Source: Kiritimatiellia bacterium
GTDB lineage: Bacteria; Verrucomicrobiota; Kiritimatiellia; RFP12; UBA1067
Reading direction: 5' to 3'
NCBI GenBank assembly: GCA_017544725.1
Contig: JAFYDR010000317.1
Location: forward strand, 1-57,437
DNA length: 57,437 nucleotides
Shown here: positions 1 through 57,437 of the stretch, one piece after another
Layout of the letters: each line of letters starts with the position of its first letter
Position numbering within the stretch: the first letter of the stretch is position 1
Position numbers and translations under genes: made by a program
The notes under the pieces: model-generated
What the model was told of the DNA's origin: nothing
Seen by the model: the letters and a program-made list of their open reading frames with translations, nothing else
Databases searched by the model: none

Positions 1-264
1 CGCGCGGGAACGTTCATGGGGAATAACTTGTCGGTTTCGACGACATGGGCGTTATCGTTACGCGGCGGACGCGACGGAGCGCGTCCCTCCCATTCGTCAC
101 TGCAACCTCTGGTTGCTTACTTCTCAGCATCTCAGCTTCCCCGCTTCTCAGCTGGGCGGCTTCGCCGCCCTGCGAAGTTATAGGCAAGTTGTTCTACCAG
201 TTGTCATTGTCGTTTCCAAAATCCTCTCGTGTGCATGAGATGGGTGAATTACGCAGATACGCCC
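1..264. mobile_element. Partial copy (one end) of the GGGCGCATCTGCG-TIR MITE-like mosaic element
   Basis: 218-264 AAAATCCTCTCGTGTGCATGAGATGGGTGAATTACGCAGATACGCCC matches the element end at 12857, 22027, 32635(rc) and 44661(rc). Positions 1-30 match 32979-33008. Confidence 0.7.
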
Positions 265-291
265 CATCATTCACAAAATACTCAAGATGCC

Positions 292-320
292 TTGACAACG
301 CACGGCATTTGTCGTAAAAT
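292..320 (+). promoter_or_regulatory. sigma70-type promoter of the toxin-antitoxin operon
   Basis: TTGACA(292-297)-17 bp-TAAAAT(315-320), followed by SD AAGGAG at 341-346. Confidence 0.75.
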
Positions 321-354
321 GTCCATGTTTTCACCAAGTAAAGGAGTATTCATC

Positions 355-639
355 ATGGCAACCACATCCCTCTCTATCCGGATCGACGAAGACCTCAAGG
401 CGGAGGCAGACGAGTTCTTCTCGGATATCGGCATGAACATGACCACCGCAATCACTTGTTTCTTCAAGAAGTGCCTCGACACGGGGGAGATCCCCTTCAA
501 GCTCGGACGAGGGAAGCACCTCCCCAACGCGAAGACGCGAGCGGTTCTTGACCGTATGGCCGCCGGGACAGAACCGATGTACGGACCGTACGACAGTACC
601 GAAGAAATGCTCAAGGCCGCGTTGGCAATGGAGGATTGA
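355..639 (+). CDS. dinJ: RelB/DinJ family antitoxin
   Basis: MATTSLSIRIDEDLKAEADEFFSDIGMNMTTAI...GEIPF is an RHH/DinJ pattern; SD upstream of ATG 355; directly upstream of a YafQ-like toxin. Confidence 0.88.
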   Translation: MATTSLSIRIDEDLKAEADEFFSDIGMNMTTAITCFFKKCLDTGEIPFKLGRGKHLPNAKTRAVLDRMAAGTEPMYGPYDSTEEMLKAALAMED

Positions 640-644
640 ACGCC

Positions 645-923
645 ATGCTCCAACGCATTTTCACGAAGCAGTTTTCGAGGGATCTTAAACTTGCGGTCAG
701 GCGAGGCAAAAGTTTGGAAAAGATTACGTCTGTCATCGATTTGCTTTGTGCGCAAACACCGCTGCCGCCCTCATTCAATGACCATCCGCTCAAAGGGAAA
801 CTTACGGGATGCCGCGACTGCCATGTCGAGCCAGACCTTGTTCTGATCTACCGAATCGTTCAAGACCAGCTTCAGTTGATCTGTGTCCGCCTCGGCACCC
901 ACGTCGATCTCTTCGGCGCGTGA
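645..923 (+). CDS. yafQ: YafQ family mRNA interferase toxin
   Basis: TKQFSRDLK...DHPLKG...RDCHVEPDLVLIY...RLGTHVDLF match the YafQ/RelE signature; GGAGGA SD. Confidence 0.9.
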   Translation: MLQRIFTKQFSRDLKLAVRRGKSLEKITSVIDLLCAQTPLPPSFNDHPLKGKLTGCRDCHVEPDLVLIYRIVQDQLQLICVRLGTHVDLFGA

Positions 924-944
924 AGACGACTATGGAGAGTCGCC

Positions 945-1033
945 CCGCTTCTCAGCCTCTCAGCTTCCCCGCTTCTCAGCTTATCCCGCCTCTCAGCTGG
1001 CGTTTTGTTTTTCATTTTTCATTCTTCATTCTT
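945..1033. repeat. CTCAG-module repeat plus TTCATT(C/T) heptamer run
   Basis: CCGCTTCTCAGCCTCTCAGCTTCCCCGCTTCTCAGC recurs at ~120, 4430, 12907, 26290, 45110 and 49440. Confidence 0.75.
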
Positions 1034-1049
1034 ATGCTATGCTATTCGC

Positions 1050-2771
1050 ATGAAAACGAATGCGTATCTGTTTGTCGTGGGAGTCCTGCTGGCGGGATCG
1101 GCTACCGCCGAACCGTTGCGGTTTCTTTCCTTTAACATCTGGGGTGACTATTTCAAGAATCCTGTCGAGGAACGGGAGGGAGGTGTCGAACGGTCGATCC
1201 GAAAGTATGCCCCGAATGTCATCTCGTTGCAGGAGGTGACAACGAACTGGTGGGCAAGCAAAATGTTCTCCAATCTCTCTGCCTCTTACGGTATCGTGGG
1301 CGGCGATGTCGATGAGGCATTGCGTCGCGCAGGTGCCGCCGACACCTCCCTGAAACCCATCAACTGGGTGAACCACGAGCCGCTGCTGTATCGAAAGGAC
1401 AGACTGACGCTCTTGGACTCGGGTTGCGATTTCTTCCATCTCTCTCTCCAAGCAGAGAAGAGTCTCACTTGGGGTGTATTGGAGGATAAAAAGGACGGTC
1501 GTCGATTCATCGCCTTCGCCACACATTTCTGGTGGATGGGTAACGGGAAGGAGAGCGATACCATTCGCGAGTTGAACGCGCGGCAGGTTCTGGCACGTGT
1601 AGCGGAAATCCGCCGGAAGTGGGGCGCACTACCCGTAATCGGCGGCGGCGACCTGAACTCTGTCCCCGGCTCGCTGGCGCATGAGGTCTTCCGTCTGGCC
1701 GGTTACCATAACGCGGCGGACGAGGCGGACGTGCGTTCCCCGCACCGCTCGCACCACGGCGACCCGAAACGCGGCAAAGACGGCGCTTACCACGGTTCCC
1801 TGCGCCCGCCGACGGATGACCAGCCTGGATTCTCGATCGACCATGTGTTTTTCACAGACGGCATCCACGCGATTCGTCACCAGATCGGAATCTCACAAAT
1901 GGAGCTGGACGTCTCCGACCATTCGCCCGTCATCGTCGAATTTGAACTCGTCGCTTCGTCGAAGGACGAACCTCGAATCAGCGGTTCGTCTTCCACCCGC
2001 TTCGTGCAGGAGGCGCGGAAAGCCTACGTCACCGATGCCTTTGCCTCCTACACAAACTCGATCGTGCAACGGTTCATCGGTCGTGCAGACACAGCTCTCG
2101 ATTCTCCGCGCACGAGTGACCTCGTGCGGTGGCTCGCAGTACCGAACGTACGGAACGTACGGGATATCGGCGGCTGGACAGGGCTGAGGACCGGACGTGT
2201 CTATCGGGGTTCGGAACTGAACGCCGTCGCCGACCACAAGTTGTCGATCAACAAACACGGCCGACGGTTGTTGGTGCAGCTGCTCGGTATCCGCAGCGAC
2301 CTCGATTTCCGTGCCGTTAATGCCGAATCGCGCGGGAGTTGCGTAACCAACTCCGCGCTCGGCGCGACGGTGCGGTTGATCGACCGTCCCATCGGCGCCT
2401 ATACGGAACTCTTCTCGCAGACGAACCAATATGCCGCCGTGATGCGCGTCTTCGCAGACGAATCGAATTACCCGATCTACATGCACTGCTGGGGCGGAGT
2501 AGATCGGACAGGAACCGTCGCGTTCTTCCTAGAGGGACTGTGCGGCGTGTCGGAAGCGGATTTGGCGATCGACTACGAACTCTCCAGTTTCGCATCGTTC
2601 GGACTCCGAACCCGTGCGAACGCAGGGAGCTACCGGTACGGCGATCTCATCAGGCGAATCAAGACCTATCCCGGCGCCACACTGCGCGACAAGTTCGAGT
2701 CGTGCGCAAAAACGACACTCGGACTAAGCGATTCCGAAATCGCCGCCATCCGCCGTAACCTCTGCCCCTAG
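1050..2771 (+). CDS. Secreted fusion of an EEP-family phosphodiesterase and a tyrosine-phosphatase-like (Y_phosphatase3) domain
   Basis: Signal peptide MKTNAYLFVVGVLLAGSATA. EEP motifs SFNI, LQEV, GGDLN, IDHVF, SDHSPV. PTP-like motifs NVRDIGG, YRGSEL, DLDFR, HCWGGVDRTG, DYELS. Confidence 0.85.
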   Translation: MKTNAYLFVVGVLLAGSATAEPLRFLSFNIWGDYFKNPVEEREGGVERSIRKYAPNVISLQEVTTNWWASKMFSNLSASYGIVGGDVDEALRRAGAADTSLKPINWVNHEPLLYRKDRLTLLDSGCDFFHLSLQAEKSLTWGVLEDKKDGRRFIAFATHFWWMGNGKESDTIRELNARQVLARVAEIRRKWGALPVIGGGDLNSVPGSLAHEVFRLAGYHNAADEADVRSPHRSHHGDPKRGKDGAYHGSLRPPTDDQPGFSIDHVFFTDGIHAIRHQIGISQMELDVSDHSPVIVEFELVASSKDEPRISGSSSTRFVQEARKAYVTDAFASYTNSIVQRFIGRADTALDSPRTSDLVRWLAVPNVRNVRDIGGWTGLRTGRVYRGSELNAVADHKLSINKHGRRLLVQLLGIRSDLDFRAVNAESRGSCVTNSALGATVRLIDRPIGAYTELFSQTNQYAAVMRVFADESNYPIYMHCWGGVDRTGTVAFFLEGLCGVSEADLAIDYELSSFASFGLRTRANAGSYRYGDLIRRIKTYPGATLRDKFESCAKTTLGLSDSEIAAIRRNLCP

Positions 2772-2848
2772 CCAACTGCCGCCCGAGGCGGTGGTTGGGC
2801 AGTTAGGTGGTTAGGGAAGCAGCACTCCTACCGCTTTCGGTTGAACCT

Positions 2849-2965
2849 GTTGCAAAACCTACTTGTCTGTCCCACGCAAAGTCCGCAATGTAATTCTAAA
2901 AGCGGAACTTCGCGTACGTGATGAATTTGGCGTGAGATATATTCTGAGGGTTTTACAATTACCTC
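2849..2965. repeat. Short inverted-repeat element, (GAGGCAA)TTGCAAAACC family
   Basis: GTTGCAAAACC...CACGCAAAG...TTGGCGTGAG...GGTTTTACAATTACCTC; relatives at 10368, 22246, 26365 and 53262. Confidence 0.7.
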
Positions 2966-3076
2966 GGTTAATAATAGAGCGCGGGAAGGGATAAAAGCGA
3001 TACGGACTATTTCTCTCGTCACTCGTATCTTGTCTCTCATCACTACCGCCTTCGGCGGCTCTGCCGCCGAACGGGC

Positions 3077-3105
3077 TTGACAATCGGGGTAGTTTCTGTG
3101 AAAAT
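3077..3105 (+). promoter_or_regulatory. Putative sigma70 promoter of the sugar kinase
   Basis: TTGACA-17 bp-GAAAAT with an extended TG. Confidence 0.5.
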
Positions 3106-3139
3106 GCGGTTTCCTTCTTTGAACGAAAGGTGGTTGGAT

Positions 3140-4213
3140 ATGAAGTTGAAGAAAAAGGCGAAGATCGCGTTGTTGGTCCCGACGAGTATGGGTGTGCGGA
3201 TTACCCCGTTACAGGGACAGCCGGTGCATTGCAGTTCCCTGTTCCAAATGCAGGCGACCAGTGCGGAGACCAATGTAGCTAGCGTCTCATCCTACCTCGG
3301 TCTCCCTGTCCGTGTACTGACTGCGTTCGTGAAAGGCAGTCCCATCGCCCGCTTCATCAAGGACAACCTAGCCTCGCGTCACATGGAGTACGAGGGACCC
3401 GAAATTGAGCAGGGCGGTCCGTGGGGCTACCGCCACCAGTTCAACATCGCCGACAGCGGACTCGGTTCGCGCGGTCCCCGCGTGTGGAACGACCGTGCGG
3501 GCGAGGTGGGACGGCAGCTGAACGCGAAGGACTTTGATCTCGACCGTATCTTCGGGAAGGAAGGGGTACAGATCGTCCACCTTTCCGGACTGATCGGTGC
3601 GCTTTCCCCAGAGACGAGCCGCTTTTGCCTGGAGATTGCCCGCACGGCGAAACGCAACGGAAGCAAAATCTCGTTCGACCTGAACTACCGCGCCTCGTTC
3701 TGGGTGAACAGGGAAAAGGAACTCTCGAAGATCTTCCGTGAAATCGCCTCACTCTCTGACATTCTGGTCGGGAACGAAGAGGACTTCCAGCTTTGCCTCG
3801 GCATGAAAGGACCAGACGCGGGCGGGAAGGATCTGCAGGCGAAAATCGACGGCTTCAAAGAAATGATCGAGCGCGTCCGAAAAGAGTACCCGCAAGCGAG
3901 CGTTTTCGGTACGACCTTGCGTCAGGTGATCGACACCAACCATCATCTGTGGGGTGCGATTCTGCGGACGCCGGAGGGGTGGCAGGTCGTGCAGCCGCGC
4001 GAAATCGCCGTAACCGACCGCATCGGCGGCGGCGACGGCTTTGTCGGCGGACTGCTCTATGCGATCCTCCGAGGCTGGGAACCCGAAAAATGGATCCAGT
4101 TCGGCTGGGCTTGCGGCGCGTTGGCGACTACCCTGCTGACCGACTACGGGCAACCTGCCGACGAAGACCAGATCTGGTCGATCTGGAAAGGTAACGCCCG
4201 CGTCCAACGGTAG
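3140..4213 (+). CDS. PfkB family sugar kinase (2-dehydro-3-deoxygluconokinase-like)
   Basis: SAETNVA, SFDLNYRASFW, GNEEDF and DRIGGGDGFVGG PfkB/KdgK motifs. Confidence 0.85.
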   Translation: MKLKKKAKIALLVPTSMGVRITPLQGQPVHCSSLFQMQATSAETNVASVSSYLGLPVRVLTAFVKGSPIARFIKDNLASRHMEYEGPEIEQGGPWGYRHQFNIADSGLGSRGPRVWNDRAGEVGRQLNAKDFDLDRIFGKEGVQIVHLSGLIGALSPETSRFCLEIARTAKRNGSKISFDLNYRASFWVNREKELSKIFREIASLSDILVGNEEDFQLCLGMKGPDAGGKDLQAKIDGFKEMIERVRKEYPQASVFGTTLRQVIDTNHHLWGAILRTPEGWQVVQPREIAVTDRIGGGDGFVGGLLYAILRGWEPEKWIQFGWACGALATTLLTDYGQPADEDQIWSIWKGNARVQR

Positions 4214-4221
4214 GCTGGGCA

Positions 4222-4283
4222 GCGGCGACATGGCATGACGAGCTGTGGTAGATTGTTCTGCCGCCCTTTCAGGGCTAAGCGGT
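4222..4283. repeat. Partial REP-like element (GCCCTGAAAGGGC family)
   Basis: Reverse complement of ~10119-10170 (GCCCTGAAGGGGCGACGGAACAATCTACCGCAGATCGTCATGCCATG). Confidence 0.7.
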
Positions 4284-4499
4284 CATGATAAGCGCGACTC
4301 TCCTGTTCGATTGCAATCGACAGCAATCGATAGCTGCCGATGACACGCGACAAACGACACGCGACACGTTGCATTGGACTGGCGGCTATCCCGTCCCAAC
4401 TGTCCCCTTTGTCTCCATCGTCCCCTACTTAGCCTCTCAGCTTCCCCGCTTCTCAGCTGGCGGCTTTGCCGCCTTGGGAGACACAAGCACAACACAACC

Positions 4500-4528
4500 T
4501 TGACGGATTTCCACCAAACTGCTATTCT
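4500..4528 (+). promoter_or_regulatory. Putative sigma70 promoter of the nucleoside hydrolase
   Basis: TTGACG-17 bp-TATTCT with an extended TG. Confidence 0.5.
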
Positions 4529-4586
4529 TTCGCTGTCCAAAGGACAAAGTGTCCTGAAAACGTTTTTACCTCTGGAGTTCGAGACT

Positions 4587-5711
4587 ATGAAAAACGCAAT
4601 GATTCCAATTTGCCTGTTCGCAGCGTTGTTCGCGGCAGGGAACACGTCCCTGGCAGCCACAGACGGAAACGGTAAAACCACCGCGCCCGTAAAGGTAATC
4701 TTCGATACGGATATGCTTACGGACTTTGATGACGTGGGTGCGCTCGCCTGCCTGCACGCGCTCGCGGACGCGGGCGAGTGTGAAATCCTTGCCACGATCA
4801 GCTCGACGCGAGGCAACGCCTCTGTCGGCGCGGTCCAGGTGATCAACCACTACTACGGCCGCCCGAATCTCCCGGTCGGTGCGCCGAAGGGCATGGGCGT
4901 TCTCGGCGCGCACACCGGTGCCAAGGTGAAAGTAGATTCGTCCGCGCCTCTCGGCGAGAAGAAAGGCGGCCACTACAAGTACCGCAAGTTGCTTGCGGAC
5001 TACCCCGGTTGGTACCGCTATGCCGATTCGGACGACGCGCCGGATGCGAACAATGTCTATCGCAGCGTCCTCGCCGCGCAGCCGGACAACAGCGTTGTGA
5101 TCTGTTCCGTCGGCTTCATCACCAACATGCGCCGCCTTCTCGAAACAAAGCCCGATGCCATCTCGCCGCTTGACGGCAAGGCGCTCGTGGCGAAGAAGGT
5201 GAAACGCTGGGTCGCGATGGCGTGCCGTTATCCAGACGGCAAGGAATACAATTCGATGTGGGATCACGAATCCTCGCGCATCGCGTTCGAGAACTGGCCC
5301 ACGCCCATCCTGTTCTCCGACTGGCAGTACGGGCACGATTGCTTTGCCGGACGCGCCGTCGCGGAGATGAAGGTGGAGCGCAGCCCCGTAAAGGACGTGT
5401 TCGCGAACAACATTCCATCGCGAGATCAAATCCGCAAAGACTCCCACAAGTGGCTCCGAAGCGGGTTCGGCATGGGGGGACGTTCCGCGTGGGACGAGAC
5501 GGCTGTGTTGCTCGCCGTGCGTGGCGTAGAACCGTACTTCAACGCCGAGCGCGGTACCTACCGTATGGTCGGCGACAAGGGTGACGACGAGTGGGCACCT
5601 GATGCCGAGAACGGTCCGCACATCCGCATTACGCAGCGTATGCCTAAGGCGGAGGTCGCCCGCGTCATCGATGAACTGATGACACGCAAGCCGAAGAACG
5701 GCAAGAACTGA
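4587..5711 (+). CDS. Secreted inosine/uridine-preferring nucleoside hydrolase family protein
   Basis: Signal peptide, then VIFDTDMLTDFDDVGAL (DxDxxxDD metal motif), EYN and SAWDET. Confidence 0.85.
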   Translation: MKNAMIPICLFAALFAAGNTSLAATDGNGKTTAPVKVIFDTDMLTDFDDVGALACLHALADAGECEILATISSTRGNASVGAVQVINHYYGRPNLPVGAPKGMGVLGAHTGAKVKVDSSAPLGEKKGGHYKYRKLLADYPGWYRYADSDDAPDANNVYRSVLAAQPDNSVVICSVGFITNMRRLLETKPDAISPLDGKALVAKKVKRWVAMACRYPDGKEYNSMWDHESSRIAFENWPTPILFSDWQYGHDCFAGRAVAEMKVERSPVKDVFANNIPSRDQIRKDSHKWLRSGFGMGGRSAWDETAVLLAVRGVEPYFNAERGTYRMVGDKGDDEWAPDAENGPHIRITQRMPKAEVARVIDELMTRKPKNGKN

Positions 5712-5777
5712 TTTCCTGTCAGGTCGCAACCGCCTATGGCTCATAAAAACCAAGAAGAACCAAAAAAGGAAACGGAC

Positions 5778-8700
5778 ATGAGTGCCACCAACAAAAACAA
5801 CAGAAGAAATGCCATTCGTTATCTCCTCGCCGGTTTCATGGCGGTCGCGACAAGCGGAACTCCACCGGCGTTAGCTGCCGACTGGACTGACACGAACAAC
5901 GCTACGTACACCGCACTGAGGTCTATCAACGGCGGAGCGACCGATATAGCCACGGGCGGCGGATGGATCGTCACCGACATCACGCCGACATGCACGGACA
6001 CCGTGAAGATACGCTTCAGACTTCATGACACGTGGACACAAACCCTGTGGTGCGGGCGGGGAACTACCACGACCTCCGCAACATTCACGGGGTTCTTCCT
6101 TGACAATGTAATCCGCTGCGACCGCAACGCCAATGCGGGGGCAAAAGGTGCGACAACGCCAGGCACCGCAAATGACTGCACCGTGGTCGCGAACTATGAT
6201 ACGTGTCAGTTCCTCGTCAATGACGAAGTGCAGGGCGCGATGATGGCTTCCGGCAACTATAATGTCGGCAGTGCGCTGATGCTCTTCGGCAGCCACACGA
6301 AGGGGACGGACCTCTCCGACTTAATTGCCGCCGAGGATGTTGACAACAGAGGTTCTTACGATCTATACTACTTCCAGCTTTATTCTTCCGCAGGAGCGTT
6401 GACGCACAATCTCATGCCGGCTGCTCGCGACAGCGACGGGGCGGTCGGTCTGTTCGACACGGTGACGAGTAACTTCTACGCCAAGGCGACGAACAGCGGC
6501 GATTTCACATCTGAGGCGAAGACGGTGGTCACAGGTACGCCAGTCAAGTGGACGGGGCTTGGCGGCGACAACAACATGTCCAACCCCGCGAACTGGGAGG
6601 GCGGCGTAGTACCCGTCGCGGGACAGGATCTCGACTTCACCATCGCAACACCGCTCGTCCCCATCAACGCAGACATCAACGCCACATTCGGCAACGTGTG
6701 GCTCGGCGATGTGGAGAAGACGACCTTCACCGGCACCTTGACCGCGAACGACGTCAACAACCGCTCGATGTTGGAGGTTGCCGATGGTGCGACGGTGACG
6801 CTCTTGAATGTTGTCGCATCCGCCATCTGGACGGGCACGGCGAATAACGGCGAATTCTACGATCCCGACAACTGGACATGCCTCAATGAAGTGGGCACCC
6901 CGATCGCCGGGGCGTTCCCACATACGATACCGCCATCACCCTCGGTGCGGATGTTCCCATCGATAGCTGGACGAACGTCAATTTCGCCGGGATATCTGGA
7001 CCGATAGATCTTGCCGGCCATTCGCTAACCGTATCGGGGACGTTCTTCAATGGGGTAACTTCATCGTCAAAGAATGTCATCGTAAACGGCACGTTCGAGG
7101 CAGACTCTGTTCCCGATGGAGAAAATCTGTCTGTTGCGCCAACAGGCTGGAGTACAAATGGTGTCGTGCTACTCATTCGAAAAAACACCACCTACACCTA
7201 TACATTGAGAAATACCGCAAGCAACTATTGCTATATTCAGAGAGGTGGATACATAACCCAGACGTTCACACTTGCCGAGGATGCCGTCCTCTCGATTTCG
7301 CTGAAGGTCTGCAACAAAAACGTTCTGAACAGCTCTGGAAAAGTCTCATATTGGAAATCGAACGGAAACATACAAATAGACGGCACGAAGGTTGTCTCGT
7401 GGACTGAAGGAGACCACAAGGAACGTACCATTACGGCGACTGCGTCGGTTTCTGCGGGAACGCACACGATCAAAATCTCCTGTACCAGCAATGCCGGCAA
7501 CGCGATCGACAACGTATCGTTGTCATTCACGCCATCTGTGAAAATCGTAACCGATACTGTCGGTGGTGGTGAACTGCACGTAAATGTGCCAGAGGACGAA
7601 ACGGCGAACAACATCGGCGTGGACTTGGCAGGGCATCTCAAGCTGGTGAAGGAAGGTGCGGGCGCGTTCGTCTCGAAACGGCGTACCCTTTCCTACGATG
7701 GCGGCAACGAAGTCGTAGCCGGAACGCTTTCTACAACGGAGGGTTGGGGTACGGAGGCAATCAACTATCGTACGTTCGGTGCACTTGAAAGCACTATCGC
7801 CGTCCGGTCCGGCGGCACGTTGCTCAATACCAAGAGCAACGGCGACTTCCTCAATTACGGCATCGTTCTCGACGGTGGTACGCTCAAGGCCGACGTGGAC
7901 GGTACGCTCGTACCGGCGAACGAGAACCTGACCTTGACGGTCGGCTCGGGAGGCGGCATCATCGACACCGCCGGAAAATCCGTTACGATCGATGAGCCAA
8001 TCCTTGCGGCGGACGGGATGTCCGGCGGTATGAGGTTCATGGGTGGCGGGGATGTCACGATCACCAATGGGAACACCTACGTTGGCACAATTGTGGAAAT
8101 CGGCACAATCCTCCACATTCCCACCGATGAAGATTTCCCCAGCACTTTTGCCATCGAGGTTCCGGTGGGGGCGACAGGCGAGTCCCTGTCAGATGGCGTT
8201 TATACGCTTGCCGTACTTGACGGCGCGGGCGAATTCCAGTCCAGTGTACTGACCGGCATCGTAAAGCCCGCAAATGTCGCGATACGCCTTTCCACAGACA
8301 ACAAGGCTATCATCTGCATCTACGGCAATCCACCGAACACGTGGATCGGTGGTTCCAGCGGAAGCCTGAGCGTGGATACGAACTGGAGCCTCGGCTTCAC
8401 GCCTAAAAGGGGCGACAGTTGCGTGATCGGTAACGGCACGGCGGCGAACTTGACCGTTGGGAGCACATTCGCGCCAGACGCCATCACCTTCCCAGAAGGC
8501 ACGGCGACGATTACAATTTCGGGCGGGGATTCGATTTCCGGAATTTCGGCAATCACGAACCTTTCGGACGAAACGTGTGTGTTCGAGGTCCCCGTCGCGT
8601 TCGCGGGTGAGATTCTTGTTTCGCAGAAGGCTGTTGATTGGGCTATGCACGAGCAATCGAGCATCCGTTTTACGGGAGGCGTGACAGGGACGACATTCGC

Positions 8701-9859
8701 CGAAGGTACGGCTCGCTACCTGAACGGCGCGTATTCGCTTTTGACCGCCGATGGGTGGGTAGCGAACACGTATTCGGACAATACGCGCTGGGGAATTCAG
8801 CAAGGATCATCGCTCACGGTTCCGGTGGCGACCGACACGAGCGAACTTGCGCTTGGCGAAGGTACTGATGTTGTCATCGCAGGCGGCGCATTCACGGCGG
8901 CGGTGGTGCGTACGACGGCTCGTTTGTGCTGCTACAATCAGGGGGAATATGTTGTTACGAATGAACTCGTGATGACGATGCCTGGTGCGGACCGACACCT
9001 TGCCTATCGGAAGAGCGCAGGGGCGTTCAAGTTCGAGAAGGTGACGCTCGGCAACACGGGCGCGAACAAGTGGTTCTACTTCGCCAACAGCGGTGATTAC
9101 TACCAGAACAAGAACATCTGGATCGGTGCGGGCGGGCTCAACTTCGCCGAGGGCGTGAGCGCGGCTACCGCATACGCCTGCGGACGGCGTGCGGACGACG
9201 TCATTTACGTGCGTCCGTGGCATTCCGACTACACGATCGGTACGAAATCCGGTTCGACGCGGGACTTCGTAATCTACAGGGCTACGCACCTCGGCACGAC
9301 CGACGAGAATGGCGTGGCGCGCACCGTGACGGCGGATGGCATATTCTACGGTTCCGCCGCATTGTATGTCGAGGGCGAGGGGCGATTTGTCGTCAACGCC
9401 GTCAACACGCTCTCCGGCGCGGTGACGGTCAACGACACGGCGACGCTGGCGGTCAACGCGGGTAAGAAGGTGACGACGGGGGCACTGACAGTCAACGCCG
9501 GTGCAACGCTAGAGGTGGCGCAGTCTGGCACGGTTACACTCGCCGGCAACCTGACGCTGGCGAGCGGCGCATGCCTTGGATTCAACTTCACGAACACCAA
9601 GAATCCTCCCGTACTTTCCATTGCTAACGGCAAAACAGTCACGGTAAATGGAGCGGTAACGGTGAAGATTTCTGCGGGCAGTGTCTGGCCGGCAGGTGGC
9701 GAAAAGGTTCTCACCACCTGCGGTGGATTCGATGCCGAAGGGGTGTCCGTCACGCTTGCCAATGACTCGCCGGAATGGGTGAAGAGCCTTTCCGTCAACT
9801 CCGAAGGTAACATCGTCATCGTCGTCAAGCCGCGGGGAACGATAATAATCTTGCGGTAA
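5778..9859 (+). pseudogene. Large secreted passenger-like protein interrupted by a 1-nt frameshift near 6917-6920 (pseudogene or sequencing error)
   Basis: SD and signal peptide at 5778. From 6920 the -1 frame reads TYDTAITLGADVP...VNGTFEAD and continues into ORF 7166-9859. Contains autotransporter-associated strand repeats (LVKEGAG) and ends KPRGTIIILR*. Confidence 0.8.
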
Positions 9860-10042
9860 AGCTCACCGCTGGTTTTGCTCAGTTCGCTTCGCGAGGGCAA
9901 CAATGAAAAGATAAAAATGAAGTGCCGCCTTGCTGCGGCAATGACAAATGAAAAATGAAGAACTGTGCCTTCATTTTCATTCTTCATTAGCGATATGCCC
10001 TCATCGTCGAAATCGACAGGATTTGCGCTGGCATGGTTATGT

Positions 10043-10263
10043 AAGCCCCGAAAGGGCGGCAACTATACAGACGGGGGTGAGCGAAGCGTAACCCCCGGCG
10101 GTACAACCAGTACCCGCCAAGCCCTGAAGGGGCGACGGAACAATCTACCGCAGATCGTCATGCCATGCCACCTTCTGTTGCCCTTTCAGGGTTAATGTCG
10201 CTTTTTTTGATTTCGGGGGGCTACGCTTGCCCCCGTCTGTGGACCTTCGCCCCTTCGGGGCTT
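10043..10263. repeat. REPIN-like element with nested palindromes
   Basis: Terminal IR AAGCCCCGAAAGGGCG / CGCCCCTTCGGGGCTT, inner ACAGACGGGG / CCCCGTCTGT, and GCCCTGAAGGGGC / GCCCTTTCAGGG. Confidence 0.75.
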
Positions 10264-10546
10264 GTCGAAATACCCATTTCACATTGACTGTTGGTTGTTA
10301 TCACATTTGCACATTTTCCTTAAGTTGCCGACTCGGATGATTTATCTCGCGAACGCTATGGGGAGCTTGTCTGTCCCACGCAAAGTATTTTTTAAGAACA
10401 GACACGTACTTGGTGTACTTGGCGTGAGATTTATTCGGGGTACAATCACAATTACCTCAGACTTTGAAATTACTTCTGCTATGAAGCATCGAGTCTCTTG
10501 CTTTTGAGCGACAGGCTTCTCATCTGGCGATGCCAGCCGTCCTATC

Positions 10547-11893
10547 TCAGTTCTTCTCCGAAAGAGGCGGGATGGCACGGATGAGCCAGCGGCGTTTGAC
10601 GGTAATACAAGAGTGGCTGTAGAGGTCGTGCATCGTCTGTGGTGCGTGTCCAGTAATACTGTCCGTAATGCCGGAGGGACATCCCGCCTCATCCATGCGC
10701 GTGATGAACGAGGCGCGGAAGGAGTGCATGGAGGCGCGTCCCCGATGATCGTCGCGAACACCCGCCGCAATCATGACTCGTTTGACGACGGAGGTGATAC
10801 GCGTCGGATGGTAAGTGTAGGTCTCATGTAGGCAAGGAAAGAGCCAGCCTGTCGGCGGTTTGGAATAACGAACCATGCGGCTGACGAGGAGTGTCACGAT
10901 CTCAGGGAGGTAAGGGATTTCCAACGGCCACGGTTTGGTTCCCTTCGTCTTGGGCGGAATATGGAGAAAAAAGTCCGTGTTCAGTTTCGTATTGAAGTCC
11001 TCCCAACGGAGGTTGGCGAGCGACCCGACGCGCATCCCGTAGTTCCAGGCGAAGAAAAGCGCATCGTGTAAATCGTCGTAGAGTTGCGCGTCAATCACCC
11101 TTCGGCGGTCGGCGTCCCCGGGACGACAACGGATGATCCGCCCCCGGTCGGGAGCGCAACGTAGATCTCGTTCTCGCTGCAACTGGTGGTGGAATGCTCT
11201 TGCCTCTTCGAGCGAGAGCCGCCGATACCGAAACACGCCAGTCCGCTCTTTCGGCTGGAGACGCAATCCGGTATTCCACGGATTCAGCGCATCCGGCCAA
11301 ATTGTCTGCCAAATTCGCTTCAATGTATTGAGTTCCGTTCGTGCGGAGATCTTGGTGGCGAAAAGGTGACGCGTGTACTCTTCTGCGAGTGGACGGGTAA
11401 TCTCATCGGCGTATTCGACAACCGTCCAGTTCTGAAAATTGCGCAAAATCTGTCGGTAACATCGAAGACTTGACGATGCCACTTGATACTTCTGCGTGAA
11501 AAGGAACCAGATGTCGGAAAGTGTAACCCTCGGGTGTGGTTCATGCGATGATTCGGGTAGGGCAGGATGTTGGATTTCAGGTGACTGAACGGCAGTTCTA
11601 GAAACATCGGTATCGTGAACAGCACGCGACTGAATGACACGCAGAAGGATTGAGATCGCTTCCGCAAGATTGGGCACGGAAAGGCTCGGCAGAGAGGTGG
11701 TCAGAACTAGCGCACGGCGACTCGCCTCTTCCGCGTTGCGAGTACGAAGGCTGACCGACACATGCCCACTCGGTGTACTCGGCAAAGGGAACCGATAGTA
11801 GAAAGTTCCGACCTTGGGAGAAGCCGCAGAACAGTATCTGCCGTTGACACGTTTGTACAAAAAACCACAAGTAGGAGTCAGAATGGGTTCCAT
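10547..11893 (-). CDS. Tyrosine recombinase/integrase
   Basis: Catalytic set GMRVGSL (R), KTK (K), HSFR (HxxR), TGH (H), LYSH (Y); N-terminal arm-like SLRTRN segment. Confidence 0.9.
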   Translation of the reverse strand: MEPILTPTCGFLYKRVNGRYCSAASPKVGTFYYRFPLPSTPSGHVSVSLRTRNAEEASRRALVLTTSLPSLSVPNLAEAISILLRVIQSRAVHDTDVSRTAVQSPEIQHPALPESSHEPHPRVTLSDIWFLFTQKYQVASSSLRCYRQILRNFQNWTVVEYADEITRPLAEEYTRHLFATKISARTELNTLKRIWQTIWPDALNPWNTGLRLQPKERTGVFRYRRLSLEEARAFHHQLQRERDLRCAPDRGRIIRCRPGDADRRRVIDAQLYDDLHDALFFAWNYGMRVGSLANLRWEDFNTKLNTDFFLHIPPKTKGTKPWPLEIPYLPEIVTLLVSRMVRYSKPPTGWLFPCLHETYTYHPTRITSVVKRVMIAAGVRDDHRGRASMHSFRASFITRMDEAGCPSGITDSITGHAPQTMHDLYSHSCITVKRRWLIRAIPPLSEKN

Positions 11894-11952
11894 AAAAAAA
11901 TCCTCTCTTTCCACAAAGAGAGGATTTCAAAAGAAAGGGAACTAAAAACAGG

Positions 11953-12255
11953 TTAGCGTTGTTCGGAATTAAAGACAAAGACCAATTCACCGGGCTGCGC
12001 CTGACGCGCCTCGCGCGCTAAAAACTCCACAAAACTGGGGTCATTCTTAAAACGCTGTTGTTTGGTCTTGAGCGATTGGATTTCGTTTTCCAAGTCCCGA
12101 ATCTCCTGATCCTGCTCATCTCGTTGATTTTGCAAACCATGCAGCTGCTTGATAATCGGATTACAGAACATGATACCGCCTCCGATCACGGCAATCATCA
12201 GCACGATGAACGACACCTTCTTGAAGACGGACGAAATCTGACTCTTCTCGCTCAC
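11953..12255 (-). CDS. ftsB: Septum formation initiator FtsB/DivIC family protein
   Basis: One TM helix, a coiled coil, and DPSFVEFLAREA...PGELVF; GTG start with an AAAGGGGG SD. Confidence 0.8.
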   Translation of the reverse strand: MSEKSQISSVFKKVSFIVLMIAVIGGGIMFCNPIIKQLHGLQNQRDEQDQEIRDLENEIQSLKTKQQRFKNDPSFVEFLAREARQAQPGELVFVFNSEQR

Positions 12256-12360
12256 AATCAACCCCCTTTGCGCGAAACCTACAGTCACATGAAACAATGA
12301 ATAGATTATACAACATTATTTTTCATAAGTCAATCAAGAGATACAAAAAAGTTTCATGTG

Positions 12361-12898
12361 GGGTGCATCTGCGTATTTCACCGTCGTCTTTTGAAAGTGA
12401 AACAACAGAAACAATAACTTCGCTACGCGAAGTAGTGACGAGTGACGAATGACGAGTGACAGGCGGCGAAGCCGCCAGCTGAGAAGCCGAGGTACTTCGC
12501 ATAGTGACGAGTGAAAAGTGACGAGGAATTTCGCCACTCCTGTTAGTCCCGTCGGTCTCGCTAGTCCCGTGCGGTGGGCGCGGCACTTAGCCGAAGGGCA
12601 CTTAGCCACGCAGTGGCACTTAGTCCCGCAGGGATACTTAACCTAAAGCGGCACTTGCCACTTTCCCAACTACCGAACCACCCAACCACCGAAGCGTGAG
12701 CACCACGCCCGCGCCCGAATAGTCCGTCCCATAAAGGTTACGGGACAATAATACCAAATGATTGTCGCGGTAAAGGCAAAGGAGAGATGATGCACGGACC
12801 GGTTGGTCCGCGCACCTCTTTCAGTTGTTGTCTTCAAGTTGTTCTGGTTGTTTCCAAAATCCTCTCGTGCGTACGGAATGGGTAACGCTGATGCGTCC
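12361..12898. mobile_element. Expanded MITE-like mosaic element (538 bp)
   Basis: Left end GGGTGCATCTGCGTATTTCACC, degenerate right end ...GATGCGTCC; subterminal arms match 21811 and 44661; interior filled with repeat modules. Confidence 0.75.
12585..12656 (+). repeat. ACTTA-spaced GNA mini-hairpin array
   Basis: ACTTA-GCCGAAGGGC-ACTTA-GCCACGCAGTGGC-ACTTA-GTCCCGCAGGGAT-ACTTA. Confidence 0.8.
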
Positions 12899-12966
12899 TC
12901 TTAATTCTTCTCAGCCTCTCAGCTTCCCCGCTGGCGGCTCAGCCGCTTACTGCCTAACGCCTATTC

Positions 12967-13698
12967 CTACGGCTCCCAGTTTTCTTGGATACGCTGGGGT
13001 TGCCAACGCGGGCGAGCGCCAAAGAGAACGGTGCCGAGGCGAAGCCAGGTAGCGCCTTCCTCCACAGCCTGAAGGTAGTCGTGGCTCATGCCCATTGAGA
13101 GTCGAGGCAGACCGATTCCGAATGTCTCCTGCCAATGGTCGCGCAATTCGCGAAGACGAGCGAAAACGGGGCGGGCGAATTCCGGATCAGGCGCAAACGG
13201 GGCTATCGTCATCAAACCGGTCAGAGTCAAGGCCCGACAGGAGAGTGCCACCTCCAGCACGGCAGGGGCGGCATCAGGACGAACGCCGGACTTGCTGGAT
13301 TCCCCTGACACGTTTACCTCCAGCAGAACTTCGGGGCGTGCCCCACACTCGTCCGCGATACGTTCGATACGCTGAAGCAACTCGACACTATCGACGGAGT
13401 GAATGGTTGAGAAAAGCTCCAGCGCAGGGCGCACCTTATTTTTCTGCAGATGACCAATCAGATGCCATTCGGCGCCGGGAACGCATTCGGGAATCTTCGC
13501 GGCAGCCTCCTGCACCTTATTCTCGCCGAATTTCGTCAAACCTGCATCCCATGCCTCGCGAATGACATCGGGACCATGCGTTTTCGTCACACCAAGAATC
13601 TCGACCTCATCGGGATTACGCCCCGTACGACGGCAAGCATCCTCCACTTTCGCCTGCACCTCGGCGAGGATATCGGCAACGGGTCTCTCGTTTGTCAT
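12967..13698 (-). CDS. yggS: YggS family PLP homeostasis protein
   Basis: GVTKT, FGENKVQE, WHLIGHLQKNK, GLMT, LSMGMSHDY, RLGTVLFG. Confidence 0.95.
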   Translation of the reverse strand: MTNERPVADILAEVQAKVEDACRRTGRNPDEVEILGVTKTHGPDVIREAWDAGLTKFGENKVQEAAAKIPECVPGAEWHLIGHLQKNKVRPALELFSTIHSVDSVELLQRIERIADECGARPEVLLEVNVSGESSKSGVRPDAAPAVLEVALSCRALTLTGLMTIAPFAPDPEFARPVFARLRELRDHWQETFGIGLPRLSMGMSHDYLQAVEEGATWLRLGTVLFGARPRWQPQRIQENWEP

Positions 13699-13722
13699 GA
13701 CGCAACCTCAATGTCCGCGCCC

Positions 13723-16700
13723 TCACCAGACGGCGGGGGCGGGACAATTTGTCAGCAGACGAATCGACATCGCGCGCTGCTCATCGTATTCCAGTTGCCA
13801 CTTGAAGAACGCCGAGTCCTTCCATTCGCGGAGATGCGGAATACCGTCGGCGAACGGGTAGTTGTCGATCAAGATGCGGCAGGCATGATTCGAGTCCCAC
13901 GAATTTTCATCGAACGTGTACTGACGCGCCGTAATCCACTCGGGATCGGTCAGCTTATGCTTCCCTTTGATCTTGAAGGTCGGGCGATCCAAATCGATAT
14001 TTCCGCGAAGCGCCGTAACATTCTTCGGCTCACCATCGTTACAGGCGAGCGACATCCATGCAGTCAGGAAGATATTTGTACCACCCATCGCACGTTCGAC
14101 CTTTCCGGTGAAACCGCCGTCAAACACATAGCGGTTGGTCGGATCGCAATTCAACCAATACAACTCCATGAAGGAGAGCGTACGGTTCTCCGGCACGCAC
14201 CAGCTGTCATACCGAATCTGATTGTCCGGGAAACTCATCAACCAATTGAGCGCGGTTGGCGGCAACCCGTAGGAGTTCAGTGTCGGGTCGCGTGAAATCC
14301 GAGCCGTGATGTCGGTCGCTTCCTGCACATTGGTGATGACCAGCGTGAAATTGGTCGTAGAATTCTGCGTGAAGTACGCACTGTTCAAGAGGCTCTCGCT
14401 TGTTTGGGAATCCGGATGTGCGGCAGTCAATGAAGTGATACGATACCAGTTGCGCGTATCGTACACGATGTTGGTCGCACCGGTCCCCTTCGGCAACTTG
14501 AAGGAGAGTTTCCTCGTTGTACCGTTTTGGAGCCCGTAGTCGGACGGCGAGATAACGGCTGTGACAACCACATTGGAGAGCCCTGCGTAGATTTCGGGAA
14601 CCTGCGGCAGAATCTGCATGAGGTTCGGTGCGCCGGGCGTCCAGACCTGTGTACCGACAGGGAAGGCGCGTTTCTTCTCAATGTAGTCGGATTCGTCCCC
14701 TTCCAGCACCAACGTACACCAGTCACGGGTGGTGGAATCCACGCAATTGGTCACGCTGAGTGAGGCATTGGGTATATCGGCGCCAACATACACAAGCTTG
14801 CCTTCTGGATCGAGCGCGGCAAAATCAACGCCATCTAAATCCTCGTACGCATACGCCACAGTATCCTCATACATCCCCAACGGACGTTTCACGCGGACAC
14901 CGCCATAGTCACCATTCAGGTAATTCAAAAAGTCCGTGATATACATATCCACGTTCGTCAGCGCGGGCGAGTACTCCCGTCCCCGGCTGGCGATCAGGAA
15001 GAAGGCGTAGCCATTGGTAACTTCCTCCTTTCCTTCCATCGTGATATCCAAAGCTTTCGTCACGGAACGCTCACTCTCGATGTTGATCGTCCAATTCCGC
15101 AAATCCATATCTGCCGGAATCGCCAGCTCGACATACGGGTTCATATTCGCCTGGGCATTGACATAGGAGTTCCGATTTTCGTAGGAGTTGATCTCGTTCA
15201 CGAACACCGTACCCAACGGGATGCGGTACACGATGAAGTACGGCGACCAACCCTCGTACCGCTCGTTCAGGTCAATCGGATAGTACCAAGACGGATTGGT
15301 GAAGGAATCCTTCTTCTGCACCTGGAAGTAGGAATTGACGTTCTGTGCGTCGGAGTAGAGCGCCCAAACACAGAACTGGACAATCGCGTTCTCCTCTTGG
15401 AACGGAATATCGTTCTCAATCGACGTACGGAACAACTGCGGATCATCCGGATCTGGATACATCCGCAAAGTGGTCGGTTGCAAAGAACGCCAGTTGCTCC
15501 GATTCGGTTCGCCCCAGAGGTTCGCGATACCCCACGTGTTCGTTCCCACATGGTAACTGACGAACACATTGATATTCGAAGGAGACATCCGAAGGTTGGT
15601 CAGACGCGCCTCAATACCGATCAGATCGGAGACGAGCGGCTGTTCACACACCTCATACTCGCCCCTGTTGTTGTGACGCAACAACTTCACGTCATTGATG
15701 TCAAATCCCGGATAGATCGGCTCGCAAACTGCCACATTCTCCAAACAGACACGAGGCTTGTCGCCGTCTTTACTCATCTGGAAGCGGATCGCTTTGTACT
15801 TCTCGCCATCAAAGTCCTCCAATTCAGAAGATGTCTTGGAGTAAACCGTGTAGTACTGAGAATTCACATTCGTAATCGTCAGAGATTCGAGATAGACCCA
15901 ATTCGTCGTATCGGTATTCCAATCCTCGTCCGTCATGCCCCAGACATCAATCGAGGTATCCGCATCGGTCGCATTGTACTTGCGAGCCTCCAAACGGATT
16001 TCTCCCACACCATTAAGCAGCAACGGTGTCTTCAGGTATGGGTCAAAGACATCCATCGGGGAGATGTCTGCATTAACATCCCGAGTTGTGGAATTGTTAA
16101 GGAAGAGCATCTTGCTCTCATCTAGAGCAATGCGGTCGCGATCGGTGTCCGTCGCCAATCCGTTGTATGTCTTCCACGAAGTGTTCGAAGGCTGCGGATA
16201 ATCCCATGCCGTCATGTTGTCGAATCGGACAATCCCTTCAGTATTTCCGACTCGCTCGTTCAACACGCGGAAGTAGCCGCCATTCGTATTACCGAGATAG
16301 GCGGTGATATGCTTCCACCCAGTCGCACTAGTTTCCGTCCATGTGGAGACGTCGTGCCAAGTCGAGCCATACAGAGACTTCTCCTGCACAGTCAGGTGCG
16401 ACGAACCGGAAACAATCTTGTAGTCGAAGGAGAGTTGCCCGTGTCCGTTCTCCAATGCGGGGGACTGGATATACTGTTCCGAGGAACTCTTCGACCGGGA
16501 AGTGTCCAATTCCACGACTCTCCCACGTGCAGTGACAGTATCGTTCGTCACCCATCCTTCGTACATCGACCACTCGTCATTGCCACCTGTCTGCGTCTTG
16601 CCATGCCAGCTACGCGAAACAATCGCATCGATCGCGATATCCGCAGAGCCACCATTCTGGAGTTTCACATGATAAGATGTCGCCGTTTGGGGCGAATAAG

Positions 16701-19700
16701 AGAAGTCTTTATACGAATAACTACCCACCGTAAACGTTTGCGCCAACTCCCATCCGTGGTCAGTTGGATCTGTCCTGTACTCGTAATTGTTGACAGGCTG
16801 CACATAAAGGTAGAGACGCTGCGAAGGTGTCAACGAAGTGATTGTTTGATTCGCAATGTTGTAACGGGAGGACGGCCAGCGCCAGTTATAGTTCGCACTA
16901 GCAGAATCGGCAATCAACCGCCTCGTGTTTTCAACTGCCGGACTTGTCTTTGGATCATCCCAAGATCTGATAAGACCAATATCTAACTGGCCGAAGTTCC
17001 CCTCGCAATTTGCGATCAACACACCAACATTACCATTGGTCAATTTCTGACTGGTTGAATCCGTGAAATAAAGCGCATCCGTGCCAAACCCACCGCGAAT
17101 ATACACACTCTCGCCAGCAGTAAATAGGCTCAACACCAATGTTCGAGAAGATGCAAGAGACTTCAATGTTCCGCTCAACACACCAGAACTCTGCGTAAGG
17201 ATGGTCGGCGTCCCGTTATTCCAGCGGTACAGAGCAATTCGACATTGTTTTGTTGTAAGAGCTGCTGTAGCTGATACAGGTCGCGTCTGCGTCACGCGAA
17301 ATTCATAAAACGAATTGTCACTCGTGATATACCCCAACAATGAGACGGAAAACTCCTCTTCAGATTCCCCTGTAATCGTAGCCTTGGAGGAAAAACTATA
17401 GTTTTTAGGAATCGTACCGCCCGTAGTCGGCATAGACGATCCGATATACTGCACCATCTGTTCCGGTGTAAGCGGTGTATTCACACGCGCCTTGAAGGAG
17501 ATGGATTTCAATCCATCCATGAGTGAATCCTTGGCGGTTGTGAGATAACCGAAACTGGTGATTCCATTGGTATTCATCGAAGAGGTCAGCATATCGCCAC
17601 CGATCAACCGTAACGCGACGTTCCCGAAACTATCGCGCGACTGCGTTGTGGCTGTCCAATAAGGGTTGTTGGCCTCGTCTGCCCGCACGATTTCCGACAC
17701 ATAGGTCGCGTTATATGCTTTAATGAGATCTTCCGTTTCGAATTCCAACCGATAGGTATTCGGCATCACAGCCGGGAATTTGAAATAGGCATTATGCAGA
17801 TCGTCTTCACTCTTGTTCCAGCTATCAAAGTTTTCCTTGAACGCGGTCGCATCCGGCTGGGCGTAGGTCGTAGCAAAGAAATTCGTGTACGACTGCCAGT
17901 CGTTGAAGTTCTGGTACTCAGCACGACAGACCTTGTATTCCATCAAGTTCAGGTCCAACGTAACCGCCGCATACGCGCCTCCCGTCACGCGAAATTTCAT
18001 CCGATGTTCATGATCCGTCTCCTGACAGGAACCACCGGTCGGAGCATAGGCAGTCACGCTGGTGGACTGTGCCAACTCCGCCCAGCACCGATAGGTCGTG
18101 TCTAACTGATGATCAAAGAAACCATCTGCATTCGTCACAGCGACATACGTGTTGGTCGTAAACATCCAGCACTCGAACGTGCCGTCATCCAACGAACGCA
18201 ACGGGAGATACGCACGCCAAACATTGTCTCCGATCAACTCCATGTGGAACGGTTCATCCTGAATGGTAGTACCGATCTGCATATCCCCGATATCTGAGGC
18301 ATAACGGCGCAATCGCACGAAGAACTCGCGTTCTCCACCCAGTTCCGTGTTCCGCAAAAGCCGAGGGGACAGCGATTCGGAATGCTCGCTCGAATTCGGC
18401 CAGTAGGTGTGACCAAGCCCCGTGTAATCGACTGGGATGAACCGAAAGCCGTCAAAATTACAGACAAAGTAGTACTCCAAATCACCAACACGCTCCTGCT
18501 CAGGAATCGCACCAGTGTACAACTCGCCATTCCCAGCACCGTCATCGCCTTCTGCTCCTGGCACATATTCCATCGTACTGGTTGTCCACGCACCAATCGA
18601 CTGGTCTAAATAGCGCCAACGATAGACCACCTGCACATTACGATCCTCCCACGCGGTTGGCACATTCGTATCGACATTGCTCACGCGGCAACGAATGGTC
18701 AACCTCTGCCCAGGTGTCGGATAACCGGGATCAAACGACAGAGGTTCCTGCTCAATCTTCACATCAGAGGGAGGTGACGACACTTGAATGTTATCAATTG
18801 CCAAAAAGTATGCATCTGGATAGGCGGAAAACCCGCTTGCTACGTCATTCGAGGTAATCACTGAACTCCGACAAATGCGAAAACGTATCGGCTCGTGGTA
18901 ATTGAGCGTATGCTGGAAACGCACAAATCCCTCCGAGTTATGCACCGAGTTTTGTGCCATGTTTAGATTCGTGGAACAGACAGTAGTCCAGTTGTTCGAG
19001 AAAATGTGCGCAATGTCCCCCGTTTCGTTCGAAACAACAAGCTCATCCAGATCAGAAATGTAATTCGTGTAAGCATTCCGCGTTACCCAGTCGAACATAT
19101 TTGTAGCGATTTGCAGTTGAATCTCTCCACCTTGTGTTAAAACATTAACAGCGTCAAAATATATCGTACCAATACCGTCAGAATAACATGGTGACTCGAC
19201 ACGTGCATTCAGTGTATTGTTTAAATTCGCCTGATAATTGGTAAGTCCAGGCACATATTGCTGCGGTCCTATATAATTTGCATTTGGGTTTCTCATCCAT
19301 GCGCTAGAACCAGTCTTTGCATCAATCACTTGCCACCCCACATTGTGGAAATGATTCGAACCATTCAAAAGAAACCGCCTAAAAAATGTCGGCAACGACG
19401 CGATTGGAGCGACATCGCTCGGAGCACCACCTTCGTGTTTCCACTGCCCACCGAAATAATCCCCATAATCAGTCCCATCCGTCCATTTATTGAAGAGCAT
19501 CAGGCGGTTCGTATCCAGTTCCGAGGTACTTTTCGGTATCGACCACTTCGAAACATCTTTGCTACTCACAACTGACTGCATGGTGATCACTGGTTCCCCG
19601 CCATCTGTCCAATAAGTGACTCCTGTCTGCGTATAATCGGTGGGGAAATACCGACCGCCCGTCACCGAACATTCGTAGTAGTAATCCACCGCAGTGGTTT

Positions 19701-20766
19701 CCGCCGGAAACTCGATCACGCCCTCGTAGTTTTCGTTGTTTCCTGAACCATCTCCCGTGCCAGGGCTATAAGTCAACAGCTGAGAAGAGTATGCAGATAC
19801 GATGGACGACTTGTAAAAAATTCGGACCGTGCGCATCTCGTGCGAGGAATAGAGCAACGCCGAGGATGAAGTATCAAAATCAGCATTCGAAACACGGCAA
19901 TTGACATTCGCCTGCGAAAGCAATCCCGGCACTTTGGAGATTTCGCCGCTCTGTACCCGCACACTATGTCGGGGATAAGAGACGCAGATGTTATCGACCG
20001 CAAGAAATGCGACATCCGTATAATTTTCTGTGACGCTCGTATCGACCGTCGTGCGAACAATCTTGAAGCAGACAGGCTGGAAAAGATCCAACGATTTCTG
20101 ATAACGATCCCATTCCGTCTGAGTCGCATCTAACGCACGGCTTAATGTCATCGTGTCAATCTCGAACCAATTGTAAGCCCATGTAGAGGACTCCTGCGCC
20201 AACAACGGTCCGTAGGTGTCGAGAATAGTCCTATGGACCATATTTGTGGCAATTTGAATCGAGAGTGTACCGGATGCCGTCGAATTGTTCACCGCATCAA
20301 AGTAAATCGTACCGATACCTTCAGCATAAACAGGTGATTCAATTCGTGCCCCCAGTGTATTGTGCAAACTCGCCTGCCAGTTTGTCGTCAATCCGATTGA
20401 AGCATTGTTGTACTCTTGTGGAGCAATATAATTTTTTGTTGATTGGCTCAAATAGGAGGACGATCCAACACTTCCTGAATACACTCGCCATCCGGAAGTG
20501 TGGAAATGGTTGGTTCCGGGTAAAAGCCAAGATCTCCGAAACGGTATCTGGAATACTGGGGCAGAACCACTATTATTCGGCGCACCGCCCTCATGCGTCC
20601 ATCCGCCGTAGTATTCACCGTAATCCTCGCCGTCTGTCCAACGGTTGAACAGCATCCGGCGTTCAACAGGAAGGGAAACGGTGGTATTATCATCATCTAT
20701 GTGTACCTGGGCGGATACAACACCCGCCAAGGCGATGAGGAGTAGGGAAAAACACTTTCTCTTCAT
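13723..20766 (-). CDS. 2347-aa secreted protein of unknown function with an internal tandem duplication
   Basis: Signal peptide MKRKCFSLLLIALAGVVSA. Duplicated domain (MLFNRWTDGEDYG / MLFNKWTDGTDYG), repeated GIGTIYFDA, lamin-tail-like VFVNEIN. Confidence 0.85.
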   Translation of the reverse strand: MKRKCFSLLLIALAGVVSAQVHIDDDNTTVSLPVERRMLFNRWTDGEDYGEYYGGWTHEGGAPNNSGSAPVFQIPFRRSWLLPGTNHFHTSGWRVYSGSVGSSSYLSQSTKNYIAPQEYNNASIGLTTNWQASLHNTLGARIESPVYAEGIGTIYFDAVNNSTASGTLSIQIATNMVHRTILDTYGPLLAQESSTWAYNWFEIDTMTLSRALDATQTEWDRYQKSLDLFQPVCFKIVRTTVDTSVTENYTDVAFLAVDNICVSYPRHSVRVQSGEISKVPGLLSQANVNCRVSNADFDTSSSALLYSSHEMRTVRIFYKSSIVSAYSSQLLTYSPGTGDGSGNNENYEGVIEFPAETTAVDYYYECSVTGGRYFPTDYTQTGVTYWTDGGEPVITMQSVVSSKDVSKWSIPKSTSELDTNRLMLFNKWTDGTDYGDYFGGQWKHEGGAPSDVAPIASLPTFFRRFLLNGSNHFHNVGWQVIDAKTGSSAWMRNPNANYIGPQQYVPGLTNYQANLNNTLNARVESPCYSDGIGTIYFDAVNVLTQGGEIQLQIATNMFDWVTRNAYTNYISDLDELVVSNETGDIAHIFSNNWTTVCSTNLNMAQNSVHNSEGFVRFQHTLNYHEPIRFRICRSSVITSNDVASGFSAYPDAYFLAIDNIQVSSPPSDVKIEQEPLSFDPGYPTPGQRLTIRCRVSNVDTNVPTAWEDRNVQVVYRWRYLDQSIGAWTTSTMEYVPGAEGDDGAGNGELYTGAIPEQERVGDLEYYFVCNFDGFRFIPVDYTGLGHTYWPNSSEHSESLSPRLLRNTELGGEREFFVRLRRYASDIGDMQIGTTIQDEPFHMELIGDNVWRAYLPLRSLDDGTFECWMFTTNTYVAVTNADGFFDHQLDTTYRCWAELAQSTSVTAYAPTGGSCQETDHEHRMKFRVTGGAYAAVTLDLNLMEYKVCRAEYQNFNDWQSYTNFFATTYAQPDATAFKENFDSWNKSEDDLHNAYFKFPAVMPNTYRLEFETEDLIKAYNATYVSEIVRADEANNPYWTATTQSRDSFGNVALRLIGGDMLTSSMNTNGITSFGYLTTAKDSLMDGLKSISFKARVNTPLTPEQMVQYIGSSMPTTGGTIPKNYSFSSKATITGESEEEFSVSLLGYITSDNSFYEFRVTQTRPVSATAALTTKQCRIALYRWNNGTPTILTQSSGVLSGTLKSLASSRTLVLSLFTAGESVYIRGGFGTDALYFTDSTSQKLTNGNVGVLIANCEGNFGQLDIGLIRSWDDPKTSPAVENTRRLIADSASANYNWRWPSSRYNIANQTITSLTPSQRLYLYVQPVNNYEYRTDPTDHGWELAQTFTVGSYSYKDFSYSPQTATSYHVKLQNGGSADIAIDAIVSRSWHGKTQTGGNDEWSMYEGWVTNDTVTARGRVVELDTSRSKSSSEQYIQSPALENGHGQLSFDYKIVSGSSHLTVQEKSLYGSTWHDVSTWTETSATGWKHITAYLGNTNGGYFRVLNERVGNTEGIVRFDNMTAWDYPQPSNTSWKTYNGLATDTDRDRIALDESKMLFLNNSTTRDVNADISPMDVFDPYLKTPLLLNGVGEIRLEARKYNATDADTSIDVWGMTDEDWNTDTTNWVYLESLTITNVNSQYYTVYSKTSSELEDFDGEKYKAIRFQMSKDGDKPRVCLENVAVCEPIYPGFDINDVKLLRHNNRGEYEVCEQPLVSDLIGIEARLTNLRMSPSNINVFVSYHVGTNTWGIANLWGEPNRSNWRSLQPTTLRMYPDPDDPQLFRTSIENDIPFQEENAIVQFCVWALYSDAQNVNSYFQVQKKDSFTNPSWYYPIDLNERYEGWSPYFIVYRIPLGTVFVNEINSYENRNSYVNAQANMNPYVELAIPADMDLRNWTINIESERSVTKALDITMEGKEEVTNGYAFFLIASRGREYSPALTNVDMYITDFLNYLNGDYGGVRVKRPLGMYEDTVAYAYEDLDGVDFAALDPEGKLVYVGADIPNASLSVTNCVDSTTRDWCTLVLEGDESDYIEKKRAFPVGTQVWTPGAPNLMQILPQVPEIYAGLSNVVVTAVISPSDYGLQNGTTRKLSFKLPKGTGATNIVYDTRNWYRITSLTAAHPDSQTSESLLNSAYFTQNSTTNFTLVITNVQEATDITARISRDPTLNSYGLPPTALNWLMSFPDNQIRYDSWCVPENRTLSFMELYWLNCDPTNRYVFDGGFTGKVERAMGGTNIFLTAWMSLACNDGEPKNVTALRGNIDLDRPTFKIKGKHKLTDPEWITARQYTFDENSWDSNHACRILIDNYPFADGIPHLREWKDSAFFKWQLEYDEQRAMSIRLLTNCPAPAVW

Positions 20767-20791
20767 GGTTCACTCCTTTCCATCAACATTA

Positions 20792-21724
20792 TCACCGCAT
20801 CCGCTTCTGGAGCCGTTGCTCAATCTCCAATCCGTTACAGAAAGCCCGCGTGATATCCTGCAAATCCTTTTCGGTCGCAGTTGTCGGTTCGACAACCGCA
20901 TCCACATGACCATCCGCGAACGCGACATGACCCGAATTCCGTCGTCCGGAAGTGTGGTTAAATCCGATGTACTCTTCCGAACCGCTGGATGTCGAATACA
21001 GACTATCGACAATCTTCGTCTGCAACACGCCGTCTGACGCACTCTCGGATGTCTTGACATCGGTTTCACGACTGCCTGGCTTGTAGCAAGGCATCTCCGC
21101 GAAAAGCAACAACTTACTGGCGTCACCATGCCGGGACAAGGCAGTAAGAGAGACTCGCCTCTCCGAATTGGGCTTATTGTTTCCAGACCTTGCCCAGCCG
21201 AAATAGGGATTCATCACGTACGACCGCAGTGCTGTTTTTCCAAATTCCTTGCAAACCTTTTTGTGCGCATCGCATCCGTACACCTTGATGTCGCCACCTA
21301 CCAGACTGTACAACACACCATTGGAGATCGACTGGAACGCCGGATCGTGCACGGACATTTTCTGACTCTCCGCAAAACAATTCGCGGTCTTGGCACCAGA
21401 TCCAGGAGAGATTTGATCGCCTTTCGGACGTCCCGTCCAACCGACCCACGCCCCCTGTTCCCGATACATCACCTTACGCTTGAGGTCTGGCACTGCATAG
21501 TCGTAAGACCCTGCGCAAGGCAAATGATGGTACTTCCCAGCGCTCGCGTAGTTCAACGCCGCCTGAGCGAGATTGCGCAGATTGTTCTTACAACGTGCGC
21601 CACGCGCAGCCTCCGCCGCATTGCTAATCGGCGTAATCAAGGCAACCATCAGGCCACCGATAATCGCGATGACGATCATCAACTCAACCAACGTAAAAGC
21701 TCGATTGTTCAAAATCCGGTTCAT
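20792..21724 (-). CDS. Prepilin-type N-terminal cleavage/methylation protein with an H-X9-DG domain (PVC-type pseudopilin)
   Basis: RAFTLVELMIVIAII, CKNNLRNL, and C-terminal HTSGRRNSGHVAFADGHV. Confidence 0.9.
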   Translation of the reverse strand: MNRILNNRAFTLVELMIVIAIIGGLMVALITPISNAAEAARGARCKNNLRNLAQAALNYASAGKYHHLPCAGSYDYAVPDLKRKVMYREQGAWVGWTGRPKGDQISPGSGAKTANCFAESQKMSVHDPAFQSISNGVLYSLVGGDIKVYGCDAHKKVCKEFGKTALRSYVMNPYFGWARSGNNKPNSERRVSLTALSRHGDASKLLLFAEMPCYKPGSRETDVKTSESASDGVLQTKIVDSLYSTSSGSEEYIGFNHTSGRRNSGHVAFADGHVDAVVEPTTATEKDLQDITRAFCNGLEIEQRLQKRMR

Positions 21725-21810
21725 GGCACTCCTAATCCAGCGTTCTTTTTCCCTATTTTCCGCTTTTCTCGGTCACTTGGCAAGCCGAAAGTTAGGATTA
21801 TTTGTAATCT

Positions 21811-22081
21811 GGGCGCATCTGCATATTTCACCGTCGTCTTTTGAAAATGAAAACAACGGAAACAACTTAAAAAACAACTTGTCTTTAGAGCGCGGGCTAA
21901 CTCGCCCGCGTAGCACACGGCGACTCTTCATAGCGGCAAGTTACAGGCAAAGGAGAGACGATGCACGGACCGGTTGGTCCGTGCACCTCTTTCAAATGTT
22001 GTCTTCAAGTTGTTCTGGTTGTTTCTAAAATCCTCTCGTGCGCATGAGATGGGTGAATTACACCGCGTGTGCGAATTTCCC
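21811..22081. mobile_element. MITE-like element (271 bp) with a 9-bp target site duplication
   Basis: Flanked by TTGTAATCT at 21802-21810 and 22082-22090; reverse-complement relative of 44661-44949; right TIR degenerate. Confidence 0.85.
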
Positions 22082-22168
22082 TTGTAATCTTCTGATTCTG
22101 AATTCTGAACAAGAAGGGTAAGTTCGACCGCTACCTATTCGTGTCCCTATTCACAGCTTGTGGGTGTC

Positions 22169-22209
22169 AAAAACAACCTGCCCGCGCCCTCTTTACGGGG
22201 GCGCGGGCA
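22169..22209 (-). terminator. Rho-independent terminator downstream of cysK
   Basis: TGCCCGCGCCC-loop-GGGCGCGGGCA hairpin followed by a T-rich tract on the minus strand. Confidence 0.65.
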
Positions 22210-22245
22210 TAAACGACGACGCAAATACCTGCGCCACTTAAAAAC

Positions 22246-22360
22246 TAAAGCAATTTCAAAACCTTTCACCCATCCCGTTCTTCAACCACGGAATGCAAGG
22301 AAAATTATGAGTTCTCCGAGAAACCATTCCGTAAGTTCCGTACATTCCGTGGCTTACCTC
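22246..22360. repeat. TTGCAAAACC-family element with CACGGAA / TTCCGT nonamer arms
   Basis: AAAGCAATTTCAAAACC...CCACGGAATGCAAGGAA...TTCCGTAAGTTCCGTACATTCCGTGG; similar to 53262-53391. Confidence 0.65.
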
Positions 22361-22369
22361 AACTGACAG

Positions 22370-23296
22370 CTATTCAAAGAGCCAAGTAGAGAGGTAACGT
22401 TCGCCGGTATCGGGAAGAAGGGCAACGACGGTCTTACCCGCAAACTCTTCGCGCTTGGAAAGTTCCAGTGCCGCCCAGAGTGCCGCCCCGGACGAGATGC
22501 CGATCAACAGTCCTTCTTGTGCTGCCGCCGCACGGGCGGTTGCCCCCGCGTTCTCTGCGGATACCTTAACCACCTCGCTCAGGAGCGTCGTGTCGAGCAC
22601 TTTCGGGACGAAGCCCGCACCGATTCCCTGTATCTTGTGCGGACCGGGCTGACCGCCGGAGAGCACGGGCGACGTATCGGGTTCAACTGCGAAGAGCTTG
22701 ACATCCGGATTCTGTTCCTTGAGATACTTACCCGTTCCCGTAATCGTTCCGCCTGTACCGACTCCCGCAACGAACGCCGCGACTTCCCCGTCCGTATCCT
22801 TCCAAACCTCCGGTCCAGTCGTGCGGTAGTGGAAATCGGGATTGGCGGGATTCTCGAACTGCTGCAGAATGACCGCGCCGGGTGTCGCGTCGCGAAGTTC
22901 GTTCGCCTTTGCGATCGCTCCCTTCATGCCCGCCGCTCCAGGCGTCAGTACAATCTCTGCCCCGTATGCCGCCGCAAGCTTGCGGCGTTCGATACTCATC
23001 GTTTCGGGCATGGTGAGGATCAAATGGTACCCCTTCACCGCTGAGACAAGCGCGAGTCCGACACCCGTGTTGCCGCTCGTCGGCTCGATGATGGTCGCAC
23101 CGGGTTGGAGAATGCCGTCTTTTTCAGCGGCCTCGACCATCGCGAGCGCAATCCTGTCCTTCACGCTACCGCCCGGATTGAAAAACTCGACCTTGACGAG
23201 TACCCGGGCCGTACCCTGATTGAGTTTCCGACTGATTTCCACAAGCGGCGTTCCGCCGACTTTGCTGAGGATGTTCGTGTTGATGTTGCTGCTCAT
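22370..23296 (-). CDS. cysK: Cysteine synthase A
   Basis: NPGGSVKDR, EPTSGNTG, QQFENPAN, GVGTGGT, HKIQGIG, DTGERYLST. Confidence 0.96.
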   Translation of the reverse strand: MSSNINTNILSKVGGTPLVEISRKLNQGTARVLVKVEFFNPGGSVKDRIALAMVEAAEKDGILQPGATIIEPTSGNTGVGLALVSAVKGYHLILTMPETMSIERRKLAAAYGAEIVLTPGAAGMKGAIAKANELRDATPGAVILQQFENPANPDFHYRTTGPEVWKDTDGEVAAFVAGVGTGGTITGTGKYLKEQNPDVKLFAVEPDTSPVLSGGQPGPHKIQGIGAGFVPKVLDTTLLSEVVKVSAENAGATARAAAAQEGLLIGISSGAALWAALELSKREEFAGKTVVALLPDTGERYLSTWLFE

Positions 23297-23323
23297 TGCT
23301 TGATTCCTTTCTCTCTTGAATTC

Positions 23324-24199
23324 CTAGAACTGGTACTGGATCGAGAAGACGGCTCCCGAGCCGACTCCGAGATTCTTGGCTGAACCGCGCCGATAGAACT
23401 TGTCTTTATCGCCCGTCTCGGCGAAAGCCGCCACGAGCGAAAGCCGCTCCGTCACGAACCAAGCTACGTGTCCATCGTAGTAGTCGTGGTTACGAATGCC
23501 GTCACCCGCATCCACGCCCTGCTTGTATTCCAGACCGATGGCGACATTCTTCGCCGGCAACACATCAATGTTACCGAACGCGACTGCATCGTACTCGTTG
23601 TGTCCGACAACGCCGTTCACCACCTCGTCGGAAAGCAGGACGCCGGCAGAGAGCAGGACTGGTACCGGTAACTGCGTGATCAACTTCGTCGCCACCAGAT
23701 AGGCATCGAATCCGTCATCATCGAGTCCGAGCGCGTCAACCGTCTCCGAATCTGTGTACTTGTACACGCCGCCGACCGCGAACGCAGGCAACCACGCAGT
23801 GTCGAACGCGTTCTCGTCCAGGAACCGCAGTTTCGCACCGAGGTTGTAGGTGTTGATGTTCTTGTCGCCGTACTTGTGCGCGTTCACGAACCCGTACCCG
23901 GCGGAGACCTCCAGCCGATCGGCGAAGGTCAGCGCGGCGGAGGCCGCCCACCAGTTGATTCCCGCGTCGTTCAGATTGACGTACCAAAGACCCGCCTGCG
24001 GCTTCGAGACGACTTTGTTCACGTCGTTCGACTCGCCGCCTTCCCACGGCAGACCAGCCGTGTATGCGAGTGGGTTGAAGGCGATACCGCCCGTACCCTG
24101 CAGGTTGTTCAGCGGGACACCCGCCCAAGCGGTTCCCAACACGATTCCGAATGCCGCGACAGTAAGCACGGCGTGGATGTGACTGTTGTTGTTCTTCAT
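23324..24199 (-). CDS. DUF3034-like outer-membrane beta-barrel protein
   Basis: Signal peptide, LQGTGGIAFNPLAY N-terminal pattern, amphipathic strands, C-terminal IQYQF beta-signal. Confidence 0.7.
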   Translation of the reverse strand: MKNNNSHIHAVLTVAAFGIVLGTAWAGVPLNNLQGTGGIAFNPLAYTAGLPWEGGESNDVNKVVSKPQAGLWYVNLNDAGINWWAASAALTFADRLEVSAGYGFVNAHKYGDKNINTYNLGAKLRFLDENAFDTAWLPAFAVGGVYKYTDSETVDALGLDDDGFDAYLVATKLITQLPVPVLLSAGVLLSDEVVNGVVGHNEYDAVAFGNIDVLPAKNVAIGLEYKQGVDAGDGIRNHDYYDGHVAWFVTERLSLVAAFAETGDKDKFYRRGSAKNLGVGSGAVFSIQYQF

Positions 24200-24404
24200 G
24201 GATCAAACTCCTTTTGTGGTTGGGACGACTCACTCCGAGGCGTCCCGGTGTTGCGTTTCTGTGGTTTGGCTGAGAATTGTGAATCGTTCGTAAAAACGGA
24301 CTCCACCGATTTGGGGTGTGAGCCGGAAGTCATCCGGCCTTGATCAGGGATCCGTTTGGGACACGGTCGCTTCCGGTATTGCGACCGATGCCACTGTCTT
24401 GACA

Positions 24405-24554
24405 TCAGAGATGCGCCCGTACATCAAGACTTGTACGCATACAGGTTACATTCATACGACAACACCAGAACGGCATCGCCTGCTTGCCTTTCTCGCTAAA
24501 ATCTTTTCGACTGGCGGTGTTCACCGCCCAAACCTCGTCTGATACTTGACTCAT
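24405..24554 (-). CDS. Putative 49-aa Cys/Met-rich leader peptide (below the ORF-track cutoff)
   Basis: SD AAGGAG 6 nt before ATG; MSQVSDEVWAVNTASRKDFSEKGKQAMPFWCCRMNVTCMRTSLDVRAHL*; followed by several hairpins. Confidence 0.6.
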   Translation of the reverse strand: MSQVSDEVWAVNTASRKDFSEKGKQAMPFWCCRMNVTCMRTSLDVRAHL

Positions 24555-24631
24555 GTTTTTCTCCTTTCTTCGTTTTGCCTTTGCTTGATAACCGTTCGTT
24601 TGTACCCACCTGCGGTTTCGCCGCCTCTCCG

Positions 24632-25927
24632 CTAGATCGCGTTGAGCGCGTCTTCCAACGCACCGATGATATCATCGATGTGTTCCAGCCCAATCGAGAG
24701 GCGAATCAGTTCCGGCGCGATGCCGCCCTTCGCCAAATCCTCCTCCGACAACTGTGAATGCGTAGTCGAGGCGGGATGAATGATCAAGCTTTTCGCATCG
24801 CCTACGTTCGCAAGAATCGAGAAGATCTCCCCGTTTGCCGCATCCGCCAACTTTCTCGCCTGTTCCGCCCCGCCCTTGACACCGAACACGACCACACCAC
24901 CTGCCCCGTTCGGCAGGTACTTCGCTGCCAGCTCTGGATAGGTGAGTGAGGGGTATTTCACCCAAGCTACCTTCGGATGCTTCTGCAACCACTGTGCGAC
25001 AGCCAGCGCATTCTCGCTATGCCTTGCGATACGAAGCGGAAGCGATTCTACGCCCTGCAGGAAGATCCACGCCGCGTCCGGTGCCAGCATCGGTCCCTGG
25101 TTACGGATACCGACCGTCAGAAGACGAATCGAGAACGCGATCGGCTTCAGCGGTTCCGGTAAATCGTGCGCGAAACGTAACCCGTGATACCCGGCGTCCG
25201 GCTCGTTGTAGAGCGCAAACTTGGGATCCGTCCAGTCGAAACGTCCCGCATCGACCACCACGCCTCCAATGCCTGCACCATGCCCACCGATCCACTTCGA
25301 GAGCGAGTGGATCACCAGATCGGCACCGTGGTCGATCGCCCGGAGAAGTGGAGGCGGCGTGAACGTCGCATCGACCACCAGCGGCAGATGATACTTCTTC
25401 GCGATGGCTGCGTATCCCTCGATGTCCGCGATGTCGAGCGCGGGATTGCCAACCGCCTCGATGAACAACAGGCGTGTCTTCTCGTTGATTGCCGCCTCAA
25501 CCGCCGCAAAGTCATTCACAGGCGTGAAGTTCACGTGGATTCCCGCATTCGGAAGAATCGCGTCAAACTGCGAGAAGGTACCTCCGTAGAGGTTGCTCGC
25601 CGCCACAATCTCATCCCCCGCACGAGCAATGTTGGTGATGGAAAAGAAGATCGCCGCCGTCCCGGAGGAAAGAGTCTGTGCCGCCGCGCCACCCTCCAGT
25701 GCTGCAATCCGTTTCGCCAGCACATCGTTCGTCGGGTTCATCAGGCGTGCGTAGATATTGCCCAGCTCACGCAGACCGAACAGATCGGCACCATGCTGGG
25801 AGTTGCGGAAATTGTATGCCGTGGTACGATAGACCGGCACGGCCCGTGCGGATGTTGCGGGATCTCCGTGCGGATCCTGTCCAGCGTGAATCGCCAATGT
25901 CTCAATGTGGTATTTCTTCTCGCTCAT
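24632..25927 (-). CDS. metY: O-acetylhomoserine/O-acetylserine sulfhydrylase
   Basis: ETLAIHAGQ, AVPVYRTTAY, GNIYARLMNPT, HSLSKWIGGHG, ANVGDAKSLIIHPASTTH. Confidence 0.92.
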   Translation of the reverse strand: MSEKKYHIETLAIHAGQDPHGDPATSARAVPVYRTTAYNFRNSQHGADLFGLRELGNIYARLMNPTNDVLAKRIAALEGGAAAQTLSSGTAAIFFSITNIARAGDEIVAASNLYGGTFSQFDAILPNAGIHVNFTPVNDFAAVEAAINEKTRLLFIEAVGNPALDIADIEGYAAIAKKYHLPLVVDATFTPPPLLRAIDHGADLVIHSLSKWIGGHGAGIGGVVVDAGRFDWTDPKFALYNEPDAGYHGLRFAHDLPEPLKPIAFSIRLLTVGIRNQGPMLAPDAAWIFLQGVESLPLRIARHSENALAVAQWLQKHPKVAWVKYPSLTYPELAAKYLPNGAGGVVVFGVKGGAEQARKLADAANGEIFSILANVGDAKSLIIHPASTTHSQLSEEDLAKGGIAPELIRLSIGLEHIDDIIGALEDALNAI

Positions 25928-25962
25928 GTCAGTTTCTCCTTCCTTGCGTTTGAACGAGACTT

Positions 25963-26029
25963 ATCATAGCACTTTCCCACATTATCGCATAATTGGAAAT
26001 AATTACTATTCTCAATAGGAAATTCCTAT
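25963..26029 (-). promoter_or_regulatory. metY promoter: extended -10 plus a LysR-type palindromic operator
   Basis: Minus-strand TGCTATGAT at 25963-25971; perfect palindrome ATAGGAAATTCCTAT (T-N11-A) at 26015-26029, about 65 bp upstream of the predicted TSS. Confidence 0.65.
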
Positions 26030-26104
26030 GGATAACTTTTGGTTGTTAGCCCGTCACCCACGATTGCGCGAGGACTTTCCATGAGGATACTTTCGACAGC
26101 TACT

Positions 26105-26560
26105 GATGACACGCGACAAACGACACGCGACGTTCCGCGTTGGGACTGGCGGGACTAGCAGGACGGGCGAGACTGGCGGCTAAACACCTGTCCCCATCGT
26201 CCACGTTTCCCCTCTCAACCAACTGGCGGCTTTGCCTCTCTACTCGTCACTCGTCATTCGTCACTGGCGCGAAGCGCCTCGCGTCCCTGCTTCTCAGCTG
26301 GCGCGAAGCGCCCGCCTCCCCTACTGCCTACTCTCTATTGCCTACTGCCTTCTTCTCATTCTTCAGAGCCAGTTGCAAAACCCCCGCATATTTCTCACGC
26401 CAAGTTCACGAAGTTCGCGAAGTTTCGCTTTTCGAGTTACTTTACTTAGCGTACTTTGCGTGAGACAAACAAGTAGGTTTTGCAATTACCTCTTCATTCT
26501 TATTTCTTCATTCTTCATTGCCGCCTTCGGCGGCTCGCTTCTCAGCTGGCTGCGTTAGCC
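26105..26560. repeat. Mosaic intergenic repeat cluster
   Basis: GACACGCGACAAACGACACGCGAC (also at 4342), GGGACT nonamers, TCGTCAC heptamers, CTACTGC heptamers, a TTGCAAAACC element at 26365-26493, and the CTCAG module. Confidence 0.8.
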
Positions 26561-26571
26561 GTCTGCCACTG

Positions 26572-27372
26572 CTACCAAACAATGGTACGGCTTTCAAAGA
26601 CGGGACCATCTTTACAGACACGCGCAAGGTACTCGCTTCCGTCTTCGCGGCGGATTTTCTGCACACAGCCAAGACAAGCACCGACACCACAGACCATTCG
26701 TTCGTCGAGCGACAGCCAAGCGCGGCTACCTTCCGTTTCGGCCATCGCGCCGACTGCCCGCAACATTCCCGTGGGACCACAGGCGAAAATCTCCGCCTTC
26801 TTCCCTTCCTCGCGGAGTTGCCCCAGCGTCTCCTCCAGCAGCACCGTCACAAGTCCCTTTGTTCCGAGTGAACCGTCCTGCGTGGCAACCTTCACCGTCC
26901 ATCCGAGCGGCTCGAAATCCGCAGCAGCCAAAATATCCGCAGCAGTTCGTCCGCCTATCAACGTAATTCCTCCTGCCCCCGTACGCTTGGCGAGGAAACT
27001 AAGCGGGGCCACGCCGTATCCGCCCGCCACACAAACAGGGACAGTTCCTTTGGCTGGCTTGGGAAAACCGTTTCCAAGCGGTCCAAGAACTGGCACCGCC
27101 ACCCCTGCTTGAACACGGCTCAATGCCTCGGAACCGCGTCCGACGACCTTGAACAAAATACGCAGTTCATCTCCTTCCGCACCGTAAATGCTGAACGGAC
27201 GGCGAAGAGCGCTTGCCTCTAGTCCTGGCACACGGATGTGCACAAATTGTCCCGGACGCGCCTGTCCGGCGATCTGCGGCGCACGAAGCCGTAGCGTCCA
27301 GTATCCCTCCCCGATCGGAGAAATCGACAATACCTTCGTTTTTTCATCACAACAATCGGACTTTTTTCTCAT
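26572..27372 (-). CDS. pyrK: Dihydroorotate dehydrogenase electron transfer subunit
   Basis: PGQFVHI, LRRPFSI, GPLGNGF, AGGYGVAP, ACGPTGM, and the [2Fe-2S] motif MVCGVGACLGC...CKDGPVF. Confidence 0.92.
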   Translation of the reverse strand: MRKKSDCCDEKTKVLSISPIGEGYWTLRLRAPQIAGQARPGQFVHIRVPGLEASALRRPFSIYGAEGDELRILFKVVGRGSEALSRVQAGVAVPVLGPLGNGFPKPAKGTVPVCVAGGYGVAPLSFLAKRTGAGGITLIGGRTAADILAAADFEPLGWTVKVATQDGSLGTKGLVTVLLEETLGQLREEGKKAEIFACGPTGMLRAVGAMAETEGSRAWLSLDERMVCGVGACLGCVQKIRREDGSEYLARVCKDGPVFESRTIVW

Positions 27373-27446
27373 GGTATTTTCCTTACGCTTCCCTGCTCCT
27401 AGGCTTACCCACCAATTTCAAACCGCACAGCGACGATTCAGACATT

Positions 27447-30400
27447 TCACTTTTCATTCTTCACTGATGGCACTACCCGTCCCTTGGCATCCTGTACCGT
27501 GTTCGTGGTATGGAGATCAGGCGGTTCGGGCGGACCAGGTGGATGCAACTCGTTTTGTGCCTCCAAATAGACCATCTGCGTCCGTACACGACGAATCTCC
27601 GCATTAACAAGAGCTGCCGCCTCCATGTGTCCCGCAACCGTCAACTTCTTTTGGAAGTCGCGCAGTTTCTGCAGGTAACCTTCCGTGATACCGATCACCC
27701 GTTCCGCCCGCTTCCTGCGAATCGATATCTGCTCTGCCACGTACCGCTGCTGCAAGACGGGGAGTTCGGGTGCCGCCATGTCCGCGAGATTTCCCGTGGT
27801 CAGTTCGCGGTCAGCCTCGAATCGCCCGATCTCGTATCGTACACTCTCCCAGCCACTGTAGTTTCCAGCACGCTGGTACTGATCCATCAGTTCATGCAAC
27901 TTGCCGAGATAGGCATCCGGCCAAGCGTCCATCTGTCCCGCAAATTCCTTCATTGCCGCAGTCAGCGACTTCTCGTACTCCGTGCGCATCTGCTCCACGT
28001 CGCGCAGGCGGGTCTCGCCCGTTGTGGTGGAAAGAAGCACGACTTGAGGCGGTCCGGACTCCGAGTCTGCCGCGTGTTGCGCATCGGCAAGCGTCTTCTC
28101 CGCCTCCAGCTGTTCCGGCGTGTTCTTGACACGCAGAATCTCGTCGTTGACGGACTTCGCCTCGTCGAGGTTCTTCTTTTTCGTCAGTCCGCTTTGCAGT
28201 TCCGTAAGTTCGTTCACGTACTTCTTGCCGAGCGTTACCAGCTTACGGCAGTGTACAAGTTTCTGTTCGATCTGCAACTGGCGGTATTTCTTCCACAGCA
28301 ACTTCAACTCGGAAGAAGCTACGTTCGTCTCCGTACCAGTCGGCAACTGACGCGTCTCTTCAAAGCGCGTGATCTCCGACTGAACTTGCATATATCCCTC
28401 AAAGTCACCCGACTCTTGCCTCGCCTGCTGGAGTTGCTCCAGCTCGTTCACGTAGGATGTCGGCCACGTCTGGTCGAAGTCGTGCATTTGCGCGGCGATG
28501 CCCTCTAATTGCCGCTCGTAGTCGCCCTTCTTCTTGCGTAGCACCAGTTCCGTCTCGGAAGCGGTCTTCACATTTGGCGCATTAGTCATGGCGGCAACAT
28601 TGGGCGTATCGGCAGCTTTCTCGTTGCGCATGAAGAAGTCGTTCAGTTTTCTCTTCTCCGACAAGAGCGGCGCCACGCAATACTCCGTGAAGTGCGGGAT
28701 GAGCCTCCCCGTCCAGTCATAGAACGCATGCGCCGGCTCGTAGGCAAGCCGCAACGCAGTCGGGAACGGAGGCTGCTGGAAGTGCGCAACAATCGGCAGA
28801 CTGATCAGATAGACCAGCAACATCGCAAAGCAGCAGACGAGCGTCCAAAAGGTATTCCGCACGATTTCGTGTCGGTGGATCGCGCGCCGAATCTTCGTCA
28901 GTTCCGGATCGTCCGATGCCACGACGCGTTCCAGATCGTTGTAAAGCCGCATCGTCGAATGCCATTCGCCGTTGCGAATGCACTGTTGTGCGCGCAGAAT
29001 GTCGCGCTGTGCGGTCAGTGCCGGAATCTGCCGCAGTTCCGCCTCAAACTCGTTCCGGTCCTCCGCCAACAGACGATACTGCTGAATGAAACGCGCCGCA
29101 CGTTCATAGTTCTCGACATTCATCTCGATGGGAATCTGCTCCTTGAGCTGTTCCCGACGACGAATCAGACGTCCCGCCTCTTCCCGCATGGCGGCGATTT
29201 CCTGCAGGTACTTTCTGCCCGAAGGGCCTGCCGGCTCGAATCCGTTAACACGCCCCGCGTAGGAAACCACGCGGTCGTAGCGTTGCAGCGACATCGCCTC
29301 TTTCATCTTCTTGATCAGTTGCTGCACAACCTCGTAGGCACGCGCATCGGCACCGCACGTACCGCAGTACTGTACGCCGACAAAGGTGTCCGCGCCGCAC
29401 TCCGGGCACGACTCGCTCCCGTCCCATCCACACTCCGCACAGAACTTGGTGGTCAACGGATTGACCGCGTCACACCACTTGCACCGCCAAGTCGTCTTGA
29501 CTGTCGGCAACTCGATCCGCGTCTTGCTCTGTACCTTCTGCAATGCGTCCATGAACGCGGCGGCAGAAACCCAACGCTGTTCCTTGTCGGTCGCGAGCGC
29601 CTTGACCACCAGTTCGCGCAACGAGACGGGAATGTCCTGTTCGCGGAAGTAACGCGGGTTCTGTCCTGTCAGCATGAAATAGAGTAACGCCCCTAGTCCG
29701 TACACATCCGAGCGCTCGTCCGTGTGCCGTGCGTCGCTCTCTTGTTCTGGCGCACCGTACCCTAGCGAAAGCAGCTTCTCTCCCGGCACAGTCAGTTGTG
29801 ACTCGTCAAGTCCCGCCTGCTTGAGTCGCGCAAGACCGAAATCCACAATCTTCGGTTCGCTGCTTTTGTCGAGTAGAATATTGCTCGGCTTCAAGTCGCG
29901 ATGGATCACGCCACACGAATGCGCGTACGCGACAGCCGAGGTGATCTTCAGAATCAAGTCGATGGACTCGTCCGCAGAGAGCGAACCGTGCCGAGAGACG
30001 TAACGATCCAGCGTGAGGGGAGGATTCGGATTGACCAGTCCGCCCGCTTCGGTCTTCTTGCGAACAATCGTGTCATCAGGACCCGCGATGTACTCCATCA
30101 CGATGTACGGACCGTCGTTGTCCTCCCCCAGCGCGTAGATGTGAACGATGTGATTGTGGCTCAATGAAGCGACCGCTCGCGCCTCGTGCAGGAAGCGCTT
30201 ACGCAGAACGGCAATCGACTGCGCCTGATGGTTCAGTCGTTTGATCGCAACGAAACGTCCGAGGCGCTTGTCACGCGCCAGATACACAATACCCATGCCA
30301 CCGCTTCCGATTTTGCTATAGATTGTGTACTGGCTGAAGAGGTCGTCATTACCCTGCCCTGATTCCGAAACGGACTGCTCTCCTTCCGGCGGAATCACAA

Positions 30401-30518
30401 CCGTGTGTTCGCCGACCTCGCCAGAGACGGGCACGATGATCCGTTCCGTCTTCGGTTCCTGATAACCAGCATCCGTCGGCGTCACTTCGATTCTGTCCGT
30501 CTCTTTTTTCTCGTCCAT
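27447..30518 (-). CDS. Hanks-type Ser/Thr protein kinase with a double zinc ribbon, a TM helix and helical repeats
   Basis: IGSGGMGIVY, VAIK, HRDLKPSN, DFG, APEQ, DVYGLG; four CxxC pairs; TM segment FWTLVCCFAMLLVYLISLPIV. Confidence 0.92.
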   Translation of the reverse strand: MDEKKETDRIEVTPTDAGYQEPKTERIIVPVSGEVGEHTVVIPPEGEQSVSESGQGNDDLFSQYTIYSKIGSGGMGIVYLARDKRLGRFVAIKRLNHQAQSIAVLRKRFLHEARAVASLSHNHIVHIYALGEDNDGPYIVMEYIAGPDDTIVRKKTEAGGLVNPNPPLTLDRYVSRHGSLSADESIDLILKITSAVAYAHSCGVIHRDLKPSNILLDKSSEPKIVDFGLARLKQAGLDESQLTVPGEKLLSLGYGAPEQESDARHTDERSDVYGLGALLYFMLTGQNPRYFREQDIPVSLRELVVKALATDKEQRWVSAAAFMDALQKVQSKTRIELPTVKTTWRCKWCDAVNPLTTKFCAECGWDGSESCPECGADTFVGVQYCGTCGADARAYEVVQQLIKKMKEAMSLQRYDRVVSYAGRVNGFEPAGPSGRKYLQEIAAMREEAGRLIRRREQLKEQIPIEMNVENYERAARFIQQYRLLAEDRNEFEAELRQIPALTAQRDILRAQQCIRNGEWHSTMRLYNDLERVVASDDPELTKIRRAIHRHEIVRNTFWTLVCCFAMLLVYLISLPIVAHFQQPPFPTALRLAYEPAHAFYDWTGRLIPHFTEYCVAPLLSEKRKLNDFFMRNEKAADTPNVAAMTNAPNVKTASETELVLRKKKGDYERQLEGIAAQMHDFDQTWPTSYVNELEQLQQARQESGDFEGYMQVQSEITRFEETRQLPTGTETNVASSELKLLWKKYRQLQIEQKLVHCRKLVTLGKKYVNELTELQSGLTKKKNLDEAKSVNDEILRVKNTPEQLEAEKTLADAQHAADSESGPPQVVLLSTTTGETRLRDVEQMRTEYEKSLTAAMKEFAGQMDAWPDAYLGKLHELMDQYQRAGNYSGWESVRYEIGRFEADRELTTGNLADMAAPELPVLQQRYVAEQISIRRKRAERVIGITEGYLQKLRDFQKKLTVAGHMEAAALVNAEIRRVRTQMVYLEAQNELHPPGPPEPPDLHTTNTVQDAKGRVVPSVKNEK

Positions 30519-30701
30519 GCAGCAGACCTCCGTCCATCTTGAAACGCCCCCAGTATATCAAACTCCGCCACTAAGATTCAAGTGACGAATGAAGGCAGCC
30601 GAGGCAGCCGCCGATGTTGGCAATGAAGGAATGAAAGCTAAAAGGTTCTGCAGGTTGCGCGTTTACGCAACCGTCCCATACGAAACACCCAAAAAACCGA
30701 A

Positions 30702-31694
30702 CTAACCACACCGCCTATACAATGCCAGCGTCTGCTTGCACATCGTATCGACGGAATACGAAGGGAGGGAGGCGCGCGCGTTTTCGGCGAGCTGGTGAAG
30801 ATGGTTACGATCCGCAAGCAAGCGTGGTATCGCGCGCCGCCATAATTCCGCGTCCATCGGCAGAAGAACACCGTTCTCATGATCGCGAATCATTTCCGCC
30901 AAACCGCCAATGGGAGTTGCCACCACGGGCGTTCCCGCCGCCCATGCTTCCAACAGCGTGTAGGGACAACCCTCCCAACGCGACGGCATGAGGACAAGCG
31001 AATAGCGGCGCATCAGACCGATTGCCTCATCCGGCCGATAGTCGGTGTGGAAATCGCACTCGATGCCGGTTGTGCGCAACCAGTCCGTTCCTTTCTGCGG
31101 ACACTCGCGACCGAAGAACGCGGCGCGGAGAAGTCGCGTACCCTCCGCATCCTCCATCGATGGAAGATGGATGCCGTTGGGAATGTACGCGATCCGTTCC
31201 GCAGAATAACCCAACTGCCGTGCAGCCTCCGCTTCCTGCCGTGTGACGCAAACGACACCAGCGGTGTGACCTGCCGCCCATCGCTCGAAACGTCGGTAGA
31301 ACGAAGACGCTCCCTGCATCAAAAACGGAAAGACGTGCGGCGTATAGACAACCGGAATACGCATACCGAGACAGGCAAGCCGCGCCAACGCACCCGCCTT
31401 GGAACTGTGCGCGTGAACGAGATCGGGCTTCTCGCGACGAATCAACGAACGCAACCGCAGACAGGCGACGGAATCGGCGAACGGTGAAATCGCACGACGC
31501 ATCGGCAACTCGATGACACGAACTCCTAACTGAGAATAAAAGGGTAAATCCTCATCTCGCGCCAGTGGGTCGCGCCCGAAGGAAAGGACAACCGTCACGC
31601 GGTTCCCGGCGGCAACGACACCTTCTGTCAGGTCACGCAGGTGCCGCCGAGTACCGCCGATGTTCGCCTCCAGGACATATAGGATATGGAGCAT
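30702..31694 (-). CDS. GT4 glycosyltransferase
   Basis: GGTRRH, PDLVHAHSSKAG, YTPH, IPNGI, PSRWEGCPYTLLEA. Confidence 0.9.
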   Translation of the reverse strand: MLHILYVLEANIGGTRRHLRDLTEGVVAAGNRVTVVLSFGRDPLARDEDLPFYSQLGVRVIELPMRRAISPFADSVACLRLRSLIRREKPDLVHAHSSKAGALARLACLGMRIPVVYTPHVFPFLMQGASSFYRRFERWAAGHTAGVVCVTRQEAEAARQLGYSAERIAYIPNGIHLPSMEDAEGTRLLRAAFFGRECPQKGTDWLRTTGIECDFHTDYRPDEAIGLMRRYSLVLMPSRWEGCPYTLLEAWAAGTPVVATPIGGLAEMIRDHENGVLLPMDAELWRRAIPRLLADRNHLHQLAENARASLPSYSVDTMCKQTLALYRRCG

Positions 31695-31703
31695 ACGTCT
31701 CCG

Positions 31704-32528
31704 TTAGGGAACAAGCGCATGGATCGCGAGCAACGTCTGCCAGAGTTTCTTCAAATCGCGGAAGGCGATCGCATTCGCTTTGTCGGAGAGAGCCTCGGCT
31801 GGATTGACGTGCGTTTCCATGAACACGCCGTCGCAACCGGTCGCGACCGCCGCACGAGCGAGTGCGGGCGCCCAGCGTCCGTCGCCGCCGCTCATCTTAC
31901 CGGCACCACCGGGACGCTGGACGCTATGCGTCGCATCGAAGACGACGGGAACACCCAACTCGCGCATGATCAGCAGACTGCGCATATCCGCTACCAAATT
32001 GTGGTAACCGAAACTCGCACCGCGCTCTGTTAAGACGATGCGGTCGTTACCCGAAGCGCGAATCTTCTCCATCACATGCACCATGTCTTCCGGAGCAAGG
32101 AACTGTGCCTTCTTCACGTTAATGACGCGACCGGTCTTAGCTGCCGCCACCAGCAGATCGGTCTGGCGACAGAGGAACGCGGGAATCTGGAGAACATCGC
32201 AAACCTCCGCAACTGGCTCCGCCTGCCACGGTTCATGAATGTCCGTCAACACCGGCACACCGAAACGCGCCTTGATCTCCTTCAGGATCGCAAGTCCGTC
32301 ATTCAGTCCCGGTCCACGATAGGAATCTAGCGAGGTACGATTCGCCTTGTCGAACGACGCCTTGAAGATGTATGGAACACCCAGGGAACGCGCCAGTTTG
32401 ACCAGACGCTCCGCCAAATCAAACGTCACCTTGCGCGACTCGATCACGCACGGTCCCGCGATAAAGACCAACGGCTTCGCACCGAACGAAACTCCCTTGC
32501 AGACTTTCACCTGTTTCATGATAGACAC
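31704..32528 (-). CDS. kdsA: KDO-8-phosphate synthase
   Basis: IAGPCVIES, KASFDKANRTS, QIPAFLCRQTDL, ERGASFGY, DATHSVQ. Confidence 0.96.
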   Translation of the reverse strand: MSIMKQVKVCKGVSFGAKPLVFIAGPCVIESRKVTFDLAERLVKLARSLGVPYIFKASFDKANRTSLDSYRGPGLNDGLAILKEIKARFGVPVLTDIHEPWQAEPVAEVCDVLQIPAFLCRQTDLLVAAAKTGRVINVKKAQFLAPEDMVHVMEKIRASGNDRIVLTERGASFGYHNLVADMRSLLIMRELGVPVVFDATHSVQRPGGAGKMSGGDGRWAPALARAAVATGCDGVFMETHVNPAEALSDKANAIAFRDLKKLWQTLLAIHALVP

Positions 32529-32634
32529 TCGCCTCCTCCTCGCGCCTTAACCCTTCTGGTTGTTGTTTTTCATTTGTCAGTGTAAACCTTTTTCCCCGCC
32601 TATTCAATACCGAAGTTTGTAGCACGACCATTGC

Positions 32635-33109
32635 GGGCGCATCTGCGTAATTCACCCATCTCATGCGCACGAGAGGATTTTGGAAACAACCGGAACAACC
32701 TGAAGACAGGCGGCTTCGCCGCCCAGCGGGATAAGCGTGTTAAGCTGGTTAAGCTGAATCGTTTCGCGCGGTGACGAATGGGAGGGACGCGCTCCGTCAC
32801 GTCCGCTTGTGTAATGGCGACACCCCCGCGGTTCGCTACGCGAACGGTTCGGTAGTTAGGTGGTTGGATTGAGCCGTTCACGCATGGCATTGGGGAGGGG
32901 CAACGTCCTCGTTGCCTTTATGGGATCGACTATTCGGGCGCGGGCGAGTTAGCCCGCATTCTAAAGATAAGTGCCCCCCGCGCGGGAATATTCATAGGAA
33001 TAACTTGGAAAACTACCGCCTCTCGTCACTCGTCATTCGTCACTACTTCGCGCAGCGAAGTTGTTGTTTTCATTTTCAAAAGACGGCGGTGAATTACGCA
33101 GATGCGCCC
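32635..33109. mobile_element. Expanded MITE-like mosaic element (475 bp) with perfect 22-bp TIRs
   Basis: GGGCGCATCTGCGTAATTCACC ... GGTGAATTACGCAGATGCGCCC; interior is a mosaic of repeat modules. Confidence 0.85.
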
Positions 33110-33136
33110 TCCTTTTTTCTCCCTCCTTTTTTCGCG

Positions 33137-33165
33137 TTGCCGTGAGGTGGTGGAAATGTTAGAAT
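33137..33165 (+). promoter_or_regulatory. Putative promoter for the HTH gene and RAYT-like gene
   Basis: TTGCCG-17 bp-TAGAAT with an extended TG. Confidence 0.5.
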
Positions 33166-33213
33166 TTTCCTTACTTATGGTTGACATAAGAGAATCGGAG
33201 AAGGACGGCGAAA

Positions 33214-33876
33214 ATGCTGATTGACGAGATAAGGAGTGGAGAGACAGACACGCTTGAGTTCAAGCGTGATGTGCCGTCGGATAAGTCGCTAGCACTGGCG
33301 TTCAAATACATGAATTTCATCGAAGAATGGGGAAGCGGAATACCACGCATACAGGAGATGCTTTCTAAGGCAGGTTTGCCGCCATTGCATATTGAGAATA
33401 GCGGCATGGACATTCGGTTTACGGTTTGGCGAAATCCTGTTAAACGAGCGATTTCTTCGGAAGTTGCCCAGAGAGGCGCGAAAGTTGCCCCGATCAACAG
33501 ACAAGTTGCCCCGAAACCGGCGGAAGTTGCCCAGAGAGGCGCGAAAGTTGCCCCGATCAACAGACAAGTTGCCCCGAAATCGGCGGAAGTTGCCCAGAGA
33601 GGCGCGAAAGTTGCCCCGATCAACAGACAAGTTGCCCCGAAATCAACGGAAGTTGCCCAGAGGCTCAGTGGTAAGGGGCGGGCAGATGCGGTAAGGAATG
33701 CGGTTGCTGTCTTCGAGTGTCTAATGGCAAATAGTGAAGTTTCTGTCCCGAATATCGAAAGTAAAACACATCTTTCGAATGGTTCGGTTAAAAATGCGAT
33801 TCGTTTGTTGCGGCAGAACGGGATCATCAAGCGTGACGGTTCCAACCGTAGCGGAAGATGGGTGGTTTTGGTGTGA
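33214..33876 (+). CDS. Internally deleted AlbA_2(Schlafen)/HATPase_c_4/winged-HTH protein with tandem repeats
   Basis: N-terminal GETDTLEFKR (AlbA_2 start) joined directly to FKYMNFIEEWGSGIPRI (HATPase_c_4 end), then repeats, then an HTH ending IKRDGSNRSGRWVV. Confidence 0.7.
   Translation: MLIDEIRSGETDTLEFKRDVPSDKSLALAFKYMNFIEEWGSGIPRIQEMLSKAGLPPLHIENSGMDIRFTVWRNPVKRAISSEVAQRGAKVAPINRQVAPKPAEVAQRGAKVAPINRQVAPKSAEVAQRGAKVAPINRQVAPKSTEVAQRLSGKGRADAVRNAVAVFECLMANSEVSVPNIESKTHLSNGSVKNAIRLLRQNGIIKRDGSNRSGRWVVLV
33458..33662 (+). repeat. Intragenic tandem repeat: 63-bp unit built from 21-bp subunits
   Basis: AAGTTGCCC recurs every 21 bp (10 copies, 33461-33650); about 3.2 copies of EVAQRGAKVAPINRQVAPK(P/S)(A/T). 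Confidence 0.95.
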
Positions 33877-33883
33877 ACGAGGA

Positions 33884-34891
33884 ATGGAGCAGAATCTCAA
33901 ACTGATGAGTGCGACGGAACGGAAATCTGGAGGTTATGACTATACACGCGGAGGATCGATGTTCGTGACGATCCGTCTCGAACCTCGGCGTCCGTTGTTT
34001 GGTCATGTGGATCACGATCATGTGGTGCTTTCTGAAGCGGGAGAGATCGTGAAGCGTGACCTGCTGGAGTCAGCTGGACGTTTCAAGGGGTTCATCACGC
34101 TCCGCGCCTGGACAATCATGCCGGACCATGTGCATCTCCGCTTCACATGGCCGTCGGGCAACACCGACGCCGAGAAGATGATCGGCTCATTCATTGGTCG
34201 GTTCAAGCAGTATTCGAAACATCATATCTCTTGGCACAGGGATGGCATTTGGGAAGAAGGTTACCACAGTTTGATCTGCGCGGCGGAACGCTTGAACCGT
34301 ACTGTCGATGCCTACATCCTCAACAATCCCCGCAAGCGTTCTCTCCTACACAGTGATCCGTCATTGATGCGCGTAGTCGAACCGTTCCCGTTACTTGAGG
34401 ACGGTGGCCACGATCTGTGGCGGGCAGTTGGGAATACCGACCTGTTGAAGCGTGACCGTATTGTCTCGCTCCGTATTTCGCGGAAGGTCTCGCTGGATGC
34501 GCTGCCGCAGATTGTCGAAACATGCCGACGTGATGTCGTAGAGAATGGTTATCCGGTTGCCTCTACCTTCTTCTCGCCCGGCGAAAGAATGGTATTCAAG
34601 GCGTTGGCGGAAGAGAAGGATTTGCCGATAATCCGATTGTTGCCCACGTTTACGGAGTTGGCGTATCGGCCGCACGGGTTGGAACCTTCGCTCTTCGCGG
34701 AAAAGCGGTTGCTGATACTTTCGCGCATGGTCGATCCGGCCGCACCGACAATGCCCGGAGAACTGGTGAGGTTGAATTTCATCGCCGCAAATATCGCTCG
34801 GGCGAGAGAGGGCGGACGAACCGTGTATGTTACGATCCCGGGAAAGGATCGCACCCAAATTGTTTACGAGGAGCATCCGATGTCCCCATAG
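33884..34891 (+). CDS. RAYT/TnpA(REP)-like HUH Y1 nuclease fused to a probable DprA/SLOG-like domain
   Basis: GYDYTRGGSMFVTI, MPDHVHL (HUH), IGRFK, WEEGYH...YILNNP (catalytic Tyr); extra ~150-aa alpha/beta domain (GNTDLL, ISRK, STFFSPGE, RLLILS). Confidence 0.8.
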   Translation: MEQNLKLMSATERKSGGYDYTRGGSMFVTIRLEPRRPLFGHVDHDHVVLSEAGEIVKRDLLESAGRFKGFITLRAWTIMPDHVHLRFTWPSGNTDAEKMIGSFIGRFKQYSKHHISWHRDGIWEEGYHSLICAAERLNRTVDAYILNNPRKRSLLHSDPSLMRVVEPFPLLEDGGHDLWRAVGNTDLLKRDRIVSLRISRKVSLDALPQIVETCRRDVVENGYPVASTFFSPGERMVFKALAEEKDLPIIRLLPTFTELAYRPHGLEPSLFAEKRLLILSRMVDPAAPTMPGELVRLNFIAANIARAREGGRTVYVTIPGKDRTQIVYEEHPMSP

Positions 34892-34900
34892 CCGCTATTA

Positions 34901-35067
34901 GTCGCCGCTGCACGGCTTTAAGTGAGCTACGGTCATAAGTCGGGCTTCACCCGTAAGTTGGGATTCGTCCCTTAAGCCCACTTAGTCACGAAGCGACACT
35001 TAGCTACGAAGTAGCACTTAGCCCGTAGGGCACTTAACAACGCAGTGGTACTTAATTCCGTAGGGAT
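34901..35067. repeat. Inverted array of ACTTA-spaced C-GNA-G mini-hairpins (REP-like)
   Basis: About four units with TAAGT spacers, then five units with ACTTA spacers at 34980, 34998, 35016, 35032 and 35050. Confidence 0.85.
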
Positions 35068-35084
35068 AATGATGGAGTGATTAC

Positions 35085-36170
35085 ATGAAAACCGAAAAGA
35101 ATGAGGAAGCGAGGCGCGAGATCGAGGAGATCGATCGGCAAATCGCAGAACTGAAGAAAAGGCGAAAGGCGCTTTCTGCCGAACTCGGTACAGGACGCCT
35201 TTCGTGGGGTGCGATTATCGCCGGCGGATTCGGTGCGCTGATGATCGGATTGGGCATCATCGCGCTCTTCGCGGCAAACTGGAGTGAATTCGGTCGTGCC
35301 GCACGTGCGGCAATCGCGATTTCGCCGGTTGCCATCTGTGGATGTCTCGCGATCTTCGCCCACACGAAGGGATGGAAGTCGCGCGCGTTCTGGGAACCGC
35401 TGGGCATCCTTTGGTGTGTCTCGATCGGGGCGGCGACATGTCTGGTCGCTCAGACGTACCAAGTCGGCGGCAACGTACCCGGACTAATCCTCCTAGTTGC
35501 GCTACTGATGATTCCGGTAATCTGGACGACGCGAGCCGTGGTGCCAACCGTACTTTGGCCGATCTTTGCAGTCGTCTGGGGAACTTCGAAACTTGATTAC
35601 AGCGGAATGAAGTCGATCTCGCTCGCCGTGAAGTCTATCATTCTGATGTCGCTCTCGCTCCCCTTCTATATCGCGTTCCTGCGCAGTCGTCCGCCGAAAG
35701 CCGCACTGGTATCGGCGCAATTCGGAACGGGACTCATCTACTCGATCGGGCTGGCCATCCTCCTGATGACTACCATAGATCTTGACCACAGCGAATCGAT
35801 TGTTGTCTGTATCTTCTGGGCATGCGCGGGATTGGTCGCGCTGGCGGGCTGGTTTTTCTCGCTTCCGGTCTGGGGATCGGTCGGCATCCTCGTCGCGGCG
35901 ACCACGGCGTTCTCGACACCTTTCCTGAGAGAAAACACGACATACCTTGCCTCGCTGGTACTGGCGTGTACAATCATCGCGCTCAGCATCCGCAAAATGC
36001 AACTTTTCCTCACGAATGTAGGTGCTGTAACACTCCTTTGGCTGGTGTTGGCGAAATTCTTCATGAGTCACGTTTCATTCACGACCAAGGGAATCGTACT
36101 GATCATTGCGGGGTTGGCACTCACGGCGCTCAACGTGGTTCTCATCCGTCTGCGCAAAGGGAGGAGCTAA
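35085..36170 (+). CDS. DUF2157-like integral membrane protein
   Basis: GALMIGLGIIALFAANW, LVAQTYQ, about 10 TM helices; adjacent to a GDYXXLXY-type gene. Confidence 0.75.
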   Translation: MKTEKNEEARREIEEIDRQIAELKKRRKALSAELGTGRLSWGAIIAGGFGALMIGLGIIALFAANWSEFGRAARAAIAISPVAICGCLAIFAHTKGWKSRAFWEPLGILWCVSIGAATCLVAQTYQVGGNVPGLILLVALLMIPVIWTTRAVVPTVLWPIFAVVWGTSKLDYSGMKSISLAVKSIILMSLSLPFYIAFLRSRPPKAALVSAQFGTGLIYSIGLAILLMTTIDLDHSESIVVCIFWACAGLVALAGWFFSLPVWGSVGILVAATTAFSTPFLRENTTYLASLVLACTIIALSIRKMQLFLTNVGAVTLLWLVLAKFFMSHVSFTTKGIVLIIAGLALTALNVVLIRLRKGRS

Positions 36171-36172
36171 TC

Positions 36173-36835
36173 ATGATGACGAACACGAAGAAAGCGATTC
36201 TGGCGGTTGCGGCGCTCGCCATACAGTGCGTGTGTATCGGCTGGCTCATCTGGCGTTACGAGCAGGTCGTCCGTCACGGAACCGAAGTGCGTTTCCGGTG
36301 TGAGGCATACGACCCGTATGACCCGCTTCGTGGACGTTACCTCCGCACGACTGTGCGCGAGAGTTGCACGAACCTCCTCATCGAAGGCGAGGTGAAAGAA
36401 AGCTGGCGAAGGCGTGCGCTTTACGCGAAACTGGAGCAAGGGACGAATGCGCTCTGGCATGTCACAGCAGTTGCCGAAGCACCGCAATCGGACGGCGGCA
36501 TCTGGGTGAAGCGGGAACGTACATCGATCAATCATTTGCTGAACTGGTCTGCTCGAGGTCGAGGAATAGACGAATCGTGGGAGGACTTCGAGAAACGCCG
36601 TAAGGCCTCGCCTCTCGCGGCGCTCGTGGAAATGCCCGACCAACTCTTCGTAAACGAGCGGCTCGCACCGAAAGCCGAAAAGGTATTGCGCGAGGCAACA
36701 TCCGCAAAGGGAAAGGGCGCGGTCGCCGTCTATCGTGTGAAAGACGGCGAGATCGTGATCACCGACATCGAGATCGACGGCGTCTCCGTCGTTGAGAAGG
36801 CAAAGGCTGCCAAGGGCGACAGTGACGAGGAATGA
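36173..36835 (+). CDS. GDYXXLXY domain-containing membrane-anchored protein
   Basis: N-terminal TM helix followed by GTEVRF...YDPYDPLRGRYL. Confidence 0.75.
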   Translation: MMTNTKKAILAVAALAIQCVCIGWLIWRYEQVVRHGTEVRFRCEAYDPYDPLRGRYLRTTVRESCTNLLIEGEVKESWRRRALYAKLEQGTNALWHVTAVAEAPQSDGGIWVKRERTSINHLLNWSARGRGIDESWEDFEKRRKASPLAALVEMPDQLFVNERLAPKAEKVLREATSAKGKGAVAVYRVKDGEIVITDIEIDGVSVVEKAKAAKGDSDEE

Positions 36836-36840
36836 GTTAC

Positions 36841-36900
36841 GTCGCCGCTGCTCGGCTCTAAGTGACCTACGGTCATCAGTCGGGCTTCGCCCCTTAAGTT
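36841..36900. repeat. Partial copy of the TAAGT/GNA-hairpin array
   Basis: GTCGCCGCTGCTCGGCTCTAAGTGACCTACGGTCATCAGTCGGGCTTCGCCCTTAAGTT closely matches 34901-34959. Confidence 0.8.
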
Positions 36901-36949
36901 GCGAAACGACCACGAATCGGAGAACTGTTTTGAAAAAGGAGAGAATCGT

Positions 36950-38464
36950 ATGAAGAGATTAGGTATGTTATCGTGCGCCGCCGTGCTGGCTCTGGCTGGC
37001 AATGGTTTTGCGTTGTTGGAAAAATCAACGCCGGAGGCGGAGGGAATTTCCTCGTCCGCAATCGACGCTTGGATCACCGCTTGTGAAAAGGAATTGGATG
37101 CCGTCCACGGTTTTGTGCTACTGCGACACGGAAAGACGATTGCAGAAGGCTGGTGGAAGCCTTTCTCCGCTGACCGGACACACATCCTCTATTCCCATTC
37201 CAAAAGCTTCACCTCCACCGCAATCGGTTTCCTGATTGACGACGGAAAGCTCGACCTCGATGAATGTCTGGTGGACATCTTTCCCGACCGGCTTCCGGAA
37301 AACCCGCCGGATAACCTCAAGCGGCTTCGTGTCCGCGATCTTTTGACGATGAACACCGGTATGCCCTATACCGACGCGGAACGGAAGGACATCGGCGGGG
37401 ATTGGGTCAACCTCTTTCTGGCGAACCCGGTGGAGGATCGTCCAGGAACCCGCTTCCGCTACGACTCCTGCGCGACGCATGTCCTCGCCGCAATCGTCGA
37501 AAAACGGAGTGGGAAGAAGCTGATGGATTTCCTGAAGGAAAGGCTCTTCGATCCGATCGGTATCACGAAGGCGTGGTCGAACTGCAGCCCAACAGGAATC
37601 GCCTGTGGTGGTTGGGGCATGAGCATGACGACTCGCGAACTGGCACGTTTCGGTCAACTCTACTTGCAGGAAGGTATGTGGGACGGGACCCGTATCCTCT
37701 CGCGTGAGTGGGTACGACTGGCGACCTCGCGCCAAACCTACAACGGTGGTAAGATCGGCGTAAAGCAGATCAACGATAGTGATTGGGCGCAGGGATACGG
37801 CTTCCAGTTCTGGCGTTGTCGTTTCAACTGCTTCCGCGCCGACGGAGCGAGCGGACAGCTGACGGTCGTGATGCCCGACCAAGATGCTGTCCTGTCGGTT
37901 CATGCCGGACTCGGTCCGATGCAGAAGGAACTGGACTTGATTTGGAAGCACCTGTTGCCTGCCTTCCAAAACGCACCGTTGCCCGCAAACCCCGATGCGG
38001 CAAATGCACTGGCGGCGCGTTGCGCGGCACTCTCGCTCAAAAAAATCGACGGCAAAAAGGAAGGAACTGAAACGATCTTCGGGCGCACATTCGCGTTGGA
38101 GGGAAATCAGCCGCGTTTCCACTTCACGAGTGTCCGTTTGGAGAAACAGGAAAACGGCTGGGAGATGATCACCACTGGTGCCACTGGAGAACAACACTTC
38201 CCGATTGGTTTTGGAGAATGGCGCGAAGGCAAGGTTAAACTGGAGAACGCGACCTTCGAAGGACTGGGTGCCCTCATCGGCGAACAGTCTGTCGCCTCCT
38301 CCGGCGCATGGACAGCCCCCGACACCTTCCGCGTGCGGACGTACCTGAACGACGGTTTCTTCCGCCTCGACGCGACCTTCCAGTTCGCGAACGACGGCAA
38401 CCTTTCCCTCTCCTACAACCTAACCGGATGGGGAGACGGCCGTACGAACCTAAAGGGAAAATGA
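36950..38464 (+). CDS. Secreted serine hydrolase, class C beta-lactamase-like fold
   Basis: Signal peptide; SHSK (SxxK), LLTM, FRYDS, ELARFGQLYL, GYGFQFW. Confidence 0.88.
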   Translation: MKRLGMLSCAAVLALAGNGFALLEKSTPEAEGISSSAIDAWITACEKELDAVHGFVLLRHGKTIAEGWWKPFSADRTHILYSHSKSFTSTAIGFLIDDGKLDLDECLVDIFPDRLPENPPDNLKRLRVRDLLTMNTGMPYTDAERKDIGGDWVNLFLANPVEDRPGTRFRYDSCATHVLAAIVEKRSGKKLMDFLKERLFDPIGITKAWSNCSPTGIACGGWGMSMTTRELARFGQLYLQEGMWDGTRILSREWVRLATSRQTYNGGKIGVKQINDSDWAQGYGFQFWRCRFNCFRADGASGQLTVVMPDQDAVLSVHAGLGPMQKELDLIWKHLLPAFQNAPLPANPDAANALAARCAALSLKKIDGKKEGTETIFGRTFALEGNQPRFHFTSVRLEKQENGWEMITTGATGEQHFPIGFGEWREGKVKLENATFEGLGALIGEQSVASSGAWTAPDTFRVRTYLNDGFFRLDATFQFANDGNLSLSYNLTGWGDGRTNLKGK

Positions 38465-38599
38465 TGAGAGAAAATGAAGGGACGGGGCTGCCTGCGTGTT
38501 AGGCGTTCTTGCAGCTCCCGTCCTGTTCGCGCGGGCTTTCAGCTCTCACATCCCGCCAGTATTGTGTTCCGTGCCGCGCCATTTTTGGCGCGGTCTTTT

Positions 38600-39340
38600 T
38601 TACGGTAGCTCCCGCTCGGCTAGGATTTTCTCGACTGCCTCGGCATCGGCGGGTGTATCGACGCCGACACCCGGTTCATCGACCGGAATCACGGCGATAC
38701 GCGCACCTAGATAGAGCGCGCGGAGCTGTTCTAGCTTTTCGGTCTGCTCCAGCGCACAGGGCGGTGTCTTGACCAGCGTGTTTAAGAACTGTCCACGATA
38801 AGCGTAGATACCGAGATGCCGCCAGTAGAGTCCGCTCGCCAAATCCGCCTCGCCATCGCGACGGCAGGGAATCGGCAGGCGCGAGAAGTACAGCGCCTCG
38901 CCCTTCTGGTTCGTCACGACCTTTACAACGGTCCGCGCCGCAAGATCCTCCAATGTACGGATCGGCGTCGCCGCCGTTGCCATCTCGATCGGATCGTCCG
39001 CCATCCGCTGTGCGAGCGCGTCGATCAACGCGGGATTAATCAACGGTTCGTCGCCTTGAATGTTGATGACGACATCCTCGTCCTCGGCACGTGCGGCAAC
39101 TGCGACACGGTCGGTTCCTGACGGCAGGTCTGAATCCGTCATTACCACCTCGCACATCCCGTCAACGGCATACGCGATCCGATCATCGTCCGTCGCCAGC
39201 AACACGCGGTCGAGGAGCTTCGCGCGCTTGACCGCCTCCACCACCCACTGTACGAGCGGCTTGCCCAGCAACGGGAACAACGGTTTTCCGGGAAAACGGG
39301 AAGAACCATAGCGGGAAGGGATAACACCTATCGTCTTCAT
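38600..39340 (-). CDS. kdsB: 3-deoxy-manno-octulosonate cytidylyltransferase
   Basis: IPSRYGSSRFPGKPL, SGTDR, NIQGDEP, ALYFSR, HLGIYAY, EKLEQLRAL. Confidence 0.95.
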   Translation of the reverse strand: MKTIGVIPSRYGSSRFPGKPLFPLLGKPLVQWVVEAVKRAKLLDRVLLATDDDRIAYAVDGMCEVVMTDSDLPSGTDRVAVAARAEDEDVVINIQGDEPLINPALIDALAQRMADDPIEMATAATPIRTLEDLAARTVVKVVTNQKGEALYFSRLPIPCRRDGEADLASGLYWRHLGIYAYRGQFLNTLVKTPPCALEQTEKLEQLRALYLGARIAVIPVDEPGVGVDTPADAEAVEKILAERELP

Positions 39341-39345
39341 GGTAC

Positions 39346-40614
39346 CTACCTCCTGCAAGCATCGGCAAGCGCTTTGCCGAATTCGCTGCATTTGATTTCC
39401 GTCGCGCCTTCCATCTGCCGTGCGAAATCGTAGGTCACCGTCTTGGCGGCGATAACCTGATCCATCGCGGCGATAATCCGGTCGGCAGCTTCAGTCCACC
39501 CCATGTAGCGCAACATCATCTCGCCAGAGAGGATGAGCGAACCGGGGTTCACTTTGTCGAGGTTCGCGTACTTCGGCGCGGTACCGTGCGTCGCCTCGAA
39601 AACAGCAACGCCTGTCTGGTAGTTGATGTTCGCGCCGGGCGCGATACCGATCCCTCCGACCGTCGCGGCAAGCGCATCGGAGACGTAGTCGCCGTTAAGG
39701 TTCAACGTCGCGATCACGTCATACTCCGCCGGGCGCGTCAGAATCTGTTGCAGGAAAGCATCGCAGATGCAATCCTTCACCACGATCTCGCGACCGGTCT
39801 TCGGATTCGTAAAGCGGCACCAAGGTCCTTGGTCAATCAGTTCCGCACCGTACTCACGGCGAGCGAGCTGGTAACCCCAGTCGCGGAAGGCTCCTTCCGT
39901 GAACTTCTGGATGTTGCCCTTGTGGACGAGCGTGACGGACTTGCGCTCGTTCGCAACCGCATAGTCGAGCGCGGCCTTCACCAGCCGTTCCGTTCCCTCC
40001 TTTGAGACGGGCTTGATGCCAATAGAAGCGGTCTCTGGAAAGCGAATTTTCTTCACGCCCATCTCCTGTTGGAGCCAGGCGACGACCTTTGCCGCTTCTG
40101 GTGTACCGTACAGCCATTCGATTCCGGCGTAGATGTCCTCCGTGTTCTCGCGGAAAATCACCATGTCCGTCAACTCGGGATGTTTCACCGGGGAGGGAAC
40201 ACCCTTAAACCAACGGACGGGACGAAGGCAAACGTAAAGATCGAGCTGCTGCCGCATGGCGACATTGATGGAACGGATGCCACCGCCGATCGGCGTCGTG
40301 AGCGGTCCCTTGATGGAGACCAGATACTCGCGACAGGCATCCAGCGTCTCCTGCGGCAACCACGTGTTCGGCGCATAGACGGCGTTCGCCTTCTCACCGG
40401 CGTACACCTCCATCCATGCGATCTTCCGTTTACCACCGTAGGCCGCCTCCACCGCCGCGTTCCAGACTGTCATCGCCGCACGCGTGATGTCCGGTCCGGT
40501 TCCGTCGCCCTCGATGAACGGGATGACGGGACAATCCGGCACGCGAAGCTTGCCGTTCGCACCCATCGTGATTTTCTCGCCGTCAGTCGGCACCTTGATC
40601 TTCTCGTAAGCCAT
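39346..40614 (-). CDS. icd: NADP-dependent isocitrate dehydrogenase
   Basis: [56 protein letters not shown]. Confidence 0.96.
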
Positions 40615-40773
40615 CGTCTGTTTTCCTTATTTTACAATACAAGGGGACTTCGGGGGTCAGGCACCCGAAGTCCCTGGGGCAGTGCCCGAAGACCCACGAG
40701 AACTAGGCAGTGCCCAATCCCCGTGGTTACCTAACTTTCCCTGCTAGCGTCGTTAGCCGCCACACCGCTCGTC

Positions 40774-42186
40774 TTACGCGCCGGGATCCAGCACCCAACC
40801 GTTGTGCAACGGCAGGTCGATCAGCGCATTCGCCTTGTCCGCGTCGGCACCGGTGAAGAGTTCCGCCGCCGGATCCCACGCGAGCTTCGACGCACCGATG
40901 CGCAGACCGATGTTCGCGATGTGGGAGATCGTGATCGAACGATGCCCGACCTCGCACGGCGTGATCGTCGGCTGACCGGAGTAGATACACTCGATGAAGT
41001 TGCGCTCGTGCTGACCGCTGACGTAGAGCTTCTGGTCGGTGTCCTTCAGCTTCGTGCGGTACAGCTCGGCAGGCGCGGTCTCCATCTTGCCGCGCGTCAC
41101 AAAGATCTGCTTGCCATCCTCGCCAAAGAAACGCAGTCCGTTCGCATACTTGTTGGAAACGAACGCACGCGTGCCATCGGCATAAACCACCTCGAAGGAG
41201 TATTCGCCCGCCGTATTCCAGAGCGGATCGGAGAGGTCGATGTCACCCTTGATGTTCTCGACGGCAACAGGTCCCGAACCGTCCTTGCCGATTGCCCACT
41301 GGAGAATGTCCAAGTGATGCGCACCCCAGTCGGTGATCATGCCGCCGCCGTAGGCGAGATTGAAGCGCCAAGACATCGGGCTGTGGATGGCGGGATTGAA
41401 GGCGCGTAGTGCGGCGCCACCCTGCCACATGCGGAAGCCTTCTTCGCCGAAGTATTCCGGCGGTTTCGCCCAAGTTTTCTTCTCGATCCATTCACCCTCT
41501 TTTCCCCACGGATTGAACTTGCCGCCGGGCAGACCGATCTCGACGCGCTGGATCTTGCCGAGGTAACCGTTGCGCACAAACTCGCAGGCGCGGCGGAACT
41601 CCGTCGCGGAGCGCTGCTGGGAACCGACCTGGAAGGTGACGCCCGTCTCGCGCGCCGCGCGCACCATCGCCTTGCCCTGACCGATCGTCAGCGACATCGG
41701 CTTTTGGCAATAGACGTGCTTGCCCTTGCGCATCGCGTAAATCGCGTTCATCGCGTGCCAGTGGTCAGGTGTGCTGATCACCACCGCATCGACGCCACAG
41801 TCCAACAGGTCGCGGAAGTCGGGGAAAGTCTTGCAGCCATTGTAGGCAACCGCGCCCTTCTGATCGGCGTAGAACTTGTCCACGCGCTCCTTGCACGGAC
41901 GCATACCGCCGCCGCGCGCACCGTTGTAGCCGTAGAGCTTGTCCGTGCCCTTGTTCGGGTCGCTGACCGCAACCACCTGCACGTTCTGGTTGTTCAGGAA
42001 ATTGCCGATGTTGTCATGCGCCATCGTGCCGTAGCCGATGAAACCGACGTTGATCCGCTCCGACGGTTGCGGACGCTTCGGCGCAACCATCCCTTTGCGG
42101 ATACCGATGCACCCGGACGAAATGATCACGGGAAACGACAACGCGCCTTCCAAAAAGCGCCGACGGGAAACACTCAACTTTGCCAT
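40774..42186 (-). CDS. Tat-exported Gfo/Idh/MocA oxidoreductase
   Basis: SRRRFL Tat motif, possible lipobox SSGC, GFIGYG, STPDHWH, YCQKP, DWGAHHLD. Confidence 0.9.
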   Translation of the reverse strand: MAKLSVSRRRFLEGALSFPVIISSGCIGIRKGMVAPKRPQPSERINVGFIGYGTMAHDNIGNFLNNQNVQVVAVSDPNKGTDKLYGYNGARGGGMRPCKERVDKFYADQKGAVAYNGCKTFPDFRDLLDCGVDAVVISTPDHWHAMNAIYAMRKGKHVYCQKPMSLTIGQGKAMVRAARETGVTFQVGSQQRSATEFRRACEFVRNGYLGKIQRVEIGLPGGKFNPWGKEGEWIEKKTWAKPPEYFGEEGFRMWQGGAALRAFNPAIHSPMSWRFNLAYGGGMITDWGAHHLDILQWAIGKDGSGPVAVENIKGDIDLSDPLWNTAGEYSFEVVYADGTRAFVSNKYANGLRFFGEDGKQIFVTRGKMETAPAELYRTKLKDTDQKLYVSGQHERNFIECIYSGQPTITPCEVGHRSITISHIANIGLRIGASKLAWDPAAELFTGADADKANALIDLPLHNGWVLDPGA

Positions 42187-42256
42187 ACAAGAACTCCTTC
42201 TGTTCTGTTACCTCATCCTTATTCCTCTGTCCGCACACACCCGCATACGGACTGCG

Positions 42257-43987
42257 TTACGCATCTGGCCACAACTGGGCGGCCAGTTCACGAAGCTTGA
42301 ACTTCTGGATCTTCTGGCTCGCCGTCATCGGGAATTCGTCCAGGAAGTGGACGTACTTCGGGATTTTGAACCAGGAGATCTTGTTCCGGCAGTAGTCCAT
42401 CACATCCTGCTCGGAGATCGTCGAACCGGGCATCCGGATCACAAACGCGCCGGGCTGCTCGCCGTACTTCTTGCTAGGTACGCCCACCACCTGCACGTCC
42501 TGTACCCCTTCCATGTGGCTGAGAAAGTCCTCGATCTCGCGCGGCGAGATGTTCTCGCCACCTCGGATGATGAGATCCTTCAGGCGGGAGGTGATGTAGA
42601 AGTACCCTTGCTCGTCCATGTGCCCGATATCACCCGAATGCAACCAGCCGTTCGCGTCGATGCACTTCGCGGTCTGCTCCGGCATCTTGTAGTAACCCTT
42701 CATGCAGTTGAAGCCGCGACAGCAGATTTCGCCGTCCTCGTTGATCCCGCACAACTCGCCCGTCTCGGGATTGATAATCGCGACTTCGATGCCCGGGTGC
42801 GCCTGACCGATCGTCGTGCACTTGCGCTCGAACGACGGCTCGAAGTAGCGCGTCATCGTCATCACCGGCCCCGACTCCGTCAGCCCGTAGGGGTTGGTGA
42901 TCTCCTTCATGTTCATGCGCTCCACCGCCTGTTCCATGCGTTTTACCGGACAAGTCGAACCGGACATGATGCCCGTGCGCAGGGACGAGAAGTCGAACTT
43001 CGAGAAGAGCGGATGGTCGAGGATTGCAATGTACATCGTCGGCACACCATACACCGCCGTACACCGTTCTTTCTCGATCGACATCATCACCGTCACCGGG
43101 TCGTACTTCTCCAGCAACACCATCGTCGAACCGTGGTTCACGCACGACATCACACCCAACACGCAACCGAAACAGTGGAAGAGCGGAACGGGAATGCACA
43201 CGCGGTCCTTGCACGAAAAGTTCTGGCAAGCCCCGATCCAAAATCCGTCGTTACCGATATTGTAGTGGGTCAGTTGCACTCCCTTCGGGAAACCAGTCGT
43301 ACCGGAAGTGTACTGCATGTTCACCACGTCATCGGGACGGCACTCCGCCTGACGTGCGTAGTACGCCTCCATCGACGTCTCCACCGACAGCGACAACGCC
43401 TCGTTCAGCGAGTAGAATCCACGATGCTTCTCCGGGCCCAAGAAGAAGAGCCGTTTCAGGCAGGGGTAACGTTCCGACTTCAGCTCGCCGCGCGGTTGCG
43501 TCTTCAGTTCGGGGATTAGTTTGTAGATGCACTCCAGATAGTCGAAGTCCCGATAGCCGTTGATGATAAAGAGGTTTTCCGTATCCGACTGCTTCAGCGC
43601 GAAGTCAATCTCCGCCTCTTTGTAGTTCATGTTCAGCGGCAGAAGAATCGCGCCGATCTTCGCCGTCGCGAACATCAGGATGATCCAGTGCGGCACGTTC
43701 GTGGACCACAGCGCGACCTTCTCGCCGCGCTTGATTCCCAACGCCATCAGGCCACGCGCCAAACGATCCACCTCCTCGCCGAACTCAAACCAGGTGAGGC
43801 GGAAGTCGCGGTCTGCATAGACCAGCGCGTCCTGCGGTCCGCACCGCGCAATCGTCTGGTCGAGCAACTGCCCCAACGTGTAGTTGCGCGTCACCGGATA
43901 GTTGTGCCACGGCACACCCGTCGAGACCGCCTGTGTGAAGGGCGGCTTGGACGGCGCGGTGCCGAACGGGTCGGTCAGTTTAAACAT
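42257..43987 (-). CDS. AMP-binding acyl-CoA synthetase
   Basis: QYTSGTTGFPKG, PLFHCFG, YGLTE, HSGDIG, RGGENI, KIQK. Confidence 0.92.
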   Translation of the reverse strand: MFKLTDPFGTAPSKPPFTQAVSTGVPWHNYPVTRNYTLGQLLDQTIARCGPQDALVYADRDFRLTWFEFGEEVDRLARGLMALGIKRGEKVALWSTNVPHWIILMFATAKIGAILLPLNMNYKEAEIDFALKQSDTENLFIINGYRDFDYLECIYKLIPELKTQPRGELKSERYPCLKRLFFLGPEKHRGFYSLNEALSLSVETSMEAYYARQAECRPDDVVNMQYTSGTTGFPKGVQLTHYNIGNDGFWIGACQNFSCKDRVCIPVPLFHCFGCVLGVMSCVNHGSTMVLLEKYDPVTVMMSIEKERCTAVYGVPTMYIAILDHPLFSKFDFSSLRTGIMSGSTCPVKRMEQAVERMNMKEITNPYGLTESGPVMTMTRYFEPSFERKCTTIGQAHPGIEVAIINPETGELCGINEDGEICCRGFNCMKGYYKMPEQTAKCIDANGWLHSGDIGHMDEQGYFYITSRLKDLIIRGGENISPREIEDFLSHMEGVQDVQVVGVPSKKYGEQPGAFVIRMPGSTISEQDVMDYCRNKISWFKIPKYVHFLDEFPMTASQKIQKFKLRELAAQLWPDA

Positions 43988-44000
43988 GGCTTTCCCCTTT

Positions 44001-44564
44001 TCAGAACGGCATGAAGATGCAGGCATAGATCGTCGCGGGCTTTCCGCCGTTGGCCTTTACGCGATGCTTCACCACCGAGTTGTAGTACGCCGAGTCGCCC
44101 GGCTTCAGGATCTTCACGTCCTCACCGTACAGCAACTCGATCTCGCCGGAGACGACGATGATGAACTCCTCGCCCTCATGCGAGGAAAGCTGCGCGTCCG
44201 CGTCCGCCGCGATCTCGATGTAGAACGGGTCGATGTGACGGTCCACCTTTCCCGCACCGAGCGAGAAGTAACGGAACCCAGCCGCCGACGTCTGCTGGTG
44301 GCTACGTTCGTCCAGCAGACGACTGTCACCGCGCACGATCACCGGGTCTGGCGTGAACTGGTCGTCCATGAACGTGCCAAGCCGCTGCCCTAGCGCACGC
44401 GCCAGCTTCACCAGCGTTCCCAGCGCGGGATACACTTCGTTCGCCTCCACAGCGCGAATCACGGAAGGGCTTACGCCCGATTCCTTCGCCAGCGTCTCCA
44501 CCGTCATTTCCAACCGCTCGCGGTATGTCGCGATGCGTTCTCCGAGTTTCTTTGCCTCTGCCAT
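44001..44564 (-). CDS. XRE-HTH plus cupin transcriptional regulator
   Basis: LGERIATYRE...LAKESG...PALGTLVKLARAL followed by cupin motifs HEGEEF and GDSAYYNS. Confidence 0.9.
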   Translation of the reverse strand: MAEAKKLGERIATYRERLEMTVETLAKESGVSPSVIRAVEANEVYPALGTLVKLARALGQRLGTFMDDQFTPDPVIVRGDSRLLDERSHQQTSAAGFRYFSLGAGKVDRHIDPFYIEIAADADAQLSSHEGEEFIIVVSGEIELLYGEDVKILKPGDSAYYNSVVKHRVKANGGKPATIYACIFMPF

Positions 44565-44660
44565 GATGATTCCTTCTGCCTCTAGTTGTACCAAAAGCGG
44601 AGTCAGTATAGCAGAGTTCCCGCCGTCCCGCAAGTGTTCGCTTCCGTTCGCTTCGCTCAC

Positions 44661-44949
44661 GGGCGCATCTGTGAATTTACCCATCTCATGCGCACAAGAA
44701 GATTTTGGAAACAACCAGAACAACTTGAAGACAACATTTGAAAGAGGTGCGCGGACCAACCGATCCGCGCATCGCTTCTCCTTTGCCTGTAACTTGCAAC
44801 TATGGAGAGCCGCCGTCTCGGCGGCTCTCCATATTACCGCAGTGTGCTGCGCGGGCGAGTTAGCCCGCGCTCTAAAGACAAGTTGTTTTTTTAGTTGTTT
44901 CTGTTGTTTTCATTTTCAAAAGACGACGGTGAAATTCGCAGATGCGCCC
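44661..44949. mobile_element. MITE-like element (289 bp) with a 9-bp target site duplication
   Basis: TIRs GGGCGCATCTGTGAATTTACC / GGTGAAATTCGCAGATGCGCCC; TTCGCTCAC duplicated at 44652-44660 and 44950-44958. Confidence 0.9.
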
Positions 44950-45179
44950 TTCGCTCACGCCTGGGTTGGGGTGGTGGGATGATGGTTGCGCGACGCGCAA
45001 CCGACAAAACCCTTTTCTTGTAGCTTCTAGCTTTCAGCTGTTGGCTTTTAGCCCGCTACCTAGCTTCACGCGCTTACCCAGCTGGCGGCTTTGCCGCCCC
45101 TACTGCCTTCTTCTCAGCCTCTCATTTCTTCATTCGTCACTCGTCATTCGTCATTTTTCTCCCCGCCTCTGGCGGCCCG

Positions 45180-45968
45180 CTACACGCCCGACGCTCTGGA
45201 GCGGTACTTGGCGGGGGTCATGCCGGTGAGCTGACGGAAGGTGCGGATGAAGTGCGAGTGGTCGTAGAAGCCCGTCTCCGCTGCAATGTCCGTAATCAGC
45301 TTGTCCGTCGTTGCCAGCAACGTCTGCGCGGCGTTCACTCGTACCCGCGCGATGTAGTCCGAAGGCGACATCTGCGTCAGCTTGCGGAAGTGCTTGCGAA
45401 ACTGCGCTACCGAGTAGTTCGACATTGACGCCAGAAGTTCGATCGGCACCTTCTCCTTGTAGTGGTCGTTCAGGTAGGTGATCGCATGACGGATCGGGTC
45501 GTACCAGTTCGCCACCTGCATCTTCGCCTGTGCCCGGTAATAGACCGTCGCCGTGCCGATGCGCGTACCGTCCGTCCCGACAATCGGACGCACCGACACG
45601 CAGTTGAGATCGGTCGAACGGTTCGCGACGAATCCAAAGATTCGGTTGACAATCGGCACGCCAGTTTCGAAGACTTCGCGGTCGCGTCCCGCATAGACTG
45701 CCGCCTGATCTGGCGGGTACAATTCCTCCGAAGTGTACCCCACCATGTCGTACATCGTCCGCCACCCGCTGATCATCACGTTGTACGGATTGGTGTGTAC
45801 CAGCCGCCCATGCGCATCCTTCAGCGTGAACGCCACGTTCGGCAACGTCTCCATGAAGTCGATCAGCAGCTGTAACGTCGGTCCCGCCGCCTGGAAAAAC
45901 GCCTCCCGGATCCGCTCGACCTCTTCGCGCGGAACCGTCTTCTTGGAATATCTCGTGCGATAGTTCAT
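45180..45968 (-). CDS. PAS-like sensor plus AraC family transcriptional regulator
   Basis: FTLKDAHGRLVHTN...DREVFETG PAS-like region; C-terminal ITDIAAETGFYDHSHFIRTFRQLTGMTP. Confidence 0.9.
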   Translation of the reverse strand: MNYRTRYSKKTVPREEVERIREAFFQAAGPTLQLLIDFMETLPNVAFTLKDAHGRLVHTNPYNVMISGWRTMYDMVGYTSEELYPPDQAAVYAGRDREVFETGVPIVNRIFGFVANRSTDLNCVSVRPIVGTDGTRIGTATVYYRAQAKMQVANWYDPIRHAITYLNDHYKEKVPIELLASMSNYSVAQFRKHFRKLTQMSPSDYIARVRVNAAQTLLATTDKLITDIAAETGFYDHSHFIRTFRQLTGMTPAKYRSRASGV

Positions 45969-46065
45969 GCTTCGGATTATACACTTTTTGTTTCCGATTT
46001 TACAAGACAAATCCATCGTTTTATGGGAAAATATTTCAAAATTGTGTTGTGAATGGGTAGTTCTA

Positions 46066-46124
46066 CTAGAGAGGTACCTAGAGTTTCTAGGGCGTCTAGA
46101 TCTGCTAGCAATTAGACCGCCTAG
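46066..46124. repeat. CTAG array with ~9-bp period
   Basis: CTAG at 46066, 46078, 46087, 46096, 46105 and 46121. Confidence 0.7.
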
Positions 46125-46141
46125 AAACAAAAAAGGAGTGG

Positions 46142-49100
46142 ATGATGATGACATTGGACAGTTTGAATCGGATTTCGACAAACGGCGTTTTGCGTCGGCG
46201 CAACCGCTATACAGGGGGGGGCATCATAGTGAAATCTTGCCTCTTCTCGCTCGCTTGTACCCTTCTATTTGTCGGCTTCGGACGCGCCCTGACGCTCGGT
46301 CCGGGCGACACGCTCGACTGGGACGCGAACACGCCGGCGAGCAGTGAGACCATTACCGCGACGGGCGGCACGATCATCTTCAACTCCGACACCGAATCGG
46401 ACAACAACTTCGAACTCGGCGGCGAGGTGGTGGTGACGGTCAACAACGACTCGATGGTACGGTTCCTCAAGACATTCTACCAGACGGATCCGTCAGGACG
46501 GCTCGTGATGCCCCGAACGTTCCGTTTCGGGAGCAGAGACGCGAACAAGTTCGCCTTCCTCCCGGAGAACTCCATCGCGTTCGCGCCCGGCGCAACAGAC
46601 GCGCAGTTGCGGTTGGCGGGATACACATCGATGTTGGTCTTGCCGGACAAATGGAGCAATCCCGTTCCCTACGCCTTCGGGACTAATGTCCTAGTCTGCT
46701 TCTACGGCGGCAACATGATAACCGATGCAGCCTACACCATGCCGTCAAACTGCACTATCCGCATGACCAGCCCCACCAACTTTCCGGAAACGACCGTCAT
46801 TACCGTCCCTGCGACCTCAACCTTGCAAGACCGCCCCGCAAAGTTCAACCCCCAAACCAACGCGGGATCGGGCGTGGATAACCGGGGTACGACAACCGAA
46901 CGGAGAAACAACATCGTGCTAGACGGCGGCACCTTCGAGATCGCAACGGGGTCCACTCACAAGTACTGGGGCAACTTCTCCGGTTCTGGCAGTATCCTCG
47001 TATCGGAAACCGTACCGGAGAACGCGAACGGAAACGCCTACAAATACTTCTATGGATCCGTTCATGGTCTCGATGCGCAGAGTACACTGACGATCAAACA
47101 GATTAAAATATGGGATAACAACTTGAACAACGGAGTCCGGCTGAATTCCGATTTTGCAGGGACGGTCAAGCTTGATTTTGATACCTCGTGTTCAGATATC
47201 GTCTCCTTCGGGTTCAACAATCCCAACACGTCCGGTGCCACCAACGAGAACTGGCACGTCGGCGCAATTCAGGGCGGTAGCATCATTGGACCGCGTAGCG
47301 GTGAGGGCGGCGCACGCCTCCAGTTCTCGGCGATGCAGCACATATACGCTGGTCGGCTCTCCGGCAAGTTCGCGATCTTCGCGACGGCCGTCAACAACAA
47401 ACTCAACACGAACGACCTGTTCGCCGATACCGTCGCGGATAACACGATCATCTATGTGAAGAACGGCATTCGCCTCCATTTCGGCACTGTCGGCAAGGGC
47501 GTCAAGATCCGCTATATGGTTTCCCCCGTCAGTTCCAACGTCGTGGAGGTCGGATCCGGCACCATCGAAGAGATCTCCTTCTTCGGTACCGCCGCCGAGC
47601 AGACAAAGCCCGTTTATCTGCACGGCAACGTTGGACTGGTAACAGGGCCTGGAAAGGTTATCGCCTCTGACGGTAGCCGCGTCGGGTTCGTCGCCTCGAA
47701 CGCCACAGTGGAGGTCAATTCCGGCGCACTCACGCTGGGCGACGAGGAACTGCTCGGTTCCAAGCCCGCGCTCTGGGTTGACGCCTCGGATCTCTCCACC
47801 TACGCCCCGCTCTACAAGAGCAGCTACCATAACAACGGCACGCTTCATGCGCCGTCCACGTTGCTGGGCGCGGACAAGCCTGCGAACGTCTATACGAATG
47901 ACTTCCCGCTGATCGAAAAGTGGTACGACAAGCGCCCCGAGCAACGCCTCAACTTCTTCTGGAACAACAGATGGCAGGACGCCAACACCTTCTATCCGCA
48001 GTTCTATCCGTTTATCATCACCAACGCGCTGAATGGACGTGCAATTCTCTCCTTCGGCATCCATCGAGAGGCGGGTGACACCGGTCTTTCGTCCGAATGG
48101 TCGCATATCGGCAGTCCGGGGTCGAGTAATAGTTCAGAGAACCGCAGAATGCATCTAATGCAGAGCGCGTCCGAAGGACATGCCGTCTATGTCCACTCCT
48201 GCGTGATGGTCTTCGGTTCCGAGCGTGGCGGCGGACGCTGCATCCTCGGTGGCTACAACGGATATACCTCCACGCATCTCGGGGTTAACAACACGCACAA
48301 TCCCCCATGCGGTGACCACTTCTTCCGAACCGGTAGCGGTTACGGCGTAGAGAACGGCATCTTCGTTGCGAAGATTGAAGGCAGTGGTAAAAACACAAAA
48401 ACAAACCTCTACGAAACCTGGGTCAACGGAACATCCGTCGTCTGCACCAACACGCCGATGAGCGGTTCGTGGGATGTGATTTCCTTCCATACGGACAAAG
48501 CCGATGACGGTGGACGAGCCTTCCGCAACATCGGCTGTCCCGATGATGTCAACGCCTCGGGTGGCCAAGACTACGCCGAGTTTATCGTTTACACCAACAA
48601 GCTCACGAGCGCCGAGCGTATGAGCCTCGAGTACTACCTTGCTTGCAAGTGGGGATTGGAGTCCAAGCAGCTCCCCGTTGCCGGCACGGTGCGCGTTGGC
48701 GCGAACGCCTCCGTCATCGGCAGCCAGCTCAACATCGCGGGTGCCGGTTCCTGGACGCTGCGCGATTACGACGAAGTGACGCTTGACGGCCAGTTCACCG
48801 GTACGGTCTCCGGTCCCGGCAAGCTCAAGGCAATCGACGCCGCGAACGTGCCGACTCTCTCCTCCGCGTTCACCGGCGAACTGCAGTTCGTCAAAACCAG
48901 CACCCCGCTGACCTTCACCTTCGCCAACGGCACCGTCACCGACGCGATCAGCACGGAGAACGGCACGGTGACGATTCCAGACGAGGTGACCATCACCCTC
49001 GCTTGTGGAAGTCGTCCGATGTCCGGAAGATATCCGCTCGTCACGGCAGCAACGCTGACTGCGCCGTCCGAGATGGATGTGCAGCTCACCGGCGACGCTG

Positions 49101-49195
49101 CTGTAATCAACGGTGTCAAGGCGCGCCTCGCCGTCACGGCAACCACGCTTGCGGTGGAAATCATTCCCAGTGGGACAGTCATCTCGATTCGCTAG
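46142..49195 (+). CDS. Large secreted beta-rich protein with a LamG-like domain; start may instead be GTG 46229
   Basis: Signal-like VKSCLFSLACTLLFVGFGRA; PALWVDASD...WYDKR...AEFIVY...YLACKWG; ends IIPSGTVISIR*. Confidence 0.8.
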   Translation: MMMTLDSLNRISTNGVLRRRNRYTGGGIIVKSCLFSLACTLLFVGFGRALTLGPGDTLDWDANTPASSETITATGGTIIFNSDTESDNNFELGGEVVVTVNNDSMVRFLKTFYQTDPSGRLVMPRTFRFGSRDANKFAFLPENSIAFAPGATDAQLRLAGYTSMLVLPDKWSNPVPYAFGTNVLVCFYGGNMITDAAYTMPSNCTIRMTSPTNFPETTVITVPATSTLQDRPAKFNPQTNAGSGVDNRGTTTERRNNIVLDGGTFEIATGSTHKYWGNFSGSGSILVSETVPENANGNAYKYFYGSVHGLDAQSTLTIKQIKIWDNNLNNGVRLNSDFAGTVKLDFDTSCSDIVSFGFNNPNTSGATNENWHVGAIQGGSIIGPRSGEGGARLQFSAMQHIYAGRLSGKFAIFATAVNNKLNTNDLFADTVADNTIIYVKNGIRLHFGTVGKGVKIRYMVSPVSSNVVEVGSGTIEEISFFGTAAEQTKPVYLHGNVGLVTGPGKVIASDGSRVGFVASNATVEVNSGALTLGDEELLGSKPALWVDASDLSTYAPLYKSSYHNNGTLHAPSTLLGADKPANVYTNDFPLIEKWYDKRPEQRLNFFWNNRWQDANTFYPQFYPFIITNALNGRAILSFGIHREAGDTGLSSEWSHIGSPGSSNSSENRRMHLMQSASEGHAVYVHSCVMVFGSERGGGRCILGGYNGYTSTHLGVNNTHNPPCGDHFFRTGSGYGVENGIFVAKIEGSGKNTKTNLYETWVNGTSVVCTNTPMSGSWDVISFHTDKADDGGRAFRNIGCPDDVNASGGQDYAEFIVYTNKLTSAERMSLEYYLACKWGLESKQLPVAGTVRVGANASVIGSQLNIAGAGSWTLRDYDEVTLDGQFTGTVSGPGKLKAIDAANVPTLSSAFTGELQFVKTSTPLTFTFANGTVTDAISTENGTVTIPDEVTITLACGSRPMSGRYPLVTAATLTAPSEMDVQLTGDAAVINGVKARLAVTATTLAVEIIPSGTVISIR

Positions 49196-49199
49196 GCGC

Positions 49200-49524
49200 G
49201 TGCGCCTAGCGAAGGCAATAGGGAGTAGGCAGTAGGGAGTAGAAGCTAATAGCTAGTAGCTTTTAGCTGACAGCTGTTAGCTTTTAGGCCCATCATTGTT
49301 TCATTCGTCATTCACCATTTTCCTATTTTTCAGCTAGTGGCGTTAGCCGCCTTGGGAGGGGCAACGTCCTCGTTGCCCGCAACGGAACGAACTGGCGGCT
49401 AACCCCCATCCCCATTGTCCTCATCGTCCCCAGCGTCTCCGCTTTTCAGCCTCTCAGCTTTACCGCTTCTCAGCTGGCGGCTTCGCCGCCTCTCATTCGT
49501 CACTCGTCACTGGCGCGAAGCGCC
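49200..49524. repeat. Mosaic intergenic repeat cluster between convergent genes
   Basis: TAGGCAG/TAGGGAG heptamers, AGCT runs, GGGCAACGTCCTCGTTGCCC hairpin (also at 32898), CTCAG module, TCGTCAC heptamers, GGCGCGAAGCGCC. Confidence 0.75.
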
Positions 49525-52500
49525 CTACCGAATCAGGAGGGTGGTGGCAGCTCGGATGAGTAGGACTTCGTTCGGATGATATGCGAGTTGCCAAGGTGTA
49601 CCCGCTAAGTTCGTACCCGCAAACTGTCCGACGAAACCGTCCGCAGATGTTGCGAGTGTGTATCTTGTCCCCATCAAGGTATTGAGGTTGGTGATGTGCA
49701 GGGTCAACCCAGTCAGGTCGAATAGACCCGATGTACACCTCACATTGTCGATTGCGTTCTCCGTCGCATCCAACTCTAGCGTTCCCGTGACACTCGCGTT
49801 GCTGAAGGTCAGCGTGGCAGTCTCCGTCGCGTTCGTGCCGGGGTCGATTGCACCGGTAACAGTAAGGACTCCGTTCGAGACAGTACCCGAACCAGTCAAC
49901 GTCGCGACTGTCTGTGAGTTGCCGCCTAATGCCAACATTACACCATCCGCGAGTGCAACGGCTCCGCTTTCCGGCAAGCGTGCGTCTGGCGCGAGCGCGA
50001 GTGTTCCTGCTGTCACGGTGGTATTCACTGCGTAGCTGTTCGTGCCGGTCAAGGTCAACACGCCCTCCCCGCATTTTTCAAACCCGTTCGCTTCGGCGCT
50101 CTCGGAATAATCTGCCCCCGCCAAAACGCTGATGGTCAGTTCTTCTTCCGACAGCGCACGATTCCAGACGCGCACCTCGTTGTAGTCCGCCGCAGCGTCG
50201 TGGTTTGCTGACTGACGCGAATGGCCGAGATAACAGGTGTCGAGATCCTGCGAGGACAATGACCAAGTATCGTTCGTGAACGCATGTTTCGAGAGCGTCA
50301 CGCCCGTAACGGCATCCTGCTTGTAGGCGGTCGCCAGCCATCCGCCATTGTTTGGAAGCGGCTCCAACACAAAGGCAATATGATACTCCGTGCCAAGCAT
50401 GTAGGGGGCCATGAAGTTGGATTGCGAAGCCGCGCCGTTGTAGATACGAATCATGTCCGTCTGGAGATCCTTCGATTTCGTCCAGGTCATGGTCACGTAA
50501 TTCGCGTTGGCACTTCCTTTTCCGAAATCGAAGATGCGGCTCCAGTCCCGTATCTCCCGCTGTGTCGCCCAAATCTCCAACGTCACAGGCTTCCCGTTTT
50601 TGGGAAGGGCATTCGCACCGAGATTCAGGTAGGACGTCCCGAAGGTGCCGCCAGCCAACCGAGCGCACCCATCCACGAAAGTCACGGCGCCAATCGCCGT
50701 CGCATCCTGTTCTCCGACGGAATCCTTCAGGTCTCCGTTGAAACTCCAGCGATGAACCAAGTCGGCATCCATACGCGGTGTCAGCCTCGCTACCGTCAAT
50801 GGTTGCGTGAACGTGATGTTGTGTCCGGCGGTATCAACCACACCGCCGCGCTCGCTCATCGAGAACGCCGTCAGCCCCGAAAGGTAGTTGTCCGACGAGG
50901 CGGTCGCGTACAACGTACCACCGTCGAAGGTGAACTCACGTTTCGTGCCAGCGACACCGATGACCTTTGGCGTCTCGATGACTCCCCCGGTTTTCAGCAC
51001 GACGCGTCCGCTCGCGCTTGCGTAATCCGCAATCCGCAATGCCAGCGTGTTGCCGCAACGCAAGATTCCTGAACAGGAAACTTCCAAGTAACCGTCTCCC
51101 CATTCGCCGACGCGGAAATTTTTCGCAACCGGCTGACTCCAAACACCGCCGGTCAAGTAGGCGAATCCTAAACTGTTCGCATCATGCCCGATACTGGTCA
51201 CGCCTAGCACGGTTGTCGTTCCCGCCGTCTGCCGAAAAACGCCAGTCCCCTTCGCCAACCCCAACTGGAAATGGTAGGAACAATCAATTGTCCCGCCGTT
51301 CTGTTCCAGCGTGGCTGTATCGCCCACGCCGACCTGTACGGCATCGCCGCCGGATGACGTACGGAGGGTGGCGGATTCCGCCACGCGCATCGTACCGTTG
51401 CTGGCGATCAACCGCATAAGCGCAAGCGTTGCATCGTTTGTAACCGTGAACATCCCTTTCTCGTTCGCGATTCGCAACAGACGGAAGTTGCTAGATGCGC
51501 AGAGATCAATCCTGCCGCCGACAATCTTCAGCTGTCCGTTTCCCGTTGAATCCGTAATCGCCCCGTACAACGACACGCTGTTCGTCACGGATCGGATGAC
51601 CGCCGTATTCCCGTACAGATCCAACGGCGTACAGAATGCGAGCGGCGCATCTGCCTCCGCTCCGTTCAAAATCAATTCCGACGGCGCGAATGGTTCCGTT
51701 CCCCACACGAGCGGTGTACCACCCGTATCCAAATCGACGGTCAATGGAACACCTTTCGCCGTAAAGCCGGAGGAGATGCCTGACGTAAACGAGAGTTCAC
51801 CCGCACCGGTACCCAGTCGTCCTGTAATCTGCCCGGTACGGCTCGATAGGCAACCGCCACGCAGATACACGGCGTGATTACTATCCAGACCCTCGCCCCA
51901 GTCGGCGCAAAGCGTTCCACCATACACCAGCATATCGCCGCCGAGCGTGTTCCGTCCGCTCAATGTAAGTGTATTAGATCCGAACTTCAGCAAGTTACCC
52001 ACACTCACTAGATTGGTCGAATGGTACTGGTCGCCAGAGGTGGTGTCGAACACCAGCGCATTGTCCACGATGGGCGAGAAACACCAGCCGTGGCGATCCA
52101 CAAAGTCCATGTAACGGTTCCAGTCGTAGAGTACAAGGTTGTGTTCTCCCGACCGCAAATGATAACTGATGTTCCCCTCCTGCATCGGCACTTCGACAGG
52201 CGGGAAGTTCGTCCCGACCATTCCACGCTTTCCGTAGAGTTCCCACGCCGGAGAAGCGAAGACCGCCGAGGCGAGTTCACCCCGCTGTCCCGCCCAGTTG
52301 TCCTGCGATGCGGAGCCGACCGCCAACAGACGCGGCGCGATCAACGCCAACAACTCGTGCTGGTCAAAGGGCATCTCAAACTCCTTCCCGGCAAAACTGT
52401 TGTATCGTGTGCAGAACCAGTGCGGGAAGTTGCGTGTGATGGAGGCGATGGATTCGGAAGAGGGTAAATCCATGTGATTCAGCTTGGCGCCAGTACATCC

Positions 52501-53238
52501 TGAATCATTTGAAATCACAAATGCGAAGCGCGTATCGGTCGCGCCCGTCCAGAGCGCGGTTTTACCGCCGCGCGAATGCCCGATCACCGCGATGTGCGCC
52601 GCATCCAGCAACGGTTCGGTCTCGATCCAGTCCATCACACGACTCGCACCCCATGCCCAAGCGGAGATTGTCGCCCAACTCTCTTCCGTCCGTACAGAGG
52701 GATCCTGCTCGAAAATCGCATGAACGCCAACGGTGAATCCGGTGGAACGATCCGGACAGACATCGCCGTTGTAAAAGGCAAGTGCGGCATAGCCACGCGC
52801 GACAATCTCCTCGACTGGCCAGAAGGGACTTTTCTTGACACGTTCCGGATCGATGTTCGCCTCCGGGTCGCGGTTGCAGATCAACAGGAAGCCTGGCGCT
52901 GGTGTGGCGCGAATCGGAATGAAGGCGTTCACGCGGATGCAACCGTTACCGCCCGGTCCCGAATAACGGATGTCGATCAGCTTTCGAATTGCACGTCCAC
53001 CAATCATCACGCAATTCGTTCCCGCCTGCTCAAAGGTGAGGGAGGCCGGACGCTCGATGGAACGGACGCCGAAGACATTCGTGGTGAAGGTCTGGAGAAG
53101 CTCCGGTCGGCGCACCGCCTCCCACTGTTGCACGGTCGTGACCGGATCGCCCGACGCCGTACGCATCAGCTCCGGCAACTCGTCAGCCAAGGCAAAACCA
53201 CCCAAGAGAAAAACCAAAATCGCAAGTCGAAATCTCAA
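49525..53238 (-). CDS. Secreted CE15-like (glucuronoyl-esterase-like) hydrolase fused to passenger-like repeats and a LamG domain
   Basis: Signal peptide; WAWGASR, GHSRGGK, DSGCTG, PFDQHELLALIAPR; HRWSFNGDL...EVRVWNRALS; ends LIRAATTLLIR*. Confidence 0.85.
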   Translation of the reverse strand: MRFRLAILVFLLGGFALADELPELMRTASGDPVTTVQQWEAVRRPELLQTFTTNVFGVRSIERPASLTFEQAGTNCVMIGGRAIRKLIDIRYSGPGGNGCIRVNAFIPIRATPAPGFLLICNRDPEANIDPERVKKSPFWPVEEIVARGYAALAFYNGDVCPDRSTGFTVGVHAIFEQDPSVRTEESWATISAWAWGASRVMDWIETEPLLDAAHIAVIGHSRGGKTALWTGATDTRFAFVISNDSGCTGAKLNHMDLPSSESIASITRNFPHWFCTRYNSFAGKEFEMPFDQHELLALIAPRLLAVGSASQDNWAGQRGELASAVFASPAWELYGKRGMVGTNFPPVEVPMQEGNISYHLRSGEHNLVLYDWNRYMDFVDRHGWCFSPIVDNALVFDTTSGDQYHSTNLVSVGNLLKFGSNTLTLSGRNTLGGDMLVYGGTLCADWGEGLDSNHAVYLRGGCLSSRTGQITGRLGTGAGELSFTSGISSGFTAKGVPLTVDLDTGGTPLVWGTEPFAPSELILNGAEADAPLAFCTPLDLYGNTAVIRSVTNSVSLYGAITDSTGNGQLKIVGGRIDLCASSNFRLLRIANEKGMFTVTNDATLALMRLIASNGTMRVAESATLRTSSGGDAVQVGVGDTATLEQNGGTIDCSYHFQLGLAKGTGVFRQTAGTTTVLGVTSIGHDANSLGFAYLTGGVWSQPVAKNFRVGEWGDGYLEVSCSGILRCGNTLALRIADYASASGRVVLKTGGVIETPKVIGVAGTKREFTFDGGTLYATASSDNYLSGLTAFSMSERGGVVDTAGHNITFTQPLTVARLTPRMDADLVHRWSFNGDLKDSVGEQDATAIGAVTFVDGCARLAGGTFGTSYLNLGANALPKNGKPVTLEIWATQREIRDWSRIFDFGKGSANANYVTMTWTKSKDLQTDMIRIYNGAASQSNFMAPYMLGTEYHIAFVLEPLPNNGGWLATAYKQDAVTGVTLSKHAFTNDTWSLSSQDLDTCYLGHSRQSANHDAAADYNEVRVWNRALSEEELTISVLAGADYSESAEANGFEKCGEGVLTLTGTNSYAVNTTVTAGTLALAPDARLPESGAVALADGVMLALGGNSQTVATLTGSGTVSNGVLTVTGAIDPGTNATETATLTFSNASVTGTLELDATENAIDNVRCTSGLFDLTGLTLHITNLNTLMGTRYTLATSADGFVGQFAGTNLAGTPWQLAYHPNEVLLIRAATTLLIR

Positions 53239-53261
53239 CGTCTTGTTACCCTAGAGGCCGT

Positions 53262-53391
53262 AGAGGCAATTGCAAAACCTCCCGACCATCTTTTTTCGAC
53301 CACGGAATACACGGAATGCACTGAAAAATCGCGACTCTCCTGAAAACCATTCCGTGAATTCCGTGTATTCCGTGGTTTTGAAATTACTTCC
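53262..53391. repeat. TTGCAAAACC-family element with nonamer arms
   Basis: AGAGGCAATTGCAAAACC...CACGGAATACACGGAATG...TTCCGTGAATTCCGTGTATTCCGTGGTTTTGAAATTACTTCC. Confidence 0.75.
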
Positions 53392-53437
53392 CTAGAAAGT
53401 CTAGCTGTTCTAGATACCCAGAAGTCTAGACAACTAG
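53392..53437. repeat. CTAG array with ~9-bp period
   Basis: CTAG at 53392, 53401, 53410, 53426 and 53434. Confidence 0.65.
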
Positions 53438-53469
53438 ACCGCACAACCATCCGCAGCGGCTCGCCGCGC

Positions 53470-56400
53470 CTACCGAACCATAAAGATGGTGCCGCCACGG
53501 CTCAGCAAGACCGCATTGCGATGGTAACTGACCTGCCACGGCGTTCCCGCCAAATTGGTTCCGGCAAACTGCCCGGTGATACCGCTGGCGCCCGAGGTCG
53601 CCAACGTGTAGCTCGCGCCCGTCAGAGCCTCGATATTGTTGATCTGCAGGCTCAACCCGGTCAGGTCGAAGGTACCCGCCGTGCAATCGATGTTGTCGAT
53701 CGCTGTCTCCGTCGCGTCCAACTCCAACGTCCCTGCGGCACTCACGTTGCTGAAGGTCAGCGTGGCTGTCTCGTTCGTACTCGTGCCGGGGTTGATTGCG
53801 CCGGTGACGGTGAGGTTGCCGCCCGAGACGGTACCCGAACCGGTCAACGCTACGACGGTCTGCGAGTTGCCGCCGAGCGCCAGTTCCGCGCCGTCTGCCA
53901 GTTCAACGCCCGTCGTGGATGGCAACGAGGAGGTCGCGCCGAGCTCCAGCGTGCCACCCGTTACGCGGGTATCGACCGGATACGTGTTCGCGCCCGTGAG
54001 CGTCAACTTGCCCGCCCCTTTCTTTTCAAACATAAAACTTGGCAGAACGTCCGGTCCGGCGCGAACATTCGCAGCCAGTTCCCACTCGGACAACGCCCGG
54101 TTCCAAATGCGCACCTCGTTGTAGTTCGCGGCGGCATCGGCATCGCTCTGCACGGAACGTCCGAGATAGCAGTAAGTCTGCACCAGCGAAGGGAGTGTCC
54201 AGGTCGTGTTCGTGAAGGACGTACTCTTCAGAGTCTCTCCGGTCACGGCATCCTGCTTGTAGGCGGTCGCTACCCAACCGCCGTCATTCGGGAGCGGATA
54301 CAACACAAGGGCGATGTGGAACTCCGTACCAAGTGTGTAAGGCGCCATCTTGTTCGAAACGGACGATGCCCCCTTGCGGATACGGATCATGTCTGTATTG
54401 ATGCCTTCACTCTTCGTCCAACTCATCGTCACGTAATCATTACCATCAACACCAACATCGAAGATACGACTAAAGCTCCTGACTTCGCGTTGCGTCGCCC
54501 AAATTTCGATCGTCGCGGGAGAACCGTCGCGGGGAAGGATGTTTGAACCGAGATTGACGTAGGACTTCTTCGAGCTCCCGCTCGCTGGGGTGAGTGCCAG
54601 TTCGCTGTTACCGTTCGTAAACGTGTAAATGTACGCCGTCGCATCCTGACCGCCGATGCTATCCTTCAAGTCTCCGTTGAAACTCCAGCGGTGGGTCAGA
54701 CCCTCGCCTTGCGCAATGTGCGATGAGGTCGCGGCAAGTGCGTTGCTGAAGGTGATGTTGCGCCCGTTCGAATCGACCGCGCCGCCCAGTTCACCCATAC
54801 CGAACGTTGTCAGGTTGTAGAGGTACTTGGCAGGAGCTTTCGTCGTCGCCCGCAGGGTACCCCCGTTGAAGAAAAACTTGGAGTAGCAACCATTCTTGCC
54901 GTTGTTCCCGGCAACTTCCGTCGCCTCAATTGTTCCGCCGTATCCCAACAGGACACGACCACCGGAACCGGAATTGCCTTCATGCGCGATACTCAGACGC
55001 GTGTTACCGGTCTGCACCTCGCCCGATCCGCTGACCTCCAAGTAACCGACGCTTCCTTCTCCAACGCGGAAATTCTTGGCGACCGGCTCACACAGAACAC
55101 CGCCAGTCACATACACCTCGCCCGTGCCACCACTTCCCCAACCGATGGAACAGACGCCCTTGACCGTGTTGGTACCGCCCGTTTGGCGGAAAGTACCCAG
55201 TCCCTTTTCACGTCCGAGTTGGAAGTGGTAACCGCAGTTCAACATCCCGTCGTTCAACACATACGTCCCGTTGGTGTAATACCCGATGGCCGTGGAAATA
55301 CCGCTGTTATTCCGCGTCGTCACTGTTCCGCCGTTCTGCGTAATCGTACCGCCGCGCACGAAAATCTGATCGAACGAAACATTCGCACCGTTGCCGATCT
55401 CAATTTCGCCGTTGCCGCGATTGGCACTTCCCGCATAGAGGGTTTTTCCGTATGTTGTCCCGCCATCAATCACGATCCGTTTCACCTTGGCGTTGTTTGC
55501 TTCATCCATCCCCGTGGTAATCTGATTCCCGTTCGTGACCATGCAGTCTTTGAGAATCAGAGTTCCGACTATGACGTTCAAGTTGTTGGTTATCGAGATC
55601 GTTTGGTTCGTCGCGGCGAACGTCGAACCGTCTCTGATGTTCATCAGACCGAGAACGTTCTCCTCCTGATTATTCAAGATGGTCGTACCGGCGTAGGTGT
55701 TGAGCCGACGAATCAACAATGGGCCCTCAAACGCGAGCGGGGCAGTACCGTACTTGTCCAATGCACTATCAGCTGCCGCCGAGGAGGTGATCCATCTGCC
55801 TGTGGCGACGGCACTGTTCTTGTTGACAGTCAGCGACACAATCTTACCGTTCAGGTCAAAGGAGTTCGCCAGCGTAATTTTCTGGTCCGCCTCGGAGGTG
55901 TTCAGGATCAAGGAGGTCACGGGGAAGAGTGCGCTTCCGAAGACGATCGGTACATCCGTGTCGCCCAACTTGACTGTCAGAGGGACGCCTTTTGCGGTAA
56001 AGGCGGGAACCATTCCGCTTGAGACCGTGATCTGCCCTGCGCCCGTTCCCAGTCCGGCGGTGATGGAACCGTTCGCGCTGGAAAGCGCACCGCCTAGCAG
56101 CTCCACCGCGTGGTTCGCGTCCAGCCCCTCACCGAAGTCCGCCTGAAGCGTACCCGCGTATATCCGCACGTTCCCGCCGAGGGTATTGTTTCCAGTGAGG
56201 AAGAGCGTGTTCGCACCGAACTTATCCAAGCCACCAGCCAATGCCAGATTTTCCGAAACCGTCTTGTTCCCCGACGCGGTGTTATAGACGCTGGAAGGGG
56301 AGATGTCCGCGCCGTTCTCGACCACCGCATTCGCGCGCAGGGTTGCCTGCTGTGCCGCCGTCCAAGCCGAGCCGAACTGCAACACGGCGCCGTTCCGTAC

Positions 56401-57291
56401 CGTCACCATGCCCGCCGTCGCGTATCCGGGCAGGGACTCCGGAGTCTCTACCACCAATGTTCCCGCGCTCACGACCGTCGGACCATTGTACGTATTCGTC
56501 GCCGCCAGCCACAGTGTTCCTGCGCCGATTTTCTCAATTCCAACGGGTGATGCCTGTACGCCGCTCGCGACCAACGGAATCGCGGCCTTGCAGAAGCGAC
56601 CGTTCGTGTCAAAGACAGCACCGCCATTGCCAATCGTTGCGGAGGTACCAGCCGCACCGGTGAGAAAGATTGTGTTCGCGGCACTGGTAATTCCGGTGGC
56701 GCAATAGGTACCGCCATCAAAGAGCAGCGTCGAGCCGACACGCACCAGTTCGATGCCGTTCGCTTCAATCCTGCCGCCGCTCACCACATGAACGATTCCG
56801 GTAGAACCAGGTTTTACCGCAAGTTGTACACGGTAGGGGGTCGAGAGCTTTCCCGTTCCCGTAATGGTCAAGGAACCGGTCGCGAACTCACCGACCGTCA
56901 CGCGGGATGGTGTACTGACCGTACCACCAGAAAGGGTGTACTCGGCGCGAATGCTCCCGTTCGCTCTCCCGTCTTCGCCACGTCCGACTTTGAATCCCGC
57001 GTCCCCATCACCACTGTAGGCCGCACAAACAGAACCGCCCGTCTGCACGATGTCGAACGAGTTCGTCCGTCCGGTAATCAGATACTTCACCACAATGTCC
57101 ATACCTTCGGAAATCGTCGCCGAACCAACACTCATGTTCACCGTATCGTCCGCTGCCGGATACGCATTGCTCGTCCAATTCGCCGGATCGGTGAAATCCC
57201 CGACCGCGCCCGGCAACCAAGTTCTCGTCACCGCCAGAGCGGAAAACGATACCAACGCCAAAAGCAACCAAATGCTCGTAAACTTCTTCAT
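53470..57291 (-). CDS. Secreted passenger-like protein with autotransporter-associated strand repeats and a LamG domain
   Basis: Signal peptide MKKFTSIWLLLALVSFSALA; IEKIGAGTLWL..NTYNGPT and FEKKGAGKLTLTGANTY repeats; ends LSRGGTIFMVR*. Confidence 0.88.
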   Translation of the reverse strand: MKKFTSIWLLLALVSFSALAVTRTWLPGAVGDFTDPANWTSNAYPAADDTVNMSVGSATISEGMDIVVKYLITGRTNSFDIVQTGGSVCAAYSGDGDAGFKVGRGEDGRANGSIRAEYTLSGGTVSTPSRVTVGEFATGSLTITGTGKLSTPYRVQLAVKPGSTGIVHVVSGGRIEANGIELVRVGSTLLFDGGTYCATGITSAANTIFLTGAAGTSATIGNGGAVFDTNGRFCKAAIPLVASGVQASPVGIEKIGAGTLWLAATNTYNGPTVVSAGTLVVETPESLPGYATAGMVTVRNGAVLQFGSAWTAAQQATLRANAVVENGADISPSSVYNTASGNKTVSENLALAGGLDKFGANTLFLTGNNTLGGNVRIYAGTLQADFGEGLDANHAVELLGGALSSANGSITAGLGTGAGQITVSSGMVPAFTAKGVPLTVKLGDTDVPIVFGSALFPVTSLILNTSEADQKITLANSFDLNGKIVSLTVNKNSAVATGRWITSSAAADSALDKYGTAPLAFEGPLLIRRLNTYAGTTILNNQEENVLGLMNIRDGSTFAATNQTISITNNLNVIVGTLILKDCMVTNGNQITTGMDEANNAKVKRIVIDGGTTYGKTLYAGSANRGNGEIEIGNGANVSFDQIFVRGGTITQNGGTVTTRNNSGISTAIGYYTNGTYVLNDGMLNCGYHFQLGREKGLGTFRQTGGTNTVKGVCSIGWGSGGTGEVYVTGGVLCEPVAKNFRVGEGSVGYLEVSGSGEVQTGNTRLSIAHEGNSGSGGRVLLGYGGTIEATEVAGNNGKNGCYSKFFFNGGTLRATTKAPAKYLYNLTTFGMGELGGAVDSNGRNITFSNALAATSSHIAQGEGLTHRWSFNGDLKDSIGGQDATAYIYTFTNGNSELALTPASGSSKKSYVNLGSNILPRDGSPATIEIWATQREVRSFSRIFDVGVDGNDYVTMSWTKSEGINTDMIRIRKGASSVSNKMAPYTLGTEFHIALVLYPLPNDGGWVATAYKQDAVTGETLKSTSFTNTTWTLPSLVQTYCYLGRSVQSDADAAANYNEVRIWNRALSEWELAANVRAGPDVLPSFMFEKKGAGKLTLTGANTYPVDTRVTGGTLELGATSSLPSTTGVELADGAELALGGNSQTVVALTGSGTVSGGNLTVTGAINPGTSTNETATLTFSNVSAAGTLELDATETAIDNIDCTAGTFDLTGLSLQINNIEALTGASYTLATSGASGITGQFAGTNLAGTPWQVSYHRNAVLLSRGGTIFMVR

Positions 57292-57437
57292 AATCCTAAC
57301 CTTTCCCGATTCATGCGGAGCGGATGTACCGTAACGAAAAGTCCCTCCGTCCACCGCAAGTAGAATCATACCTAGAACTGCGTTTAGTTTGACAAAATGG
57401 AAGAGATTTGTCAAGTTGAAGGATTCCATCTTTTCGA

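Follow-up and report, generated by a model that had tools for sequence, protein, structure and literature searches.

The question raised by this locus is whether a gene for a RAYT-like nuclease and the array of small hairpins directly behind it are a working pair. Both lie in a stretch of 57,437 nucleotides, the window of this analysis, which is contig JAFYDR010000317.1 of a Kiritimatiellia bacterium; its genome (G000) is a 3.8-Mb draft, 75% complete, with 55.6% G+C. The first-pass annotation had proposed a RAYT-REP system in which hairpin structure and a five-nucleotide foot are conserved rather than stem sequence. Few common features of bacterial genomes are as poorly understood as REP-type repeats and their RAYT enzymes. 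The gene, the array and their relation are taken up here in turn.

The gene (33884..34891, plus strand; ATG at 33884, stop at 34889-34891) encodes 335 amino acids and is a predicted RAYT-type HUH/Y1 single-strand DNA nuclease with a DprA-like domain, belonging to a widespread multi-copy family of the Kiritimatiellae. Its catalytic domain comprises residues 1-162 (33884..34369, plus strand), with the HUH motif at 34127-34135 and the catalytic-type Tyr144 at 34313-34315. All motifs quoted when the protein was first called a RAYT-like enzyme are present (GYDY..MFVTI, HVH with H82 and H84, W..GYH, and YILNNP with Y144), and the catalytic residues are conserved in 60 homologues, where H82 and H84 of the metal-binding motif H82-V-H84 are invariant and Y144 and N148 of the YxxxNP helix (Y144-I-L-N-N148-P) are nearly so (at least 90% conserved), so that this assignment stands. 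The product passes the cut-off of Pfam Y1_Tnp (25.2 bits against 23) and stays below that of NCBIfam REP_Tyr_transpos (49.6 bits against 80). The AF2 model of the protein has a pLDDT of 88.2, the first-ranked Foldseek match is E. coli TnpA-REP (4er8, E 1e-6), and the catalytic domain superimposes on this structure with a VIA Z of 14.0 over 137 aligned residues and on the IS608 and ISDra2 TnpA structures with Z of 10-12.5. At D129, a nearly invariant residue of the family within the W..GYH segment, the window protein has a serine, and as this segment is, in our own alignment, the putative counterpart of the guide-binding region of TnpA-REP, a change in specificity is conceivable for the window protein.

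The C-terminal domain, residues 163-335 (34370..34888, plus strand), has a DprA-like fold of the SLOG superfamily, as is indicated by conserved residues, profile and fold match. Conserved among the 60 homologues are R197, S199, S231-P232-G233-E234, Y261, R275, R291 and N298. Taken as residues 159/163-335, the domain matches ShosA (8zva) with a VIA Z of 12.8, H. pylori DprA (4ljl) with 11.2 and S. pneumoniae DprA (3uqz) with 10.5, followed by 3maj (8.9) and YpsA (7.2), and the DprA and ShosA superpositions align 147-150 residues at an rmsd of 3.4-3.9 A and 14-17% sequence identity. Foldseek finds 4ljl for the window protein with an E of 1e-5, and the family profile matches DprA chains weakly among PDB sequences (E 0.029-0.12, the lowest value for 3uqz); none of the 60 family members matches the Pfam DprA model (DNA_processg_A) at E <= 0.1. 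The suggestion of a DprA/SLOG-type fold has thus been upheld by the structure comparison, for ~170 extra residues. DprA proteins bind single-stranded DNA and load RecA.

The array behind the gene has two arms. The right arm (34980..35067, plus strand) consists of five units, each with an ACTTA word (at 34980, 34998, 35016, 35032 and 35050) and a hairpin; the inserts are GTCACGAAGCGAC (one mismatch), GCTACGAAGTAGC and GCCCGTAGGGC (both perfectly paired), ACAACGCAGTGGT (one mismatch) and ATTCCGTAGGGAT (one G-T pair), with the loops GAA, GAA, GTA, GCA and GTA, and sequences and pairing are as first described. This arm ends 17 nt upstream of the ATG of the next gene (35085). The left arm (34898..34975, minus strand) has three TAAGT words (34919, 34936, 34954) and a CTTAAG (34970), preceded by a GTCGCCGCTGCACGGC module, and its minus-strand hairpins are CGGGT-GAA-GCCCG, a damaged TGACC-GTA-GCTC and GGGA-CGAA-TCCC. 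It does follow the same design on the opposite strand, as had been stated, but it is more degraded than that statement implied, and the distance from the stop codon to the start of the array is 27 nt, not 10 bp. The array is on the 3' side only; no hairpin array is found on the 5' side of the gene. A contig of sequencing run X2 that covers 34556-35189 has no difference from the window, and no insertion or deletion of units at this array was seen in contigs of four sequencing runs; among the runs listed for this locus, none is of RNA. The right arm of the X4 strain (~95% identical) carries 8 substitutions, 2 of them in ACTTA words, 1 restoring a pair and 3 breaking pairs, which are too few to judge constraint. 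Folding of the whole array locus with ViennaRNA DNA parameters gives modest z values of -2.3 and -2.7 with a predicted fold that pairs mainly linkers, and Rfam has no family match at this array or at related loci.

Related sequences occur at two further places in the window. The left-arm module recurs only once in the assembly, at 36841-36888 (48 nt with 92% identity), within a degenerate second copy (36841..36905, minus strand) directly after the stop of the gene ending at 36835; at the equivalent site, the related genome G001 has a full double array, in which ~7 TAAGT units precede 6 ACTTA units. A second array of the ACTTA family (12585..12640, plus strand), with four ACTTA words and the hairpins GCC-GAA-GGGC, GCCAC-GCA-GTGGC and GTCCC-GCA-GGGAT, sits inside a mosaic intergenic region of ~600 bp.

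These arrays belong to a large family. Counted as chains of ACTTA words at 13-21-nt spacing, G000 has 77 with at least three units and 156 with at least two, at about 119 loci, as compared to 0-6 chains of at least three units genome-wide for each of the other 29 permutations of the same letters. The hairpin potential is pronounced and comes with covariation: 154 of 265 inserts pair perfectly over at least 4 bp from their ends (45 of 5300 when shuffled), and among 93 distinct 13-nt units, 81-86% have a Watson-Crick pair at the three variable inner positions, against 36-46% with shuffled partners, a level that none of 2000 shuffles reached. A unit is built of a CACTTAG linker and a 4-5-bp G+C stem with C-G closure and GNA loop; the mini-hairpins measure 11-14 nt and whole units 16-20 nt. 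Among 148 units of 13 nt, the closing pair is C-G in 124, the first loop position G in 121 and the third A in 136, and 14-nt units have GNNA loops. Contrary to the initial description, ACTTA is not the only constant part, because the outer G-C pair hardly varies and the constant stretch thus is 7 nt long (C-ACTTA-G), and to regard the stem sequence as free was too strong, since the units of G000 fall into a limited repertoire of about ten recurring classes. A CRISPR-like nature of the arrays was considered and rejected on grounds of geometry: 5-7 nt are constant, and what varies is a palindrome of 11-14 nt.

Most arrays are intergenic: of the 77, 58 lie for the most part outside the pseudo-ORFs, which cover 90% of the genome. 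They show no preferred orientation relative to the flanking genes (of those behind the 3' end of a gene, 24 share its orientation and 32 have the opposite one). The double-arm build is polar: adjacent arm pairs are divergent in 27 cases, convergent in 1 and same-stranded in 6, and the two arms diverge from a small palindromic centre, TAAGT-NN-ACTTA, with units head to tail. Within 300 nt of a contig end lie 25 of the 156 arrays, and genes flanked by arrays are therefore easily lost from draft assemblies. The genome scan that had been proposed as a check thus returned a dispersed, structured and mostly intergenic REP-like family, and the window array is judged to be one locus of a lineage-restricted REP/BIME-like family of ruminant-gut Kiritimatiellae.

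The pattern is found also in G001 (57 matches), G439 (39), G441 (17), G442 (26) and G443 (41), and the CACTTAG linker does not change between G000 (55.6% G+C) and loci with a G+C of 57-72%, in contrast to the stem repertoires, which differ. At syntenic loci of G439, G441, G442 and G443 (91%, 83% and 77% identity to that of G439), the flanks are kept, and the arrays vary in unit order and in whether a two-unit block is duplicated; close relatives are most clearly told apart by tandem duplication, of a block of two units and of a block of linker plus hairpin. One intergenic site common to G000 and G001 holds unrelated arrays, and related genomes also contain hairpin-less linker runs and pure arrays of the 8-nt word ACTTAACC. 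The arrays evolve in place, with whole units being gained, lost and reordered. A search for an empty site that would give insertion boundaries met wholly different sequence in the G001 region orthologous to 12353-12963 of the window, in which no boundary was readable. In a scan across GTDB, at least 108 loci matched the pattern, and among the matches listed 13 are of hairpin type as judged by eye and the others plain tandem repeats; by their record titles, 11 of these 13 come from Kiritimatiellae, Lentisphaerae, Verrucomicrobia or uncultured-bacterium MAGs. Arrays ~1.9 kb apart in G439-G443 were considered as flanks of a mobile element, but this was ruled out, since a conserved host gene with CXXCH motifs occupies the interval; it is syntenic in the four genomes and has one paralogous locus.

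The gene, too, is part of a family. RAYT-DprA members occur in 44 of 61 related genomes, and all six array-bearing genomes have 4-16 of them. G000 has four, and its paralogues are 23-32% identical; a Pfam Y1_Tnp search there gives three matches, namely the C102 paralogue, the window gene and a weak 59-codon fragment, and tblastn adds the paralogues C236 and C249. The fusion is thus widespread in the class, and a description of it, or of Kiritimatiellae REPs, was not found in the literature searched. Each of five orthologues of the window protein (65-68% identity; in G002, G006, G019, G027 and L023) is accompanied, directly at the gene, by hairpin arrays linked by CAGGTTG/AACCTG, with units of a CAGGTTG-type linker and a CCCC-GNRA-GGGG hairpin. 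Elsewhere in the orthologue genomes, CAGGTTG-type hairpins are not above control level, and these arrays are thus private and non-dispersed. Among more distant relatives, at least 8 of 20 have tandem repeats beside the gene, with periods of 21-45 nt (63 nt in one locus), counted as repeats whatever their hairpin content. That the window array lies in the very place in which the orthologues have theirs fits an array of the gene's own better than pure chance; of the 348 gaps of 150-250 bp in G000, only 8 contain an array of at least three units.

If gene and arrays belonged together, ACTTA arrays had been expected to flank the homologs, yet the orthologues have their private arrays instead, with no ACTTA array in G002, G006, G019 and G027 and none with the L023 orthologue. 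Conversely, no orthologue of the window protein was found in the array-bearing draft MAGs G001, G439, G441, G442 and G443, where the best match has 28-31% identity, and no ACTTA chain, not even of two units, lies within ~1.5 kb of the 40 family genes and fragments (43 loci) of these five genomes, so that of the 44 family genes of all six array-bearing genomes, only one adjoins an ACTTA array. Draft MAGs underlie this absence of orthologues, and in G001 the syntenic contig breaks off at the very place expected for the gene, 24 nt inside the gene that lies downstream of the array. The other three paralogues of G000 do not track the arrays phyletically either: C249-type orthologues are present in G001 (80%), G439 (69%) and G442 (50-65%), also in the array-free G004 (77%; genome 66% complete), with none found in G441 and G443; for the C102 type there is an orthologue only in G442 (46%), and for the C236 type there is none. 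Among the genomes compared, no enzyme is linked to the ACTTA arrays by co-occurrence. In G000, 40 of 1307 gaps of at least 60 bp contain an array of at least three units, and therefore ~2.7% of 2969 pseudo-genes border one, which with four family genes gives a chance of about 10% for one array neighbour. Homologs without adjacent ACTTA arrays and arrays in genomes without the protein had been named at the outset as speaking against a RAYT-REP pair, and this is largely what the comparison of genomes has brought up; most likely, the window gene and its array are chance neighbours.

Several features still invite the idea that the ACTTA arrays have their cognate RAYT in the window protein, which would recognize any C-GNA-G mini-hairpin with the ACTTA foot in single-stranded DNA, cut and rejoin at the linker and have thereby spread the arrays through this genome, loaded onto the single strand by its DprA-like domain. 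The array follows the gene immediately, arrays beside the gene are a habit of the family, the catalytic residues are intact, candidates of the Y1_Tnp type are few in G000, the exchange D129S touches the putative guide-binding segment, and in G001 the contig breaks at the syntenic spot. However, the finding was picked because of this very adjacency, arrays abound in five genomes in which no orthologue was found and are missing in four that have one, and the 1 in 44 family genes does not speak for a link. The linker, identical in distant genomes, argues for one conserved reader and not for the orthologous group of the window protein, and for TnpA-REP of E. coli it is not structure alone that counts but also hairpin sequence and bulge, according to the available part of PMC3479197. 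The cognate role of the window protein is thus regarded as doubtful.

An improbable explanation as well is that no dedicated nuclease exists at all, and that slippage, unequal recombination and template-switch correction of quasi-palindromes between linkers shape the arrays, which would persist by a role in duplex DNA or in RNA. REP/BIME elements have been described as sites for nucleoid proteins, as terminators and as protection of mRNA ends. Tandem duplication of two-unit and linker-plus-hairpin blocks is a classic product of slippage, the arrays keep to their loci, the flanks of which are conserved, related genomes contain linker runs that lack hairpins as well as pure ACTTAACC arrays, and no enzyme co-occurs with the arrays. 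Yet the unit order of G439 as compared to G442 is unlike simple slippage, about 119 loci and the occupation of different loci in G000 and G001 need seeding of new sites, and the 27:1 divergent polarity together with the restriction of GNA to one strand points to a strand-specific process. The absence of an orientation bias to transcription (24 same, 32 opposite) argues against a strand-specific role as RNA.

The reading preferred here, which has about an even chance of being right, is that two separate things lie side by side, a RAYT-DprA gene and a REP/BIME-like array that turns over by way of mini-hairpins in single-stranded DNA. The covarying hairpins, the mostly intergenic position, the polar arms and the in-place turnover of units are observed; beyond this, the units may act as mini-hairpins in single-stranded DNA that is exposed at replication, and the arrays would change at the constant linker, either by cutting and rejoining or by template switching, driven by a linker-specific factor common to the array-bearing genomes. 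A plausible factor would be one of the 4-16 HUH/Y1-DprA enzymes, with the DprA-like domain holding the single strand, though not demonstrably the product of the window gene. In a more far-reaching version, which is a rather unlikely one, each hairpin with its CACTTAG would be a minimal peel-and-paste element, of which one or a few units are excised as single-stranded DNA by a HUH/Y1-DprA enzyme and re-inserted 3' of any ACTTA. Recognition would then be by mini-hairpin shape and linker, again with the DprA-like domain holding the strand; every insertion would regenerate its own target, so that units pile up head to tail, and arrays would grow outward on both strands from the palindromic seed TAAGT-NN-ACTTA. 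Such a process would account for a divergent polarity of 27:1, a linker that stays constant, a unit order that is shuffled between orthologous loci, and linker runs without hairpins.

The main value of the analysis is corrective, as a RAYT-like gene beside a hairpin array is no evidence of a pair, and the test across genomes argues against one here. If the arrays are processed as single-stranded DNA, they would be an unusually simple case, with units of 16-20 nt, the most stable known DNA mini-hairpin motif and a linker conserved over genomes that differ widely in G+C, and their history is visible in the gain, loss and reordering of units at syntenic loci. It can thus be tested with short oligonucleotides what RAYT-type enzymes read, be it shape, foot or sequence.

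Among the closest known systems is the E. coli REPtron, whose enzyme TnpA-REP (RAYT, YafM; 4ER8) has the HUH/Y1 fold and the catalytic motifs in common with the window protein (Z 14.0), which has its DprA-like domain in place of the inhibitory tail of ~25 residues, as far as the available parts of the E. coli accounts describe it. This domain shares its fold (residues 159/163-335) with DprA/Smf and ShosA (4LJL, 3UQZ, 8ZVA), but it is fused to a nuclease, is only 14-17% identical and has no Pfam DprA match. In the classification by Quentin et al. 2018 (PMC6006769), the YxxxNP signature is that of class 2 TnpA-Y1 (Table 1), and YILNNP and DHVH of the window protein fit this class, being closest to the consensus of subclasses 2.4 and 2.7; the C-terminal domains given there are HTH/Bac_DnaA_C-like (subclass 2.1) or subclass-specific (subclass 2.3), and in its main text, in the part available, the word DprA is absent. 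For the repeats, the available parts of PMC3479197 and PMC3333891 describe the E. coli REP/BIME elements, like the ACTTA family, as short, G+C-rich, intergenic palindromes of high copy number with a constant foot word and in composite arrays. The canonical foot is 5' GT[AG]G there, whereas the window arrays have CACTTAG and those of the orthologues CAGGTTG, and E. coli REPs are 20-40 nt long and alternate in orientation, unlike the 11-14-nt mini-hairpins of the ACTTA family in their head-to-tail arms; a link of gene and array is not supported here (1 of 44). The REPIN-RAYT systems of Pseudomonas (Bertels and Rainey 2011, PMC3116915; PMC3337134, in the parts available) are likewise lineage-specific and dispersed, with two inverted halves and with different loci occupied in relatives. 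Each ACTTA arm, however, is a tandem array, and as the unit types differ, the arms are not mutually complementary and only linkers pair, instead of a long REPIN hairpin; a single-copy RAYT flanked by the repeats was not found in five of the six genomes.

For the gain and loss of units at a constant linker, the best mechanistic analogy is the peel and paste of IS200/IS605, which has the HUH/Y1 chemistry in common and in which, according to the available part of PMC5027513, a hairpin and a short adjacent word set the cleavage and target sites on one strand of single-stranded DNA. In contrast to these insertion sequences, the Y motif of the window protein is YxxxNP and not YxxxQ, there is no tnpB, the units are gene-less and transposition was not observed, the paralogues have 23-32% identity rather than being near-identical, and a hairpin array on the 5' side is lacking. 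The loop with its closing pair, finally, corresponds to the mini-hairpin DNAs d(GCGAAGC) and d(GCGNNAGC), of which the available parts of PMC13037366 and PMC3201870 report the very stable d(C-GNA-G) type. These are a biophysical motif and not a family of genomic elements, and the stability of the ACTTA units is predicted from the motif match; C-GNA-G is the loop and closing pair of most of these units, and GTCGC-GAA-GCGAC contains GCGAAGC as such.

The RAYT-like gene (33884-34891, plus strand, an open frame of 335 codons) is followed by a 150-bp repeat block that starts 27 nt past its stop, and next downstream by the gene of a DUF2157 membrane protein (start at 35085). The left arm of the block carries TAAGT words at 34919, 34936 and 34954 plus one CTTAAG, the right arm carries five ACTTA words (34980-35054), and the inserts between the words are 11-13-nt hairpins with GAA, GTA or GCA loops on the ACTTA-bearing strand. 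The gene and hairpin array noticed at 33884-35067 in the first-pass annotation are confirmed, and their description is accurate apart from three corrections: the array does not begin 10 bp after the stop; its first half has the same design on the opposite strand, as claimed, but is more degraded than the right arm; and the constant part is C-ACTTA-G rather than ACTTA alone. Upstream, an ORF at 33214-33876 with its stop 8 nt before the RAYT-like gene resembles a C-terminal fragment (the end of HATPase_c_4 and a winged helix) and contains a coding tandem repeat (33458-33662; 3.3 copies, 97% match) whose 63-bp period is subdivided into 21-nt steps (AAGTTGCCCC...), encoding repeats of the type ..EVAQRGAKVAPINRQVAPK...

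Such arrays are dispersed over the source genome G000 (3.80 Mb in 366 contigs, 55.6% G+C, 75% complete). When chains of ACTTA words spaced 13-21 nt were scored genome-wide, 156 chains of at least two and 77 of at least three words were found, merging into 119 loci; these counts are lower bounds, as 25 of the 156 arrays lie less than 300 nt from a contig end, and the 29 other permutations of the same five letters gave only 0-6 chains of at least three. Of 265 inserts, 148 have 13 nt (5 bp and a 3-nt loop) and 71 have 11 nt (4 bp and 3 nt), and 154 pair perfectly over at least 4 bp from their ends, as opposed to 45 of 5300 shuffled inserts. The loops are mostly GAA (65), GCA (20) and GTA (15), a type known from mini-hairpin DNA described as 'extraordinarily stable' (PMC13037366, PMC3201870). 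In the stems, the G-C pair at the outer end and the C-G pair that closes the loop are near-constant. The three pairs between them vary in concert, with 81-86% Watson-Crick pairing in 93 distinct units compared to 36-46% with shuffled partners, a level that none of 2000 shuffles attained. The variable stems that had been described belong to a small kit of unit types and not to an unrestricted set of sequences, with about ten recurring classes (for example GTCCC 27, GGGC 24, GCCGC 17, GCCC 12 and GAGCC 11).

A typical locus has a polar build in which the minus-strand arm comes first and the plus-strand arm second (arm pairs: 27 divergent, 1 convergent and 6 same-strand), and the arms often lead into tails of short words (ACCAGCTTA ACACGCTTA...) as well as a GGCGGC-N4-GCCGCC hairpin. 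Most of the arrays (58 of 77) lie mostly outside pseudo-ORFs, which span 90% of the genome, and the 77 arrays have no orientation bias relative to adjacent genes. The linkers CACTACT, GATTTAA and TTTCAAG bear the same mini-hairpins. Among 1620 perfect 4-bp C-GNA-G hairpins of this genome (839 for the mirrored control motif), the constant words that precede them are CACTACT (66), CACTTAG (64), TTTCAAG (33) and ATTTAAA (24), which indicates several linker families with one common hairpin design. The second array of the window (four ACTTA units, 12585-12640) lies in an intergenic mosaic roughly 600 bp long (12353-12963), together with heptad words of the GTGACGA type (about 12436-12530), a GGCGGC-GAAG-CCGCC hairpin and runs of CCAAC/CCGAA words.

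Comparisons of orthologous loci demonstrate the turnover of the arrays. In the related draft genomes G439, G441, G442 and G443, double arrays bracket a conserved host gene with a CXXCH motif and its paralogue at syntenic positions, and while the flanks are kept (91%, 83% and 77% identity of the latter three to the G439 locus), the arrays differ. Two blocks present in G439 are missing from G441, one of two units (GGCCC-GGA and GCTGC-GAA) and one of linker plus hairpin; the unit order of G439 is GCGCC, GGGCC, ACTGC, GGCCC, GCTGC, and that of G442 is GGCCC, GCGCC, GCTGC, GCCCC, GCTGC. Linker runs without hairpins (TAAGT-TT-TAAGT-TGT) are also present at these loci. The kept flanks with differing arrays show that a small kit of units is duplicated, lost and reordered in place, and over longer times new array loci are seeded. 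Past the gene that ends at 36835, G000 has only a 60-nt remnant (36841-36905), the sole further copy of the left module 34898-34965 that the assembly contains (92% identity across 48 nt; in an alignment of 85 columns, the mean column identity is 86%), and at the same site the congeneric genome G001 (97% complete) has a complete double array with about 13 units (C198:32195-32418). The 826-bp G001 region orthologous to 12353-12963 shares none of the mosaic sequence or the second array. The reading frame of the CXXCH-motif gene of G439 (locus L226 on contig C86, 683-2413, minus strand) runs on into the array without a stop for 25 codons or more (..LSAASQLSGPAGLSAASQLSGPSALS), so that arrays may be translated as protein tails.

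The window array is a genuine member of a REP/BIME-like family that, in these searches, is confined to a small number of Kiritimatiellae-type genomes from the ruminant gut. The CACTTAG mini-hairpin pattern is abundant in G001 (57 matches), G439 (39), G441 (17), G442 (26) and G443 (41), with one match each in G052 and G444. Among the matches listed for 401 sampled genomes of the class, only G000 has arrays of the hairpin type and four other genomes have word arrays; in a scan of one genome per species, 13 of the 108 loci listed as matches are of the hairpin type. The linker is the same across differing composition (G000 55.6%, the G439 locus 57-72% G+C). In other genera of the class (G149, G278, G377, G397, G010), many loci carry hairpin-free arrays made up purely of 8-nt words, (ACTTAACC/ACTTAACT)n, which resemble the hairpin-less linker runs within the G439-G443 arrays.

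The protein of the window gene narrowly passes the Pfam Y1_Tnp cut-off (25.2 bits versus 23) and remains below that of NCBIfam REP_Tyr_transpos (49.6 versus 80 bits). Its homologues form 102 clusters, few of them named, as Kiritimatiellae transposase or RayT. In 60 aligned homologues, the HUH residues H82 and H84 do not vary, Y144 and N148 of YxxxNP are nearly invariant, and the C-terminal half has the invariant positions S231-P-G-E234, R197, S199, Y261, R275, R291 and N298. AF2 models the protein with high confidence (pLDDT 88.2, pTM 0.79), and the top match of the N-terminal half, by Foldseek with E 1e-6 and by VIA with Z 14.0, is E. coli TnpA-REP with its REP hairpin bound. Residues 159/163-335 match ShosA (Z 12.8) and the DprA of H. 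pylori (Z 11.2) and of S. pneumoniae (Z 10.5), with a weaker match to YpsA, a SLOG protein (Z 7.2). This bears out, at the level of the fold, the guess of a DprA/SLOG-like extra domain; on the predicted structure, the assignment as HUH/Y1 plus DprA-like domain is confirmed. By sequence, the family profile finds DprA chains weakly (E 0.029-0.12), and the Pfam DprA model matches none of 60 family members. DprA is not mentioned in the main text of a TnpA-Y1 classification (PMC6006769), and no description of a RAYT-DprA fusion was found in the literature searched. A serine replaces the nearly invariant D129 in the window protein; the D129 segment is taken here as the putative equivalent of the guide-binding region of TnpA-REP.

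It had been proposed that gene and arrays form a RAYT-REP system. The array lies directly 3' of the gene, and all five inspected close orthologues (G002, G006, G019 and G027 with 65-67% identity, metagenome locus L023 with 68%) have tandem arrays of linker and hairpin at the gene, partly as two inverted arms; among distant relatives, at least 8 of 20 have repeats within 700-900 nt (period 21-45 nt, 63 nt in one locus), scored as tandem repeats. However, the orthologues' arrays are different in kind (a CCCC-GCAA/GCGA-GGGG(G) hairpin joined to a linker of the AACCAGGTTGGG type) and are private to the gene surroundings rather than dispersed, and the four orthologue-bearing genomes have no ACTTA arrays. 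Conversely, ACTTA arrays abound in five genomes in which, within the limits of draft MAGs, no orthologue was detected: the best matches have 28% (G001) and 31% (G442) identity, and G439, G441 and G443 gave none at E <= 1e-10. These five have 5-16 profile matches each to the RAYT-DprA family, but no ACTTA chain of two units lies within about 1.5 kb in 43 loci around 40 family genes or gene fragments, weak matches included, nor any ACTTA array within 600 bp of the three other two-domain paralogues of G000 (on contigs C236, C249 and C102). In all, only one of 44 family genes in six array-bearing draft genomes adjoins such an array, and the phyletic distribution of the other paralogues does not follow that of the arrays either.

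In G000, 40 of 1307 gaps contain an array of at least three units and about 2.7% of pseudo-genes border one, so that one adjacent gene among four is a roughly 10% event, and the finding was selected on account of this adjacency. As caveats, all these genomes are draft MAGs, the window protein has the exchange at D129, and the G001 contig syntenic with 35109-37500 stops 24 nt inside the DUF2157 gene, just before the expected array and RAYT site. It is rather unlikely that the window protein is the cognate enzyme of the ACTTA arrays, and an enzyme-substrate link appears, from these sequence comparisons, not supported. Hairpins of the design that flanks the orthologues elsewhere, linked by CAGGTTG, occur in G000 at two small loci far from any RAYT-like gene (C59:9580-9660 and C62:16520-16640; e.g., CCTGCGTCCCC-GCGA-GGGGGACGCAGG and CAGGTTG). 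The C249 paralogue (396 aa) has its own distinct palindromes right past the stop (C249:7052-7200; ATCGGCGATAATATCGCCGAT and GCCGATAACAGAAC...GTTCTGTTGTCGCCGAT), which fits a family habit of private hairpins.

The arrays combine co-varying hairpin potential, polarity and mostly intergenic sites with turnover by units, and the units may act as mini-hairpins in single-stranded DNA. Slippage alone would account for the tandem duplications, but leaves the reordering of units and the 27:1 divergent polarity unexplained. The arrays are inferred to change at the linker, where strands would be broken and rejoined or templates switched, and the linker invariance suggests a sequence-specific factor that would read it. 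An HUH/Y1-DprA enzyme would be the obvious candidate class, since Pfam Y1_Tnp finds in G000 only members of the RAYT-DprA family and one weak fragment; a dedicated pairing with the window gene is the minority reading. In the known case of E. coli TnpA-REP, as described in PMC3479197, the foot of the hairpin is read base-specifically, the sequence of the hairpin itself matters too, and the dinucleotide that is cleaved lies close by, to either side.
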